Positions 1 to 37,693 of a DNA stretch of 37,693 nucleotides are shown piece after piece; within the stretch, counting starts at the first letter, position 1, and each line of letters begins with the position of its first letter. The stretch spans positions 1-37,693 of the IMG/VR virus record IMGVR_UViG_3300014208_000083; one strand, given 5' to 3'. The DNA is from a virus (lineage: Duplodnaviria; Caudoviricetes). The notes under the pieces were generated by a model. It was not told the origin of the DNA and searched no databases. It worked only from the letters and a program-made list of their open reading frames with translations. The translations under genes and the position numbers were made by a program.

Positions 1-608
1 ACCTGCGCGTATGTCGTTGAATGAGGGTTTGAAGTGCTAGATATATGCGCCTGTATGTTCGCGTTCACAGGCTCGAACGGCAATGTCGATATGGCTATGC
101 CTTTCTTCGCGAACCCGTCCGCCGAGTCTTCGATAAGCAGGAGATCCGCCACTACTGGTACGGCCTTAATAGTGAATGTCGTATAGTTGTTGGCGTTCCG
201 TAGCAGGTACTTGCTGGTGATCGCGTTCGGCTGTGGCAGCTCGGAGTTGTAAGGGTTGCTCATTATCCATACATCATCGTTGATAAGGAGCTTCTCAAGA
301 GCATCATCCCATAGAGTAAGCTGAAACTTCTTTTTCTCCCTGGAAAGGTACTTCTCCATAATCGCTACCATTTCCGTGGTGCCGAGATCAAGCGTGCCTG
401 TGGTCACTCCGTTCACGTCCGTAGAGAATGAAGAGCATTCCGCTACCTTTTCGCCCCTGCTGAATATGGTCATTATCAGACTGCCGACAAGCGAAGGAGC
501 GAAGTTCAGGAGTTGGACGGTTACGGCGGTTTCGCGGAATGCCGGGATCGGCCAGTCGTTCATGTACAGCTTCTTGTCGCTGTTTATTCTTAAAATTATG
601 TTACCCAT
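1..608 (-). CDS. Tail/fibre-associated structural protein, 3' end cut off by the window edge
   Basis: Manual translation from ATG at 608 (overlaps the stop of the 601-786 ORF): MGNIILRINSDKKLYMNDWP...AHISSTSNPHSTTYAQV, open to position 1. H-x5-NPH-x-T-x-AQV resembles a common phage fibre motif. Confidence 0.65.
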   Translation of the reverse strand, partial: MGNIILRINSDKKLYMNDWPIPAFRETAVTVQLLNFAPSLVGSLIMTIFSRGEKVAECSSFSTDVNGVTTGTLDLGTTEMVAIMEKYLSREKKKFQLTLWDDALEKLLINDDVWIMSNPYNSELPQPNAITSKYLLRNANNYTTFTIKAVPVVADLLLIEDSADGFAKKGIAISTLPFEPVNANIQAHISSTSNPHSTTYAQ

Positions 609-786
609 TTGATTTCTCCTTATTTAATGTGCTTCTGAACTTCAGTTTCGGCTTACTGGTAATGCTGTATAAGGAACCAGTCGAGGATCTCTTGAACTTC
701 GCCTTGCGTATCGCCCTGTCTATCTCCAGCATCTTTGCCTCTTCGTCGAGGTTTCTTTCGTCAGTCGGTTTGATAAATTCTCTCAT
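601..786 (-). CDS. Hypothetical basic protein (61 aa)
   Basis: ORF track; overlaps both neighbours in the late operon. Confidence 0.6.
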   Translation of the reverse strand: MREFIKPTDERNLDEEAKMLEIDRAIRKAKFKRSSTGSLYSITSKPKLKFRSTLNKEKSNG

Positions 787-1274
787 CTGAGCATGAACCC
801 CATTTGAAGTTTGTTCTTTTCAATCACGGTCACGAACTTCATGGCCTCTGCAATTTCCGCTTCCGTCTTGCTGTTGTAGGCTATATGCCCGACACAACGA
901 AGAGAATCATAGGCTATTTCCCTCTGTATCCAGTTCGGAGACTGCGGCATCTTCAAAACATCAAGGAACATCACATCACAATCATATTGTGATAATAGAT
1001 GGGTTTTATATCCTCCATCGTGCAAACACCCTGCAAATAGGCATCTCTGGTCGAATGGCGTAAGCCCTGTCAGCGTGTAAACTGGTCTAGGCACTGAAAT
1101 TCCATCCCAAGGGAAATTAGGTCGTATCCCCATCCAAAACTTGTCGCAATCAAAAACTAATGCGTATTCAGGCCACAGGTCTGCCGGTTCATAGGGGCTG
1201 ATTTCCGTTAAAGCCTCACTCCCGTTTAAAGGGTTCGGCCTACTCCCGCATCGTTTTATGAGTGTCGGTTCCAT
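783..1274 (-). CDS. DUF1353-like phage protein
   Basis: FPWDGISVPR...CLHDGGY...DCDVMF motifs match the DGxSxP...HDxxY pattern of DUF1353. Confidence 0.75.
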   Translation of the reverse strand: MEPTLIKRCGSRPNPLNGSEALTEISPYEPADLWPEYALVFDCDKFWMGIRPNFPWDGISVPRPVYTLTGLTPFDQRCLFAGCLHDGGYKTHLLSQYDCDVMFLDVLKMPQSPNWIQREIAYDSLRCVGHIAYNSKTEAEIAEAMKFVTVIEKNKLQMGFMLR

Positions 1275-1278
1275 ATTC

Positions 1279-1419
1279 TCACTTGATTAAATATTCCATA
1301 ATCCCATAAGCGACCATCAGAATTCCAAGTCCTGAACAGAACGATATCCAGTATTCAGATGCTGGCCTCTGTCCCGCCGTGTCCCAATGCAAGCCTATCC
1401 TGTCGATATGGATAATCAT
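1279..1419 (-). CDS. Small membrane protein (46 aa)
   Basis: Manual translation MIIHIDRIGLHWDTAGQRPASEYWISFCSGLGILMVAYGIMEYLIK; ATGA overlap with the upstream gene; C-terminal hydrophobic helix. Confidence 0.5.
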   Translation of the reverse strand: MIIHIDRIGLHWDTAGQRPASEYWISFCSGLGILMVAYGIMEYLIK

Positions 1420-1604
1420 TTCTCATCCTTCTGATATTCAATCCAAACCTTTGTCTGAGTAAATCGAACAAACCCATCTCCAATTTTTTTACCTTCGTTT
1501 TGTTCTATGTCCGGCACTCTGCTTTGATGGCAGTACGGACACGGATTCATCGTGATGCAACCCGCCAGAAATAGAATCAATAAAACTGAAATAGTAATTT
1601 TCAT
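1416..1604 (-). CDS. Small lipoprotein
   Basis: Likely start at 1604: MKITISVLLILFLAG-C lipobox, followed by CPYC. Confidence 0.65.
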   Translation of the reverse strand: MKITISVLLILFLAGCITMNPCPYCHQSRVPDIEQNEGKKIGDGFVRFTQTKVWIEYQKDEK

Positions 1605-1687
1605 TTCTTCACCTTCCCGCAGCTCTGGCACTTGTCTACATATTCCGCGTTTATCGCATGGCAATATCGGCAAATCCAAATTTTCAT
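1601..1687 (-). CDS. 28-aa RanBP2-type zinc-finger microprotein
   Basis: MKIWICRYCHAINAEYVDKCQSCGKVKK fits W-x-C-x2-C-x3-N-x6-C-x2-C; AGGAAAG upstream; ATGA overlap with the next gene. Confidence 0.65.
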   Translation of the reverse strand: MKIWICRYCHAINAEYVDKCQSCGKVKK

Positions 1688-1702
1688 TTTAACAACTTTC
1701 CT

Positions 1703-1722
1703 AATTTACCTTAAGGTAAATT
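1703..1722. repeat. Perfect 20-bp palindrome AATTTACCTTAAGGTAAATT
   Basis: Directly visible; equals its own reverse complement; intergenic. Confidence 0.85.
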
Positions 1723-1733
1723 CCCGACATGGC

Positions 1734-2135
1734 TTATTTTGCATTCGCCCCTTCACTCACCCCGCCTGTCGATGCCGTCAATGGTGCGTCGGCGGCCTCA
1801 ATCACTTTTGCCATTCCTTCCAGTGCGTCCTTGGTGACATCCTTGATAACCGAAAACCACACCCTGAAGAATTTTCCGCACACAATTTTGAAGTGTGCAG
1901 TAGGATCATCTGGAGTACCTGGTGACAGCACTAAGCCGAAAGCCCAACCACGATCAATAATGAGTACATTTTTTTCCTTGGTACTCTGCATGACGCTTCC
2001 AATTATGTCAGCGTTTATCTTCTCGTAGGATATGACTTTTCCGTCCTTGTCAAATCCGTACTGCTCCGTAAGTGTTCCGCACCCGCTAAGAATTAGCACT
2101 AGGCACAGCGACACAAGGCACATTGTAGTTTTCAT
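1734..2135 (-). CDS. Lipoprotein (possibly lysis/spanin related)
   Basis: MKTTMCLVSLCLVLILSG-C lipobox; lies among membrane-protein genes. Confidence 0.7.
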   Translation of the reverse strand: MKTTMCLVSLCLVLILSGCGTLTEQYGFDKDGKVISYEKINADIIGSVMQSTKEKNVLIIDRGWAFGLVLSPGTPDDPTAHFKIVCGKFFRVWFSVIKDVTKDALEGMAKVIEAADAPLTASTGGVSEGANAK

Positions 2136-2241
2136 AAGCTATTTTCCCTATATATATTGTTGCCAAAAGTAAAATTATGAACATCAGGAAATCAACCGCC
2201 TCAAGTTTTTGAATCCATTTTTTATTACGGTAAATGCACAT
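2086..2241 (-). CDS. Possible small membrane protein (51 aa)
   Basis: Manual translation MCIYRNKKWIQKLEAVDFLMFIILLLATIYIGKIAY...; fills the gap but overlaps the next gene by 50 nt. Confidence 0.3.
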   Translation of the reverse strand: MCIYRNKKWIQKLEAVDFLMFIILLLATIYIGKIAYENYNVPCVAVPSANS

Positions 2242-2249
2242 GTCATCCC

Positions 2250-2720
2250 TTATGGTTTTGTAATCGCTTCCAATGCTTTAGCCAGTGCCGAATAATCCTT
2301 GAACAGCCATACGAACAGTCCGCCTATTATGGGAGTAAAGAAAACCAGAACCCCGATAAACACTTTTCCTGTATTTTTAATTGTAGCTATTTCCAACTTG
2401 TTATTGTTCCTACCCTCAAAGAGTTTTTCGATTTTATCGTTTATAATTTTCTGCGCCTCTCGGATTTCATGGACTATTTCAAGCGTGGTATCCTGCTTGC
2501 CCTCAATACGGGTTATCCGCTCGCCCTGGGGGCACAAGCCGGAATCACATTTCAAATCAGCCGCGACTTTGCGGGACACCTTCTCAATCGTCTGCGTCTG
2601 GCTTAAATGCTCCATCCTCAACATTTCGCGGGTTGTACATAAATTACGTTCAAGCAAGGACAAGTCCTGTTCCCGCTTGTCGAGGTCGGACTGTCGTTTT
2701 TTTATGTCTGTCTCGCTCAT
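2250..2720 (-). CDS. Coiled-coil protein with C-terminal TM helix (holin/XhlA-like architecture)
   Basis: ERITRIEGKQD coiled coil followed by VFIGVLVFFTPIIGGLFVWLF; directly downstream of the fibre gene. Confidence 0.6.
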   Translation of the reverse strand: MSETDIKKRQSDLDKREQDLSLLERNLCTTREMLRMEHLSQTQTIEKVSRKVAADLKCDSGLCPQGERITRIEGKQDTTLEIVHEIREAQKIINDKIEKLFEGRNNNKLEIATIKNTGKVFIGVLVFFTPIIGGLFVWLFKDYSALAKALEAITKP

Positions 2721-2735
2721 ATTACCCCTTTCAGG

Positions 2736-5669
2736 TTACGGAAAGTAGTTTAAAGTTAGACCAGGCGCAGGTGAATCCCCAGTGGAAATATCCCAACTAC
2801 TTGTCGGCGGTGTAGATCCATCGTCCGTATGTGTATATAATGCCGCTCCAGTACCGGCGATAACCCAGCCCGTGTTGTAATAGTAGAGATCGTAAACACC
2901 AAAAGAGAACATGGGGCGCGTCTGGTACATCCCGGCATAGGTATACTCTCCGTTTACCGCCGTAGTGCCTGCATCTGCAACGGTAACAGTAGAAGCAGCG
3001 TGTTCGCTCGCCGTGTCCACCCAGTTTGCCGCCGCCGGATATACCGATGTTGCTATGATGCCAGTGTCGGTTGTGCGGATTGCCAGATAGTCGTTCCTGC
3101 CAGTTGAAACCGCCTTTCTGTCTGCCGCCGATGCTACTGGCAGAGTTTCGCCAGATGCGGGAATAATGGTCAGCGGATACGCGCCATATAATGCAATTGT
3201 CGGCGCGGTAAAAGCAGCTGTGTATTTTGCGTAATTATACATTGCAAAATCATCAACATATCCGGCAAACTGCATGGAGCCATCTGATTTGCCGTCTCCG
3301 ATTCTAAGGGGTAGTCCGTACATGTTAAATGTACTGCTTGTTACATCTACCGTGGCCTCTTCCGCACCACCTATATACAATTTTAAATCGTTTCCGTAAC
3401 GCACCAGCGCAACATGATACCATGTCTCAGTATTGAGTGTCATTGTTGATGCGGCGCGTTTCTGCGTTGCCGCAGAGTCATAGCATTCTATTTGAAATTT
3501 ATTCCCGCCGCCGGTTTCACACGCGACGGATATTGTATTCGCCGTTTGATTGACCGCGTTTCCCATACTGAATACACATTTGTCTGCATTCCAACTTGCC
3601 TGATAAACCCAAAATTCAATCGTCCAATCCTGAGTGCCATTGATATAATCTGAGTCGATGTTTGAGGACGTGTGATCTCCAGCACTCAGTATCGCCAATG
3701 ATTTGCCTCCATATTTGCTCTGAGTTGCCGATTGGACTGCTCCGCCAGCAACAGACACGTTCCGGTTATATCGGGACTTGTCTGTTATAACTTGTCCAGT
3801 TGCGTCAAAGTTTAAATAAATTAAAGCGGTAGGTGGAACTACAAGCCCGGTTTCATTGACAATCGACACTTGGAAGTTTGCCCCCAGATTCGCCAGCGTG
3901 TCAAATTGTATCGTCATACCCTCCAACCCTGCATTTGTGAGGAGTTTGCCGTTGTCCGCACTTGTGAGCGTGTACGTCGTTGTTGCGCCGGAGATGGAGG
4001 TGGGTTCGGGGACGGATGCATTCACGCCCGTGAGAGCAGACCCGTCGCCAGCAAATGAAGTTGCTGTAAGCCTACCAGTCGAAGGATTGTACGTCATCTT
4101 GCTGGAGGAAACCTTTATCCCGCTGTCCGTGGTGGTCGTCGAGAATGTCGGATAATAAGTGGCATTTGTCGTGGTGTCGTCTGTAACGGTGACGGAGGCT
4201 GCAGGGACAGCTGCGTCTCTATCGATACTATTTGCGCCTGCAAGCGTGACAGTTCCGGGATTACTATTCCCAGACAACACATTGTAATCAGATGCGCCGG
4301 ATTCTGTTATGCCAAGACTTGTTGATCCATTGAAGCTGTTGCCTGTAATATTGGCGCGTATTACGCCTTGTCCAGCTTGCCCGTCTCCCATAGTTACATA
4401 ATTATAGGCAGATGCTGGCCCTTTGATTATATTCCCTGAAAAATTAACGTCTGTCATGGCTTTAAGAACTACACCTACAGTTGTTCCCGTATGACCAGTA
4501 ATATTGTTGCCGTGTATCGATATGTTTATATTATTGGCTGATGCAATTCCCGTTGAAACAAAGCCAATTCCAAAGTTACTTAAAAAATAAATATAGTTAT
4601 CAGAAATTGTAATGCTGTTTGACGCATTTATAAATGACATACCATCGTAGCCACGAATATAATTTTCGGTTATTATGCTGTTTGTGAATCCACAATTTGA
4701 GTTGGCTGATTTAACTGCAAAATGAAGCAGGTAAAACAAGTTTTGCTGTATGGAAGCATAAGATACTACGCAAGCCGACGACAATGAAACGCCAACCATT
4801 AATCCAACAGGCGCAGCCGCAGCTTCAAAATAATTTTCCCGGATAAATGGATAGCTTGACGTACCTGCAATAGCGACACCTATTGAGCTGGCAAACCAAC
4901 AACTGGAAACAGAAATTTTATCGCATCCGTTTATCGTTACCGCCGCGCTTGCTACTGTTTGCCCTGCCGTTGTTGCAAATTTAAGATATTGTATGGATAC
5001 GCCGCTTGAAGTAATATTCAATCCCGTGTAATTGCCAACAATATTTATAATGCAAAGACTTCTATCTACTCCAACTATGCTTATAGACTTATCGACAGTC
5101 AGTGCGTCGCTGAACGTATAGGTTCCGGGATACACTATCAGCGTGTCGCCAGCCTTCATCGCCGCGATTGCCGTGGCAAATTCAGTCTGATCGGCTGTCC
5201 CGTCGCAGACGTAGTCGCCCACGTGGTCGGAGCCAGTAGTGGAAATGGAGACGAGGTTGGCTGTGTTTTTGGCCTGGCCAGTGGCGTAAATACCATCAAA
5301 ATAAGTCTTCAACGTCGCCTTGGTGTTCGCCCAAGAGAGATGACTCCAGATATTAGACGAGCCACTGTTGGTTAATCCAATCATATCCGTGTCCACTGGC
5401 GTAGTTATCGCACCTGCGCCGTTTGTAAGAGTGCCAATACTGGCGGCAGTCTCGTTGCCGGTGTTAGATCCGCTGGTATTGCCGATGACAACCTTTTGAG
5501 CGTCCGTGCAGAATCGCTTGTCTGTTGAATCCGTAATGCCCGTTGTATCTGTGGTTGTGTCGACTTCCCTGTACTGGCCAGTAACAAGATCAACTTTTCC
5601 CGCACCTGTGACAAAAGTCAGCGTCAAGGCAAACAACAGCGATGCAAATATGATTTTTCTCATGATCAT
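2736..5669 (-). CDS. Tail fibre/spike-like protein: right-handed beta-helix plus LamG/ConA-like domain
   Basis: DYVCDGTADQTEFATAI...VYPGTY beta-helix cap, repeated IxxNxI rungs, YNPSTGRLTATSFAGDGSALTG linker, DWTIEFWVY...WYHVALVR...GYVDDF LamG motifs; N-terminus resembles a signal peptide. Confidence 0.8.
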   Translation of the reverse strand: MIMRKIIFASLLFALTLTFVTGAGKVDLVTGQYREVDTTTDTTGITDSTDKRFCTDAQKVVIGNTSGSNTGNETAASIGTLTNGAGAITTPVDTDMIGLTNSGSSNIWSHLSWANTKATLKTYFDGIYATGQAKNTANLVSISTTGSDHVGDYVCDGTADQTEFATAIAAMKAGDTLIVYPGTYTFSDALTVDKSISIVGVDRSLCIINIVGNYTGLNITSSGVSIQYLKFATTAGQTVASAAVTINGCDKISVSSCWFASSIGVAIAGTSSYPFIRENYFEAAAAPVGLMVGVSLSSACVVSYASIQQNLFYLLHFAVKSANSNCGFTNSIITENYIRGYDGMSFINASNSITISDNYIYFLSNFGIGFVSTGIASANNINISIHGNNITGHTGTTVGVVLKAMTDVNFSGNIIKGPASAYNYVTMGDGQAGQGVIRANITGNSFNGSTSLGITESGASDYNVLSGNSNPGTVTLAGANSIDRDAAVPAASVTVTDDTTTNATYYPTFSTTTTDSGIKVSSSKMTYNPSTGRLTATSFAGDGSALTGVNASVPEPTSISGATTTYTLTSADNGKLLTNAGLEGMTIQFDTLANLGANFQVSIVNETGLVVPPTALIYLNFDATGQVITDKSRYNRNVSVAGGAVQSATQSKYGGKSLAILSAGDHTSSNIDSDYINGTQDWTIEFWVYQASWNADKCVFSMGNAVNQTANTISVACETGGGNKFQIECYDSAATQKRAASTMTLNTETWYHVALVRYGNDLKLYIGGAEEATVDVTSSTFNMYGLPLRIGDGKSDGSMQFAGYVDDFAMYNYAKYTAAFTAPTIALYGAYPLTIIPASGETLPVASAADRKAVSTGRNDYLAIRTTDTGIIATSVYPAAANWVDTASEHAASTVTVADAGTTAVNGEYTYAGMYQTRPMFSFGVYDLYYYNTGWVIAGTGAALYTHTDDGSTPPTSSWDISTGDSPAPGLTLNYFP

Positions 5670-5673
5670 CTCC

Positions 5674-6006
5674 TTAATCGTTTATCGGGGTGTAGGTTGC
5701 TGTCAAACGGTTCGCCCATAAGTCAAAAGCCTTGAGAACACTGGTTACAGTTCCCGTAGTCGTAATCTTCTTAATAAAAACTTTATCTGGTTTACCGGAA
5801 TACCGGAAGTAAACAACTGTCGCGCTGACCGCATCAATTTCGTAGAACTGTGTAGCCTGGGCTGCAAGCGCAGCTCCATATCCGCCAATAAACTTCCCCT
5901 GGGTGTCAGTATCATACACACTTTCCGCCTTTACGACCAGTGCTACCACGACAAACACTATAAATCCTGCCAGCATCCCCCATCCACCTTTCACATACTT
6001 TTTCAT
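5674..6006 (-). CDS. Hypothetical protein with N-terminal signal/TM segment
   Basis: MKKYVKGGWGMLAGFIVFVVVALVVKA-ES; AAGGAG RBS. Confidence 0.7.
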   Translation of the reverse strand: MKKYVKGGWGMLAGFIVFVVVALVVKAESVYDTDTQGKFIGGYGAALAAQATQFYEIDAVSATVVYFRYSGKPDKVFIKKITTTGTVTSVLKAFDLWANRLTATYTPIND

Positions 6007-6019
6007 ATTCCGTCTCCTT

Positions 6020-6655
6020 TTATTGTGTCAATATTTGATAAAATCTTTGAATGAATAAATTGCTCCGGTTCGCGTCCACGGTGTCCTCGTTGTCGATTTC
6101 AAGGCATTTTCCGGCTATCATGTATACCAGCGGATCCTTGAACATGGGATCTATCTCGATCTGCTGTTCTTCTGCGGATACTTCCCATGTCTCGTTGAGC
6201 GTCGCATTCTTCAGGCTGGTGATACGGCCTCCAAAACCGGAAGAGTTGTCAACTGTTACCGTTTTGTCGCCTACAGTGTCAGATTGGAGGATATGTGCAA
6301 GCTTCGGTGTTCCTGCGGTCCGGTGGGCTGAACTGGCGTACATGTCGATCTGCGAAGCCGATCCAGATTTAAAGTACAGGATGGGATACGTCTCCCTGTT
6401 CCAGCCGGTGATCTTATAGTAGTCGATCAATTGTGCTCCTGTATCCGTGTACTCGAAAAGTCCGCCGTACGAAAGTTCTTTGAACGACACGTATTCAAGA
6501 TCGCTGTTCCTACAGGACGCAGGACGGATCCGGCGCAGCTCCTTAATGGAATCATTTCCAAAGGTTATAAGCTGGTCATCGGAAAATCGGTAGGGTGCTA
6601 TCGGATCATTCGCCAGTCCTCGTGCCGCGTCACTTATATCTGTCCAGTAAAGCAT
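6020..6655 (-). CDS. Head-tail adaptor/connector-like protein (DUF6682-like)
   Basis: N-terminal RFSDDQLITFGNDSIKELRRIRP and C-terminal FKDPLVYMIAGKCLEIDNE...RSNLFIQRF; position after the capsid genes. Confidence 0.6.
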   Translation of the reverse strand: MLYWTDISDAARGLANDPIAPYRFSDDQLITFGNDSIKELRRIRPASCRNSDLEYVSFKELSYGGLFEYTDTGAQLIDYYKITGWNRETYPILYFKSGSASQIDMYASSAHRTAGTPKLAHILQSDTVGDKTVTVDNSSGFGGRITSLKNATLNETWEVSAEEQQIEIDPMFKDPLVYMIAGKCLEIDNEDTVDANRSNLFIQRFYQILTQ

Positions 6656-6664
6656 ATGTACCTC

Positions 6665-7276
6665 TTAAGCTGAAAATCCTGGGGTTGAATTCTTGTTCTT
6701 GCGTTTCATTTCGGCCAGTGCGCTTGTAACGCCTGAATTGTAGAAAAAATGGTTGTCCGCCTCTACTTTGGGGTTCGTGTACGGTTTACGCGGCGATCTG
6801 GCAAGAATCTCTTTTGCGCCGGCAATTATGATATCCCCCCAGTCGTTGCATATCCGTTCCGGTATTTCAAGGCATCCGAGCTGCGGGACAAGTACGACTT
6901 TGATACGCATTCCAGCTACCAGGGCGTAATCGGGAGCGTAATCAACGTTCAGGAAATAAATCTCATTATCTTCAATGATATCATACAGGTCTTCATCAGA
7001 CGGTTCGATATCGTCAAAATCGTCCGTGGATTCGGTTTTGAGTTTTATCCATAGAATTCTCTGGATATCCGCATCATAGGTTATGGAAGGAACGTATGTC
7101 CGTTGAAGGGCTACGATGTCAAGATCTGCAAGTTCTTCCTGCCATAGCTCGGTCTTCTTCAGGAAGTTTCTTGCACAAGTTCTTAGGGCAAGTGCTATTT
7201 CCGGATCGGTCGCGCCAGGAACTTCGTCTATGACTTCCGGAATGAAATCAGCTATGTTTTTCGTTCTTACAGCCAT
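6665..7276 (-). CDS. Head-completion/adaptor protein
   Basis: DFIPEVIDEVPGA...ARNFLKKTELW...IIIAGAKEILARSPRKPYTNP pattern typical of adaptors next to N4-gp56-type capsids; synteny. Confidence 0.6.
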   Translation of the reverse strand: MAVRTKNIADFIPEVIDEVPGATDPEIALALRTCARNFLKKTELWQEELADLDIVALQRTYVPSITYDADIQRILWIKLKTESTDDFDDIEPSDEDLYDIIEDNEIYFLNVDYAPDYALVAGMRIKVVLVPQLGCLEIPERICNDWGDIIIAGAKEILARSPRKPYTNPKVEADNHFFYNSGVTSALAEMKRKNKNSTPGFSA

Positions 7277-7300
7277 AAACGATTCCTGTGTTAAAGATGT

Positions 7301-7843
7301 TTAAATCAAGTCTTTGGTTATTCCCTGGGACTTCAAAAACTCTTCCGTCTTCCTGTTCCCTGCGTTCCGGAAATTGTTGAATTCCTGTTCCGTGGCTTCG
7401 CCATGGTTCATGTACGGGTACTTGGTCACGTACGCGACAATCTTCCTGGGCTGTCCGGGCTTCTGTGTGAGTTCCGGGTAAGTGGCGCAGTCGATGATTC
7501 CAAGAAACCTCTGGGGAACGATGGTCTTTACGGTACGCTGCATGACAAGAATTTCTGAATTGCATGTCACCACGATATCGTCAGGCTGGTACTTGTCCGT
7601 CTTCGCACTGAACGTCACGAAAAAATACTTTTCCTTGTACGGGACTGGTCCGGTCGGTTCTTTCTTTTTGCTGATCAGGAAACCATTTCCTTCCGGTGCC
7701 GGCACGACTTCGTGCGTTCCCTTGAGATTCTTCTTCTCAAGAGCGAACTGGGCCGCCCTTTCGGTTTCGAATGGTTTTCCTTCTTTGTTGGTGATGATTT
7801 CCGGCTCTTGGCTCTTCTGTGACAGCTCTTGGCTCATAATCAT
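7301..7843 (-). CDS. Hypothetical head-module protein
   Basis: 180-aa ORF with AAGGA RBS, co-oriented with the capsid genes. Confidence 0.7.
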   Translation of the reverse strand: MIMSQELSQKSQEPEIITNKEGKPFETERAAQFALEKKNLKGTHEVVPAPEGNGFLISKKKEPTGPVPYKEKYFFVTFSAKTDKYQPDDIVVTCNSEILVMQRTVKTIVPQRFLGIIDCATYPELTQKPGQPRKIVAYVTKYPYMNHGEATEQEFNNFRNAGNRKTEEFLKSQGITKDLI

Positions 7844-7857
7844 TTCCTTTTCATTGT

Positions 7858-7905
7858 TTTTAAAAATCCCCCTGCCCTACGCCATTACAGCATAAGACAG
7901 GGGAG
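7858..7905 (-). terminator. Probable intrinsic terminator after the capsid and decoration genes
   Basis: Minus strand CCCCTGTCTTATGCTG-TAA-TGGCGTAGGGCAGGGG forms a long stem with G:U pairs, followed by ATTTTT. Confidence 0.6.
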
Positions 7906-7915
7906 GGGGTTGGGT

Positions 7916-8323
7916 TTATTCGTAGCATCCTGCTTCGAAATAGCAGACCTGCCCACTGATGTTGACGGCTGCAGTCTCGTTGATCGAAAAACCGGCAGGT
8001 ATGTTGTCAAGAGCAGGTGCGCCCTCAAAATCATATGTTCCAGCGGCTTTCTTCACAAGATAGACAGTTGACAGCGCAGACATAATGTCTCCACCGTCAT
8101 ACTGAGCTATTCCGGCGCCAGCAGCAAGCTTTGCAACCGAACGAAGGGCAATCTGTTTGACGCCTTCGGCGATTGCCGTTGTTCCGCTCATGCCCGTATT
8201 CCATTCAAGCGCGGGAACCGCTGAGGCTGAAATATTGAATACTTTTACGAAATCCGGTTTGAAGCCTATTCCGATATGGAGGGCTGCACCCGTTCCGACG
8301 AATGTTCCTGAAATCACTTTCAT
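7916..8323 (-). CDS. Probable capsid decoration/minor capsid protein
   Basis: GTFVGTGAALHIGIGFKPDFVKVFN; Gly/Ala-rich beta protein directly after the MCP; strong TAAGGAG RBS. Confidence 0.6.
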   Translation of the reverse strand: MKVISGTFVGTGAALHIGIGFKPDFVKVFNISASAVPALEWNTGMSGTTAIAEGVKQIALRSVAKLAAGAGIAQYDGGDIMSALSTVYLVKKAAGTYDFEGAPALDNIPAGFSINETAAVNISGQVCYFEAGCYE

Positions 8324-8351
8324 TGTCTTTCTCCTTAAAATTATGTCTTCC

Positions 8352-8374
8352 GGCGGGGAGTTTCTTGCCCCGCC
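8352..8374 (-). other. GC-rich hairpin after the MCP stop
   Basis: GGCGGGG-N9-CCCCGCC with no U-tract on the minus strand, so more likely mRNA stabilising than terminating. Confidence 0.5.
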
Positions 8375-8389
8375 TTCAGACGTTATTGG

Positions 8390-9406
8390 TTAGGCAGGGT
8401 TCGCGGTTACAGCGACTTCAAGCCTTGCTACGTTCTGCTCGTTCAGGATCACAACGCCGTTGTATGTCAGCCAGCCGACATATCCACGCTGCCCCAGAAC
8501 GTCCGATTTATCCTTCTTCTCAGGATTCAGGACACTGATTTCAACCGATTCCCTGCCCTGGAGCGGAACGGATCCGAAAGCATCTTCCGCGAGGATGATG
8601 ATCGGGTACACGTCCGCAAGCTGTGCGCCGCTAGGAACCGCGCCGTCATGGTACATGGTGCTGGAACTTCCACCAACAGCCTGCCATGGGGCCAGGAGCG
8701 CGGAAGCTATGAAACGGATGCTTCCAATCTTCCCGAACTCGCCGGGAAGTATCTTTGTGGAGTCCGCATATTTCTCCATAGCAAGAAAACCTGCGACCTT
8801 GCTGATGTCGTAAATACAGTCCGTATGGCATATGCCGAAATAGGCCGGTGCGACAGGTTCAGTCGCCACGTTTGCGGTGGCTGATATGATCTTACTGATC
8901 GGCTTGGCTTTGTTGCGGAGGAAAAGGCGTATGATCTTGTTGAAATCACCCGCTACTGCCGGTGATACGACAAATCCACGGCCAGCGACGCCATTTGCGA
9001 ACGAAGCGTTGGTTCCGGCGCGGAGCTTGTAGTACCTGATAAGCTCCATGGTGTCGGCGATCTGTTCACCGCACAGCTCCATGTTCACCTGGAGGATGTT
9101 GTCCTCGTGGGTGTCCTTGATCACATCGGTTGTTTCAAGGATGTCGCCAAACTGCTCAAGATTGCAGATGACATCCGTGTAGGTGAGTTTCTGTCCGGAA
9201 GGTGTGACCCCTTCAGCGACAGGGGACGTTGCCGGCACAAGGGAATTATATCTCCTGTACTTGCGGCTGAGTCCTTTGTTTTTAGGCTGTGGGTCAACCT
9301 GGGCGAACCGCTCAAGAACCATAAGGTTCTGGGCGCGTTTCAACAGTTTCGCGACTGCGTATGTAGTCGTCCTCTGTGAAATGTCTCCTGATGTAGTCTT
9401 GCTCAT
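8390..9406 (-). CDS. Major capsid protein, N4-gp56 family
   Basis: GDISQRT...LKRAQNLMVLERF...AEGVTPSGQKL...GEFGKIGSIRFI...DVYPIIILAEDAFG...KSDVLGQRGYVGW. Confidence 0.9.
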   Translation of the reverse strand: MSKTTSGDISQRTTTYAVAKLLKRAQNLMVLERFAQVDPQPKNKGLSRKYRRYNSLVPATSPVAEGVTPSGQKLTYTDVICNLEQFGDILETTDVIKDTHEDNILQVNMELCGEQIADTMELIRYYKLRAGTNASFANGVAGRGFVVSPAVAGDFNKIIRLFLRNKAKPISKIISATANVATEPVAPAYFGICHTDCIYDISKVAGFLAMEKYADSTKILPGEFGKIGSIRFIASALLAPWQAVGGSSSTMYHDGAVPSGAQLADVYPIIILAEDAFGSVPLQGRESVEISVLNPEKKDKSDVLGQRGYVGWLTYNGVVILNEQNVARLEVAVTANPA

Positions 9407-9510
9407 AAAATCTCTCCTCGTTTGTGTTTGTGTTTGTCGTCAACGTCAACCACACTCGAAGCTCTTGAGATTCTATGATCTTCTACGGCTATCTCTCGTG
9501 GATCTATATT

Positions 9511-9750
9511 TTATTGCCTGGCAACTCTGCCAGACATAAATTTCAAAGTCAAAAAACGTTTGCAATGCTGGTTCTTGCAGAATATCCTCAACGTCCCTTC
9601 CAGCTCTTCACCAACTTCAAAAAGTATCTTGCCACAGTACGGACACCGCATGTCATGCAAAGAACTGGTGTCTATCACGCCTGTACTCAAGTCCTTGTTT
9701 TCAAAGACTTCACCGGACTTCGGATAAACTATTTTGTCGCTTCTTTCCAT
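9511..9750 (-). CDS. Com-like zinc-ribbon protein
   Basis: MRCPYCGKILF...LRIFCKNQHCKR resembles the Mu Com zinc finger (RCxxCxKxL...IxCxxCK). Confidence 0.65.
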   Translation of the reverse strand: MERSDKIVYPKSGEVFENKDLSTGVIDTSSLHDMRCPYCGKILFEVGEELEGTLRIFCKNQHCKRFLTLKFMSGRVARQ

Positions 9751-10607
9751 ATTGCGTCAAGATCCTCTTCTTCTGAAGGTTTTGCAGGTATATTGGCTCC
9801 AGGCCTCAATGTCCCCTTGTGCAGACCTTTCTTTTCCTTGAGCATCTGCGCCTGTTTGTTCTCGTGGTTGTACATCTTCAGGATGTACAGGACATCATCC
9901 GTCTTCTTTGATTTCGCAAGCTCGGATATCGCTTTCGGCTGCTTCTCGGACCATGCACCGAATTCCTTTGAAGCAAGCACTTCCCTGGGCTTCTCCTTGC
10001 TTTCAGGGTTGGATTCGGCATACTGCTTGTTTAGGCTGATATCGAACTTCTCCTGCATGATACCTTCGCGCATTTCATTGAAGTCATGCCCTTTGGCAAG
10101 CTCGCCAGACTGAATAGCCTGGTCAAGCAGTGTATTGGAGATATGCGAAGACATGAGAATCATCGTATTGAATATGTCCGGATAACTTTCCCTCACTTCG
10201 GCAATGTTGACCTTGGATCCGTCAGGCATCGAAATATCCTTGATTGGGAACGAATCAACAAAACTACCGATATACTTGCCGGCATCGAACTGTCCGTTCT
10301 GCGGAGGGGGTGTTCCCTTGGGTTTGTCGTCCGGCTTGTCCTTGTCGGCTTCATTGTCCGGTTTATCGTCCGGTTTATCCGGGTTCTCTTCAGCTTCTGG
10401 CTTCTGAGAGTCTTCAGGCTTTACAGGCTTATTCTTGTCTTCAGGCTTGTCCTGTGGTTTTTCGGATTCCTGCGGTTTGCCGGAAGCTTCGTTCGCAAAA
10501 ATATTGTCAAGCTCCTGGTCTTCGCTGGTTTCCTGCGTATCGGCTGGCGACGTAGACGGCTCTGTGACTGCGCCGGTGGCGGCGGGGGTGTCATCTGGCA
10601 ATTCCAT
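9729..10607 (-). CDS. Capsid scaffolding protein
   Basis: Acidic D/K/P-rich low-complexity N-terminus and EEEDLDAIW C-terminus; lies between portal and MCP. Confidence 0.7.
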   Translation of the reverse strand: MELPDDTPAATGAVTEPSTSPADTQETSEDQELDNIFANEASGKPQESEKPQDKPEDKNKPVKPEDSQKPEAEENPDKPDDKPDNEADKDKPDDKPKGTPPPQNGQFDAGKYIGSFVDSFPIKDISMPDGSKVNIAEVRESYPDIFNTMILMSSHISNTLLDQAIQSGELAKGHDFNEMREGIMQEKFDISLNKQYAESNPESKEKPREVLASKEFGAWSEKQPKAISELAKSKKTDDVLYILKMYNHENKQAQMLKEKKGLHKGTLRPGANIPAKPSEEEDLDAIWKEATK

Positions 10608-10609
10608 AC

Positions 10610-10861
10610 TTACTCCTTGTCGTTTATTCTTTTACATTCTTCGTATATCTGGCTGAGAAACTTCAATCCACGAATTTCTCCAAGCCTTGATGCAATCTCT
10701 CTTTCCGTTATCTGGTCAACTGGCAGTTCAACAAGACTCTCAATCCTCTCATTCCTTCGCTTCTGCACCGCTTCGATCACCACGTCTCCGGAACTGCAAT
10801 CCAACTGTTGAGCTGCTTTCCGCGAATCCCTTTCGTCAGGCAGATACTTTTTTATATCCAT
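10610..10861 (-). CDS. Small helical protein downstream of the portal
   Basis: 83 aa with RLGEIRGL motif; typical portal-to-scaffold spacer gene. Confidence 0.7.
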   Translation of the reverse strand: MDIKKYLPDERDSRKAAQQLDCSSGDVVIEAVQKRRNERIESLVELPVDQITEREIASRLGEIRGLKFLSQIYEECKRINDKE

Positions 10862-10874
10862 ATTCCCTTGTCAC

Positions 10875-10911
10875 ACTTTACGTGATACACTTTCTTAAAG
10901 GCCAAAACTAG
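10875..10911 (-). promoter_or_regulatory. Putative late promoter motif, copy 1
   Basis: Minus strand CTAGTTTTGG-N12-TGTATCACGTAAAGT just upstream of the 10861 start. Confidence 0.6.
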
Positions 10912-10937
10912 CGATAATAAAAAGATTTTTAATATTT

Positions 10938-12974
10938 TTACGCTACCGGCTGTGTATCTCCGGGATTGTTCGAAGGCTTAGACACTACATCTTGTGGTTT
11001 CTTGCCTTCCTGTATCTTGATCTGGTCTTGCTGATTCTGTATCTTCCCTATAGTCGCGGCTGCGTGTGATTTTGCCAGGGTAGTTTCGTTCAGCGCCCTG
11101 GTAACAGCCAACTGCGCCTCAGCTTCGTACTTCTTGATCTCGGCAAGTTTGGCCTGTTTTTCGAGCTGGTAGACTTCCTGTTTCTGCTGTTCGGCAAGCT
11201 GTATCGCCGCGGCTTCAGCCTGTCCAGCCGGAGACTGTGCATATGCTTCGCGTTCCTTCTGGGTGATTATGAATTCGTCAGGATCCACTTTTGTAGCCCT
11301 ACAAGCCTGTTCAATAATGCTTGTACCCCTGATTTCCTTGTTCATCTGCGGGTTCTGAGTTATCGCGGAAACCATCTGGACCACGCCGAATATCTGGTTC
11401 AAAGCCTGTATGCGCTCGAACGAATTCTGGTATTCGATGTATCCAAGCGGTTTTACGGCAAAATTTCCTTTGACCTTGCAGTTCGGGTCCATCATGTTGT
11501 AGTGGTAATAATATTCCGCATCGGCCTTGATAAGCTTGTCGAAGTTGTGCAGGATCCCGCCAACGTACTTGCCTGAAGAATCAACGACCTTCGACATTTC
11601 ATATGCGGTCTGCTGCCCGTTGGTCTGTATGCCCTGGGATATCTTCGGGATGTTCGAGTCTTCGTCAAACCAGCGTTCTACCACGGCTATAAGATCAAGG
11701 AGGCTTGCGCCAACGTCAGGTATCGTAACGCTTTGAATAGCTTCCCTTGCGTCCTTGCATTCTTCGGAAAGAGGGATATTCATTCCGGGAGTTACACTGC
11801 CGGAAAACTTGCCTTCAATCTTGCGTTCATGTGTCGCAAGTATCACGTTCCCCGAAAGAGCCTTGTTGTCGATAAACGATCTTGCAGCTCCATTCAAAAC
11901 CAACTGCTTGTCGTTCGTATTGTCAGGAACTCCTAAACCGCCTATTCCCTCAATATCCTCCTGGAGAACACAGTTTTCAAAAGGACGTTCCGAAGGATCG
12001 TCGGTCCTGTAATACCGGACTATCTCGGATCCTGCTACGCATATCATGCACTCAATCTCTTTGCCGTCGTTGTCATAGGTATCATTCGCCGGCGAACTCT
12101 GTATTTTTTGTTCGTGGTCCATAACAAGCTTCTTTGGAGCCCGTCCCCAGAATTCGCGGTACGGTATCGTCTTCCTGCGCTTTGACACTTCTTTCATTGC
12201 CGGAGACGGGTTATCGTCGGTGGTGGTCGATGTTCCGGCGTATTCCTTGATGACCTTCTCTATTGCGGCTTCATCGAAATATTCCGTACCTATCTGGCTC
12301 CTGAGCCAGAACGGGGAAACATAATCGTAATGGATTATACCTGAATCGCCTTCAAGATCGCGGAGGATGTTATACGGGGAAATATACTCGATGTTCGGAT
12401 AGTCGATGGATTCTACAATCAATTCAAACTGCTGCGCGGCCAAAGAGTCAGGAGGAATTTCAACGCCTTCAGGTACGGCTATTGGCTGGTAGGATTTCTT
12501 GGTTTTGGATGTTATCCCCTTTTTCTGCCAGGCTTCACCGATCACGCAGGCACAAAGTATGTTCTTCATCAGCACCCGTCCAGCCTCGGTTATCTGCGTC
12601 TGTCGGTCGATAAGCTTTTGCATACCTTTGGCGAAATCCTCTTCCTGCTGGTCTTCGGGAGTGCCTTCTGAAAATTCGTTGGCATCACCCATCAGGAACG
12701 GAAATTTCCCGTCACGGAGCAGGATATTCACGATAATCGAATAAAGAGCGATACATTTCTGTTTTGTCTTGCCGATGAATGCGTCCGAACGCCAGTCTTC
12801 GCCTTCGCCTTTCTTCCATACGCCATCGGAAATATTCTTAAAAGCGTTGAGGTTCTTGTTCCAGCGTAATTCAAGCGGTTTGCGGTTTTTCTTCCAGTCG
12901 TCGGAAGTATTCAACACGAAATTGGCAAGCGGATTAGTAGCTGATAGTGGTGTCATATTCCGGCATGGCTCCAT
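10938..12974 (-). CDS. Portal protein
   Basis: 678 aa; WRSDAFIGKTKQK, YREFWG, GIGGLGVPD, GQQTAYEMS, VKGNFAVKPLG motifs; Q/A-rich helical tail; synteny. Alternative start at 12956. Confidence 0.85.
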   Translation of the reverse strand: MEPCRNMTPLSATNPLANFVLNTSDDWKKNRKPLELRWNKNLNAFKNISDGVWKKGEGEDWRSDAFIGKTKQKCIALYSIIVNILLRDGKFPFLMGDANEFSEGTPEDQQEEDFAKGMQKLIDRQTQITEAGRVLMKNILCACVIGEAWQKKGITSKTKKSYQPIAVPEGVEIPPDSLAAQQFELIVESIDYPNIEYISPYNILRDLEGDSGIIHYDYVSPFWLRSQIGTEYFDEAAIEKVIKEYAGTSTTTDDNPSPAMKEVSKRRKTIPYREFWGRAPKKLVMDHEQKIQSSPANDTYDNDGKEIECMICVAGSEIVRYYRTDDPSERPFENCVLQEDIEGIGGLGVPDNTNDKQLVLNGAARSFIDNKALSGNVILATHERKIEGKFSGSVTPGMNIPLSEECKDAREAIQSVTIPDVGASLLDLIAVVERWFDEDSNIPKISQGIQTNGQQTAYEMSKVVDSSGKYVGGILHNFDKLIKADAEYYYHYNMMDPNCKVKGNFAVKPLGYIEYQNSFERIQALNQIFGVVQMVSAITQNPQMNKEIRGTSIIEQACRATKVDPDEFIITQKEREAYAQSPAGQAEAAAIQLAEQQKQEVYQLEKQAKLAEIKKYEAEAQLAVTRALNETTLAKSHAAATIGKIQNQQDQIKIQEGKKPQDVVSKPSNNPGDTQPVA

Positions 12975-12992
12975 CTGGTTTTAGGATTGTAT

Positions 12993-13029
12993 ACTTTACG
13001 TGATACAATGCGAACCATACCAAAACTAG
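12993..13029 (-). promoter_or_regulatory. Putative late promoter motif, copy 2
   Basis: Identical CTAGTTTTGG-N12-TGTATCACGTAAAGT upstream of the portal gene. Confidence 0.6.
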
Positions 13030-13055
13030 GGGTGTTTTAAAATAATTTGATATTT

Positions 13056-13685
13056 TTATACCACCTGTTGTGGTTGCCCCCTGTGCGGCATCTCTTCAAA
13101 ACCGAACAGGCACGTTCCCAGGGCAAGCACAGCCGGAGTCATGCGCTGCGTGTCTATTGCGAACGATGTTATCGCCTCATGCAACCTATCGCCTTTCCTG
13201 TGTTTCAACACCTTCTGGGCTATCTTCTCGAAGATTATCTGGGATACCTGCTCGTTGGAAAAAATATTGACTTCGATCAATGCCGGTTTCGGTTCGATCA
13301 TATTTGACCGCAACACCTGGATACGGTACCGATGGTTCAGGTCAATACCCTGCTGGAACGAAAGGAAGTATGAGTTTGCAAAATACGTCGTCCATGCGGA
13401 ATTGAAGAACGACGAAAGACCGGTATACTCGACAAACCCGTTCTTTCCAAGCACGTGATCCACGGAAATAAAACTCGTCTGCTCGAATATGGTAATAGTC
13501 TTATTTCTCAAATGGAGTCCAGCAACCAGCACGAAACCGTCTATGCTTCCCTGTGCCGGATCGTATGCAGGCCAGCATATCCCCCCTCGCATCTGGTATT
13601 CCCCGCTGTCGGCCTCATCTGCAAATTTCAGGCGCGAAAGTTTCCGGTCTTTTTCGAAGTATGCGCTAATTGGTTTTTGGATCAT
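13056..13685 (-). CDS. Hypothetical protein, possibly a degenerate RNase H-like (terminase nuclease-like) fold
   Basis: Probable start MIQKPIS at 13685; GGICWP...GFVLVAG...ITIFEQ strand pattern. Confidence 0.55.
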   Translation of the reverse strand: MIQKPISAYFEKDRKLSRLKFADEADSGEYQMRGGICWPAYDPAQGSIDGFVLVAGLHLRNKTITIFEQTSFISVDHVLGKNGFVEYTGLSSFFNSAWTTYFANSYFLSFQQGIDLNHRYRIQVLRSNMIEPKPALIEVNIFSNEQVSQIIFEKIAQKVLKHRKGDRLHEAITSFAIDTQRMTPAVLALGTCLFGFEEMPHRGQPQQVV

Positions 13686-14586
13686 CAAGTGTCTCCTTGT
13701 TGAACTCATGGCATTCCTCAAACACTTTCTTGAATTCCAGTGCGATCTTGCGTATGTCATGTCGGTCTTCCGCGTACTTTCTGCCTTTTTCAGCAAGACG
13801 TTTCGGCAGATCCTGTGATTCAGCAAGCAAGATCAACAGACTGGCAATGCTGTCAACGGACCTGGAGCAGAACAACACGTTGTCAAAGTTTTGAAGCTCC
13901 TCACCGTGGAGTCCCGCGGCCTTGGTGGTTATTACAGGCACCCCGCAGGCAAGGGCTTCCATGACCGTATTCGAGCATCCTTCTCCAAGCGTAGGATGTA
14001 CCAGGCAGTCGATTCGGTGGTAGAACGAATCGCGCATCTGGTCATGCGGCAACTGATTATCACCGTAATACGTCCCGACAAACTCAAATCCCAGCTTACG
14101 GCATGCTATCTCAACAAGGTCAATCCCCTTATAGCTCCGGTACATTGGAATCATCACGTTCCCGCAGAACCCTACACGGAACCCTTCCCAGTCCTTCGGA
14201 GTCCTGCGCGGACACCATTTGTCCAAGTCGAGCCCGTTCGGTATGAGATACGTCCGTTCGTTCACCAGCTTTCCAATATCGTACAGAAACTTGTTTGTGG
14301 CTATTATCGCGTAACACTTCTTCATCTGCTGGAGGTAGAACAGGACTGCATCGTTGTGGATGAACGTCTTGTTTCCGCCGAGCCTGCATAAGGTCTGCCT
14401 CTTGCGGTAGAGGTTGGCCAACAGCGTAACCTGCTGGCATAATATGACATCCGCAGATATATTAGTATCAGCTTTCATTATCGCCCTTTCGAATTGGAAT
14501 TCATATTTCGCAAGCTCCTCGATAAGGGCGTTCTCGACCAGCCCCCACGACCATGTATGACCAAAAGCAACGCTCAATACTTTCAT
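13666..14586 (-). CDS. Glycosyltransferase family 4 (GT-B)
   Basis: IPNGLDLDKW, KGIDLV, HPTLGEGCSNTVMEALACGVPVITT (E-x7-E). Confidence 0.9.
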   Translation of the reverse strand: MKVLSVAFGHTWSWGLVENALIEELAKYEFQFERAIMKADTNISADVILCQQVTLLANLYRKRQTLCRLGGNKTFIHNDAVLFYLQQMKKCYAIIATNKFLYDIGKLVNERTYLIPNGLDLDKWCPRRTPKDWEGFRVGFCGNVMIPMYRSYKGIDLVEIACRKLGFEFVGTYYGDNQLPHDQMRDSFYHRIDCLVHPTLGEGCSNTVMEALACGVPVITTKAAGLHGEELQNFDNVLFCSRSVDSIASLLILLAESQDLPKRLAEKGRKYAEDRHDIRKIALEFKKVFEECHEFNKETLDDPKTN

Positions 14587-14732
14587 TGCTTATTCCTTTC
14601 TCTTTCAATCCTAAAAAAACAAAACACCGTATTCCGCCAACTCAAACATGGAGATACGGATTCAAACAAGGAACAAGAACAATGGCTTGAATATTTCGGG
14701 CAGTTCAGCCACCATTTATTTTTTGCTTTCAT
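14583..14732 (-). CDS. Small Cys-rich protein (49 aa)
   Basis: Manual translation MKAKNKWWLNCPKYSSHCSCSLFESVSPCLSW...; ATGA overlaps at both ends. Confidence 0.5.
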   Translation of the reverse strand: MKAKNKWWLNCPKYSSHCSCSLFESVSPCLSWRNTVFCFFRIERERNKQ

Positions 14733-15193
14733 TTACTCATGCCTTCCTTTATTTTATCTAAATCCTGCCGGCAAAAATCGTAATTATCCGCGTAGTATTT
14801 GTTGAAAGGCAAGCCGCCGCATACTCCGGACAGATAGTAGACCTCCGTAGACATCATGCCGAACAAGCCCGTTCCAACTGTATTGGTTTTTATAAAAACC
14901 GTTGATATTTTCAAAGGATCGACCAATAATCTCCTGCATTCAACGAACTTGTCGCAACACCCATGTTTCAGCTGGCCGAAATCACACATGCATGCGTGTT
15001 CGCCGTCAACCGGATCGCTCGGATCGGGATTTCCGTATCTTTCTTCAATCAAACTCCCGCCGATCCCCATGACAAGAAACGCGAGGTGGTTTTCCATGCC
15101 GCACCCGTCCATGAATCCTTCAAACCGCACGTAGACAAAACAGATATCGTCCGTTTCGACAACCGCTCCCGATCTTTTTAATTTTGTTTTCAT
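14729..15193 (-). CDS. Hypothetical Cys-rich protein
   Basis: Probable start MKTKLKR at 15193 (ATGA overlap). Confidence 0.6.
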   Translation of the reverse strand: MKTKLKRSGAVVETDDICFVYVRFEGFMDGCGMENHLAFLVMGIGGSLIEERYGNPDPSDPVDGEHACMCDFGQLKHGCCDKFVECRRLLVDPLKISTVFIKTNTVGTGLFGMMSTEVYYLSGVCGGLPFNKYYADNYDFCRQDLDKIKEGMSK

Positions 15194-15828
15194 TTCCAGT
15201 ACGCCATCCTTTCGTGTTTCTCGTATTCCCTCAGACACTGGCTCTTCTTGAACAGCCGTTTCAAATATTCCTGCTTGGATCCTTTCCGGATGTCCAGGAC
15301 AAGCACGCCCTTCGGAGACAGACACCGCATTATCAGCGACAAGTACACGTCAACCGGATAATGGAACCCGCAGGAAATCAGGGAGACGATAAGATTGCAT
15401 TCCGGAATGTCGTCAACCATTTCAGGCGTGTAGCAGGTGATCCGGTCCGGAGGAACTCCGTTGGATACCAGAAAATCCCTTGTCAACATCAGCTTATTGT
15501 AAAATCCTGTGTCCTTTGCGTGTTTGTATCCGTACTTCACGTAATCGCCGTCCTTGTCAAGAAGATGGAGGCTTGTGTCCATCACAGGAGGAATGCTTGC
15601 TCTTTTATATATTGCCCAGTCTATTCCGCCAACACCACAGCCTATGTCAAGCACGTTCAACGGATCGCTGTCCTCTATATCGCCGAGGGAAAGGGCAGTA
15701 GCGATATCATCGTAATCGCTGTCAATCTGTTCTTGAAATTTTTCAGCAAGAGCGTCGCCCGACAACCCCGCAAGATCCGTCCGCTGCAGTTTCAAGTACC
15801 GTTCCATTTCAGGAGTAAGCCTGATCAT
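15190..15828 (-). CDS. Class I SAM-dependent methyltransferase (small-molecule/glycan type)
   Basis: NVLDIGCGVGG motif I, LHLLD, NLIVS...GFHYP, LSPKGVLVL; start MIRLTPE at 15828 (ATGA overlap). Confidence 0.85.
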   Translation of the reverse strand: MIRLTPEMERYLKLQRTDLAGLSGDALAEKFQEQIDSDYDDIATALSLGDIEDSDPLNVLDIGCGVGGIDWAIYKRASIPPVMDTSLHLLDKDGDYVKYGYKHAKDTGFYNKLMLTRDFLVSNGVPPDRITCYTPEMVDDIPECNLIVSLISCGFHYPVDVYLSLIMRCLSPKGVLVLDIRKGSKQEYLKRLFKKSQCLREYEKHERMAYWK

Positions 15829-16142
15829 GTCTTCGCTCCCTGAAGGTTGTTCCCTTCGCTTACGATGTACCGGTTCCCGTCCTTCGCAATACCACAGGGG
15901 TACAGCGTCTTCAGCACCACCGTGTTCTTGCCTGTCATCTTCGAGTCCAGCCGGCATCCTGCCATATAGTAGATCGCCAGCTTCTCGAAGTCGGTCATCT
16001 TCTCAACATCCGGCATGCGCTTCTGTAGATCCGACGCGGTCGCCTCGATCTTCGTTATCGTGTCGTTGACGAACCGTTCAACCGGAGACACCTGTACCGG
16101 CGTTGCCGATTTGACCATCTTGAATTTCTTTTTTCTTTTCAT
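15825..16142 (-). CDS. Hypothetical protein
   Basis: Probable start MKRKKKF with AAGGGG RBS. Confidence 0.6.
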   Translation of the reverse strand: MKRKKKFKMVKSATPVQVSPVERFVNDTITKIEATASDLQKRMPDVEKMTDFEKLAIYYMAGCRLDSKMTGKNTVVLKTLYPCGIAKDGNRYIVSEGNNLQGAKT

Positions 16143-16153
16143 CCGTGTCCCCT

Positions 16154-16375
16154 TTATATTTTTCCGGCTGGTATATATATCCAAAAGCTAACTTCCTTCT
16201 TAAAATCCCTGCCATATATTACATTTTTATTATATTTTTTAGGGACAATACATGATGACTGTTCCCTGCATAAGTTATCCGAAGTATGCCATCTGGGATA
16301 ACCGCTCCCGTTGTCGCATTTATCGTATTGCGCAAAGTCGGCATAAACCTGATTCGGATTAAATTTCTTTTTCAT
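16154..16375 (-). CDS. Hypothetical protein (AT-rich)
   Basis: 73-aa ORF with AAGGAG RBS. Confidence 0.6.
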   Translation of the reverse strand: MKKKFNPNQVYADFAQYDKCDNGSGYPRWHTSDNLCREQSSCIVPKKYNKNVIYGRDFKKEVSFWIYIPAGKI

Positions 16376-16386
16376 CTGTCTCCTTT

Positions 16387-16596
16387 TTATTTTAATTTTT
16401 CAACCGCATCATGATATACGTCACTGTCTACGGCTATTTCATTTCCGGTATTCAGAATTAAAAAATAATATCTCTGATTTATCCAGCCATGTCCGCTTTC
16501 GAACTTTTCCTTATCGGCAAAATAACAACCTGAAACAAGATCTTTTTTTATCTTAAATTGCTTGCCAGATATAAAAATATCATTATTGTTTTTCAT
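16387..16596 (-). CDS. Hypothetical protein (AT-rich)
   Basis: 69-aa ORF with GGAGGT RBS. Confidence 0.6.
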   Translation of the reverse strand: MKNNNDIFISGKQFKIKKDLVSGCYFADKEKFESGHGWINQRYYFLILNTGNEIAVDSDVYHDAVEKLK

Positions 16597-16819
16597 CCCC
16601 TACCTCCTTCATATAGTTTTCAAACCACCTGTTCCCGTCCAAATGTAAAACTGTCCTGCTGTCAGCCTTGAACGCCTTGAACATGTTCGGCGTAAGCACG
16701 TGCTTCACGTCCGCTTCCTGCTTATTGCTCACATTGTCGTACCCCATACCTTTCGTCACGTTCTCGATGACGTACTTGAACGCCCATTCTTCGACGGGGG
16801 TGATGTGGGAAATTTTCAT
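16583..16819 (-). CDS. Stand-alone protein resembling the N-terminal part of the neighbouring GT4
   Basis: MKISHITPVEEWAF...EADV...RTVLHLDGNRWF compared with GT4 MKVLSVAFGHTWSW...SADV...RQTLCRLGGNKTF. Confidence 0.6.
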   Translation of the reverse strand: MKISHITPVEEWAFKYVIENVTKGMGYDNVSNKQEADVKHVLTPNMFKAFKADSRTVLHLDGNRWFENYMKEVGDEKQ

Positions 16820-16968
16820 GGCCATAATTCCCTGCACCTTTCTTCAATCATTGTTTGCAGTCTGGTTATTGCTTGCCGTTCAAGTTCCGCCTCTGTTGTC
16901 ATCCCATCGCTTTCAATCTCTATGGCAATAACACATTCAGATAATTTTATCGCAACTAAAACTTTCAT
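16816..16968 (-). CDS. Small hypothetical protein (50 aa)
   Basis: MKVLVAIKLSEC...; ATGA overlaps at both ends. Confidence 0.5.
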   Translation of the reverse strand: MKVLVAIKLSECVIAIEIESDGMTTEAELERQAITRLQTMIEERCRELWP

Positions 16969-18392
16969 ACTGCCCCCATGTCGGCAGGGATACCCCCGCC
17001 AGTAAAGTTCCCCTCTGATTTGCCGGACACCCCGCCCAATGGCCGGAAAGAACATATCTCCGCACTTTCGTCAAAAATATGATCCTCGGAATCCGTGTCC
17101 ACGTCCTCCGGATTGTTCACGTCCGCCTGCAGCATCGGTATTGTCCGGATGAAGTCCGTACACGTGTCGAACACCTGAAGCATCGGCCTCCCGCCTTCCT
17201 TCGGCACCGCAAGCCGCTGGTGGAACTGCCGGATCTTCGCAACCCTGTTCGAGTCCGCCTTACGCACCATCAGCCCGTTCCTGGCGAATATCTCCGCCGT
17301 ACTCGGTGTCTGTCCGCCCTGGCCGTACGCCGGTTTCTTGTTGAAACAGTCATGGCCGCACAGCCTCATGATGTTCCTGCCCGATATCCCAAGGTAGTCC
17401 TCCCGCTTCTTAATACGTCCGGCGATCTCGTCGTCTGCCAATCTCAAACCAACGTCCGGAACTCCGCTGCATCCGTACATCTCCGCGAACCGGACCGCCC
17501 GACCGTCGCCGTCGAAGAACCACCAGCCTACCGAGAACGGTTTCCCAAACCCCCAGTCAAACGTCATGTAAAGTGTTTCATCTTCCGGCACCGGATACGG
17601 TTTTATCACATGGTCCTGTACGTTGAACGCGAACATCTGCCCCATGAATATGTTCCAGTCGCCCGTCTTGTACGCCGTACGGTACGGTTCCGGCAACGCG
17701 TCCAGCCTGTCGATGTAACCGGGATCGTTCTGCATCAAAACAAAATTGTCCTGCAACGTCGCCGGTATGTACTGCCTCAGCATCCCACCCTCCCGTTTCG
17801 GCGCCTGCTTCAGTTCGTACGGCCTCGCAAAGTCAACCCACCGCCGTTTGCACCATACGTGCCCCACACCACCGGGATTCGTGCCACAATAAATCCCGGG
17901 TATCTTGTGCCGCCATATCTCCGGTACCGCCAGCGAACACCGCACACGGCCTCGCAGGTAGTCGTATGCGAATTCCGAGAACTGCGTGATCTCGTCAATC
18001 GCCAGCACGTTGATCTCCGCGCCCTGATAGCTGAACACGTCCTTGTCGTACTGGCAATGGCAGAAGTTCAGCATGCTCCCGTTTGTGAACATAAATCTCT
18101 TCTTGCTCTCGACGTACGTGCAAACATCCCTCGGAAATTCCATCTGCGCGTTCACAATATGGTTTCTCTCCAAGTCAGGGAACTCCCTCCGGAACAAGTA
18201 CGCCTGAAGCTCAGGTACCGCACAGCACAGCCGGAACAATTCGCCACGAAGTGACTTCGACTTGCCTCCGCCTGCCGCTCCGCCATACAACAGTTCGTTC
18301 GCAGCCGACGAATGGAACATCACCTGTTTCGGCTGAGGAACGTATTTCAGTTCCGGCGATTCCTTCGCAACCTGTTTCCCAGGGAAGTCCAT
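16965..18392 (-). CDS. terL: Terminase large subunit
   Basis: LYGGAAGGGKS Walker A, YQGAEINVLAIDEITQF Walker B, TNPGGVGH motif III, FDWGFGKPFS and EDHIFDE nuclease motifs; start at 18392 (TAATG overlap). Confidence 0.95.
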   Translation of the reverse strand: MDFPGKQVAKESPELKYVPQPKQVMFHSSAANELLYGGAAGGGKSKSLRGELFRLCCAVPELQAYLFRREFPDLERNHIVNAQMEFPRDVCTYVESKKRFMFTNGSMLNFCHCQYDKDVFSYQGAEINVLAIDEITQFSEFAYDYLRGRVRCSLAVPEIWRHKIPGIYCGTNPGGVGHVWCKRRWVDFARPYELKQAPKREGGMLRQYIPATLQDNFVLMQNDPGYIDRLDALPEPYRTAYKTGDWNIFMGQMFAFNVQDHVIKPYPVPEDETLYMTFDWGFGKPFSVGWWFFDGDGRAVRFAEMYGCSGVPDVGLRLADDEIAGRIKKREDYLGISGRNIMRLCGHDCFNKKPAYGQGGQTPSTAEIFARNGLMVRKADSNRVAKIRQFHQRLAVPKEGGRPMLQVFDTCTDFIRTIPMLQADVNNPEDVDTDSEDHIFDESAEICSFRPLGGVSGKSEGNFTGGGIPADMGAV

Positions 18393-18628
18393 TACAGTTT
18401 CACCCCGCATTTAGGACAGTAGGCGAAAATCCTGTCCTTTATCCAGGTATCCTTGCAACTGAAATACACAATGTCATACCCATTGTCACAATTCATCTCA
18501 AGCCCAATCATATGGTCGCATACTGGCTTGTTAGGAGCAATATCAGGAGACATCGACTTACTCCAGTTCTTCGCACATTCATCTTTCAGCTTCGCGTCGT
18601 CCCGTTCAACTCTTTCAGGTTCATTCAT
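18392..18628 (-). CDS. Small zinc-ribbon protein
   Basis: VCDH...FAYCPKCGVKL; GGAGG RBS. Confidence 0.65.
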   Translation of the reverse strand: MNEPERVERDDAKLKDECAKNWSKSMSPDIAPNKPVCDHMIGLEMNCDNGYDIVYFSCKDTWIKDRIFAYCPKCGVKL

Positions 18629-18693
18629 ATAAGCCTCCGAAAAATTTTACAGAATTTTTGAAAAATTTGGGAGACGGGGTACTTACGATACGA

Positions 18694-19032
18694 CTACCGC
18701 GCTTCCTTTACTCCCGTCCCGAATTCCGACATCAATACTCGACCCCACCCCTCTTTTAATGGAAACAAGCCCACCCCCTTGCCTTCCTTTGCCTCCTGCG
18801 CCCTGCGTCCATGCCTGAATTGTGCCTGAAACAGTGGATTACGTACTCGGATCGCCATTTGCAGGATTGTCGGAGTCGGGTTTCCGGCTGACGTCGTATA
18901 ATAAGGGTTATGTCGTCCCGAAATGAGGCTAACTCCGGCATAGGTTTTATTATTTCGATCCTCAGAAACCGGTTTAGCCTCAATTTCCAGAGGCTTAGGA
19001 GCTGAAAAGGGGAACTTTTGAAAACTTGTCAT
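18694..19032 (-). CDS. Doubtful hypothetical protein
   Basis: ATGA overlap with terS, but it runs across G-tracts that look non-coding. Confidence 0.3.
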   Translation of the reverse strand: MTSFQKFPFSAPKPLEIEAKPVSEDRNNKTYAGVSLISGRHNPYYTTSAGNPTPTILQMAIRVRNPLFQAQFRHGRRAQEAKEGKGVGLFPLKEGWGRVLMSEFGTGVKEAR

Positions 19033-19631
19033 TTAGTAATTTCCTTCACAGTTTCCGCCTGTACGTCGATTGCAGGAGGCTTGTCGGGCATCGGCAAGTG
19101 CATTACGATCTCCATCCTCTGCGTGCCGGAAACCTCAGTTTTGTTCTCGGTCTTGTCGATGTAGCCGTATCGGTTCTTCAGGTAGAATGAGGCGAATTGA
19201 GGGTTTGTCTTCGTATGGTAGACGGCGATGTTCTGTTCGCAGATTACACGCGCGCGACTCAGCATTCGACGTGCATTTTTTATTGCCTTCTCCTCTATTT
19301 CGGTTGGTTTCACAGGCTCGAACTCCTCTATTGAATCCCGCAGGTAAGTCGTTGGCAGTTCGGTACATGCAGTAATAAACTGGTCTGGATGGACACAGGC
19401 TTGATTACTGATACAGAATGACAATAAAGCTTCCATGAGCTTTTCCTTATCGGCTGGGGACAGGTCGTGCTGTGCTTTTTTCTCCAAAGCTTCCCATGGG
19501 ACGAGCAGGCGGGAACTATGAACGATATCTTCGGGAGTCTGGGTGAGAGCTTGACGGGCTTCTTCTCGGAGCTGCTTCTTGGCAATCATCCTTTTCAGGA
19601 ATGCTTCACCGTCTGGAGTTTGTTTTGCCAT
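19029..19631 (-). CDS. terS: Terminase small subunit (P22 gp3-like C-terminal motif)
   Basis: NPQFASFYLKNRYGYIDKTE followed by a beta-tail; upstream of terL. Confidence 0.7.
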   Translation of the reverse strand: MAKQTPDGEAFLKRMIAKKQLREEARQALTQTPEDIVHSSRLLVPWEALEKKAQHDLSPADKEKLMEALLSFCISNQACVHPDQFITACTELPTTYLRDSIEEFEPVKPTEIEEKAIKNARRMLSRARVICEQNIAVYHTKTNPQFASFYLKNRYGYIDKTENKTEVSGTQRMEIVMHLPMPDKPPAIDVQAETVKEITK

Positions 19632-19669
19632 CTTAGTTCTGACCTTCGGGTTTGGTTCTGACTTTGTAC

Positions 19670-19699
19670 ACTTTATGCGATACTTTGTGCCAAAACTAC
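19670..19699 (-). promoter_or_regulatory. Putative late promoter motif, copy 3 (variant)
   Basis: GTAGTTTTGG-N5-AGTATCGCATAAAGT upstream of terS. Confidence 0.5.
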
Positions 19700-19855
19700 T
19701 GGAAAACGTAAAAAAGGCGGAAAATTGATTTGGTGTTAAAAACAGCCATTGAACTTAACATGAAGGTGATTTGACGGGTCTTTTGGCGAAATGACGGATT
19801 GCAGGAACAGCGTTTAAACGAAGAATTCAGTCACCGGACATATCCTGACACCCCC

Positions 19856-20450
19856 CTGGACTGTGATCGGTGATTTTTGAGGGCTGGACTGTGGAATAGG
19901 GGTATTTTTGAGATCCTCCACATGGTCAGGACGGTGAAACCGGAGAACGGTGTAGTTTTGAATTTTTGGGGCAACGGGAAACGAAGCAAGCCGTACCCTC
20001 CATGTTACATGGTCAGACCTCGGCGGTTGGAGCCTGCGACAATAACGCAGGAGCGTAGCGACTAAGTGCCGACGAGTCGGACCACCCGGAGGGCAGCACG
20101 TCTGTGCTGTGTAAGGATGGCGGGCTTTGACGCCTTCCGAACATGGTGGGTGCGAGCGTATGCGAGGAAGGGTTATATATATAATATATGTCGCTGACTC
20201 GGATTTTACAAAGCGTTCGTTATTAACAATTTACAGCTAATTTATGTTTTAAAATCCGAGTGTGATTTATAAACATATGATTATGAAGCACTTACAATCC
20301 GAACTTTATATAAAACCGGCAATCGGAACCCCGCGCCGGAGATGTCTGCATGAAATACGCTGTAAGTAGTTCTGACGTGCCCGACTTAGGACGTAAAAAC
20401 AGGGATTAAAAACAGATGGGCCTTAAAATAAAGGATAAAATACGCTGTAA
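19856..20450. other. Structured non-coding region, candidate replication origin
   Basis: Direct repeats, four clustered short inverted repeats, a TA run, a 12-bp inverted repeat and IHF-like sites; no credible ORF. Confidence 0.4.
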
Positions 20451-20498
20451 ACGGGGATACGTAGTCCATTTATGACTTTTTAAAGGCATATATAGGCG

Positions 20499-20764
20499 TT
20501 ATCGCGGAAATCGGGTAAACATGCTCTTGTTTTTGGCATATAATACATATCCGTTTCTGATACCTATTCCAACCTTCCTGATCCGTTTTGCTGCGACCGC
20601 AGGAGATACACCAAGCATCATGGCGAACTTCTCGTCCTCGGTGAGGGGTCTTCGACGGCCTTCGGCGCTGCCGACAGGCGCCCGACCATATCGGTCACCA
20701 CCCTCCAGAAGTCGTCCTGGACCTACTGTTCGAAGCTTTTCTCGGTCTTCAGTTCTTCTTGCAT
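20499..20764 (-). pseudogene. Disrupted HTH gene resembling the primase-helicase C-terminus
   Basis: MQEELKTEKSFEQ*VQDDFW...VEDP, frameshift, then LTEDEKFAMMLGVSPAVAAKRIRKVGIGIRNGYV. Confidence 0.45.
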
Positions 20765-21108
20765 GTCTTCTTTCCTTTCTTCTGTTCCTGTAGCATTACT
20801 GCCTGCCGGTAGCGTTTTCCAGGGCGATTGCCTGCCTGTATGATCTCCCTGCCGAACCCGTCTATCAGCTTCCTGTTGGCGAGATCCACCTTCTCCCTTG
20901 TTATAGGTATATGAACCTCGACTGGCCACTTAACCGGACTCCTGAACGCCTTCATCACCTCTCGTATATGCTCCTTGGTGAACAGGCTTTCGTTGGTGAA
21001 CCCAACATCTATGTCCGGTGGCGCGTCCTTCGGATGAATGCACTTCCCCAGAGGTCCAAGGGATTTCCCGTTGACCCCTGTGAAGTACTTGCGGAACTTG
21101 CTTTTCAT
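20749..21108 (-). CDS. Hypothetical basic protein
   Basis: 119 aa; ATGA overlap with the upstream HTH gene. Confidence 0.65.
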   Translation of the reverse strand: MKSKFRKYFTGVNGKSLGPLGKCIHPKDAPPDIDVGFTNESLFTKEHIREVMKAFRSPVKWPVEVHIPITREKVDLANRKLIDGFGREIIQAGNRPGKRYRQAVMLQEQKKGKKTCKKN

Positions 21109-21275
21109 TTTTCCACCTTCATCAGCTTCTCCACGTCCTCAAGATTCACCCTGCGCTGGTTTCCAGGCGTTTTCCACGCCTGAAGATCGCCGTTTGCAAT
21201 CCATCTCCTGATTGTCTGGGGATGCACGCCTATAATCTTCGCCACCTTGCCTACCGCAACCGCTTTTTTCTCCAT
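21105..21275 (-). CDS. Excisionase/MerR-type winged HTH protein (56 aa)
   Basis: Manual translation MEKKAVAVGKVAKIIGVHPQTIRRWIANGDLQAWKTPGNQRRVNLEDVEKLMKVEK; AGGAG RBS. Confidence 0.85.
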   Translation of the reverse strand: MEKKAVAVGKVAKIIGVHPQTIRRWIANGDLQAWKTPGNQRRVNLEDVEKLMKVEK

Positions 21276-21305
21276 GAGACTTTCTCCTGTGTTAGTGTGT
21301 TGAAT

Positions 21306-21334
21306 GATATAATATGTATAAGTTTAATAATCAA
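21306..21334 (-). promoter_or_regulatory. Possible leftward sigma70-type promoter
   Basis: TTGATT-N17-TATATC in the AT-rich divergent region. Confidence 0.35.
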
Positions 21335-21447
21335 AACTATTCATTTCGTATAAATAATAAAGATTTATTTTAGCTATTTTACCATTTATATCTCCTTGAC
21401 ACACCGCACACTTACAATGTAAATTACAAATATTTTATACAAATGAC

Positions 21448-21476
21448 TTGCATTATCTACGGTGCTGATATATACT
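21448..21476 (+). promoter_or_regulatory. Early sigma70-type promoter
   Basis: TTGCAT-N17-TATACT with an AT-rich upstream element. Confidence 0.7.
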
Positions 21477-21509
21477 GTATGCAGGCAAGGGAAACAAACT
21501 AAAAAGGAT

Positions 21510-21659
21510 ATGAAGATGAAAAAGGAAATGAAACGGTATGAATGCGTATCAGGCTACATAATCGCAGAGGACGGATCCTATGGGATAGGCGATAATGTGG
21601 ATGATATAATCGGAGATGTGCAATCAATACAGGATATCGGCGAGGATGATGCAGTATAA
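21510..21659 (+). CDS. Small acidic early protein
   Basis: First ORF after the promoter; AAAGGA RBS. Confidence 0.5.
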   Translation: MKMKKEMKRYECVSGYIIAEDGSYGIGDNVDDIIGDVQSIQDIGEDDAV

Positions 21660-21703
21660 ACGCCGCAAGGCGTAAGGGTTTAAACAGCAACAAGGAGGAC
21701 AGT

Positions 21704-22114
21704 ATGAACGCGACATTTGTAAAGGACATCAGAACGGAGAACACCGGAGGCGGAGTAATGAACGACTACATCGAACTGAAGAACGGGAAAGTGATCCTTA
21801 TATATGAAGAAGGGATCATGCTCTTCGACAATCTCCATGATGCAAAAAATGAAATTGACAGGTCAAGAGGATTGATTGAATTTCCTGAAGTCTATCTTCC
21901 TGACCTTCTCCCTATGGAGAATTCAACATTCGTTGAAAGTATCAAGACAGAAAAGTATCACGGATTCAACTGTGATCTGGTGGAACTGGTTGACGGAAAG
22001 GTTTTGAGAATTGCAGATGATGTATGCGCCCTGTTCAAAAGCTATGCTTCAGCAGAAGAGGGAAAGAACGTAGTCGGCACGATATTGTTTGATAAGGTAC
22101 TCAGGATGATTTGA
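21704..22114 (+). CDS. Early protein with an internal tandem domain duplication
   Basis: AAGGAGG RBS; two similar units of about 60 aa. Confidence 0.75.
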   Translation: MNATFVKDIRTENTGGGVMNDYIELKNGKVILIYEEGIMLFDNLHDAKNEIDRSRGLIEFPEVYLPDLLPMENSTFVESIKTEKYHGFNCDLVELVDGKVLRIADDVCALFKSYASAEEGKNVVGTILFDKVLRMI

Positions 22115-22181
22115 GTCTTCACTCCCCCCGAGTGACAGACGGGCGGATATGAGGTTTCAAACAGCAACAAGGGAGGAAGGT

Positions 22182-22508
22182 ATGACATACACATGGATAA
22201 ATGGATGTGATAGACCCATAGTAAAATACTATGGAAGTAAACCGCATATCTCTAATCTGGGCGATAAATTATTTCATATCAAATTTAGATTTGAAACGGT
22301 TTGGATTATCACTGATGCCGAAGGAATAATTGAAGATTCTAATATAAAAATCACAACCGCATTTGTCAGACAACAGGATGGATCTTCAGTTCCTTGTATC
22401 GGTTTGGATGATTACTATTCATGCAGAGTTGACGATATTCCTGCTAATATCATATGGAGATCAATACTTTTTGAACGTATTAAACAAGAACAGGAGATAG
22501 CACAATGA
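22182..22508 (+). CDS. Hypothetical early protein
   Basis: GGAGG RBS before ATG 22182. Confidence 0.7.
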   Translation: MTYTWINGCDRPIVKYYGSKPHISNLGDKLFHIKFRFETVWIITDAEGIIEDSNIKITTAFVRQQDGSSVPCIGLDDYYSCRVDDIPANIIWRSILFERIKQEQEIAQ

Positions 22509-22696
22509 ATTTAAACGACATCAAAGTACGGGCTTGCAGTATCCAGTGTATCGGACATCCCGAATGGGGTACATGGGGAGTCATGGACGATTGCGGAGGA
22601 TGGTACAACATCCATGGCAGATCCGGTGGACGGGTACTTGACAAGGCTGAGGCTGTTACACATTGGGAAATTGTAAAACCAACGGAGAGGAAATAG
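22505..22696 (+). CDS. Hypothetical early protein
   Basis: AGGAG RBS; ATGA overlap; HPEWGTW motif. Confidence 0.65.
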   Translation: MNLNDIKVRACSIQCIGHPEWGTWGVMDDCGGWYNIHGRSGGRVLDKAEAVTHWEIVKPTERK

Positions 22697-22698
22697 CA

Positions 22699-23130
22699 AT
22701 GAAGTATCTATCGCATTACACAGAAGAGAGACAAACGGCATTATTTGCGGAAACTGGAGCGTTTTTTGCGTTTAGCGAAAAAAAACTTAACGAGCAGAAG
22801 AAAGACGGTGTAAAGTATGTGTCTCTGGGGTTTGGCATGATCTGTCCGAAATCAACAGCAGATAAATTGTTTGCTGGACTAGATCAGATAACGAAAGAAG
22901 CCATACAGCAGGACTTGGCTAAAAACGGCAAGCAGGGAGTAATTCGCAGGGAACTAGGCAATCACGAATATTGCATCACCCATGACATAACTGACACTGA
23001 ACGGGCATTATCCGGCTACGGAATAACCCGCGAGGAAATAAAGGCGGAAATAAAAGGATACTTGAAGGAGTATTACGCATGGGAAGAAAAGCAGGAAGCG
23101 GAACGGATAAACAAGGAGAAAGCAATATGA
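22699..23130 (+). CDS. Hypothetical phage early protein
   Basis: Start MKYLSHY; GAFFAFS...ELGNHEYCIT motifs. Confidence 0.7.
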   Translation: MKYLSHYTEERQTALFAETGAFFAFSEKKLNEQKKDGVKYVSLGFGMICPKSTADKLFAGLDQITKEAIQQDLAKNGKQGVIRRELGNHEYCITHDITDTERALSGYGITREEIKAEIKGYLKEYYAWEEKQEAERINKEKAI

Positions 23131-23591
23131 AGAAGAAGTCAAAGAAAGATCTTACGGCTGTAAATCTGGCGAGAGCTTTTTCGAGCGTACTTAAAGAATG
23201 GATTTCCGACGACCAGATGAAGAAGGTGAACGAACTGAACCAGACACAGGAGTATATTGATTGTTGCGCCTCTCACAACTACTGTGATGCGAACGAGGCG
23301 ATGGCGGAAGCTCTCGAAGCTCTTAATGTTGACCATCCAGACCTGAATAATGATGGCATGCGGAACCTCTGGAACGAAGCATGGACTATCGCCAAACAAA
23401 ACCAGTTCTACGTACCGCTCTGGAAACGTGCGCCTGTACCGTCCACGGACGACAAGGCGAGCCATATCATCGGCGAACTGATCCTGATGGAGAAGTACAG
23501 GTTTGCCGACAAAGACCTGATCGCGGACGCTGTACGGGAGACGGTAAAACTCATAAACAAGGATGATAATGGAAAGTTATCGGGAAATTGA
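23127..23591 (+). CDS. Hypothetical phage early protein
   Basis: AAGGAG RBS; CASHNYCDANEAM motif. Confidence 0.7.
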   Translation: MKKKSKKDLTAVNLARAFSSVLKEWISDDQMKKVNELNQTQEYIDCCASHNYCDANEAMAEALEALNVDHPDLNNDGMRNLWNEAWTIAKQNQFYVPLWKRAPVPSTDDKASHIIGELILMEKYRFADKDLIADAVRETVKLINKDDNGKLSGN

Positions 23592-23790
23592 CAGGAACGA
23601 TAAACGGTTAGATCAGACGAGAAAAATAAAAGTTTGCCGTCCATGCTCTTGCGGTTGCGATGCCAGAGGCGGATTGAAAGGTGTCGGCTATCTTCTTGCC
23701 AACACCGGAAATGGCGAAGGTGCGACTATCTGGATTAAAGATGAAAAGGTTTTTAAGGTTATAGAAAGTTTAATAAATAGGAGCAAATAA
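23563..23790 (+). CDS. Hypothetical protein (CRPCSCGCD)
   Basis: ORF track; operon context. Confidence 0.6.
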   Translation: MIMESYREIDRNDKRLDQTRKIKVCRPCSCGCDARGGLKGVGYLLANTGNGEGATIWIKDEKVFKVIESLINRSK

Positions 23791-23792
23791 CA

Positions 23793-23969
23793 ATGACCCC
23801 CAAAGAACTCAAGGAAATACGCCGTAAGCTGAAAATGACACAGGCCGAACTTGCAGCCGACCTGTGCGTTACCGTGACCACGGTGGCGAACTGGGAGCAG
23901 GGCAAGACGATCTCGAAGGCGATGGAGCAACTTATCAATATCAAATATAACAGGGAGGAACAAAAATGA
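23793..23969 (+). CDS. XRE/Cro-family HTH regulator (58 aa)
   Basis: Manual translation MTPKELKEIRRKLKMTQAELAADLCVTVTTVANWEQGKTISKAMEQLINIKYNREEQK; AGGAG RBS. Confidence 0.85.
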   Translation: MTPKELKEIRRKLKMTQAELAADLCVTVTTVANWEQGKTISKAMEQLINIKYNREEQK

Positions 23970-24589
23970 AAACGGTAATAGTAAGCAGGCACGGAGAGGT
24001 AAAACTTAGAATCCCCGTAGAGGAGCGTAACGGGATATTAAGAGCTGGCCAAAACATACTCATAAACAACGATCTGATCCGTGATCCTCACACCAAGGAG
24101 AGCGTAGCCGCCGCAATCAAGGCGCACAAAATTACAGCAGAGATAGAGGCGATGGGGATGCGGATTGGTGATAATGGCAATGGCCTGATATGCACATGGG
24201 CAGATGAGCACGATAAGGCGGCGCGTGATGCCGCATTAGCCGCGCTCACAGATGCGCTGAGAGAGCGTATGGAGATATCCAAACTATTTGCCGCCGCCGA
24301 ACGCCGCCTCAATGACACCGATGATTGCAACACAATGGATCATTACCGCATGATGGCGCAGGCAAGGGCAAAGCTTGAGGCGTGGCAATTACAATATCCG
24401 GCAGATGCAAAAAAAGAAAAAGCCGACGCGCTCAGGGCAAAAGCGGCAGACAAGCGCGATCTCGCCAGAGGCGCGCTCGCCTATGATGCTGATGGATGGC
24501 TCAACGAGGCCGCCCGCCAGAAACGGCATGATGATATTATGGCCGAGGCGGACGAACTGGAAAAACAGGCAGTTGAGTTGGAAAAATAA
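23966..24589 (+). CDS. Hypothetical helical Ala-rich protein
   Basis: 207 aa; GGAGG RBS. Confidence 0.75.
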   Translation: MKTVIVSRHGEVKLRIPVEERNGILRAGQNILINNDLIRDPHTKESVAAAIKAHKITAEIEAMGMRIGDNGNGLICTWADEHDKAARDAALAALTDALRERMEISKLFAAAERRLNDTDDCNTMDHYRMMAQARAKLEAWQLQYPADAKKEKADALRAKAADKRDLARGALAYDADGWLNEAARQKRHDDIMAEADELEKQAVELEK

Positions 24590-24609
24590 TAAAAAAAGGA
24601 GGAACGGAA

Positions 24610-24900
24610 ATGAAAAAGTATTGCACACAGAACAACGGTGATTGCCTGACATGCTCACTGGTCAACTACGGCAGGGATTGCAAGAATAATCCATTGACAG
24701 GCAAGTATCCCGACATGACGGCAGAAGAGATACTCAATACCGTAAGGGCGGATCTCCGCGAAGCTGATAATACGCTGTCCGCCGAAGGCCGCAAGGAAGC
24801 AAAAGAGTTTTTCGGCGAAGGTTTTGACGTGCAAGATTATATCATAAAACTTGCCGTCAGAATTACCGAAGCATCAAAGGCAATGAACGAAAGAAAATAA
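24610..24900 (+). CDS. Hypothetical protein with N-terminal Cys motif
   Basis: CTQNNGDCLTCSLVNYGRDCKNNP; AAGGAGG RBS. Confidence 0.75.
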   Translation: MKKYCTQNNGDCLTCSLVNYGRDCKNNPLTGKYPDMTAEEILNTVRADLREADNTLSAEGRKEAKEFFGEGFDVQDYIIKLAVRITEASKAMNERK

Positions 24901-24940
24901 ACCAATAAGGGAAAAACCACAGATAATAAATTAACACATG

Positions 24941-24968
24941 AGCCTCGGCCTAATCCGCCGAGGTTTTT
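24941..24968 (+). terminator. Intrinsic terminator ending the early operon
   Basis: AGCCTCGGC-N7-GCCGAGGTT followed by a T run. Confidence 0.75.
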
Positions 24969-25036
24969 GATTTATGTGCAGTCCCCATAGCTAAAAAAAA
25001 GTTTAAAATATTTTGCATATTTTTTTATATTATGGT

Positions 25037-25066
25037 TTGACAGTAGGGGAAACCCTATTATTTTAT
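25037..25066 (+). promoter_or_regulatory. Promoter of the replication operon with an operator-like inverted repeat
   Basis: TTGACA at 25037, TAGGG-GAAA-CCCTA in the spacer, AT-rich -10 region. Confidence 0.55.
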
Positions 25067-25085
25067 TAACCTAGCAAGGAGAGAT

Positions 25086-25178
25086 ATGAAAATCAAAAAT
25101 GCCAGCGAAAGGAAGGTGCGCCATGAAGAAATAAACAATTCTAATTATGAAATACCAGGATTTTTAAGATCATTTTAA
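25086..25178 (+). CDS. 30-aa peptide ending in an FtsZ C-terminal-like motif
   Basis: MKIKNASERKVRHEEINNSNYEIPGFLRSF; AAGGAG RBS. Confidence 0.5.
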   Translation: MKIKNASERKVRHEEINNSNYEIPGFLRSF

Positions 25179-25190
25179 GTATGTTTTTAT

Positions 25191-25216
25191 TGCTCTTGGA
25201 GGACGCTCCAAGGGCA
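25191..25216 (+). other. Stable intergenic hairpin
   Basis: TGCTCTTGGAG-GACG-CTCCAAGGGCA. Confidence 0.55.
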
Positions 25217-25257
25217 TCTTAAAACGGATTTAAAAGAATAAAGAGGAGAAAACAGAG

Positions 25258-25419
25258 ATGAAGGAAGCAAAAGCAAAGGAAAAGAAAGTTTTGATACTTC
25301 TGCCCGTTGACCAGATAAAGGAAATCAAAAGGGAAAAGCCGAGATCGATTTACCTGTCCGAATGGTGGAGGATAATTGTTTCAGCCGGACTGAACGCTAT
25401 AAGGAAGGGATCGAAGTAA
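25258..25419 (+). CDS. Small protein, possibly a ribbon-helix-helix regulator (53 aa)
   Basis: Manual translation MKEAKAKEKKVLILLPVDQIKEIKREKPRSIYLSEWWRIIVSAGLNAIRKGSK; GAGGAG RBS. Confidence 0.6.
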   Translation: MKEAKAKEKKVLILLPVDQIKEIKREKPRSIYLSEWWRIIVSAGLNAIRKGSK

Positions 25420-25455
25420 CAACAACAAATTCAAGAACCAAAAGGAGAACGGGAA

Positions 25456-25596
25456 ATGATCGACAAGAAAGACATTAGAGGACTAAAAAGACTACGGGCG
25501 AACTCACACGACAAAGAACCTAAGTTTTCGTGCGGAAACTGCGGATGTAAAAGATACTCGCCCTGCAACTGCATAAAAGGAAAGGCTAAAAAATGA
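25456..25596 (+). CDS. Small basic Cys-rich protein (46 aa)
   Basis: ...FSCGNCGCKRYSPCNC...; AAGGAG RBS. Confidence 0.6.
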   Translation: MIDKKDIRGLKRLRANSHDKEPKFSCGNCGCKRYSPCNCIKGKAKK

Positions 25597-25721
25597 CCTA
25601 CCTCAAATGGACAATCCTGGTAGTGATCGTGCTCGCGTTCCTGTTTGTGTCCGTGCTTTACGGCACTTCAAAGGACGTTTGGGAGGCCGGAAACAGCGAT
25701 TACATACCGGAGGGCAAATGA
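25593..25721 (+). CDS. Small membrane protein (42 aa)
   Basis: MTYLKWTILVVIVLAFLFVSVLYG...; ATGA overlaps at both ends. Confidence 0.6.
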   Translation: MTYLKWTILVVIVLAFLFVSVLYGTSKDVWEAGNSDYIPEGK

Positions 25722-25927
25722 AGCACAATATCAAGTTGTCATGGTACGGAGGCGACAGCGTAGCCGGTTACATCGTCCAATTCGTGATCGACGGAACACG
25801 CTACGAATACGAAACAGCCGACAGATCCCGCCTTGACGACATATGCCGGATCGCCAGACGTACACCGGGCAAGGCGTTGTCCCTGGCTAAGAATTGCTGC
25901 AAGTATATGGGGAGGATCGGTGCATGA
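25718..25927 (+). CDS. Hypothetical protein
   Basis: Start MKHNIKL with GGAGG RBS. Confidence 0.65.
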   Translation: MKHNIKLSWYGGDSVAGYIVQFVIDGTRYEYETADRSRLDDICRIARRTPGKALSLAKNCCKYMGRIGA

Positions 25928-26100
25928 AATACATCGCTTACCAGAAGGGGGAGAAGATCGCCGAAGCCAATGACGTTATCACGCTCAAAGAACAGATATG
26001 CAAGTATCTCCAGATAATATCCGCTTCGAGAATCTACCTGTCGGATCTCATTGTTGCATACGGGCTGGACGTTCAGACGGAGGACAGCAAGAATGCCTAA
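25924..26100 (+). CDS. Hypothetical protein
   Basis: Start MKYIAYQ; GGAGG RBS; ATGA overlap. Confidence 0.6.
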   Translation: MKYIAYQKGEKIAEANDVITLKEQICKYLQIISASRIYLSDLIVAYGLDVQTEDSKNA

Positions 26101-26326
26101 GCTGTGCCGGATATGCAAGGATCCCGAAGCGGAGTTCTACAAACACCAAAGTATCTGCATAGACTGCATGAGCGCACAGAACGACGTCCGACGGGTCAAG
26201 GAAAAGGAAAAGATTAAACAGGCGAAGTTCACCACGGATAAAGCTTGCCAAAAATGGAATCAGGAACATCCATCGAAGTTTGAAGCACCGATTAAACATA
26301 AAATAGCAACGGAAGAGGGGTTATGA
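26093..26326 (+). CDS. Zinc-finger protein (CRIC...CIDC)
   Basis: MPKLCRICKDPEAEFYKHQSICIDC; GGAGG RBS. Confidence 0.65.
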   Translation: MPKLCRICKDPEAEFYKHQSICIDCMSAQNDVRRVKEKEKIKQAKFTTDKACQKWNQEHPSKFEAPIKHKIATEEGL

Positions 26327-27630
26327 GCAGTATCAAAGTAAGAAGCCTGGAAGTCGAAAACTGTAAGAAAGTTCGTGCCGTGACATTGGTTCCCGGCGAA
26401 AACGGGCTGACGATCATTGGTGGGGACAATATGCAAGGCAAGACGACAGTCCTTGACGCAATTTGTTTTGCCCTGGGCGGCGAGAAGTTCAGGCCGTCCA
26501 ACCTCAAGCGTGAAGGCTCCGTCGCAGATCCGTTCATCAAGCTGGAACTGACCAACGGGCTGATAGTCGAACGGAAGGGCAAGAACTCCGACCTGAAGGT
26601 AACAGACCCGTCCGGCAAGAAGGCCGGACAGTCGCTCCTTGACAGTTTTGTTGAGACGTTTGCCCTTGACCTGCCGAAGTTCCTGAACGCCTCTAATAAG
26701 GAGAAAGGGAACACGCTTCTGAAGATTATCGGAGTAGGCGACAAACTCACCAAACTGGATCAGGAAGAAACGAAGTTTTACAATCTCAGGGAAGCACAGG
26801 GGCGTATTGCCGACCAGAAGGAGAAGTATGCAAAGGAAATGCCGACGTTCGCGGATGTGCCGGACGAACTTGTTACTACTTCCGAACTGATGGAACGCCA
26901 GCAGGCGATCATGAACAAGAACGCCGAGAACGCACAGCTACGGAGTCAGGAAACTCTATTGAAGGAAAGAAACGATACGGCAATGGCGAAAGTTGAACGG
27001 CTGTCAAAGGAACTGGCCCAGGCGAAGACGGACTATGAAAAGCAGAGAAAAGAATACCTTCAAGCCAAGACCGCTGCCGAGAACCTCGTTGACGAACCGA
27101 CCGACCAGCTTGAAGCTGAAATGAAGAAGACCGAGGCGATCAACGACAAGGTACGGGCGAACCTGAACAAGGCGAAGGCCGTGGAGGATGCCGAAGCTCT
27201 CAGGAAGGACTACAACGCGCTTACGGCCAGCATTGAGTCAGTCAGGACACAACGGCTGGAACTCCTGAACGGTGCGAAGATGCCACTCCCTGAAATGTCC
27301 ATCGAGGCCGGAGAATTAACGTACAAGGGGAAGAAATGGGATTGCGTCTCCGAAGCCGAACAGCTCCAGGTCGCCACGGCGATAGTCAGGGAACTCAAGC
27401 CACAGTGCGGGTTCGTGCTGCTTGACGGCCTCGAAGCTATGGATATGAAGACGTTGAAGACGTTCGGCGCATGGCTTGAGAAGCAGGATCTACAGGCGAT
27501 AGCGACGAGGGTTAGTACTGGTTCAGAATGTTCCATCATCATTGAGGATGGACGGGTTCAGGATGCGGAGGAGAAGCCGGAGAAGAAGAAAGAAGAGAAA
27601 AAACCGGCGTTCACGGTAGGCGACTTTTAA
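26323..27630 (+). CDS. SMC/Rad50-like ATPase (AAA_23 type)
   Basis: GDNMQGKT Walker A, long coiled coil, VSEAEQ signature, VLLDGLE Walker B. Confidence 0.85.
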   Translation: MSSIKVRSLEVENCKKVRAVTLVPGENGLTIIGGDNMQGKTTVLDAICFALGGEKFRPSNLKREGSVADPFIKLELTNGLIVERKGKNSDLKVTDPSGKKAGQSLLDSFVETFALDLPKFLNASNKEKGNTLLKIIGVGDKLTKLDQEETKFYNLREAQGRIADQKEKYAKEMPTFADVPDELVTTSELMERQQAIMNKNAENAQLRSQETLLKERNDTAMAKVERLSKELAQAKTDYEKQRKEYLQAKTAAENLVDEPTDQLEAEMKKTEAINDKVRANLNKAKAVEDAEALRKDYNALTASIESVRTQRLELLNGAKMPLPEMSIEAGELTYKGKKWDCVSEAEQLQVATAIVRELKPQCGFVLLDGLEAMDMKTLKTFGAWLEKQDLQAIATRVSTGSECSIIIEDGRVQDAEEKPEKKKEEKKPAFTVGDF

Positions 27631-27662
27631 ACAAACACCCCAAACATAAAGGAATAGACGAA

Positions 27663-28724
27663 ATGGAAATCACGACAGGAAAACAGAAACACCCAGTCAA
27701 GGCCGTACTCTACGGTCCGGAAGGTATCGGCAAGAGTACCGCGGCAAGCCTATGGCCGAAGCCGGTATTCATCGACGTGGAGAAAGGCACCGGCCAGCTT
27801 GAGATCGCAAGAACCCCTGCGCCTACGTCATGGGCTATGCTCCAGCAGATCATTGCGGAACTGCCGAAGCATGACTTCAAGACGCTTGTTCTTGATACTG
27901 CCGACTGGCTGGACAAACTTGCACAGGCTCATATCTGCGCGAAGGCGAACAAGACCGGCATTGAAGACTTCGGGTACGGCAAAGGATACACGTTTCTTGC
28001 GGAAGAATGGAAACGGTTTCTTGACACCCTGAACGACCTTCAAGAGAAGACCGGAATGAACATCCTTTTCCTTGCTCATGCACAGATGCGGAAATTCGAG
28101 CAACCGGACGAGATGGGAGCGTACGACCGCTTTGAACTGAAGATGGAAAAGAAATCTTCCAGCCTCCTGAAGGAATGGGCGGACATGCTCCTGTTCTGCA
28201 ATTACCGCACAATCGTTGTCGAGAACGACGGCAAGAAGAAAGCCCAGGGCGGTGAACGGGTGATCTACACCGTACACCATAACAACTGGGACGCGAAATC
28301 AAGGTTCGATCTGCCGGAGGTAATGCTTATGAAAAAGGAACTGCCCAAGGAGCTTGCCGCAATCCTTAACGAAGCGACGGTCGCTTACACGCCCAAAACT
28401 GTATCACAACCTGTTACACAGAAAGCACCACCGGCACCGAAGAAGGAGGAACCTAAGAAAGAGCCTGTCAAGGAGCCTGAGACTAAGAAGGACGATATCC
28501 CGATGGAGTCAAAGGAGATGGCCCCCCACTTGAAGAAGCTCAAGGATCTCATGGAAGCCGATAAGGTGACGGTCAAGGAGATACAGACAGCAGTATCGAA
28601 ACGCGGAGTCTACACGATAGACACCCCAATATCGGTCTACGATCCGAAGTATGTAGAAGGATGCCTGATAGCCGCGTGGGAGAAAGTCAAAGCAGCCGTG
28701 ATCGCAAACAGGGCGCAAGCCTAA
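27663..28724 (+). CDS. sak4: Sak4-like ssDNA-annealing ATPase (AAA_24)
   Basis: LYGPEGIGKS, TLVLDTADW, IEDFGYGKGY, EWADMLLF, WDAKSRF. Confidence 0.85.
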   Translation: MEITTGKQKHPVKAVLYGPEGIGKSTAASLWPKPVFIDVEKGTGQLEIARTPAPTSWAMLQQIIAELPKHDFKTLVLDTADWLDKLAQAHICAKANKTGIEDFGYGKGYTFLAEEWKRFLDTLNDLQEKTGMNILFLAHAQMRKFEQPDEMGAYDRFELKMEKKSSSLLKEWADMLLFCNYRTIVVENDGKKKAQGGERVIYTVHHNNWDAKSRFDLPEVMLMKKELPKELAAILNEATVAYTPKTVSQPVTQKAPPAPKKEEPKKEPVKEPETKKDDIPMESKEMAPHLKKLKDLMEADKVTVKEIQTAVSKRGVYTIDTPISVYDPKYVEGCLIAAWEKVKAAVIANRAQA

Positions 28725-28749
28725 TAACATAAAATAAGGAATTACTGAA

Positions 28750-29238
28750 ATGGCAGAAAAAGAACTTGGTTGGAACGACACTATTGAGAACGACGGATCA
28801 GACTTCCAGCTTATACCGGCTGGTGAATACGGGTTCAAGGTGACGCAGTTTGAACGGCAGAGGCATAACGGGAGCGCAAAACTTCCAGCCTGTCCGAAGG
28901 CTGTTCTACACCTTGAGATATTCGACGACGACGGACGGACGCTTGCCAGCGACATGACAAGCAACCTGTTTCTGCACACGAAATGCGAAGGATTCCTCAC
29001 GGCGTTTTTCAGGGCTATCGGTGCACGGAAGCACGGCGAGAAGATGACAATGGACTGGACGAAGGTTCCAGGTGCGACCGGCAGATGCAAGATCAAAGAA
29101 AAGGAGTTCGCCTCCAACAAGGAACCCGGCAAGATGTTGAAAGGAAACGAAATCGACAAGTTCCTTGATCCTCCATCACCAAAGACCGACGAGAAGCCAG
29201 CCCAGACAGGAACAGCGTTCAATCCGGGAGACTTCTAA
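28750..29238 (+). CDS. Single-stranded DNA-binding protein (DUF669-like)
   Basis: FQLIPAGEYGFKV...; follows the Sak4-like gene; acidic-aromatic tail ending GDF. Confidence 0.75.
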   Translation: MAEKELGWNDTIENDGSDFQLIPAGEYGFKVTQFERQRHNGSAKLPACPKAVLHLEIFDDDGRTLASDMTSNLFLHTKCEGFLTAFFRAIGARKHGEKMTMDWTKVPGATGRCKIKEKEFASNKEPGKMLKGNEIDKFLDPPSPKTDEKPAQTGTAFNPGDF

Positions 29239-29529
29239 TTGTTCGTTGACCTCTATGAATGGGTACAGGGAGTGACGGTAAAAGATATAGGACCGGCTCC
29301 CTTGGTACTCTCCCGCGCAGTTACAGTCACCGACGTAGCGAAGTGGCTGGAATGCGTCAAAAAAGATGCGCTGGACGGGAACGAATCACCGAGGGCGACA
29401 TGGGGAGCGTTACAGAAAGATTTACGAAAGATCCACCAATTATGCACAGATTCGCACTCAGAAAATATCAACAGGAAGCCAAGACAGCGGTCAAGACGGA
29501 ATGGGCAAGCGGACGCAAGAAAACCTTAG
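29239..29529 (+). CDS. Hypothetical protein
   Basis: TTG start directly after the SSB stop; SPRATWGALQKDL; overlaps the helicase start. Confidence 0.55.
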   Translation: MFVDLYEWVQGVTVKDIGPAPLVLSRAVTVTDVAKWLECVKKDALDGNESPRATWGALQKDLRKIHQLCTDSHSENINRKPRQRSRRNGQADARKP

Positions 29530-31067
29530 TCGTACAATGTACGGGTACCGGCAAGACAATTTTATTCGCCTCAATATCAAGTGATCTCGTCCAGATGGGC
29601 GAACGTGTCCTGATACTTGCACACCGTTCAGAGCTGCTTGACCAGGCAACCGACAAGATTTTAAAGTCAACCGGATTAGTATGCGCGAAGGAGAAAGGTG
29701 AAGACACAGCCGTTGATTCATGGTTCAGGATAACGGTTGGCAGCGTACAGACCCTTATGAGGGACAACCGCAGGGAAGTTTATCCGGCTGATTTCTTCGA
29801 CACGATCATAATAGACGAAGCGCATCATTGCCTATCAGATTCGTACAGGAAGATACTTGCATACTTTAAGGATGCAAAGGTTTTGGGAGTTACTGCAACC
29901 CCTGACCGTGGCGACATGCGGAACCTTGGAGAAATCTTTGAATCGCTGGCGTACGAATACCCCCTGCCCAGGGCAATCAAGGAAGGATACCTATGCAAAT
30001 TGAAGGCGTTGACAATACCACTGTCAATAGACCTGTCTGGCGTAAGCCAGCAGGCCGGAGACTTCAAACTTTCGGAAGTAGACGACGCACTTATGCCGTA
30101 CCTCGAAGCTATTGCCACGGAAATGGAGGCTCATTGCAAGGACCGGAAGACGCTTGTATTCCTTCCTTTAATAGCGACTTCCAAGAAAATGGCTGAAGTT
30201 CTGGCGAAACACGGATTCGACGTAAGAGAAGTGAACTGCGAAAGTGAAGATAGGGAACAGATCCGCCAATGGTTCGTGAATTCCGGCAAAGGGTCCGTAG
30301 TCTGTAATTCTATGCTCTGGACAGAAGGGTTTGACGAACCTTCCATAGACTGCGTAGTAATTCTCAGGCCTACCAAGATTAGAAGTCTTTACGTCCAATG
30401 TGTAGGCCGTGGCACCCGCATCCATCCCGGCAAGGACAACCTCTTGATACTGGATTTTCTATGGATGACCAACAAACACAGCCTTTGCCATCCGGCACAC
30501 CTGATATGCGACAACGCCGAACTTGCCGACAAGGTTACGGAGATACTGGCGAGGGAGGCGAACGCTTCAGGACAGGATCTCGAACTGGCTTGCGAAGCCG
30601 GAAGTGCGGAAGTGATCGAGGAACGTGAACGGACACTTGCGGAAAAACTTGCCGAACAGAAGCACCGGAAACGCGCCCTTGTCGATCCTTTGCAGTTCGA
30701 AATGAGCATTCAGGCCGAAGATCTTGCCGACTACCAGCCAGTGTTCGCACACGAAATGGCTCCGCCTTCAGACAAACAGAAAGCCGTACTTGAGAAGGCG
30801 GGGATATTCCCGGAAGAAATACAGAACGCTGGATTGGCGGGAAAATTAATCGAACGGATACAGAATCGCCGGGACAACGGGTTGACGACACCGAAGCAGA
30901 TCCGGTTCCTGGAACGGGTAGGCTTCAAGCACGTAGGCGGTTGGGAGTTCAGCGAGGCGAAAGGGTTGATCGACCGGATAGCTGCGAACAACTGGAAGGT
31001 TCCGAACGTCATAGATCCGGCGAAGTACGAGCCGATAAAGAGAAAGGTTGCCAATGAATCACCTTGA
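29442..31067 (+). CDS. Superfamily 2 DEAH-box helicase
   Basis: LRKYQ Q-motif, TGTGKT, IIIDEAHH, TATP, TEGFD, QCVGRGTR; probable start 29442. Confidence 0.92.
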   Translation: MHRFALRKYQQEAKTAVKTEWASGRKKTLVVQCTGTGKTILFASISSDLVQMGERVLILAHRSELLDQATDKILKSTGLVCAKEKGEDTAVDSWFRITVGSVQTLMRDNRREVYPADFFDTIIIDEAHHCLSDSYRKILAYFKDAKVLGVTATPDRGDMRNLGEIFESLAYEYPLPRAIKEGYLCKLKALTIPLSIDLSGVSQQAGDFKLSEVDDALMPYLEAIATEMEAHCKDRKTLVFLPLIATSKKMAEVLAKHGFDVREVNCESEDREQIRQWFVNSGKGSVVCNSMLWTEGFDEPSIDCVVILRPTKIRSLYVQCVGRGTRIHPGKDNLLILDFLWMTNKHSLCHPAHLICDNAELADKVTEILAREANASGQDLELACEAGSAEVIEERERTLAEKLAEQKHRKRALVDPLQFEMSIQAEDLADYQPVFAHEMAPPSDKQKAVLEKAGIFPEEIQNAGLAGKLIERIQNRRDNGLTTPKQIRFLERVGFKHVGGWEFSEAKGLIDRIAANNWKVPNVIDPAKYEPIKRKVANESP

Positions 31068-31743
31068 TCTCTTCTCTGGAATCGGCGGTTTTGCTTTGGC
31101 TGCTCGATGGGCGAATGTCAACACCATAGCGTTCTGCGAAATCAATCCGTTCTGTCAGGAAGTTTTAAAAAAGAATTTTGGAAAGGACGCGGTGATTTAT
31201 AGGGATATACGAGAATTAACACTTGACAGTTATGTCAATCTATGCTATAATAAAGAAAATAACATGGAGGATGATATGGCAGCTCATAGAAAGAATTTTG
31301 ACGAAGCGTTGCAACTTTATAACAAGGGATTGTCCATTGAAACGGTTGCAGAATTTTATAATATGTCTAGGCAGTCAATGTGGCAAATTCTCAAAAGGCG
31401 AGGATGTACGTTTAGGGATAATAAAAAGTACGGGAAAGAAAATCATTTTTATCGCGGAACTTCTGCAAGTGATAAATCTCAAAATCTACTTGAAGAGGCC
31501 ATCGAGAAGGAAATAATAATCCGCAAAGTGAAATGCGAAAAATGTGCAGATACTCCTGTTTTTAAAGATGGAAGAACAGGAATACAGGCTCACCATTGCG
31601 ACTACAATAAACCATTGGAGGTAATTTGGCTATGTCAAAAATGTCATCACGAATGGCACAAAAGCAACAAAGCGATTGCACGATTGGAGGTGATGCCAAA
31701 GGAAGTTCCCCAGATCGATATTTTGACGGGGGGCTTCCCATGA
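31054..31743 (+). CDS. C5 cytosine methyltransferase N-terminal part (motifs I-III and GGFP) with in-frame HTH-HNH insertion
   Basis: LDLFSGIGGF, FCEIN, DIREL, then the insert, then IDILTGGFP-stop. Confidence 0.85.
   Translation: MNHLDLFSGIGGFALAARWANVNTIAFCEINPFCQEVLKKNFGKDAVIYRDIRELTLDSYVNLCYNKENNMEDDMAAHRKNFDEALQLYNKGLSIETVAEFYNMSRQSMWQILKRRGCTFRDNKKYGKENHFYRGTSASDKSQNLLEEAIEKEIIIRKVKCEKCADTPVFKDGRTGIQAHHCDYNKPLEVIWLCQKCHHEWHKSNKAIARLEVMPKEVPQIDILTGGFP
31223..31251 (+). promoter_or_regulatory. Perfect sigma70 promoter with palindromic operator, inside a CDS
   Basis: TTGACA-N17-TATAAT with extended -10 TG; TTGACA-GTTA-TGTCAA inverted repeat over the -35. Confidence 0.85.
31223..31700 (+). 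mobile_element. Putative HNH homing-endonuclease cassette inside the methyltransferase gene (boundaries approximate)
   Basis: AT-rich segment with its own promoter, GGAGG RBS and ATG 31276; HTH (LSIETVAEFYNMSRQSMWQILKRRG) and CEKC...AHHCDYNKPLEVIWLCQKCHHEWH. Confidence 0.7.
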
Positions 31744-32591
31744 ATCATGCCAGCCGTTCTCCTGTGCCGGAAAGCGAAGAGGAAAGGACGATGACCGTTT
31801 CCTCTGGCCTGAAATGCTTAGAGTTATATCGGAATTCAAGCCCCGTTGGATCATTGGCGAAAATGTTGGTGGCCTCGTCAATATGGCACAGCCGGACGGT
31901 AAACCTGACTTGGAAAGTGAAACCGATACTGATGCGGAAACAGGTGACGAATTATCAGCAGATGGAATTCTTTTCGGAATCATCGACAGTCTCGAAAACC
32001 TTGGATATTCCGTCCAATCATTTGTTATTCCAGCTTGTGCCGTCGAAGCGCCGCACAGACGGGATAGAATCTGGATTGTTGCGAACTCCGGATGCCAACA
32101 TGGAACGGGGGCCACGGACGGAAGAGAACTTAAAAGACAGATACCTAGTCAGGAAGATGCCGTTATGCCTGAACGATCAGCTTGCAATGATGGACAAGGG
32201 GATGATACCGACACCGAACGCCAGAGATTACAAGTCGGGAAAAAGACACACGAAGCACGACTATCAGGTGTTGAGCGAGTCAATAGCCATGCTTCCGACA
32301 CCATCGGCAAGCCTGCTGACGTTCGAGGACATGGGACAAGCGAAATATTCTGGGAACGGGGGAAAACGCCCCGAATACAAGGACGCAAAGTTAATTCCGA
32401 CCCCGAAAAGCCGGGATTGGAAAGGGGAATCGCAGAGGGGAACGGATGCACCGGGGGATGCGCTCCAGAATACACTTGGGACACGCCCTGGCTTGAAGTT
32501 GCAACCGAACTTTGTCGCGTGGATGATGGGCTACCCGTTGAACTGGGCAAATTTAAACTGTCCAAAAGTAAGCACAGGGAAGAGCAATTGA
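31740..32591 (+). CDS. Alternative-frame methyltransferase partner polypeptide (TRD-like repeats plus motif IX-like segment)
   Basis: ATG overlaps the TGA of the upstream ORF; four TP repeats (RTPDAN, PTPNARDYK, PTPSAS, PTPKSRDWKG) and LQPNFVAWMMGYPLNW. Confidence 0.7.
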   Translation: MNHASRSPVPESEEERTMTVSSGLKCLELYRNSSPVGSLAKMLVASSIWHSRTVNLTWKVKPILMRKQVTNYQQMEFFSESSTVSKTLDIPSNHLLFQLVPSKRRTDGIESGLLRTPDANMERGPRTEENLKDRYLVRKMPLCLNDQLAMMDKGMIPTPNARDYKSGKRHTKHDYQVLSESIAMLPTPSASLLTFEDMGQAKYSGNGGKRPEYKDAKLIPTPKSRDWKGESQRGTDAPGDALQNTLGTRPGLKLQPNFVAWMMGYPLNWANLNCPKVSTGKSN

Positions 32592-32665
32592 AGGGTTATG
32601 GCAACGCCATAGTGCCTATAATCCCATACATCATAATGAAGGCAATACAGGAGATTGAACAATGA
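31748..32665 (+). CDS. C5 cytosine methyltransferase catalytic part (from the catalytic Cys through motif X), with no start codon of its own before the Cys
   Basis: CQPFSCAGKRRGKDDDRFLWPEM, ENV (VI), PHRRDRIWIV (VIII), YGNAIVP (X); first ATG is at 31814, downstream of the Cys. Confidence 0.75.
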   Translation, partial: CQPFSCAGKRRGKDDDRFLWPEMLRVISEFKPRWIIGENVGGLVNMAQPDGKPDLESETDTDAETGDELSADGILFGIIDSLENLGYSVQSFVIPACAVEAPHRRDRIWIVANSGCQHGTGATDGRELKRQIPSQEDAVMPERSACNDGQGDDTDTERQRLQVGKKTHEARLSGVERVNSHASDTIGKPADVRGHGTSEIFWERGKTPRIQGRKVNSDPEKPGLERGIAEGNGCTGGCAPEYTWDTPWLEVATELCRVDDGLPVELGKFKLSKSKHREEQLKGYGNAIVPIIPYIIMKAIQEIEQ

Positions 32666-33093
32666 CCGGCAAATGGAAGACGATGACATCAAGCAAGAGC
32701 GTGGAATGGACTACGCCGAAAGACATATTCACCAAGCTGAACACGGAATTCGGGTTCACCCTTGACCCATGTTGCACCAAGGAATCAGCCTTGTGCCATA
32801 AGTTCTACACCAAGGAGACGGACGGGCTGAAACATACATGGGCGAATGAAAGAGTTTTCATGAACCCTCCATACAGCCGTAAGATTATAGAATGGATTAT
32901 GAAAGCGTATTACGAATCTAAGAAAGGCGCACTTGTCGTATGTCTCATTCCAGCAAGGACGGATACAAGGTACTGGCACGAGTACTGCATGAAAGGTGAA
33001 ATACGCTTTCTTCGTGGCCGGTTGAAGTTCGGTGGATGCAAGAACCCCGCACCGTTCGCAAGCGCGGTAGTAATATTCAGGGGGATCAAATGA
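32662..33093 (+). CDS. Phage DNA N6-adenine methyltransferase (T1/HP1 Dam-like)
   Basis: WTTP, FTLDPC, VFMNPPYS, LIPARTDTRYWH. Confidence 0.9.
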   Translation: MTGKWKTMTSSKSVEWTTPKDIFTKLNTEFGFTLDPCCTKESALCHKFYTKETDGLKHTWANERVFMNPPYSRKIIEWIMKAYYESKKGALVVCLIPARTDTRYWHEYCMKGEIRFLRGRLKFGGCKNPAPFASAVVIFRGIK

Positions 33094-33920
33094 TGAAACA
33101 GGAATATACGCAGTATAGTTTTTTTATAAATAATAACATAAAAACAAGAAGAGAATTGGGACATATTGTGACATGGGAAATGATAGTTGAAAAAGCAAAA
33201 ATAAATATAAAAAACAATCCCGTCGGAAATGAAAAATTTAATCAGATTAACTCAATCATAATAGCTGAAAATGTTTTTAAAAAAGCCAAGTGTTCACAAT
33301 ACTTTATAAACGATTTAAAATTATTCAAATTTATTACGAATTCAGTAAAAAGTTATCAAACGTCATTGGTTGATATCTTGCCGACAGGTGGAATTTTAAA
33401 TTTTCCAGTTGAATGGAATCTCCCTTCATTTATTTTTGTAAAAGGACTTTCAGCAGATAAAAGAACAAATTTAATTTTTGTGAATCTCAGCAATAAAAAT
33501 ACTCTATTAAGTAGTGCTTCTTTTATAGTAGATGATTCAAGTGATTTGATTAATGATCCTGTTTTTATGGATAAACTAGCCAAAGGCGAGACAATCCATT
33601 TAGCGTGTAAATTTATATTTGGATTATCTTTATATTTAAAATGTTTCCCCTGTGCAGTGCGTGACGGTCTTCCTGACAATTGCTTGCATCCAAATCATTA
33701 CAAGTTTTCTGAAATTAACACAGTATCCATTGCGCCTGAAATACTTGATTCATCCGATAGGACAGTTACACCTCATATTCGTAGTGGACACTTCAAACTT
33801 CTTGGAAGCGATTTCTACAAGAAGATGAAAGGGCAAGTGATATTTATTTCAGAATGTTTTGTAAAAGGCACGGCTAAAACCGTAGAAGATATTAACGAAA
33901 GAAAACTGATAAATGAATAA
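33090..33920 (+). CDS. AT-rich hypothetical protein with HxRxGH motif
   Basis: ATGA overlap start; C-terminal PHIRSGHF...IFISECFVKG. Confidence 0.7.
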   Translation: MMKQEYTQYSFFINNNIKTRRELGHIVTWEMIVEKAKINIKNNPVGNEKFNQINSIIIAENVFKKAKCSQYFINDLKLFKFITNSVKSYQTSLVDILPTGGILNFPVEWNLPSFIFVKGLSADKRTNLIFVNLSNKNTLLSSASFIVDDSSDLINDPVFMDKLAKGETIHLACKFIFGLSLYLKCFPCAVRDGLPDNCLHPNHYKFSEINTVSIAPEILDSSDRTVTPHIRSGHFKLLGSDFYKKMKGQVIFISECFVKGTAKTVEDINERKLINE

Positions 33921-36147
33921 TGATAAGCAAACCGCTTTAGAAGCCCTCCGCCAGATCAATCCGTCCGTACTTGATTATCAGGACTGGCTAAGCGTCGGAA
34001 TGGCCCTCCAGCATTGCGGATGCTCCGTAGTTGACTGGGATCAATGGAGTATGCAGGATGCCAAACGGTACAAGAAGAATGTCTGCGCTACCAAGTGGTC
34101 AGGATTCCGCATGTCCGGCATGAAGGCCGTGACCGTCGCCTCGTTAGTCAAATTGTGCAAGGACCAGGGCGGACACGTCGCCGGTTCGCACGAGCCGAAG
34201 GAAATGAAGGAACTTGAATGGGATGCGACGATAGGCGGAGGCCGTGAACAGCACGAGGAAGGCCAGATCGTCCGTACCGAATGGCTTCAGGACGTTGATA
34301 TCGAGGAACCGAAGCACTGGAACCCGAAGACGGATCTCATTAATTATCTCAATGTCATGTTCGACAGTGAGGATCATGTCGGGTACGTCACCGAGTCATG
34401 GCAGAACGAGGACGGGAAGCACCTGCCGAAGAAAGGCGTATGGGACCGGACCGCAGGGCAGCTTATAGGCGAACTGTCCAAGTGCAAGGAACTTGGCGAG
34501 GTCATAGGCGACTGGAACAAGGAATGCGGTGCATGGATCCGGTTCAACGCTTTGGACGGTAAGGGGTGCAGGGACGAGAATGTAACATCTTTCAAGTTCG
34601 CGCTTGTCGAATCGGACAGTCTTCCGGTTGGCAAACAATACGCCATATACAAGGAGTTGGAACTGCCTATTGCGGCTTTAGTCCACTCTGGAGGGAAATC
34701 GCTGCATGCGTTGTGCCGGGTGGACGCAAAGGACATGCAGGAGTTCCGTTCCAGGGTGGACTATCTTTATTCGGTATGCAAGAAGAACGGGCTTGAGATC
34801 GACCGGCAGAACCGGAACCCGTCCAGGCTGTCCCGCATGCCGGGAATCACGCGGAAAGATAAGAAACAGTGGCTTGTGGCGACCAACATCGGCAAGTTGT
34901 CATACGACGAATGGAAAGAGTACATAGAGGAAATGAACGACGATCTGCCGGATGTGGACAACCTGGCGGACTGGTACGAACGGATGCCGGAACTGTCGGA
35001 ATGTCTTATTGAGGATATTCTACGTATCGGGCATAAGCTCCTGATCACCGGACCATCAAAGGCTGGCAAGTCTTTTCTTCTTATCATGCTTGCCATATGT
35101 CTTGCAGTCGGCAAGGACTGGCTTGGCTGGAAGTGCAAACAGGGCAGAGTCCTCTACATCAACCTTGAACTTGACCGCGCTTCATGCCTCCATAGGTTCA
35201 AGGTGGTATTCGATCTCATGGGGTTCGACAAGAAGCACCTTGCCAATATCGACATATGGAACCTTCGTGGAAAGTCACAGGCTCTTGACAAGCTGTGTCC
35301 GAAGTTGATCCGACGTGCTATGAAGACCAAGCCGATAGCGATTATCATTGATCCTATTTACAAGGTGATAACCGGAGACGAGAACAAAGCTGATGAAATG
35401 TCCAACTTCTGTAACCAGTTCGACAAGATTGCCCGAGATGTGGGCGCGTCGGTGATATACTGCCACCACCACAGCAAGGGCGAACAGGGACAGAAGAAGG
35501 CGCAGGATCGCGGTTCAGGCTCAGGGGTGTTCGCACGTGACCCAGACGCAGCTCTGGACATCATCGAACTGGAACTTGACCAGGCACGGAAGAAGGCCAT
35601 TACCGACAAGTTTGTACGCGAAAAGCTTGTCGAGTATCTGGATAAGAATTTTCCGAGCTGGAAATTCGATATGTCGCAGGATGACACTCTGCTGCCGGAT
35701 CTTATTGTCAAACATATGGACAACGACGACGTACGGAAAGCGTCCACGGAATATAGGGAATGGGCTTCGCTGATCACCGGCTGGCGAATCGAAGGAATAC
35801 TAAGGGAGTTCAAACCCCTCCAGAAGAAGAACATATTCTTCAGCTATCCCGTCCACCTGCCGGACACCGACGACTTATTGAAGGATGCACGTAGCCTTGG
35901 GGAGATCCGGACGCAGACGGAAGCCATAGAGGACAAGAAGCGTGAAACGGTACAGGACACTAAGGAAACTATCAAGATGCTTATGTCATACGACGAAGAT
36001 AAGCCTATAACGGTAAAAGATTTCTGTGAATATACCGGAATAGGGGACGACGCGGCCAGGAACAGATTGAAGGCGGCGAAGGTATGTTTTAAGAATGGTG
36101 TAATAACATTGAAAGCAAAAAAGAAGGAGAAAGATGAAAACGATTAG
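33913..36147 (+). CDS. Primase-helicase (PriCT_2, AEP-like primase, AAA_25 RepA-type helicase, C-terminal HTH)
   Basis: YQDWLSVGMAL, LVESD, VHSGGKSLHA, SRLSRMPG, GPSKAGKS, IIIDPIYK, HHHSKG, RGSGSG. Confidence 0.9.
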   Translation: MNNDKQTALEALRQINPSVLDYQDWLSVGMALQHCGCSVVDWDQWSMQDAKRYKKNVCATKWSGFRMSGMKAVTVASLVKLCKDQGGHVAGSHEPKEMKELEWDATIGGGREQHEEGQIVRTEWLQDVDIEEPKHWNPKTDLINYLNVMFDSEDHVGYVTESWQNEDGKHLPKKGVWDRTAGQLIGELSKCKELGEVIGDWNKECGAWIRFNALDGKGCRDENVTSFKFALVESDSLPVGKQYAIYKELELPIAALVHSGGKSLHALCRVDAKDMQEFRSRVDYLYSVCKKNGLEIDRQNRNPSRLSRMPGITRKDKKQWLVATNIGKLSYDEWKEYIEEMNDDLPDVDNLADWYERMPELSECLIEDILRIGHKLLITGPSKAGKSFLLIMLAICLAVGKDWLGWKCKQGRVLYINLELDRASCLHRFKVVFDLMGFDKKHLANIDIWNLRGKSQALDKLCPKLIRRAMKTKPIAIIIDPIYKVITGDENKADEMSNFCNQFDKIARDVGASVIYCHHHSKGEQGQKKAQDRGSGSGVFARDPDAALDIIELELDQARKKAITDKFVREKLVEYLDKNFPSWKFDMSQDDTLLPDLIVKHMDNDDVRKASTEYREWASLITGWRIEGILREFKPLQKKNIFFSYPVHLPDTDDLLKDARSLGEIRTQTEAIEDKKRETVQDTKETIKMLMSYDEDKPITVKDFCEYTGIGDDAARNRLKAAKVCFKNGVITLKAKKKEKDEND

Positions 36148-36544
36148 ATCACATACGTTCTTTCACGAGTGCCACCTACCAACTTCCACGGCACAGCAGC
36201 GGAAGCACCACGGTAAACGAGGATACGCCACGCCCCAGATGAAGTACGGCAAGGCGTTATACCAGGCGATCTTCGGCCAGCACAAGTGCGAACCGTTCTC
36301 CGGCTGGCTCAAGGTTGAAGTGAACCTGATGTTCCCGCATACGAAAAAATCCGACAAGCTTGCCATGGAAAGGGTTCCTATGACGCTGAAGCCCGACTTC
36401 GATAACGCGGTAAAAGTTCCCGTAGATGCAATGGTAGATGAAGGATTGATCGATAACGACGCCCACATATACGACGGACGGTGCGTCAAATGGCATTCGG
36501 ACATTGAAGGGATCAGTGTAACAATAGAGGAGCATGGATTATGA
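36134..36544 (+). CDS. rusA: RusA-family Holliday junction resolvase
   Basis: KPDFDNAVKVPVDAM...IDNDAHI. Confidence 0.88.
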   Translation: MKTIRSHTFFHECHLPTSTAQQRKHHGKRGYATPQMKYGKALYQAIFGQHKCEPFSGWLKVEVNLMFPHTKKSDKLAMERVPMTLKPDFDNAVKVPVDAMVDEGLIDNDAHIYDGRCVKWHSDIEGISVTIEEHGL

Positions 36545-36690
36545 AACAGAAAGTTTTAAAACAGTACTGTGCCGATAAATGCAGGGAGAAAGGCGAATGC
36601 AAGGAAGCACCCAGGTGCGATCCATACCAGCAGATATCGAAGTTACTGGATGAACTGATAGCTGAAACGAAGAAAGAACATAAAATATGA
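36541..36690 (+). CDS. Small Cys-containing protein (49 aa)
   Basis: Manual translation MKQKVLKQYCADKCREKGECKEAPRCDPY...; ATGA overlaps. Confidence 0.6.
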   Translation: MKQKVLKQYCADKCREKGECKEAPRCDPYQQISKLLDELIAETKKEHKI

Positions 36691-36851
36691 CCACCTCGGA
36701 ATGGGAACGCATGGACGAAGGATGGCATCAGATACGGTCTGAGGAGGAATTATGCGAGAATAGGGGTGTGGAAGCCAAATTCGAGGATATCAAATGGGGC
36801 GCGGAAGCTAAATTTAAAGGGATTGAAACAATAAAGGAGGATGGAAAGTGA
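36687..36851 (+). CDS. Small acidic protein (54 aa)
   Basis: MTTSEWERMDEGW...AKFKGIETIKEDGK; overlaps at both ends. Confidence 0.55.
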   Translation: MTTSEWERMDEGWHQIRSEEELCENRGVEAKFEDIKWGAEAKFKGIETIKEDGK

Positions 36852-37208
36852 TTAACAACAGAGATTCTGTTGAACTGGGTATTAGAGGTGCGTTGATAGC
36901 TAAATCCGCGCTTGAACTTGTGAATTGTTGCGATAGCGCGGTAATAGCCAGAGCGCATTTTATCGAGGTTGTGAAGCAGTTGAAGGAGCTTGATAATCTA
37001 ATAGCAAGATTAGAAAAGGAGTCCTCCAAATGACAACGAAGCAGGAAATTCTCGACCTATTCTGCAAGGCGCAGAAATGCCCCCTGCCTATTGGCTGCGT
37101 CGGATGTCCTGACAGGGAGGAAGCGTGTACGGATGCGGAAAGTGAGGAAATGTGCAATGAAACGTTGAACCAAGCGAAATTTGAAGGGATTGAAACAATA
37201 AAGGAGGA
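36805..37208 (+). repeat. Direct repeat pair (37 bp, 2 mismatches) at 36805-36841 and 37172-37208
   Basis: AAGC[T/G]AAATTT[A/G]AAGGGATTGAAACAATAAAGGAGGA, which includes the next gene's RBS. Confidence 0.85.
36848..37033 (+). CDS. Hypothetical protein
   Basis: GTG start with AAGGAGG RBS. Confidence 0.6.
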   Translation: MINNRDSVELGIRGALIAKSALELVNCCDSAVIARAHFIEVVKQLKELDNLIARLEKESSK

Positions 37209-37215
37209 AGTATGA
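37030..37215 (+). CDS. Small Cys-rich protein
   Basis: ORF track; AAGGAG RBS; C-terminus shared with 36687-36851. Confidence 0.6.
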   Translation: MTTKQEILDLFCKAQKCPLPIGCVGCPDREEACTDAESEEMCNETLNQAKFEGIETIKEEV

Positions 37216-37693
37216 AAATTACAATGAAATGGCTTGAGGAGAACAATGCTTGTATGGAGAGCCGCGAAATGTGGCAGACCGAGAAGATGAAAAGTATTGA
37301 CAGTATCAGGCTCGTAAAGAAGTTGATGGTTGAGGACAGGTTTCAATGGGCAAATTGGCTAATAGTGCGACTAATGACCCATGAGCAGAAAATACAGTAC
37401 ACTATCTTTGCGGCTGAACAAGTGATTGAGATTTACGAAAAAAAATATCCGAGCGACAATAGACCACGCAAGGCAATCGAAGCGGCTAGAAAATATATAG
37501 CCGAACCAAGCGAAGAAAATAAGATTGCCGCCTATGCCGCCGCCAATGCCGCCGCCTATGCCGCCAATGCCGCCGCCAATGCCGCCTATACCGACGCCAA
37601 TGCCGCCGCCTATGCCGCCACCAATGCCGCCAACAATGCCGCCAATCCCGCCACCAATGCCCCCACCGCCGCCGCCGCTGCCGCCACCAACGC
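37212..37693 (+). CDS. Phage protein with Imm5-like D-x-RP-x2-AIEAA motif and Ala-rich repeats, truncated by the window end
   Basis: MKITMKWLEENNAC...IFAAEQVIEIYEKKYPSDNRPRKAIEAARKY...AAYAAANAAAYAAN; AAGGAGG RBS; no stop before the edge. Confidence 0.75.
   Translation, partial: MKITMKWLEENNACMESREMWQTEKMKSIDSIRLVKKLMVEDRFQWANWLIVRLMTHEQKIQYTIFAAEQVIEIYEKKYPSDNRPRKAIEAARKYIAEPSEENKIAAYAAANAAAYAANAAANAAYTDANAAAYAATNAANNAANPATNAPTAAAAAATN

Follow-up and report, generated by a model that had tools for sequence, protein, structure and literature searches.

The locus described here raises the question of how the catalytic half of a phage C5 methyltransferase can be translated when seven nucleotides, beginning with a stop codon, separate the codon of the catalytic-motif proline from that of the catalytic cysteine. 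The window, i.e., the whole stretch of DNA that was analysed (37,693 nt), corresponds to a 37.7-kb virus record. Its minus strand bears terminase, major head, and connector-type genes, and its plus strand bears a replication block that includes genes for a helicase, the C5 methylase, a methylase of the Dam family, and a primase. A search for tRNA genes across the window returned none. Between the Dam-family methylase and the primase, an AT-rich ORF of 294 aa (33036–33920) was present without a Pfam or PHROG match. The upstream part of the methylase gene is a plus-strand ORF (31054–31743) that consists of the N-terminal part of a C5 methyltransferase fused in frame to an HNH insert and ends with IDILTGGFP-stop. 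Its residues 1–57 matched Pfam PF00145 (E = 7.5e-11), and it carries what we take to be motifs I–III. The downstream alpha C-terminal frame (31748–32665, plus strand) runs for 305 aa from the catalytic Cys and contains CQPFS, ENV, HRRDR, and GNAIVP (PF00145, E = 9.6e-20; PHROG 363, E = 1.2e-38). The two halves covered positions 1–55 and 71–323 of the 324-position PF00145 profile. When the 101 residues that follow the gap were used to search the PDB, no matches were obtained.

The junction reads GGC (31732) TTC CCA (31738–31740) TGAATCA (31741–31747) TGC CAG CCG TTC, with the Cys codon at 31748–31750. The upstream frame terminates as GGFP-stop, which confirmed the claim of the initial annotation that the interruption lies exactly between the catalytic Pro and Cys codons. 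Its further claim that the Cys frame has no start before 31814 was likewise borne out: this is the +1 frame, with a stop at 31724–31726 and a first listed start at 31814, and none at or before the Cys codon. Based on the sequence comparisons described below, the 7-base gap is probably a programmed ribosomal stop-hop, in which the plus-strand CCA would be the take-off codon and the gap would comprise the stop TGA, a one-base spacer (A), and the predicted landing triplet TCA (31745–31747). The insert proved to be real rather than an assembly artefact, since run X2, which belongs to a different study and year, contains a 204-nt contig that spans 31616–31819 with 0 differences and 0 gaps (depth 2.5). 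The insert was also found in an X1 contig (depth 14), and X1 may be the source of the record; the confirmation rests on contigs, not on raw reads. The eight bases at 31740–31747, ATGAATCA, are identical to the first 8 nt of the gene (31054–31061). Duplication of the gene start was rejected as the origin of the insert, as this 8-mer occurs four times in the window vs. 2.0 expected, a count reached by 19 of 100 shuffles.

The initial annotation had asked whether the arrangement GFP-stop-short spacer-CQ recurs with variable spacers in related methylases, and it does, with 52 distinct insert strings. A viral scan (pattern TTC-CCN-TRA-gap-TGY-CAR-CCN-TTY) returned 103 loci; methylases accounted for at least 32, and the remainder were mostly chance matches. 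A metagenome scan for gaps of 7–15 nt returned 34 loci, namely 32 gapped methylases, one gap-less locus (L386), and a probable copy of the window (L366) that was left out. Twelve of 13 loci from a genome scan were gapped methylases; the genome-scan records were labelled Clostridia, Oscillospiraceae, Muribaculaceae, Desulfobacterales, Sphingomonadaceae, two candidate-phylum bins, and the isolate Muriventricola aceti H5_61, and such bins may contain misplaced phage contigs. One example (L398) came from a cultured gut isolate. These three scans demanded a stop, and they as well as a scan for 1–30-nt inserts demanded TTC. The latter was blind to stops, covered 23 of 64 database parts, and overlaps the viral scan; its 120 loci comprised 98 gap-less loci, three others, and 19 true inserts, all 19 of which were stop-first (11 distinct inserts). 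Pooled with the loci of a scan one codon later and of a search by HNH (both described below) and with those of a scan dominated by gap-less alleles, these amounted to 121 gapped loci, the window and between-scan repeats included. They were reduced to 78 distinct junctions in two-subunit phage C5 methyltransferases, built as Gly-Phe-Pro / stop / 3–12 nt / Cys-Gln. The gap measured 6 nt in 42 of these, 7 nt in 14, 8 nt in two, 9 nt in 15, 10 nt in two, 12 nt in two, and 15 nt in one. The 74 gapped alleles with enough sequence formed 40 clusters at 80% nucleotide identity. For comparison, a gap-less set of 117 distinct junctions was assembled, and the scan dominated by gap-less alleles was used as control.

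Additional scans addressed the limits of the arrangement. When any 6 nt were allowed between GF and PCQPF, irrespective of stops, 24 of 48 matches were methylases, all with TTC; 23 of these read P-stop-P and one H-stop-P. A scan for 6-nt gaps after TTT-Pro-stop found no methylases among 16 matches, and the 78 junctions exclude the loci of both of these scans. Moving the scan one codon later (Cys/Gln) gave a methylase insert in one of 14 matches, and no matches were obtained for the GxPCQGFS methylase class when scanned for the same gap (6-nt gaps only). One methylase, L352, reads GFPC-TGA-QPFS (TGT TGA CAA), with a lone stop between Cys and Gln and intact flanks; this could be a 3-nt hop, readthrough, or an error. 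At 80% coverage, INPHARED contained no cultured phage with this cassette, and 208 partial matches were obtained.

The 78 gaps followed a small set of sequence rules. Seventy-five started with a stop (TGA 30, TAA 29, TAG 16), and the remaining three had CAA or CGA before the stop. The gap kept the reading frame in 60 alleles and shifted it in 18 (16 by +1, two by +2), and ten in-frame gaps contained two or more in-frame stops. The codon at the predicted take-off site was CCG in 41 alleles, CCA in 20, CCT in 17, and CCC in none; CCC encoded this Pro in 38 of 117 gap-less alleles and in 7 of 19 alleles of a separate gap-less sample. The last gap triplet, which was left free by every scan behind the 78 junctions, was Y-Y-N in 75 of 78 junctions, 49 of 52 distinct inserts, and 37 of 40 clusters, the three exceptions being ACG, ACA, and GCG. 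It was CCN in 37 of 78, placing CCN at both ends of those gaps, and TCA in 9 of 76; the window combines this TCA with the take-off codon CCA, an imperfect landing. C and T were used 59 and 16 times at the first landing position and 52 and 26 times at the second. All four bases were in use at the third position and at nearby fourfold sites, so the pyrimidines at positions 1–2 do not reflect neutral decay of a duplicated codon. We infer that Y-Y-N is what the two G's of the tRNA-Pro anticodon pair with, as G:C or G:U.

Only one of 82 bases in the spacer middles was C, and the last triplet was the best or tied-best pairing partner in 78 of 78 gaps by a simple ad hoc pairing score. The third bases of take-off and landing triplets covaried (p 0.009, 59 distinct pairs), with nominal p values here and below being overstated since the alleles are related. 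GGC or GGG plus TTC preceded Pro in 69 of 75 gapped alleles, and TTT was found in 10 of 19 gap-less ones; the GGC/GGG-TTC preference may be a signal or a trace of cassette ancestry. Folding of the window gave a z score of +1.3 with no conserved stem-loop, and local hairpin folding was no better than in recombined controls (141/300). Hop efficiency may be low given that no conserved stem-loop was found, which counts against a hop, as do the imperfect TCA landing in the window, the alleles that depart from the rules, and the 30 of 78 gapped alleles in which no HNH was detected. Three further candidate signals were rejected: a take-off stem formed by TTCCC and GGRAA further downstream, which was only slightly stronger than in controls (−9.25 vs. 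−8.1 kcal/mol in the median, −7.5 in the window; nominal p 0.013), pairing of the third bases of the Gly and Pro codons (44 of 78, p 0.11), and a Shine–Dalgarno (SD) boost from the Gly-Gly codons, where SD-like runs were no longer than in controls.

Selection was compared on both gene halves. Over 95 codons after the gap, a region that overlaps the beta frame, dN/dS was 0.265 in 23 disjoint gapped pairs vs. 0.253 in 30 gap-less pairs, and all 23 gapped pairs were below 0.5; the downstream half is therefore under purifying selection as in gap-less genes, a test that the initial annotation had set. The corresponding values for the N-terminal 52 codons were 0.078 and 0.090. Third positions of the alpha frame varied most (427/266/654, vs. 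366/211/634 in controls), and of 73 gapped alleles, all retained ENV and 72 the motif VIII pattern.

The alpha frame is overlapped in the +1 frame by a partner (beta-like) ORF of 266 aa (31791–32591, plus strand), with AGGA at 31780–31783 and a family-typical ATG. It contains PTP repeats and the motif-IX-like LQPNFVAWMMGYP, and matched the PHROG 1008 DNA methyltransferase (E = 1.7e-23). Of the 78 gapped alleles, 33 have a start at the index of ATG 31791, as do 52 of the 117 gap-less ones. Motif IX in the overlapping frame together with motif X in the alpha frame, both names being assignments that we presume for this two-chain layout, was present in the window, and a strict pattern, applied to alleles with 1 kb of sequence, recovered this layout in 24 of 55 with a gap and in 27 of 69 without. 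The layout resembles that of M.EcoHK31I, in which, according to the accessible part of PMC2836561, alpha holds motifs I–VIII as well as X, and beta, with motif IX, lies in another frame inside alpha; the same part describes no gap or HNH there, and the methylase studied here, located in a phage, is likened to it by layout. Three alleles (L057, L069, L059) were frame-swapped, with the C-terminal motifs in the other chain relative to the window. After the ENV motif, at about 31880–31965, the window carries an acidic insertion, QPDGKPDLESETDTDAETGDELSAD, that is open in both the alpha and beta frames; a similar one occurs in L415. The partner frame is open already from ATG 31740. As the initial annotation had observed, the insert creates this ATG and the palindrome CATGA-A-TCATG; both are present in the window, but the ATG occurs in only 2 of 78 alleles and the palindrome is not a family feature, so that neither has a supported role.

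The HNH insert contains a plus-strand ORF for an HTH-HNH endonuclease (31266–31743, counted from its GGAGG at 31266–31270), which has its own ATG at 31276, encodes 155 aa, and uses the TGA of the gap as its stop. It matched PHROG 2340 endonuclease (E = 1.5e-17) and PHROG 8446 HNH (E = 8.1e-13), and the family-conserved residues are present. A sigma-70 promoter-like site (TTGACA-17-TATAAT with extended TG, 12/12 match; 31223–31251, plus strand) lies within the insert, on the upstream side of the HNH start; looser sites numbered four vs. 2.0 expected. A second SD and start after the HNH region (31686–31695) were not accepted; of 41 HNH alleles, 14 have them in frame, and the spacing is 2 nt in most cases. 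An intron or intein was also rejected on inspection, as the insert has no room for a ribozyme core and no intein end residues.

The gap and the nuclease were linked. When the 900 nt upstream were examined in all frames, HNH was detected in 48 of the 78 gapped alleles and in 0 of the 117 without a gap; where 700 nt of upstream sequence was present, the counts were 45 of 69 and 0 of 75, respectively. No HNH was detected in the sequence at hand of the other 30 of 78 gapped alleles, indicating that the gap persists independently of HNH. In six gapped alleles (L031, L074, L029, L044, L038, L043), the HNH match within 900 nt upstream was not in the methylase frame. The converse search by HNH returned 27 loci, 22 with HNH in frame in the methylase, and all 22 were gapped (17 stop-first, five with CAA or CGA before the stop); HNH-carrying alleles are thus almost all gapped, as the initial annotation had anticipated in tying the gap to the nuclease. 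Among the others, L415 was gapped with HNH in another frame, L413 had a stop after GFP at the contig end, L417 had HNH in another frame and was gap-less with a changed motif (GTPCQ), and L429 carried a different nuclease. L416, identical to L481, had a free-standing HNH upstream and read GGG TTC CAT TAA CCA TGT (GFH-stop-PCQ), unlike the Pro take-off. In L413, L415, and L417, the HNH is overprinted in another frame and the methylase frame passes through as a long linker.

Comparison of relatives also located an edge of the cassette. In 16 gapped/gap-less pairs that were 80–96% alike downstream, identity rose from 0.63 over the last 30 nt ahead of the junction to 0.83 beyond it, whereas like-with-like pairs gave 0.87/0.90 (24 gap-less pairs) and 0.90/0.90. 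The alleles L079 and L298, one gapped and one gap-less, were 95% alike downstream. The drop was limited to these 30 nt, which places the cassette edge at the junction, and the ten codons for QIDILTGGFP (31711–31740, plus strand) are likely a cassette-borne, recoded replacement sequence. On a tree of 184 rows and 98 columns (FastTree only), gapped and gap-less alleles intermixed, with 31 state changes vs. 57 when shuffled; the starred branches force at least eight gapped/gap-less changes, in which gain is indistinguishable from loss. Because genome G001, which holds L398, contains one gapped HNH allele and two gap-less methylase motifs, the nuclease and its predicted target would be found in one cell. 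When the G001 family was scanned, 7 of 401 genomes matched, and the G001 match alone was a methylase.

Recurrence, downstream selection, and HNH linkage lend support to the reading of this locus as a miniature HNH-plus-bypass cassette, proposed in the initial annotation. In the proposed mechanism, a ribosome with Phe-Pro-tRNA on CCA would pause in front of TGA, and poor termination at Phe-Pro-stop would give time for take-off. It would then move on by 7 bases, pair anew on TCA, and continue translation from Cys. Landing of the peptidyl-tRNA-Pro on Y-Y-N by G:C or G:U pairing would yield GGFP-CQPF at any gap length, and CCC would be avoided as take-off codon since it would slip +1 instead. The accessible part of PMC3082878 reports 15% +1 frameshifting at pheL UUC_CCC_UGA, a reduction of the shift by two-thirds with CCU, and hindrance of termination by Phe before Pro, which would provide a reason both for stalling and for the avoidance of CCC; further background on proline codons is given in the available part of PMC12856214. 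Ribosomes that terminate would release the HNH protein, and those that hop would make the alpha chain, here with HNH as an inserted domain, which would pair with the overlapping beta chain. The gap and the ten recoded codons may protect the allele from HNH. In mixed infections, the nuclease would cleave gap-less alleles and thereby introduce a copy of the cassette; HNH would later often be lost while the gap stays. This homing and immunity role is somewhat less secure than the hop itself, and we consider it reasonably likely.

Several other explanations were weighed against a stop-hop. Allele-specific recoding, with readthrough of in-frame gaps, +1 frameshifting at 7- and 10-nt gaps, and toleration of the extra residues, would give GGFP-ES-CQ in the window, where Cys lies in the +1 frame and this frame is open from 31727. 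The 60 of 78 gaps that are in frame fit this reading, and Pro-stop sites are shift-prone according to the accessible part of PMC3082878. Readthrough or frameshifting nevertheless fails as a general route, because 18 of the 78 gaps shift the frame (two of them by +2), ten in-frame gaps contain at least two stops, each of the three stop codons is in use, and slippery CCC occurs in none of the 16 +1 alleles. Moreover, stop-blind scans found no stop-free sense inserts at the junction, and the Y-Y-N triplet, which encodes P, L, or S, would be left without explanation, making this route unlikely. That termination is followed by re-initiation just before Cys, with the separate chains assembling, is highly improbable: most landing triplets (CCN, TCN, CTA, CTT; TCA in the window) are not starts and the cut would lie within the catalytic loop, even though CTG or TTG, possible starts, make up 13 of 76 landing triplets and these methylases are already two-chain. 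An assembly error or a recent one-off indel, e.g., a copy of the gene's first eight bases, could draw on the identity of bases 31740–31747 with those at 31054, yet it is hardly credible for an insert that is carried by a contig of another study and obeys the family rules, with an 8-mer at chance level.

The methylase could also be dead, the HNH cassette having knocked out its host gene and the gap consisting of no more than the HNH stop codon and filler. In favour of this, the HNH ORF does terminate at that stop and comes with a promoter-like site and a start of its own, and the two gap-less methylase motifs of G001 could cover the function. Against this, dN/dS on both sides is as in gap-less genes, alpha third positions are the most variable, all 73 gapped alleles retain ENV, and the gap persists with HNH in another frame, upstream, or undetected; the landing rule would be without cause, and we find a dead gene very unlikely. 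Equally improbable in our judgement is removal of the gap from the RNA, by a micro-intron or a trans-acting process, or from some of the DNA by slippage between Pro-like triplets. Exact excision would restore the motif at every gap length, CCN stands at both gap ends in 37 of 78, and gap-less alleles are nested among gapped ones on the tree, but no conserved structure was found, C/T interchange at the landing site fits G:U pairing and not DNA repeats, and no gap-less form was present among the X1 or X2 contigs (contigs drop rare variants). We know of no 6-nt self-splicing introns.

Programmed bypassing has been documented in few systems: T4 gene 60 and its kin, Magnusiomyces mitochondria, and Hau3. 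The stop-hop proposed here shares with T4 gene 60/MobA (Manning and Atkins, in the part available) an HNH in a phage gene and the series of take-off codon, stop, and landing codon. The available part of bioRxiv 10.1101/2022.08.31.505936 describes for the MobA element an HNH, a recoded replacement segment (HomR), a gap whose end is the landing codon, and subsequent loss of the nuclease; the two have in common cassette-borne replacement of host codons, an element that ends at the landing codon, frequent loss of the nuclease while the gap stays, and a rare sense codon before or instead of the stop. The accessible part of PMC7026636 reports that the gene 60 gap blocks MobA. Unlike T4 gene 60, the host is a PF00145 C5 methylase and not the topoisomerase II large subunit, landing tolerates C/T at positions 1–2, and no conserved take-off stem-loop or internal mini-SD was found; as far as the available sources describe gene 60, its gap is about 50 nt vs. 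6–15 nt here, and its take-off is Gly/Asp vs. Pro. Unlike with MobA, the HNH is usually fused in frame and the gene is not split, the likeness being one of architecture. By analogy, the methylase cassette would work like MobA/gene 60 but is not a member, given its other host gene, much shorter gap, and lack of a stem-loop.

The nearest short-gap case is the 10-nt bypass in the terminase of Streptomyces phage Hau3 (PMC10732093), with which the methylase gaps share, as far as the accessible part goes, short out-of-frame blocks, a phage gene, and flanks that are contiguous in relatives. In that part, the Hau3 bypass is triggered by the rare codon UUA, proposed to be regulatory, associated with SD and structure, and described with no nuclease link, and a junction peptide was shown in E. 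coli for a UAA variant. The likely hop over a stop would be a kind of decoding shown so far mainly in synthetic constructs. The 2016 review PMC5009743, in the part available, knew of no natural in-frame stop hopping; the stop-hops of Weiss et al. that it cites are constructs, whereas the methylase gaps are natural, under selection, and in some cases out of frame. In the literature searched, with most subscription papers and supplements outside reach, no report of bypassing in a DNA methylase was found.

Taken as a whole, the comparisons make it fairly probable that these methylases represent a natural family of minimal stop-hops, in which Phe-Pro, a stop, and a Y-Y landing would suffice without RNA structure to bridge gaps of 6–15 nt in any frame. 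Spread by HNH across phages of several bacterial phyla, the gap would shield the gene and set the ratio of nuclease to methylase. The 52 natural gap variants at one catalytic site constitute a ready series for the requirements of ribosome take-off and landing. If the reading is true, annotation pipelines label such live genes as pseudogenes, and the nuclease-plus-bypass strategy arose again, in a minimal form.
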